A DNA stretch of 6,081 nt from a virus: IMG/VR virus record IMGVR_UViG_3300029492_000060, positions 1 through 6,081 of that record; one strand, written 5' to 3'. The notes beneath the pieces are model-generated. The model ran no database searches. It was not told the origin of the DNA and was given only the letters and a program-made list of their open reading frames with translations. The position numbers and the translations under genes are program-made. Numbering within the stretch: position 1 is the first letter of the stretch; the number at the start of each line of letters is the position of its first letter. Positions 1-6,081 of this stretch are shown here, one piece after another.

Positions 1-77
1 CTTCACACGCATGGACGCCTTTTGAGCACGCTTATGAATACAATAATCACATTGACCACAATCCACGGCAATACGTG
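1..77. repeat. Terminal redundancy, copy 1. Identical to 6005..6081 and marks circular closure of a 6004-nt genome.
   Basis: Read base by base: cttcacacgcatggacgcc...ccacggcaatacgtg occurs at 1..77 and again at 6005..6081 with no mismatch. Both copies lie inside the same reading frame of the Rep gene. Confidence 0.95.
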
Positions 78-156
78 CACCAGAGTAACGATTAGTAATA
101 AACGAACGATACTGACAATGGTCAACCGTTTTCAATAAATCAGGAGAAAATTTCAT
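1..156 (-). CDS. VP4: First 52 codons of the replication initiator (VP4) CDS. It continues across the circular junction into 6004..4481.
   Basis: The reverse complement from the ATG at 156..154 reads MKFSPDLLKTVDHCQYRSFITNRYSGARIAVDCGQCDYCIHKRAQKASMRVK. It is in frame (156-66=90 nt) with the ORF-track 'MDCGQ...' ORF, whose first codon (6070..6068, equivalent to 66..64) is really an internal GTG Val. An in-frame TAA lies at 165..163 upstream, so 156 is the first ATG. The CGQCxxC Cys cluster is typical of microvirus initiator N-termini. Confidence 0.85.
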   Translation of the reverse strand, partial: MKFSPDLLKTVDHCQYRSFITNRYSGARIAVDCGQCDYCIHKRAQKASMRVK

Positions 157-158
157 AA

Positions 159-467
159 TTATTTACGTTTATCAATCACTTGATGTCGATTACGACAACC
201 AAATGAAATGTGAATAAATGTAGGATATAATATCAATTGATCAAATACATGAATATTATCCGAATAACTATGGATATGTTCAAGCAACCGGCTATAAGTA
301 GTAGAGCCATAAGGCTTAATATCAATAGCCTCTCCAAACAAATGCTGCGAATTAGAGACGCCACCGGCAGCCTTATTTTCAGCAATAGAGCGCTTAGCAC
401 TTGTTATCGTAAAATGTAAGTTAAAAGACAACAGATGCTCAAGAAGATCCATAAGAGCACTATTCAT
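159..467 (-). CDS. Small zinc D,D-/L,D-peptidase of the M15 family (Peptidase_M15_3 / VanY-MepK-like fold). Candidate endolysin.
   Basis: ATG at 467..465 and TAA at 161..159, 102 aa. Motifs are ...FTITSAKRSIAENKAAGGVSNSQHLFGEAIDI... (family consensus itSGyRs..N..vGGa.nSqHl.G.AaDi). This gives the H-x6-D zinc ligands (H42 at 344..342, D49 at 323..321) plus the C-terminal FIHISF (H86 at 212..210) matching the fvHvD third ligand. Third-position-T codon usage matches the capsid gene. No signal peptide is present. Confidence 0.8.
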   Translation of the reverse strand: MNSALMDLLEHLLSFNLHFTITSAKRSIAENKAAGGVSNSQHLFGEAIDIKPYGSTTYSRLLEHIHSYSDNIHVFDQLILYPTFIHISFGCRNRHQVIDKRK

Positions 468-547
468 AATCCAATAGCATTAAGAATATAACCAAGAGCT
501 GCAGAAACAGCTCCAATCACAATTTTCCAAATATTATTACTTTTCAT
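464..547 (-). CDS. 27-aa single-pass membrane peptide (MKSNNIWKIVIGAVSAALGYILNAIGL). Holin-like or membrane-trigger candidate.
   Basis: ATG at 547..545. Its TGA (466..464) overlaps the peptidase ATG (467..465) as ATGA. It has a lysine-containing N-terminus followed by a 19-residue hydrophobic stretch. Its codons (agt aat aat att ... gct gtt tct gca gct ctt ggt tat att ctt aat gct att) follow the genome's NNT preference. The upstream part of the 81-aa ORF-track frame does not. Confidence 0.55.
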   Translation of the reverse strand: MKSNNIWKIVIGAVSAALGYILNAIGL

Positions 548-752
548 CACCTTGAATTTTATTACCTTGAATTTTAGATTCAACCTCAACAAAATTATTT
601 TCTTCTTTAATCGAATCCACAATAACAATAAGACCCAACGGAGAAACTCGCTCAGAATAATTTCCAAGACCATTGAGAGAATTAACGATATAAGGCGAAA
701 GAACATCACGACCAGTGTTTTTGTCTTTAACTGAGATAATAAATTTTTGCAT
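537..752 (-). CDS. Hypothetical 71-aa protein. It is the first gene after the promoter and its function is unknown.
   Basis: ATG at 752..750 and TAA at 539..537. NNT-biased codons run throughout (ttt att ... act ggt cgt gat gtt ctt ...). The sequence is non-hydrophobic and beta-strand-like, with a C-terminal KIQGNKIQGD duplication. I recognise no family motif. Confidence 0.65.
   Translation of the reverse strand: MQKFIISVKDKNTGRDVLSPYIVNSLNGLGNYSERVSPLGLIVIVDSIKEENNFVEVESKIQGNKIQGDEK
549..578. repeat. Tandem 15-bp direct repeat (accttgaattttatt / accttgaattttaga).
   Basis: Twelve identical nt (accttgaatttt) occur at 549..560 and 564..575. The repeat encodes KIQGN/KIQGD at the C-terminus of the 71-aa ORF and sits at the overlap with the start of the TM-peptide ORF. 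Confidence 0.8.
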
Positions 753-802
753 AATTGTAAGTTTTTAAAAAATTAATAATAGTTGTAACTTCTAACTGGG
801 GG

Positions 803-833
803 CAAATATACAAACTATTTTCATAAATCCAAA
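803..833 (-). promoter_or_regulatory. Bacteroidetes-type promoter: -33 TTTG (833..830), 19-nt spacer, -7 TATATTTG (810..803).
   Basis: The minus strand reads cTTTGgatttatgaaaatagtttgTATATTTGcc. This matches the Bacteroides primary-sigma consensus -33 TTTG / -7 TAnnTTTG. An A9 tract (plus-strand T-run 842..850) lies just upstream, and the first ATG (752) is about 50 nt downstream. In a manual scan I saw no other full CAAAnnTA match on the plus strand. Confidence 0.55.
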
Positions 834-900
834 GAAAACTATTTTTTTTTAGATTCTACCATAGAGTGTGAGTTGTGCGTTTATAGACAAGAAAAGAGAG

Positions 901-923
901 AATCCGAGAGGATAACTCGGATT
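901..923 (-). terminator. Perfect 8-bp hairpin (aatccgag / ctcggatt, 7-nt loop) followed on the coding strand by CTCTCTTTTCTTG. Candidate intrinsic terminator or structural signal.
   Basis: Arms at 901..908 and 916..923 are exact reverse complements. The hairpin is nested inside a longer imperfect stem (871..879 with 929..939, 9 bp with a 2-nt bulge). A pyrimidine/T-rich tail lies at 900..888 on the minus strand. Confidence 0.4.
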
Positions 924-967
924 TGCTTCGCACACAACTAGGGGCTTCGCTTAATTAACAAGTAAAT

Positions 968-1011
968 GTATATAGGGGTGTATAGGCACGGCAGGTCAGA
1001 TAGAACCTGCC
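968..1011. other. 7-bp hairpin (ggcaggt-cagataga-acctgcc, 990..1011) abutted by two 9-nt direct repeats at 10-nt period (gtatatagg 968..976, gtgtatagg 978..986).
   Basis: The arms are exact reverse complements. The two repeats are 8/9 identical and sit one helical turn apart, 3 nt from the stem. On the coding/viral-sense strand this reads GGCAGGT-TCTATCTG-ACCTGCC-GTG-CCTATACAC-C-CCTATATAC. Confidence 0.5.
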
Positions 1012-1035
1012 TTTGCGCACTCTGTGCTAAAATAC

Positions 1036-1079
1036 CGGAGCGGAACGCTCCTATAAAGAAGTCGCTCCGCTCCGTTTTT
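1036..1079 (-). terminator. GC-rich terminator-like hairpin with alternative pairings. It could work in either direction and lies downstream of VP2.
   Basis: cggagcgga (1036..1044) pairs perfectly (9 bp) with tccgctccg (1066..1074) and is followed by TTTTT (1075..1079) on the plus strand. On the minus strand the compact form GGAGCG-TTC-CGCTCC (1051..1037) is followed by GGTATTTTAG. CGCTCC occurs three times (1046, 1063, 1068) and competes for the single GGAGCG. Confidence 0.45.
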
Positions 1080-1151
1080 CGAACAGGCCCTACGCGGGCG
1101 GCGGGTGCATATCGCTCAAACGCCGCGATGGGCTTCTAGTCCTGAAGTATG

Positions 1152-2267
1152 TCATCTACGGCCTATACTATTACCGATACCTTGGAAAATACGGGTACCG
1201 TAATCAAGAGCATTACGCAATTCATAAGAATTAACGTCTTTCTGTTTCTGTTTAGAACTCCACTTATAATAATCACGTAAAGCCTTATCCTTAGAATATT
1301 CTATGTTCTTAAGAACATTGGTATTCTTAGAATCCCATAGAGAAGACAGACCACGAGCACGATTAGACTGAATATTAGCATAAATCAATGAATCAGCCGT
1401 TTGTTCGGCAATCTTATTACTAATACGAATACCATTTGTTTCAGCAGAAGTCTTAACGGCCTGTGCCATCTGATTTTTATATTGTGCTTCAGAAAGAGCA
1501 CCTTGAGCATAAAGATTAGCCAAAGTCTGACCTTTAATAAACAAATCAGCTTGCTGTTGCTCATCAAGATACTTATTTAATATTTGTTGAGCCTTAGAAT
1601 CGAGTAAAATCTGGGATTCTTGAGCCGAAGTAAGACGACCGGCAAACTCCATATTCTTAAGTTCTTGATACTCCTTAGACTGATCAAGCAAAGCAGACTT
1701 TCTACCAGTAGAGGCATTCCAATAGCCAGACTGGCCAACACCAATATTACGATAATTAGTATCGCCCAAGATCTGTTGCATCTTATACGGAGTAAGAGCA
1801 GCATTCTGTTCCGCATTAATCATGGCAGCACGAGCCTGTGCCATAGAAGCAAGAGCAGTACCAACATCCGAAAAATCGGGGCGGAAAGCCTGTAAACTAG
1901 GAGCAGAAGCAGCAGAAGCAGAAGCACCACCAGAAGCAGGGGCTCTAGAGCCAGCCATAGCAGCAGAACCTTGGACAAACGGGTTTAGACCACGAGAAAT
2001 CATCGCATTAGGAGAATTATAGGAATTGTTCATTCCCCACATTTTCTCCTGCCAATCACGTTGAATCTGTGCCTGTTGAGCATTAAATGCATTATTCTCA
2101 CGATTAATATCGATGCTAGTCTGGTTGGTCTTATTCTGCGAAGAAGCGCCAATAGCATTACCAGCGAGCGAAGCACCAGCAGCAATAATACCACCAAGAA
2201 CAAGCGGAGCAATATGTTTTTCGGAGTGCCCCATTAAGGGGCTTTCTCCGATATCATAGAACCTCAT
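1152..2267 (-). CDS. VP2: Minor capsid / DNA pilot protein VP2.
   Basis: 371 aa. The ATG at 2267..2265 overlaps the upstream TGA (ATGA). The N-terminus is a Gly/Ala-rich hydrophobic segment (IAPLVLGGIIAAGASLAGNAIGA). It is followed by NRENNAFNAQQAQIQRDWQEKMWGMNNSYNSPNAMISRGLNPF, the pattern (N..F...A...R.WQE.M...N.Y.SP......GLNP) I recognise from microvirus VP2 proteins. The rest is coiled-coil-like and Gln/Ala-rich. An alternative start is Met12 (2234). Confidence 0.85.
   Translation of the reverse strand: MRFYDIGESPLMGHSEKHIAPLVLGGIIAAGASLAGNAIGASSQNKTNQTSIDINRENNAFNAQQAQIQRDWQEKMWGMNNSYNSPNAMISRGLNPFVQGSAAMAGSRAPASGGASASAASAPSLQAFRPDFSDVGTALASMAQARAAMINAEQNAALTPYKMQQILGDTNYRNIGVGQSGYWNASTGRKSALLDQSKEYQELKNMEFAGRLTSAQESQILLDSKAQQILNKYLDEQQQADLFIKGQTLANLYAQGALSEAQYKNQMAQAVKTSAETNGIRISNKIAEQTADSLIYANIQSNRARGLSSLWDSKNTNVLKNIEYSKDKALRDYYKWSSKQKQKDVNSYELRNALDYGTRIFQGIGNSIGRR
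1903..1938. repeat. Imperfect (GCAGAA)n low-complexity tract inside VP2.
   Basis: gcagaa gca gcagaa gcagaa gcacca ccagaa gca. It encodes PASGGASASAASAPS on the coding strand and creates the Ala/Glu-rich shadow ORF 1822..2022 on the other strand. Confidence 0.7.
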
Positions 2268-2707
2268 TGAGCAGATGTGTCAGTTGCGGACGAAGAATCG
2301 GGCTCTGACTGTTGCTCTGCCAACATTGCCTGTGCATATTTAGTAAGTTCAGACTGCTCATTAGTCAATTGCTGTAATACAGCCTGTCTTTCAGACATAG
2401 TCTGACAATGACGGGAGATGACACAGCTAAACCGTTCCTCGTCAGTCATGCTATCCATAACAGTTGATTGAGTAGGGTGCATCTGGGCTAAAATATTCTG
2501 AACATTCATATCGCCAAGCAAGCTACGGTATTTCTCCTGATTCAATAGAATCTGTGTCATATCGACTTGAATCAAATCACCATCAAGAGTTTCATCATAC
2601 ATAACCGAATCATACACAGACTTTTGATAACACGGGTCGCCCTCAACCAATTCAGGGACAACATCATTTTTAATGAAATCGGGATTTTTATAAGCAAAAT
2701 TTCTCAT
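2264..2707 (-). CDS. Hypothetical acidic 147-aa protein between VP1 and VP2. Possible internal scaffolding (VP3-like) protein.
   Basis: ATG at 2707..2705. The TGA at 2266..2264 overlaps the VP2 start. NNT codon bias is present. The size, acidic character and position next to the capsid genes resemble VP3 of non-phiX microviruses, but I recognise no diagnostic motif. The functional call is by position only. Confidence 0.7.
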   Translation of the reverse strand: MRNFAYKNPDFIKNDVVPELVEGDPCYQKSVYDSVMYDETLDGDLIQVDMTQILLNQEKYRSLLGDMNVQNILAQMHPTQSTVMDSMTDEERFSCVISRHCQTMSERQAVLQQLTNEQSELTKYAQAMLAEQQSEPDSSSATDTSAQ

Positions 2708-2719
2708 AACGACACATAA

Positions 2720-4462
2720 TTAATAAGGTAAACCATTTCTATCCAAGTTCTGAACAGCATATACTTGGAAATTAACATTACACAACAACTGGTCAAACGC
2801 AACAGAGCAATTAGCAGCATCAATTTGCGGAGCAAATATAGAATTCAACTGTTGAGGACGTACCTTCATGGATTGATAAGACCAAGCACCAGCAGAAGTC
2901 AACACTTGCCAACCATCAAGAGGAGCAACCCAAGATTGATAAGCAGCACCAGCACGGAATCCAGCGTGAACAGTATCAATATTAGATTTCCATTGCCAAT
3001 AGCGGAGGTTATAACCAAGAGAACCGGAAACATTACGGCCGGGGTTATTCTGAAGATTCAGAGCAGGAACAGCTTGCATGCCAAGCTGATCAAATGCAGG
3101 TTGCGGGAAGTCAGATATAGCGGTCACAGTCAATTGAGGAGCCTGACCAGTCAGATTCCAATCCAACATAGGTACAGCGTGATAGACACACATAATCACC
3201 TGATGTTCAGCGCCACAGTCATAAGTAATAGTATGTCCAGAGTTACTAGATACACCTTTACCAGCAATAGAAGCCTGAGAGGAATCGGTATCAAGATTAG
3301 TATTAACTACCTCATTAATATTAATAACACTAGACCAGCCTCCAATATAATGGGAATGATTACCCATATATTCGGGAGCCTTGATACCAAATTGGGCAGC
3401 CATCTGATCTGAATAATCCTTACTAGAGAACTGAACTACCTCTTTCCAGCGTTGAAGATACTCTGTTGCACGAATTGAAAGGGCGGAAAGGTCAGTATTG
3501 ACACGAAGCAGGCTATCAGAATTAGTAGAGTTGGATGAAGTTGTCTGCACAGTATTACCGCTAGCAGGATTACGAACAGATGAATTACTAATACCATCAG
3601 TAGCACGAGCCAAAACAACATTAGTAGGTAGCGTTCTGTCAAGAGGCGAAAGGAGCGCTACTGAACCATACTGAGACGAGGGAAGCATACCCATAAAATA
3701 ATCCTTCGGATAGTTTGCATAGCGCAATTTAACCATATCCGTAACTAATGAAATCTGGCCAGAACCGGACCAATAGTCAACATTGTAAGCATAAGCCAAA
3801 TGTTTCTCCCATTGAGAATTGCTATAGAAATCATAGTAAATCTTCTGATAAGCAAGGAATGGAAGGGCATTAACTGTCTGCGAATTCTGATAAACCAAAG
3901 GATTAGCAGCATCACCAAGAGCATCAACACCTAGATATTTTTTAGTAATAGCAGCCTTACCTGTATTAGTACTAGCAATCATAGAACCATAGCCAAGCAA
4001 ATCAAGCAATTTGCAAGAACCATAGACAATAGGGAGGCCTGCATCGTCACGGGTATTAGTTTGGTCACCAGCATTAGCCGTCTGAAGGAACACATTAAAA
4101 AGGCTCTGAGTAACATTAGGTACAGAAGTAAGCACAGACGTATTCGCAGTAGAACTAGCCGCGCTAGTCATATAGTCCGTCATCTGCGTAAATGCCTGTG
4201 GAAGCGCACGAGAAATCAGACGTAACGGCACAGCATAGAAGTCATAATATTCCTTGATACGAGTATAAGCAGCCGTATTAACCGGAACAGTACGGGTAAA
4301 CCAATCCGAAGAAATACGATACTTGTTGCCGGGAATAGCAATCTGCCAATAGCAAGGAAGAATTTCACCTACTTTAGCTGTAAACAATTTTTTCGAACTT
4401 AAATCGAAAGAGGACCGATGGGTAGGAATCTTAGCATGGTCCAAAGGGTTAAAATCACTCAT
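2720..4462 (-). CDS. VP1: Major capsid protein VP1 (phiX174 F-like jelly-roll).
   Basis: 580 aa, ATG at 4462..4460. The N-terminus SSFDLSSKKLFTAKVGEILPCYWQIAIPGNKYRISSDWFTRTVPVNTAAYTRIKEYYDFYAVPLRLI matches the microvirus VP1 signature (fdlS....t...G.L.P....v.PGd......f.R..P......i....ffFVP.Rl.w). NNT codon bias is very strong. It is the longest ORF in the genome. Confidence 0.92.
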   Translation of the reverse strand: MSDFNPLDHAKIPTHRSSFDLSSKKLFTAKVGEILPCYWQIAIPGNKYRISSDWFTRTVPVNTAAYTRIKEYYDFYAVPLRLISRALPQAFTQMTDYMTSAASSTANTSVLTSVPNVTQSLFNVFLQTANAGDQTNTRDDAGLPIVYGSCKLLDLLGYGSMIASTNTGKAAITKKYLGVDALGDAANPLVYQNSQTVNALPFLAYQKIYYDFYSNSQWEKHLAYAYNVDYWSGSGQISLVTDMVKLRYANYPKDYFMGMLPSSQYGSVALLSPLDRTLPTNVVLARATDGISNSSVRNPASGNTVQTTSSNSTNSDSLLRVNTDLSALSIRATEYLQRWKEVVQFSSKDYSDQMAAQFGIKAPEYMGNHSHYIGGWSSVININEVVNTNLDTDSSQASIAGKGVSSNSGHTITYDCGAEHQVIMCVYHAVPMLDWNLTGQAPQLTVTAISDFPQPAFDQLGMQAVPALNLQNNPGRNVSGSLGYNLRYWQWKSNIDTVHAGFRAGAAYQSWVAPLDGWQVLTSAGAWSYQSMKVRPQQLNSIFAPQIDAANCSVAFDQLLCNVNFQVYAVQNLDRNGLPY

Positions 4463-4480
4463 AATTAATTAATATTAAAA

Positions 4481-6079
4481 TTAAACCATACGATTGAAAA
4501 TATTATTAGCATCATTAAGCTTCTTATGCTTAATCATATCACGACAGAATGTTGCACTACGATACCGGAGTTGCTCAAGAAGTTGAACCGTTTCACATGA
4601 AACGTCCGACAAGACATCACGCTCCTGCCCGTTCGCAGGCAACGCAAACATACAATCCGATATGTCCGGGTTAGCGGAGCGTATGTTGAATACATCTCGT
4701 AAATTTTCATAATCCTTTTTCTTCTCATAGTCTATACCTGTTTTAATGATAAACATAATACGACCGGAAAAAGCACTAATATCAGAACCGAAGGAAGGCA
4801 AATGCCAATTACGGAAGAACTTAAAGACATATAAGAATAACCGATATAACTTATTAATAAAAGACTTAATATCGACATCGCTAGAACAGTTAACAAACCT
4901 AGTAAGACACCGAGAAGAATGTAATATAATCTTGTCATCATCAGTAAGAATAGGATTAACTTTAAGATATTGGTAATAAGTACGAACAAGGCTCAAGACT
5001 GAATCCTGTTTATAGTCGATGAATCCATATTTTGCAATTCTTTGCGGCGTCCGGTGAACAGCACGAAGAATTCTAGCAACCGCAATACTATCGTCATTGC
5101 GAGCAGACGAGAATCGGGGCAATAGGGTACGGATATACGACATGGGTGGAGTTGACCGAACACTGATGCCGTTGAAGTTATAGACTCTTCCGTTAACGAC
5201 AGAATCGATTTTTTGTTCAATCTGCGCATAAGGGTCTTCACCTTCCAAGAAATCACAACCTTTTTCAAAGAATCCAAGAGAAGCCCTCGACCGGGGTTTA
5301 AATGAGCGGCATGAGCGATATAATAGGGGAGCAGAACTAAGGCTGTTAACGTAACTCGCAACGTACGAACTAGCTCCACCAGCGGAACGTTGGAAATCTG
5401 AACGACCGAGTTTCCAACTCTTACCGTGACAGTATCGTAAAACCTCGGCGACTTTGTCCGAGTTTGTGAATAATAAGAGATGATAATGCGGGCGGAAATG
5501 CACGGGTCCATACTCGCCCACAGCGTAGAAATGTAGCGGTTCATAAGAGCCTAATTTTAAAGATAAATGTTTACGCAAACGCTTAACATAATTCTGAACA
5601 TCAACATAATTTAAGAAGGGAATAAGATTATCACGACCGTATTGTAAAGAAACGGGATAATCCGTTTTTTCAACGGCCTGCGTCTTAGTGATAAAACTAC
5701 GAATAGCATCCATACTAAGAAACCAATTATCCCTAATAGGAACATATTCTTTAATCTCGCGGTCATACGGTACAGTACCCTGTACTTGTTCGAAAAAAAT
5801 ATGACGCAACACGGAGCTATCATCACATTGATACCCAGAAACGGGAATATATTTATGATATTCATCACCAAAATGAATATCTCCTGAGATACCTACAACG
5901 TCCTCATATTCACTATGTAGAACTTTACAATTAAATAAAGGAATATGTTCGTTATCATACGTAAGTGTCACAAAATAAGAATACTTAAAGGCACTTCCAG
6001 CGGTCTTCACACGCATGGACGCCTTTTGAGCACGCTTATGAATACAATAATCACATTGACCACAATCCACGGCAATACG
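4481..6079 (-). CDS. VP4: Replication initiation protein VP4 (HUH rolling-circle endonuclease, phiX174 gpA-like). The 5' end runs off the window edge and is completed by 156..1. Full length is 559 aa.
   Basis: Motif I is FVTLTYD (5974..5954). The HUH motif is HYHLLLF (5488..5468). The two-tyrosine motif is YVASYVNS (5365..5342; compare phiX174 gpA YVAKYVNK). The TAA stop is at 4483..4481. The frame stays open to the window end and joins the ATG at 156 through the 77-nt overlap. Confidence 0.93.
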   Translation of the reverse strand, partial: RIAVDCGQCDYCIHKRAQKASMRVKTAGSAFKYSYFVTLTYDNEHIPLFNCKVLHSEYEDVVGISGDIHFGDEYHKYIPVSGYQCDDSSVLRHIFFEQVQGTVPYDREIKEYVPIRDNWFLSMDAIRSFITKTQAVEKTDYPVSLQYGRDNLIPFLNYVDVQNYVKRLRKHLSLKLGSYEPLHFYAVGEYGPVHFRPHYHLLLFTNSDKVAEVLRYCHGKSWKLGRSDFQRSAGGASSYVASYVNSLSSAPLLYRSCRSFKPRSRASLGFFEKGCDFLEGEDPYAQIEQKIDSVVNGRVYNFNGISVRSTPPMSYIRTLLPRFSSARNDDSIAVARILRAVHRTPQRIAKYGFIDYKQDSVLSLVRTYYQYLKVNPILTDDDKIILHSSRCLTRFVNCSSDVDIKSFINKLYRLFLYVFKFFRNWHLPSFGSDISAFSGRIMFIIKTGIDYEKKKDYENLRDVFNIRSANPDISDCMFALPANGQERDVLSDVSCETVQLLEQLRYRSATFCRDMIKHKKLNDANNIFNRMV

Positions 6080-6081
6080 TG

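Follow-up and report, generated by a model that had tools for sequence, protein, structure and literature searches.

The window (the whole 6,081-nt stretch of DNA that was analyzed) comprises a complete circular microvirus genome with a true length of 6,004 nt. It closes with a 77-nt terminal direct repeat (positions 6005..6081, assigned to neither strand) that is an exact copy of positions 1..77, and because this end repeat represents an assembly overlap, the genome was taken to be circular and complete. Pfam and PHROG matches identified genes for VP1, the VP2 pilot protein, and the VP4 Rep, for which the comparison class was the Alpavirinae-like microviruses, i.e., Family 5 of Kirchberger et al. 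2022. Scanning the 6,081-nt window for Rfam families, tRNAs, and tandem repeats returned nothing relevant.

The genes considered here are all located on the minus strand. The 5' end of Rep occupies positions 1..156 (circular translation; Pfam PF23343 and PHROG 942), and the gene runs over the circular junction into positions 6004..4481. A run of three genes lies upstream of Rep, the first of which encodes a conserved 71-aa protein (537..752). The 3' end of this gene is overlapped by the ATG of an unannotated 27-aa ORF with a single transmembrane (TM) segment (464..547; MKSNNIWKIVIGAVSAALGYILNAIGL), and the TGA stop of the 27-aa ORF overlaps, as ATGA, the ATG of a gene for a short-form zinc peptidase of the M15A/Peptidase_M15_3 type (159..467). 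The peptidase ORF consists of 102 codons followed by TAA, starting with the ATG at 467, and the ATG of Rep at 156 is located 2 nt past the peptidase stop. A candidate long form of the TM ORF, 80 aa in length, extends through positions 464..706 in the +1 frame of the 71-aa gene (81 aa if read from a GTG at 709).

VP1 and Rep exhibited 33% and 30% identity, respectively, to those of the Bacteroides fragilis phage phiHBP1. A VP1 profile retrieved only distantly related, prophage-like loci from Prevotella, Paraprevotella, Xylanibacter, and Bacteroidales genomes (27–31% identity), and a single VP1 query against 185,579 genomes yielded no prophage match. The host of this microvirus group is probably a member of the Bacteroidales; the short-form peptidase was absent from all of the Bacteroidales prophage-like loci found with the VP1 profile.

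The short-form M15A peptidase

The original prediction described the 102-aa product as an M15-type zinc peptidase encoded by a microvirus and named three Pfam families against which it should be compared. The protein matched PF08291 (Peptidase_M15_3) at 40.1 bits (E 4.3e-10), well above the curated gathering cut-off of 23.2 bits, whereas PF13539 (16.8 bits against a threshold of 25) and PF02557 remained below their thresholds. It also matched PHROG 894, annotated as 'endolysin' (E 1.8e-15), and a profile of 117 homologues matched the Zn DD-carboxypeptidase of Streptomyces albus (PDB ID: 1lbu; E 5.9e-14). These matches, together with the microviral VP1, VP2, and VP4, bear out both parts of that description.

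Structural prediction, which had likewise been proposed, gave a confident AF2 model (pLDDT 96.4, pTM 0.87). The best PDB matches of this model in Foldseek were structures of the DD-peptidase fold, namely 1lbu (E 2.7e-4, rmsd 2.3 Å), the L-Ala-D-Glu endopeptidase ChiX (TM 0.69), VanY, and the RB49 endolysin, as well as hedgehog N-domains, and the structural matches in BFVD were phage and microvirus M15 peptidases. As modeled, the protein is of the LAS or 'Hedgehog/DD-peptidase' fold and belongs to MEROPS M15A (clan MD).

The H-x6-D...H triad reported for this ORF proved to be complete. Within the motifs SNSQH42LFGEAID49I and FIH86ISF, residues S40, H42, A47, D49, and H86 were invariant across the 117 homologues, and R26, S23, and S40 were also conserved. 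H42 and D49 aligned to H154 and D161 of 1lbu, both of which have been named as zinc ligands (PMC5025407). In the same profile search, H86 aligned with the His that binds zinc in Sonic hedgehog, and the predicted zinc ligands of the peptidase are H42, D49, and H86. The first His of the LAS 'H-x-H' motif is an active-site residue; the peptidase carries F84-I85-H86 at the positions aligned to H-I-H of Sonic hedgehog, and position 84 was Phe in 92, Trp in 17, and His in 6 sequences across the 117 homologues. The peptidase has no acidic residue three positions ahead of H86. Zinc-dependent cleavage of a murein peptide bond is the predicted activity of the enzyme.

The first 28 positions of the PF08291 profile ('nFtlsEl...') are missing from the peptidase, the match to which begins at profile position 29, and its relatives in the homologue alignment carry an N-terminal extension with a median of 33 residues. 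A longer protein was ruled out because an in-frame stop is located 4 codons upstream of the ATG. Judged by its profile match, the peptidase is an N-terminally truncated member of PF08291, but still a member, and its description as minimal in size is fair; the gene occupies 309 of the 6,004 nt, or 5.1% of the genome, in agreement with the original estimate of about 5%. Neither a signal peptide nor a TM segment was detected in the peptidase (maximum Kyte–Doolittle 19-residue mean of 1.05), as had been stated, and no lipobox was found on it. The peptidase gene is under purifying selection (dN/dS 0.19).

The term 'endolysin-like' also held, in that the closest homologues from dsDNA phages reside in endolysin-holin-spanin cassettes. 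The homologue of Stenotrophomonas phage Siara is located within an annotated endolysin-holin-holin-i-spanin-o-spanin cassette, and the PF08291 enzyme of Burkholderia phage ST79 was shown to be muralytic, clearing sacculi in zymogram and turbidity assays (PMC5025407).

The presence of such an enzyme in a microvirus is not new. The 'sporadic reports' mentioned in the original prediction do exist: Roux et al. 2012 (PMC3394797) described M15_3 peptidases in 11 genomes of Alpavirinae and Gokushovirinae from the gut and suggested that they act as endolysins. Peptidases were subsequently treated as a standard accessory gene of microviruses (Kirchberger et al. 2022; PMC9239249), and the cultured B. 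fragilis microvirus phiHBP1 carries an M15A peptidase (PMC13064476). The relatives of this gene in GenBank (the Dulem, bajarodmic, and 'Microvirus sp.' genomes) are labeled 'peptidase', and the gene is very common, with homologues forming 1,882 database clusters at 90% identity. By itself, the peptidase adds another example to a class of genes known from microviruses since 2012.

The upstream membrane ORF and its candidate overprinted extension

The 27-aa ORF showed a clear coding signature. Its entropies at the three codon positions were 0.19, 0.09, and 0.69, its dN/dS was 0.07, and a serine switch between TCT and AGT was seen within it; the ORF is under purifying selection. The –4 overlap (ATGA) with the peptidase was present in all 119 matches bearing a peptidase, and a homologous TM peptide was found ahead of the short-form peptidase in all lineages examined, including those with peptidases only 40% identical, with a junction that differs among lineages (the ATGA overlap, a 3-nt spacer, or a spacer of several codons). 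The ORF product is small, contains one or more TM helices, and is encoded next to a lysin gene. The hydrophobic helix forms the very end of the membrane protein (...NAIGL), without the charged C-terminal tail usual for holins, and at 27 aa the product would be smaller than any holin known to us. No match to the membrane ORF was found among holin families, Pfam, PHROG, or NCBIfam.

Two other origins of the TM peptide were considered and rejected. A programmed frameshift by which translation would continue from the peptide into the peptidase, giving a signal-anchor endolysin, lacks a slippery site, and the junction varies by lineage. The peptide is also not the split-off N-terminus of a long-form peptidase, since that segment ('nFtlsEl...') is polar and unrelated.

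The original prediction reasoned that a peptidase without an export signal would need a membrane lesion to reach the murein. The absence of the signal was confirmed, and a likely source of the lesion, located directly upstream, had been missed. Annotation pipelines miss the membrane gene, which falls below the typical minimum length of gene callers and lies partly inside another gene. The coupled membrane ORF was not mentioned in the microvirus literature that we searched, and a membrane-protein gene fused start-to-stop ahead of the peptidase appears to be undescribed.

In the lineage of the window, the reading frame of the 27-aa ORF extends 53 codons further into the 71-aa gene, overlying codons 16–71 of the latter in the +1 frame. 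The resulting long form contains two hydrophobic segments around a Lys/Arg-rich loop (19-residue Kyte–Doolittle means >1.6 at residues 1–31 and 61–80). A long open +1 frame was discarded as evidence of coding: every gene of this genome has +1 frames open for 50–180 codons because its third positions are 58–61% T. Since an open +1 frame is uninformative in this genome, conservation of four-fold sites was used as the coding test. In the overlap, 47% of the four-fold synonymous sites were near-invariant, as compared with 1.4% in the other genes (baseline of 281 four-fold sites; Fisher p 5e-8), and the frozen synonymous sites of the 71-aa gene coincided exactly with its overlapped part. The ATG of the long form (706) was kept in 94 of 98 genomes, in which the long-form sequence was also well conserved. 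Database searches with the 80-aa form returned 217 clusters, all 'hypothetical' or spuriously named.

The 71-aa protein that hosts this frame is itself widespread (2,847 database clusters), and dN/dS in codons 1–16 of its gene was 0.10. It matched no family in Pfam, PHROG, or NCBIfam; its AF2 model showed a small beta sheet (pLDDT 73), with which Foldseek found nothing under E 0.6.

The distribution of the frozen sites is indicative of a membrane protein with two helices that is encoded by overprinting, and a two-helix form of 73–80 aa is probably also made in this lineage. The same sites might instead serve a promoter, an origin or packaging signal, an mRNA structure, or another nucleic-acid element, in which case only the 27-aa peptide would be made. 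Such an element would account for the poor conservation of the extension between lineages and for the stop codons that break it in two of them (L051 and L167), and it is compatible with +1 frames that T-rich third positions open throughout the genome. The frozen sites, however, are scattered codon by codon beside first positions that vary, as expected of second positions in a +1 frame, and they preserve the non-hydrophobic +1-frame residues E, R, and W; moreover, the +1 ATG that most genomes carry is retained even where the host-frame Asp is changed to Asn. We therefore consider a purely nucleic-acid origin doubtful, while granting it a sizeable minority chance.

A proposed lysis module and its alternatives

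Seven contigs with a Rep 81–89% identical to that of the window, including one complete circle, contained the TM ORF and no peptidase anywhere; natural variants without the peptidase include IMGVR_UViG_3300045988_000161. Because these close relatives retain the membrane gene without the peptidase, the latter looks accessory, and their gene content suggests that it is dispensable. The original prediction inferred that a dedicated cell-wall peptidase implies a different strategy of lysis or entry. A muralytic role fits the data; the existence of viable-looking relatives that have lost the peptidase weakens the view that this gene by itself defines the lysis strategy, and entry gained no specific support. 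In terms of gene content, the peptidase looks like an optional aid and not like the centerpiece of the strategy. That genomes without a peptidase keep the membrane gene would also fit a function unrelated to lysis.

On balance, the locus probably encodes a holin- or amurin-like membrane protein with an optional endolysin, a reading that we judge somewhat better than even on the genomic evidence. The short M15A peptidase would be made in the cytoplasm, without an export signal, and would supply the muralytic, endolysin-like activity of a small lysis module that acts late. Its partner would be the small membrane protein encoded directly upstream, as the 27-aa single-helix product, probably joined in this lineage by the 73–80-aa two-helix product, and translationally coupled to the peptidase through the ATGA stop/start overlap. 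This protein, acting as a holin or as an inhibitor of wall synthesis similar to phiX174 E, would damage or permeabilize the inner membrane. The peptidase could then gain access to the murein and cut peptide stems or cross-links, which would speed or complete the release of the 26-nm particles. Both the lysis role of the peptidase and any role of the membrane protein are deduced here from gene arrangement and conservation. A Gram-negative host also requires disruption of the outer membrane for lysis, and no spanin-like gene was seen in this genome.

More tentatively, the conserved lysis effector of the group is possibly the unannotated membrane protein, alongside which the shortened, coupled peptidase would have evolved as an optional booster that was lost at least once. 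The effector may then be the 27-aa peptide, the 73–80-aa overprinted two-helix protein, or both, made from two starts.

The gut Alpavirinae and Gokushovirinae peptidases reported by Roux et al. 2012 share with the present enzyme the Pfam family, the virus family, and the proposed endolysin role, and the peptidase is likewise immediately upstream of Rep in the closest genomes. The present protein is an approximately 100-aa short form from which the N-terminal third of the domain is gone, whereas phiHBP1 and several other microviruses encode a long form of 134–160 aa; in these viruses, the peptidase gene is located elsewhere in the genome, and visual inspection of three cases revealed no obvious TM peptide ahead of it. 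Among solved structures, the M15A archetype 1lbu from Streptomyces albus G was the best match in both sequence and structure, with the H-x6-D ligands and the Arg of S-x-x-R aligned residue for residue. That alignment covers 78 columns only, at 28% identity, and the C-terminal His motif differs, being F-I-H in the peptidase. Unlike the 102-aa peptidase, 1lbu comprises 213 aa with an extra N-terminal domain, which we take to be a peptidoglycan-binding domain. The ST79 'peptidase M15A' and the Siara 'endolysin endopeptidase' (41–46% identity over the core) consist, as here, of a single catalytic domain without a wall-binding domain and adjoin small membrane-protein genes. They are 146–149 aa long and possess the N-terminal segment that the present enzyme lacks, and their partners are recognizable holins or antiholins and spanins, whereas the partner here is a 27-aa or 73–80-aa protein of no known family.

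The phiX174 E protein, a TM-helix inhibitor of MraY, is encoded as a +1-frame overprint of the scaffolding gene D, and the present ORF, in its candidate long form, is similarly a small membrane protein hidden in the +1 frame of a microviral gene and missed by standard annotation. It differs from E in having two hydrophobic segments (or a single helix of 27 aa), in reaching past its host gene, and in its coupling to a muralytic enzyme, since phiX174 has no such enzyme. The membrane ORF showed no sequence similarity to the known lysis families searched, a comparison that did not directly include phiX174 E. Class II holins and pinholins, such as S68 of phage 21, contain two TM helices, and dual starts yield both a holin and an antiholin. 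The candidate long form resembles them in its length of about 70–80 aa, its two hydrophobic helices, its position beside a lysin gene, and two possible in-frame starts; in contrast, these starts are 53 codons apart rather than 2–3, the charged region lies in the central loop rather than in a C-terminal tail, and no homology was found.

Several alternative roles were weighed against the proposed module. The membrane protein could act as an amurin of the phiX174 E or levivirus LysM type, blocking murein synthesis, while the peptidase mops up the sacculus or serves otherwise. The seven relatives that keep the membrane ORF without any peptidase would fit this role, as would the overprinting of the long form in the +1 frame, reminiscent of gene E inside D, and tiny TM lysis peptides do exist, such as the 37-residue LysM, which is reported to target MurJ (PMC12506998). 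E-type proteins are overprinted, have a TM helix, and occur in phages without a muralytic enzyme; here, overprinting is supported by the frozen sites and TM helices are present, and a muralytic enzyme is carried by this genome but not by the seven relatives. Tight coupling to such an enzyme is a hallmark of holin-endolysin pairs rather than of amurins. The membrane protein also resembles no known lysis protein in sequence, and its target is not inferable. We regard this alternative as rather unlikely. It overlaps with the module proposed above, differing only in which partner acts decisively.

The peptidase, on the other hand, might stay in the cytoplasm and attack murein precursors in the manner of VanX or VanY, starving cross-linking so that no membrane lesion would be required. 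VanX/VanY-type enzymes act on D-Ala-D-Ala or UDP-MurNAc-pentapeptide; the lack of an export signal agrees with such a role, the archetype 1lbu is a D-Ala-D-Ala carboxypeptidase, VanY was among the fold matches, and the absent N-terminal subdomain could mean an altered substrate. Nevertheless, the characterized PF08291 phage enzyme degrades mature sacculi, the dsDNA-phage homologues adjoin holins and spanins, and the constant pairing with a TM peptide would be left unexplained, all of which renders precursor attack improbable. Still less probable is the entry function raised in the original prediction, in which a virion-associated peptidase would open the murein for the DNA conduit formed by the pilot protein. 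In dsDNA phages, M15A domains do occur as fusions to large virion proteins, including baseplate hubs (Gp5 OB-fold). The peptidase here, however, stands alone and has no added segment for binding capsid or pilot; its gene is coupled to that of a membrane protein directly ahead of Rep, away from the structural genes, and is dispensed with by close relatives whose capsid and pilot genes are the same. A T=1 capsid, in addition, offers little spare room for such an enzyme.

Implications for lysis in microviruses

Microviruses that do not belong to the phiX174 group rank with the most abundant phages of the mammalian gut, and we know of no experimentally established mechanism by which they lyse their hosts. 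The locus provides a testable lysis hypothesis, composed of a tiny membrane gene, a coupled cytoplasmic wall peptidase, and natural relatives without the peptidase that serve as ready-made controls. It also calls for caution in virome annotation: synonymous-site conservation can reveal short or overprinted genes of 6-kb genomes because thousands of related genomes now exist. If the membrane protein is indeed the conserved lysis effector, it would represent a new family of lysis proteins and, should the 27-aa peptide be that effector, the smallest holin or amurin known. The module would then constitute the first defined lysis system in microviruses beyond the phiX174 group.

A minimal M15 peptidase in a complete, probably Alpavirinae-like genome

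The two ends of the window share an identical 77 nt (1..77 = 6005..6081, an exact terminal direct repeat), so that the assembly is a full circle of 6,004 nt with every gene on the minus strand. The circle encodes Rep/VP4 (ATG at 156, across the circular junction to 4481; Pfam PF23343, PHROG 942), the major capsid protein VP1 (4462..2720; Pfam Phage_F, PHROG 514), a 147-aa protein (2707..2264), the pilot protein VP2 (2267..1152), a 71-aa protein (752..537), and the M15 peptidase (467..159). The Rep gene runs over both ends of the window, so a linear ORF listing gives only a 529-aa GTG-started fragment of the 559-aa protein. The closest GenBank records were uncultured Microviridae sequenced from dog faeces, at 87% nucleotide identity, and the "Dulem" microviruses from lemur faeces. 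VP1 and Rep were 33% and 30% identical, respectively, to their counterparts in phiHBP1, the first Bacteroides fragilis microvirus brought into culture (PMC13064476), and a VP1 profile search recovered distant prophage-like loci in Bacteroidales genomes, including Prevotella, Paraprevotella, and Xylanibacter. By this relatedness, the virus is probably an Alpavirinae-like gut microvirus, and its host is likely a member of the Bacteroidales.

An 8,459-nt contig (L007; IMGVR_UViG_3300045988_183911) of 1.4 genome lengths, encoding a peptidase 100% identical to that of the window, is presumably the same virus assembled as a concatemer. A stretch of approximately 400 nt (753..1151) contained no convincing ORF and had no Rfam match; its GC content was raised (0.41–0.42), and it carried G+C-rich inverted repeats (1031-1047/1063-1079) and terminator-like hairpins on the coding strand (1051..1037 and 923..901). 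This stretch could be an origin, promoter, or terminator region.

The peptidase ORF comprises 102 codons from the ATG at 467 and cannot be longer, since an in-frame stop lies four codons upstream. The original prediction of an M15 peptidase with an H42/D49/H86 zinc triad was borne out by profile searches against Pfam Peptidase_M15_3 (PF08291; 40.1 bits against a cut-off of 23.2, E 4.3e-10) and PHROG 894 "endolysin" (E 1.8e-15). Among 1.84 billion representative proteins, searched exhaustively, 501 matched at E ≤ 0.001; when 117 of them were aligned, S40, H42, A47, D49, and H86 were invariant, and S23, R26, N31, G36, G45, Q77, and I79 were conserved at ≥90%. The profile of these 117 homologues matched the Streptomyces albus zinc D-Ala-D-Ala carboxypeptidase (PDB ID: 1lbu; E 5.9e-14). 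Pairwise alignment equated H42 and D49 with H154 and D161, which are quoted as zinc ligands of that enzyme (PMC5025407), and in a profile search H86 aligned to the ligand His of Sonic hedgehog, a same-fold protein. The AlphaFold2 model was very confident (pLDDT 96.4, pTM 0.87), and its predicted fold was closest in the PDB to 1lbu, ChiX (an L-Ala-D-Glu endopeptidase), VanY, the RB49 endolysin, and hedgehog N-domains; the predicted viral structures resembling it were microviral and caudoviral "Peptidase M15" proteins. In one lineage (L010/L133), Val replaces Ala47 (HLFGEVIDI), a residue invariant elsewhere that lies between the His and Asp ligands. The LAS-type HxH motif reads F-I-H in the peptidase and in most of its clade, and an acidic residue three positions ahead of H86 is absent, so that no residue stands out as the catalytic base.

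The description of the enzyme as minimal and devoid of a signal peptide also held: the Pfam match starts at profile position 29 of 108, the usual relatives are 125–150 aa long with an N-terminal extension of median 33 residues, and no hydrophobic stretch was found at the N-terminus.

The suspected novelty, by contrast, was overstated, as the enzyme was correctly identified but belongs to a known gene class. In 11 human-associated microviruses (six Alpavirinae and five Gokushovirinae), Roux et al. (2012) found PF08291 peptidases, which they argued had been acquired horizontally and suggested might act as endolysins (PMC3394797). Kirchberger et al. (2022) described peptidases as one of two recurrent microvirus accessory gene classes and documented their transfer between microvirus families (PMC9239249). 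M15 peptidases are also present in marine Occultatumvirinae isolates, phiHBP1 encodes an "M15A family metallopeptidase" (PMC13064476), and GenBank relatives label this gene "peptidase". The protein database contained 1,882 clusters of homologues, the best 120 of which were 101–106 aa, nearly all 102, with many on contigs of approximately 6 kb. The purified PF08291 enzyme of Burkholderia phage ST79 degrades sacculi (PMC5025407), and the homologue in Stenotrophomonas phage Siara sits inside an annotated endolysin-holin-holin-spanin cassette. Outside microviruses, a 5.8-kb element (Logan contigs L169/L170) encodes a related M15_3 peptidase; the element also has HTH regulators, a gene for a phage integrase, and a faint Rep_trans match. 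This peptidase (P0165), called as 93 aa, is probably a long-form enzyme with a missed start.

A conserved membrane ORF upstream of the peptidase

In GenBank records, a 69-nt unannotated gap separates the 71-aa ORF from the peptidase. This gap is filled by a 27-codon transmembrane (TM) ORF (547..464, minus strand; MKSNNIWKIVIGAVSAALGYILNAIGL), whose ATG overlaps the 3' end of the 71-aa ORF and whose TGA stop overlaps the peptidase start as ATGA. The ORF was found in 39/39 IMG/VR relatives of the peptidase, one with a GTG start. A back-translated pattern of its core recovered 107 stretches in IMG/VR, of which one, in a tape-measure-like gene, matched by chance and the others lay on microvirus contigs of approximately 6 kb. 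Several features clearly mark the ORF as coding: codon-position entropy was 0.19/0.09/0.69, the third position varied in 24 of the 27 codons, and a serine codon switched between TCT and AGT. It was more conserved than the peptidase, with a mean amino-acid identity of 92% versus 76% and an NG86 dN/dS of 0.07 versus 0.19.

In each of the divergent lineages inspected, with peptidase identities as low as 40%, the short-form peptidase followed a homologous peptide of 26–30 aa with a basic N-terminus, a Trp, and then a small-residue-rich helix; these lineages were Dulem 226/238/243/257, Microvirus mar56 and mar62, bajarodmic 1134, and the contigs encoding P0142, P0136, and P0145. By eye, no obvious equivalent was seen in three microviruses with long-form peptidases (phiHBP1, bajarodmic 635, and D_HF5_96). 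The junction with the peptidase was ATGA, a 3-nt spacer, or a short spacer of several codons depending on the lineage; this variation speaks against a frameshift fusion of the two products and argues for two polypeptides with translational coupling. Three GenBank records (PP511322, PP511396, and PP511332; L005 1827-2201, L048 and L049 838-1212) carry a 124-aa "peptidase" or "hypothetical protein" CDS, in which an upstream ATG adds 21 residues (MEDYHWSCF...) that overlap the TM ORF in another frame. Because homologues begin at the MN.. Met, this annotated start is probably wrong and hides the small TM gene.

Probable overprinting in the 71-aa gene and possible overprinting in Rep

The 27-aa frame remains open upstream into the 71-aa gene, giving a candidate long form in its +1 frame (706..464, minus strand). 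Third positions are 58–61% T, so that +1 frames are open and hydrophobic throughout the genome, and an open frame alone is no evidence of coding. We therefore turned to synonymous sites. In the 71-aa gene, dS was 0.26 in codons 17–55 versus 0.63 in codons 1–16; the 27-aa ORF and the peptidase had dS values of 0.64 and 0.89, respectively. In codon alignments of approximately 98 related genomes, 281 four-fold sites of VP1, VP2, the 147-aa gene, and the peptidase had mean third-position entropies of 0.93–1.09, with 1.4% near-invariant; four-fold sites in codons 16–52 of the 71-aa gene had a mean entropy of 0.36, with 47% near-invariant (Fisher p = 5e-8, Mann-Whitney p = 7e-7). This freezing coincided exactly with the overlap, and the frozen sites alternated with variable first positions, as second positions of a +1-frame protein would. 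The +1 ATG, formed by the Asp16-Val17 codons, was kept in 94/98 genomes, including Dulem 243, where the host-gene Asp is Asn. The long form is thus a probable overprinted membrane-protein frame.

The long form would yield a product of 73 aa in most genomes (consensus MLFRLILSILSMVLEIILSEFLRWVLLLLWIRLKKKMILLNLKLKVMKSNNIWKIVIGAVSAALGYILNAIGL, with two hydrophobic segments and a strongly basic loop between them) and 80 aa in the window, owing to a 7-codon insertion. Gene callers report it now and then (217 clusters, all "hypothetical" or spuriously named), and it matched no Pfam or PHROG family. The insertion (~548..580), present in the window genome and a few near-identical ones relative to most relatives, appears by eye to be a local duplication, ACCTTGAATTTTA being present twice; it adds length to the 71-aa protein (…KIQGNKIQGDEK) as well as to the basic loop, and both frames stay open. 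In Dulem 257 and the P0136 lineage, the extension is interrupted by stop codons and only a 28–29-aa peptide can be made, which is evidence against a universal long form. The internal Met is kept in all lineages, also where overlapping host-frame residues differ, and both products may exist. Evolutionary support for the membrane-protein gene is strong, and it is largely unannotated and, among open-access and bioRxiv papers, apparently undescribed. The 71-aa protein hosting this frame (537..752, minus strand), with 2,847 clusters, occurs more widely than the peptidase and had no family or fold match.

A 183-aa ORF (4993..5544, minus strand) in the +1 frame of Rep, under approximately codons 206–390, may be a second overprinted gene, paralleling genes B and K inside A of phiX174. 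Of the Rep four-fold sites beneath it, 40% were near-invariant versus 5% in codons 1–205, with minima at codons 241–280 and 321–360. At least 27 related genomes carry an ORF of the same length, which had no Pfam or PHROG match.

Probable peptidase loss and a proposed lysis module

Seven IMG/VR contigs (L085, L096, L103, L105, L115, L128, and L149; the six with listed names came from four metagenome datasets) kept the membrane ORF in its long and short frames, with Rep beginning approximately 55 nt downstream and no peptidase in between or, by tblastn, anywhere in the contig. L096, which has a terminal repeat of 99 nt, is a complete circle. Rep identity to the window was 81–89% in these contigs versus a median of 83% in peptidase carriers, which places them within the same clade, and peptidase loss is the simplest reading of this pattern. 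The peptidase appears to be dispensable in these close relatives, and the Bacteroidales prophage-like relatives likewise lack the short form.

The data show family membership, fold, conservation, coupling, co-occurrence, the overprinting signal, and gene loss, and function is inferred throughout. Best supported is a late lysis module of two parts, in which a small inner-membrane protein would be coupled to a cytoplasmic M15A peptidase that would reach the murein only once the membrane is breached and would serve as an optional accelerator. Some weight also goes to the membrane protein as the primary lysis effector, similar to phiX174 E or the 37-residue levivirus LysM (PMC12506998), and the natural peptidase-less variants shift weight in this direction. 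Action of the peptidase on precursors in the cytoplasm would suit an enzyme whose archetype is a DD-carboxypeptidase, and a virion enzyme would recall the M15A domains of tail hubs; both leave the constant pairing with the TM peptide unexplained, and we regard the former as unlikely and the latter as very unlikely.

Even so, the locus is of more than "ordinary" interest, containing a membrane-protein gene besides the known peptidase. Together with natural peptidase-less relatives, this gene makes the question of lysis in non-phiX microviruses open to feasible experiments.

Follow-up and report, generated by a model that had tools for sequence, protein, structure and literature searches.

The window analysed here is the whole of a 6,081-nucleotide stretch of virus DNA (positions 1 to 6,081 of IMG/VR record IMGVR_UViG_3300029492_000060). 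It carries a VP1/VP2/VP4 gene set, and gut or faecal sources were confirmed; the virus may belong to the 'Alpavirinae'-like microviruses that infect Bacteroidota. The block under study consists of a gene of 71 codons (orf71), a 27-codon open reading frame (the mini-ORF), a zinc peptidase gene and the start of the gene for Rep, a protein of 559 aa that wraps across the window origin (Table 1). The mini-ORF always lies after orf71 and before Rep.

Table 1. Features of the orf71/mini-ORF/peptidase/Rep block, in window positions.
Feature	Position	Strand	Details
Bacteroides-type promoter match	803..833	minus	TTTG-N19-TAnnTTTG, ~50 nt upstream of orf71 ATG
orf71, 71 aa, function unknown	537..752	minus	stop at 539..537
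orf71/mini-ORF overlap, 11 nt	537..547	minus	...GAT GAA AAG TAA over ATG AAA AGT AA...
mini-ORF, 27 codons	464..547	minus	encodes MKSNNIWKIVIGAVSAALGYILNAIGL; sequence read directly
ATGA overlap	464..467	minus	mini-ORF stop TGA 466..464 and peptidase ATG 467..465
M15_3/M15A zinc peptidase, 102 aa, putative endolysin	159..467	minus	Pfam PF08291, PHROG 894
Rep (replication initiator) start codon	154..156	minus	2 nt past peptidase stop

The sequence TTTG-N19-TAnnTTTG, which we take to be the Bacteroides-type promoter consensus, is matched once in the window against 0.21 matches expected, a statistically weak excess in the right position, and the match is a candidate promoter of the whole block from orf71 to Rep. 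The product of orf71 has 2847 homologues, all hypothetical, and no Pfam domain; its AF2 model (pLDDT 71) has three strands, and a structure search with this model gave matches to its own family only. In each of the related clades looked at, a homologue of orf71 stands ahead of a small membrane ORF, and the overlap between the end of orf71 and the mini-ORF has the same arrangement in relatives. The earlier note on this DNA had placed the mini-ORF start 10 nt inside the preceding ORF; the overlap is present, and comes to 11 nt when the stop codon is counted. An Rfam search of the window found no RNA family. A host and prophage scan of genome contigs with the degenerate pattern GAxSAALGY yielded, among the matches listed, only chance ones in unrelated and mostly GC-rich genomes.

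Coding evidence and conservation of the mini-ORF

Read on the minus strand as ATG AAA AGT ... GGA TTA TGA, the mini-ORF encodes a peptide of 27 aa. NNT codons make up 64% of it, compared to 41-57% of known genes. In the same frame farther upstream (548..709), 19% of codons are NNT and 65% are NTN, because this stretch is the +1 frame over orf71, an NNT-biased gene. Genome-wide, +1 frames have 1.7-5.4 stops per 100 codons compared to 12-18 in +2 frames, and the openness of the upstream part is expected from the NNT bias. An 81-aa ORF (464..709) was rejected as the true product on these grounds; the codon pattern and the stop-poor +1 frames together indicate that it is a by-product and that the short ORF is the unit. 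The earlier note had described NNT codons as typical from the ATG at 547 onward and atypical upstream of it, and had taken the short ORF rather than the 81-aa ORF to be real; the codon counts agree with it on both points.

The mini-ORF is in frame in 12/12 GenBank relatives. It is intact in 90/90 evaluable loci from IMG/VR and GenBank, a set ascertained through the peptidase only, and in 78 of the 79 relatives ascertained through orf71 only. In L453, a genome without the peptidase, the copy is degenerate. Over codons 5-26, which no other gene overlaps, dN/dS is 0.067 at a dS of 0.60, compared to 0.21 for the peptidase, and the other two frames over the region give 1.4 and 11. Entropy by codon position is 0.23/0.007/0.77. 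Conservation in relatives and a dN/dS below 1 in this frame were among the checks that had been proposed for the mini-ORF, and both came out in its favour. The mini-ORF is conserved far beyond chance, and on the evidence of sequence comparison its existence as a gene is confirmed.

These substitution data bear directly on the suggestion that no functional protein is involved and that the mini-ORF serves either as a leader (uORF) for translational coupling to the peptidase or as a conserved nucleic-acid element with an incidental reading frame. An ATGA junction alone could serve coupling, +1 frames are stop-poor throughout the genome, and a hairpin-like inverted repeat is found at 514..495 inside the mini-ORF. 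However, the hairpin requires a GCA codon that is present in only 8/116 sequences, and a conserved hairpin was rejected. Furthermore, synonymous sites are free to vary (dS 0.6) with the amino acids fixed, dN/dS exceeds 1 in the alternative frames, codons 5-26 are not shared with another gene, and both the ORF and its sequence are kept where the peptidase is absent. The substitution pattern already disfavours this explanation, and we consider it very improbable.

The first eight residues of the peptide (M1-K8) form a polar, basic head, which holds its only two charges (K2 and K8). The remaining 19 residues (I9-L27), with a Kyte-Doolittle mean of 2.01, form a predicted transmembrane segment that reaches the C-terminus (...NAIGL*). 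This hydropathy agrees with the single-pass membrane peptide that had been proposed. On the predicted helix, the variable positions 10, 14, 21 and 24 (V/I/A-S) are at ~280 degrees, across from an invariant face of Gly, Ser, Ala and Asn whose mean angle is 110 degrees. About three-quarters of the helix surface is invariant, in genomes whose other proteins are down to 50-65% identity. Such constraint is much more than a plain anchor would need.

The sequence of the peptide is contained in ~324 database proteins, mostly versions of 29-40 aa or 60-90 aa with spurious upstream starts, and all of them are named hypothetical or mislabelled. When the 27-aa peptide was searched as a duplicated sequence, the best 120 matches listed had absent, hypothetical or spurious names, and their source organisms, where given, were all Microviridae. 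The expectation that gene callers would miss the mini-ORF thus holds in part: 12/12 GenBank relatives omit it from their annotation, but its sequence does occur in these database proteins. Annotation of small-phage genomes systematically misses, or wrongly starts, the most conserved gene. By the account of Kirchberger et al., overprinted genes had been left out (PMC9239249). Three isolated short contigs (P0157, P0175 and P0344) show in-frame fusions of orf71 and the mini-ORF; each of them can be traced to the loss of 1 nt in an A-run, which makes sequencing error the probable cause, and they were set aside.

Linkage with the M15 peptidase

The downstream protein scores 40.1 bits against Pfam PF08291 (gathering cut-off 23.2; E 4e-10), and its invariant H42, D49 and H86 fit the H-x6-D...H zinc ligands, which together place it in M15_3/M15A. 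It also matches the PHROG 894 endolysin (E 2e-15) and the T5 endolysin 2mxz (E 0.003). Its AF2 model (pLDDT 74) had no match in the PDB at E <= 0.001 and weak matches in BFVD to Peptidase M15A models (TM 0.4-0.58). Neither a signal peptide nor a transmembrane segment was found in it (maximum KD17 1.10). Its gene is one of the microvirus M15_3 genes for which an endolysin role and horizontal acquisition had been suggested earlier (Roux et al. 2012, PMC3394797; Kirchberger et al. 2022, PMC9239249). The peptidase carried by some microviruses lacks a signal peptide and a known route across the membrane (PMC3394797), and the passages of the two papers found by term searches describe no membrane partner.

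The mini-ORF stop and the peptidase start share 3 bases, a junction of the termination-reinitiation type. This junction is ATGA-type in 13/13 genomes and has the form [AG]TGA at the same offset in 88/88 junctions measured, with GTGA in two of the genomes (L021 and L042), in line with the ATGA coupling to a signal-less peptidase that the earlier note had pointed out. The arrangement raises the question of whether the mini-ORF is a signal-anchor (SAR-like) N-terminus of the peptidase, either joined to it by a frameshift or split off by a sequencing error. SAR domains are Gly/Ala/Ser-rich and weakly hydrophobic, the transmembrane segment of the peptide resembles them, and the mini-ORF lies directly 5' of the enzyme. 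However, all 88 junctions keep the stop and the frame offset while synonymous codons vary, there is no slippery heptamer at the junction, and no fused protein occurs among the best 120 database matches listed. In addition, a stop codon, usually followed by a spacer of 3 nt, separates the two genes in a second clade, and in a third lineage the mini-ORF lies downstream of the enzyme. The fusion reading was rejected; it is already contradicted by these observations, and we find it scarcely credible. A 124-aa "peptidase" in Dulem viruses 243, 238 and 226 was likewise rejected as an N-terminal transmembrane fusion: its extension comes from reading the peptidase frame on through the region of the mini-ORF (MEDYHWSCFRCS...) and is not the transmembrane peptide, and these viruses have an intact mini-ORF in a separate frame.

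The two genes need not occur together. In about 11 complete genomes of this clade, IMGVR_UViG_3300023492_000064 among them, there is no peptidase at any position and the mini-ORF is kept, a state that accounts for ~14% of the clade genomes ascertained through orf71. In these relatives its dN/dS is 0.075, an equal constraint. Because the peptide is kept under selection in peptidase-less genomes, it has a function of its own and is not simply a helper of the peptidase.

The linkage itself extends beyond the clade. In a second clade (VP1 ~36% identical), a peptide of 29 aa, MKSETKSKIWSAIIAAAVSLLTSIAQIFS, is encoded usually 3 nt upstream of the peptidase in 51/51 genomes, and it is nearly invariant where the peptidase is down to 66% identity. 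In a third lineage, homologues of 29-30 aa are found just downstream of the peptidase (shuffle p 0.0002-0.002), in a stretch common to MG945328 and MG945336. These two genomes, of different families, are reported in the available part of Kirchberger et al. to have exchanged a peptidase-bearing region of ~700 nt (PMC9239249), and the common stretch is probably that region. Searches of IMG/VR for the third-lineage peptidase and for its mini-ORF found nothing useful. In all, a real, membrane-like and very strongly constrained tiny ORF is linked to an M15 peptidase in three microvirus lineages and in both gene orders, as judged from these genomes. In mar63 (L423), orf58 abuts the peptidase with no mini-ORF between them.

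The adjacency of the two genes is weaker evidence than in a large genome, because these 6-kb genomes hold nearly all accessory genes between VP2 and Rep. It could reflect only a single accessory slot if the peptide has a membrane role other than lysis, such as superinfection exclusion, anchoring of replication or assembly, or DNA entry as a virion-associated peptide. The independence of the mini-ORF from the peptidase in part of the clade fits such a role, as do its constant place between orf71 and Rep and the presence, in two genomes of other clades (L335 and L336), of a small ORF of another kind, membrane or lipoprotein-like, in the slot of the mini-ORF, with the peptidase absent. Against it, mini-ORF and peptidase are linked repeatedly and in either order, and the peptidase-bearing stretch common to two genomes of different families contains a homologue. 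Homology to the N-terminal transmembrane segment of the VP2 pilot protein, with which the peptide has NAIG in common, was rejected as not significant (p 0.18), and for a plain anchor or an exclusion factor, the rank of most conserved protein in the genome would be unexpected. We regard a role outside lysis as unlikely.

A proposed role in host lysis

We judge about evenly balanced the proposal that the peptide is the membrane-acting component of the lysis system of this virus group. We infer the following course of events. The peptide would be translated from the same packed message as orf71, the peptidase and Rep, and would be a tail-anchored-type single-pass peptide of the inner membrane, with its N-terminus (K2 and K8) kept in the cytoplasm and I9-L27 crossing the membrane. 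Since the mini-ORF stop overlaps the peptidase start, the two products would probably be made in a fixed ratio. Copies of the peptide may associate through the invariant G12/S15/A16/G19/N23/G26 face and build up until they breach the cytoplasmic membrane or depolarise it, in the manner of a holin, a pinholin or the type I toxin TisB. In genomes with a peptidase, the signal-less M15 murein peptidase would then be able to reach the wall. Relatives that have none would depend on the peptide by itself, which might, for instance, set host autolysins free. The best reading may be that the peptide is the core membrane-acting lysis effector and the peptidase an accessory. The fuller claim, that in a very abundant clade of mammalian-gut microviruses the 27-residue peptide is a core, self-sufficient effector that acts alone in peptidase-less genomes and gates a horizontally acquired endolysin in the others, and that its relatives of 29-30 aa act likewise in other microvirus families, is tentative. 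A membrane lesion alone offers no obvious release of virions of 25-30 nm through intact murein, which counts against the proposal.

Compared to holin-endolysin cassettes of tailed phages with M15 enzymes (T5; IMG/VR contigs L349-L414), the mini-ORF and the peptidase show both likenesses and differences. First, a membrane gene lies directly upstream of a signal-less M15 peptidase in both. In the contigs, which carry homologous peptidases, the ORF for a transmembrane protein often overlaps the peptidase start by 4 nt, as the ATGA does here. A 4-nt overlap upstream of an endolysin is the classical holin position, and the overlap implies co-expression of a membrane component with a wall-degrading enzyme. 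Second, the partners in tailed phages have 50-155 aa, whereas the peptide has 27 aa, one transmembrane segment and no charged tail; to our knowledge, it is smaller and simpler than any holin. Third, the mini-ORF belongs to an ssDNA microvirus and, unlike these cassettes, is kept without an endolysin in some relatives.

When holin features are considered one by one, the peptide has, by hydropathy, the at least one transmembrane domain of a small phage holin, and its gene adjoins a putative endolysin gene in the 88 junctions and in two further lineages, with ~11 relatives lacking an endolysin. It lacks a charged hydrophilic C-terminal tail, and it has no homology to a holin family: searches of Pfam and NCBIfam gave no match, and the best PHROG match had an E of 0.47. 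The holin-endolysin pair suggested by the earlier note stands as to linkage and junction and fails as to an obligate partnership, a charged tail and membership of a holin family.

Compared to the single-gene lysis (Sgl) proteins, including phiX174 E (91 aa), LysM (37 aa) and MS2 L, the peptide is likewise a very small membrane protein of a minimal genome, and in the peptidase-less relatives the mini-ORF would be the only recognisable lysis candidate. Sgl phages by definition have no muralytic enzyme, a condition found in the ~11 relatives; most mini-ORF genomes, the window included, have one. The mini-ORF is also not overprinted within a gene, as E is within the scaffold gene D, only its ends (11 nt and 4 nt) being overlapped, and no Pfam match connects it with the phiX174 E family. 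An Sgl "protein antibiotic" would make no holes but would bind and block a conserved membrane enzyme by which the host makes or exports murein precursors; the peptidase would then be a dispensable extra that completes the breakdown of the sacculus once it has first ruptured. There are precedents for such action: phiX174 E does this to MraY, and LysM of phage M to MurJ. Equal constraint on the peptide in peptidase-less genomes agrees with this mechanism, and the largely invariant helix surface fits a specific protein target. However, the peptide has no sequence similarity to E or to any described Sgl protein, and the three mini-ORF types differ considerably despite the conserved targets expected. 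The mechanism also leaves unexplained why a cytoplasmic, signal-less peptidase is coupled to the mini-ORF in most genomes and travels with its homologue between families. Single-gene lysis is the known strategy of small phages (PMC3394797). We consider an Sgl mechanism unlikely.

Two other systems resemble a membrane-acting lysis effector in part. The pinholin S68 of phage 21 is a small membrane protein that causes depolarisation and not a large hole, a likeness to the proposed role, and the pinholin/SAR-endolysin system of this phage has a Gly/Ala/Ser-rich, weakly hydrophobic helix like that of the mini-ORF. Unlike the SAR endolysin R21, the peptidase here has no SAR or signal domain of its own, and the transmembrane helix is a separate polypeptide in a separate frame with a conserved stop. 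The type I toxin TisB (29 aa) is of similar size and has a single helix and the same predicted N-in topology; depolarisation is a plausible action for small hydrophobic toxins of this kind. Type I toxins are chromosomal, whereas the mini-ORF is viral and has no sequence similarity to them.

No prior description of the mini-ORF was found in the literature searched. The new element is the membrane partner, and it is in this respect that the earlier note's remark that no such lysis system had been described for Microviridae stands; the microvirus peptidase had already been proposed as an endolysin by Roux et al. (PMC3394797). Outside the phiX174 group, microviruses have no known lysis gene and lack an E-like one (PMC7062461). 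For the membrane component of the lysis system of a large gut microvirus group, the peptide is at present the best candidate. For host lysis by microviruses outside the phiX174 group, the conserved 27-codon gene offers a concrete and cheap hypothesis. In the mammalian gut, few phages are as abundant as these viruses. If lytic, the peptide would be smaller than every phage lysis protein so far described, and it might also be a new antibacterial peptide against Bacteroidales, either membrane-active or target-specific. If its reading as a 27-residue effector is true, it would offer the first way into the question of host lysis by microviruses other than the phiX174 group.

Genome organization around the peptidase gene

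The circular microvirus genome comprises 6004 nt, with window bases 1-77 recurring at 6005-6081 as terminal redundancy, and the minus strand carries all of its genes. Rep is given in the ORF list only as a GTG-started 529-aa part, as the gene is split by the window origin; its start lies 2 nt past the peptidase stop. The nearest GenBank relatives are microviruses from faeces, saliva and vagina of dog, lemur, human and marmot.

Coordinates of genes and ORFs (window positions unless a related locus, L-number, is named)
Feature	Position	Strand	Remark
Rep, 559 aa	156..1 then 6004..4481	minus	start codon 156..154, crosses window origin
Major capsid protein VP1	4462..2720	minus	
Scaffold-like ORF, 147 aa	2707..2264	minus	
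Pilot protein VP2	2267..1152	minus	
Non-coding stretch, 400 nt	753-1151		between VP2 and orf71
orf71, 71 aa	752..537	minus	
Mini-ORF	547..464	minus	
Peptidase, 102 aa	467..159	minus	
Annotated 124-aa ORF	L009 3999-4373; L011 3985-4359; L332 3935-4309		peptidase frame across mini-ORF
Lipoprotein-like ORF, ~60 aa	L335 ~4472-4665; L336 4657-4848		N-terminal hydrophobic segment

The distal half (~900-1150) of the non-coding stretch has 50-53% G+C, compared to ~30-38% elsewhere in the genome, and two G+C-rich hairpins followed by T-runs were found in the stretch on the minus strand (1051..1037 and 923..901). An Rfam search of 753-1151 gave no match; the region could be an origin, packaging signal or terminator region. 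A Bacteroides-type promoter match at 833..803 is statistically weak.

The peptidase, a putative endolysin, matches Peptidase_M15_3 (40.1 bits against a curated threshold of 23.2) and a PHROG endolysin family (E 2e-15). Its H…D…H zinc ligands are conserved, and it shows weak similarity to the T5 L-alanyl-D-glutamate endolysin. No segment of it is hydrophobic (KD17 at most 1.1), and structure prediction added little. Passages of Roux et al. 2012 (PMC3394797) describe M15-type peptidases in Alpavirinae and Gokushovirinae, regarded as putative endolysins gained by horizontal transfer, and point out that holins occur alongside their homologues in tailed prophages.

The protein encoded by the preceding gene, orf71, belongs to a 64-71-aa family whose 2847 database members are all hypothetical and show no Pfam domain; in the window clade and neighbouring clades the gene always lies immediately upstream of a small membrane ORF. 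Its AF2 model is a three-stranded sheet with a disordered acidic tail and matches its own family only. A 15-nt tandem duplication just upstream of the mini-ORF start (ACCTTGAATTTTA at 549-561 and 564-576, plus strand, giving KIQGN-KIQGD) lengthens the window protein to 71 aa, compared to 64 aa in most relatives.

The mini-ORF as a gene

Between orf71 and the peptidase lies the mini-ORF, a 27-codon frame (ATG…TGA) for a predicted single-pass membrane peptide, MKSNNIWKIVIGAVSAALGYILNAIGL. The earlier note had its stop overlapping the peptidase start, and the two indeed have three bases in common (ATGA at 467..464). It also placed the mini-ORF start 10 nt inside orf71; the overlap is real but measures 11 nt, counting the orf71 stop codon.

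The choice of this short ORF over the 81-aa product of the same frame (464..709) had been argued from codon usage, and the argument is correct, as usage changes at the mini-ORF start. T-ending codons make up 64% of the mini-ORF, much as in known genes (41-57%) and unlike the same frame upstream (19%), where 65% of codons have T in the middle. A gene biased to T-ending codons shows such a T-middle pattern when read in +1, and thus the 81-aa ORF is a by-product rather than a real product. As every stop codon has A or G as its second base, few stops occur in +1 frames anywhere in this genome (1.7-5.4 per 100 codons, compared to 12-18 in +2 frames). Besides depleting stops, the T-ending bias enriches the +1 frames of all genes in Leu, Ile, Phe and Val, producing long, hydrophobic-looking spurious ORFs; one of the long off-frame ORFs is a 215-aa frame antisense to VP1 (2765-3412, plus strand). 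These stop-poor frames are a trap for claims of 'overprinted genes' in these genomes.

The mini-ORF is in frame in all 12 GenBank relatives. Two IMG/VR samplings, via the peptidase and via orf71, were both independent of the mini-ORF. In the first, the peptide was present at 90 of 90 evaluable loci, two others cut by contig ends being left out; these comprised two loci and 88 measured junctions, all [AG]TGA, at which the peptide-bearing ORF ends exactly one base after the peptidase start. In the second, the mini-ORF was intact at 78 of 79 evaluable loci (start ATG in 76, GTG in 2). The sole exception, L453 (IMGVR_UViG_3300045988_000119, ~780-870 of the locus), reads VKRDSIWKIVIDAVSVALDYILNP up to a premature stop, with G12D, A16V and G19D; this genome has no peptidase, and its mini-ORF, the only degenerate copy seen, could stem from faulty assembly, a defective genome or true loss of the gene.

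Among 73 distinct mini-ORF/peptidase pairs, codons 5-26 of the mini-ORF, which overlap no other gene, gave a dN/dS of 0.067 at dS 0.60, and the peptidase gave 0.21 at dS 0.82. Read in the other two frames, the mini-ORF bases gave 1.4 and 11. At the amino-acid level, pairs are on average 92% identical in the peptide, compared to 75% in the peptidase. By retention and substitution pattern, the mini-ORF is a genuine gene on which selection is unusually strong; conservation of the frame and of the junction, with a dN/dS below 1, was the check that the earlier note had proposed. The substitution pattern excludes a nucleic-acid element or mere coupling leader in place of a gene, and the alternatives that the mini-ORF is no gene, or that it belongs to the peptidase, are both effectively ruled out. 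A hairpin-like repeat inside the mini-ORF (514..495) needs a codon present in 8 of 116 sequences.

That gene callers would miss so small an ORF holds for the GenBank relatives, none of which annotates it (0/12), but not for a large protein collection, which has ~324 versions of the peptide, most with spurious upstream starts. All are on contigs of at most ~15 kb, most of ~6 kb; the named source organisms among the best 120 matches listed are Microviridae, and the names among the matches listed are 'hypothetical protein' or evidently wrong. The 124-aa product annotated as 'peptidase / hypothetical protein' in GenBank PP511391, PP511887 and PP511602 (L009, L011 and L332) uses an ATG further upstream in the peptidase frame; the conserved peptidase start is the ATGA junction, 21 codons below, so that the deposited annotation hides the mini-ORF. 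In three database proteins (P0157, P0175 and P0344), each with a single short contig as its source, orf71 and the mini-ORF are fused in frame, which one A lost in an A-run (…CTT AAA ACT… or …GAA AAG TAA…) explains in each case. Homopolymer error is the probable cause; AAA_A would also permit +1 slippage of the ribosome, tethering orf71 to the membrane.

Membrane features and likeness to known systems

The peptide has the short charged head and single hydrophobic helix previously described: M1-K8 contains two lysines, and I9-L27 (Kyte-Doolittle mean 2.0) extends to the C-terminus, leaving no charged C-terminal tail. As the hydrophobic segment reaches the C-terminus, insertion would be post-translational and tail-anchor-like, with the N-terminus inside by the positive-inside rule. 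In 34 distinct peptides W7, K8, I11, G12, A13, S15, A16, A17, G19, Y20, L22, N23 and G26 do not change. The often-variable positions 10, 14, 21 and 24 (V/I/L and A/S) fall on one side of the helical wheel (~280 degrees) and G12, S15, A16, G19, N23 and G26 on the opposite side (~110 degrees); angular clustering of all variable positions gave p ~0.06. The small-residue stripe with its buried Asn resembles a signature of tight helix-helix packing, suggesting self-association or a partner helix rather than passive anchoring.

Searches of Pfam, PHROGs and NCBIfam with the peptide gave no family match. The holin-endolysin cassette would be closest in working, with this pair a miniature version, but the peptide lacks the typical charged tail of holins and belongs to no holin family. 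Type I toxins are alike in size and predicted topology. Single-gene lysis (Sgl) proteins are alike in size and genomic economy, but the peptide differs from them in coexisting with a muralytic enzyme; an Sgl-type inhibitor of a specific target is the main alternative within lysis, and an unlikely one.

The earlier note knew of no such lysis system in Microviridae, and a full-text search on microvirus lysis and membrane proteins, incomplete in its coverage, found no such peptide described. The portions searched of Roux 2012 (PMC3394797), Kirchberger 2022 (PMC9239249), Kirchberger and Ochman 2020, Krupovic and Forterre 2011, Zucker 2022 and a 2022 Virus Evolution paper on reekeekee- and roodoodooviruses (PMC9865509) likewise describe none.

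Linkage with the peptidase and proposed function

The proposal of a holin/endolysin-style pair is only partly supported in its simple form, with the peptide as holin for the endolysin. Several findings speak for a functional link with the peptidase. First, the [AG]TGA overlap is invariant while its codons vary synonymously (GGA/GGT/GGC/GGG then TTA/CTA/CTG/TTG). Second, a sister clade (VP1 ~36% identical) has a 29-aa ORF, MKSETKSKIWSAIIAAAVSLLTSIAQIFS, flanked by the orf71 homologue and the peptidase and mostly separated from the latter by 3 nt; the peptidase is present in each of the 51 IMG/VR genomes with this ORF, and the peptide is again nearly invariant at peptidase identities down to 66%. 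Third, six pig-gut microviruses of other lineages have a 29-30-aa ORF (for example, MTKEQLNKISNALCALISAVCAALSYFFS, MLTKEKLTRISNGICALISAICAAISYFLN and MTKEKFNKVINVVCALISAIGAAIATLLN) immediately behind the peptidase and directly ahead of Rep, overlapping the peptidase end in five of the six. The similarity of these peptides to the window peptide exceeds that expected from composition (shuffling p 0.0002-0.002; ISAVCAALSY aligned with IGAVSAALGY). Two of the six, MG945328 and MG945336, have a ~700-nt peptidase region in common despite 21% VP1 identity, according to a passage of Kirchberger et al. 2022 (PMC9239249). The alignment of their shared stretch, probably this region, covers most of the mini-ORF, and thus the two genes appear to have moved together between these lineages. 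Fourth, in tailed-phage contigs with homologous peptidases, a 4-nt overlap with the peptidase start is frequent among ORFs for TM proteins (50-155 aa).

In one 49.8-kb tailed-phage contig (L378, 1494-1574) a 26-aa single-TM ORF, MCPICIVKAILAGLLILIGVKKKGSN, overlaps the M15 peptidase end by 1 nt, so that very small membrane ORFs beside this endolysin family may not be confined to microviruses.

However, besides the missing tail, adjacency carries less weight where a 6-kb genome has a single accessory region than it would in a large phage, and in mar63 the peptidase abuts orf58, with no mini-ORF between the two. Furthermore, eleven genomes without peptidase (nine complete, found via a peptide motif, and two via orf71) keep the mini-ORF. 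In them orf71 is followed by the mini-ORF, with …LSAIGV as its end, then by a T-rich spacer of 52 nt and by Rep, which is 80-88% identical to the window Rep. The peptidase was not found by tblastn (E <= 0.01) over the nine whole genomes, nor in the 600 nt downstream in the other two (L458, L507). Mini-ORF dN/dS in the nine is 0.075 at dS 0.70, biased somewhat downwards as codons 12-20 belonged to the search pattern. By this comparison of genomes, the peptidase is dispensable and the peptide is not.

In most of the genomes without peptidase (among L093, L133, L138, L151, L160, L164, L180, L190 and L198) the spacer ends in …TTTCAGGCTCTTGGTTAT directly before ATG, closely similar to mini-ORF codons 15-20 (TCTGCAGCTCTTGGTTAT); this may be a partial duplication left by an event that removed the peptidase or preceded its insertion.

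Two other peptidase-less clades, also counting against the simple pair, have a ~60-aa ORF in the slot between the orf71 homologue and Rep. Its hydrophobic segment ends lipobox-like (…LTAQSC or …CVQAC, then TLSLSVSKNN; L335 and L336), and the mini-ORF may have its lipoprotein-type counterpart here.

The existence of the mini-ORF gene is solid; its function we infer. A membrane role outside lysis (exclusion, replication or assembly anchoring, or entry) seems improbable, to about the same degree as the Sgl-type inhibitor. We favor, with confidence and doubt about evenly balanced, a membrane-acting lysis component of this virus group that permeabilises or depolarises the inner membrane. The peptide would be made from an orf71/mini-ORF/peptidase/Rep message with a candidate promoter at 833..803, insert with its N-terminus inside and self-associate via its small-residue face, and the assembled form would then permeabilise or depolarise the membrane. 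In peptidase-bearing genomes, this damage would give the peptidase access to murein; in peptidase-less genomes, the peptide would have to act alone.
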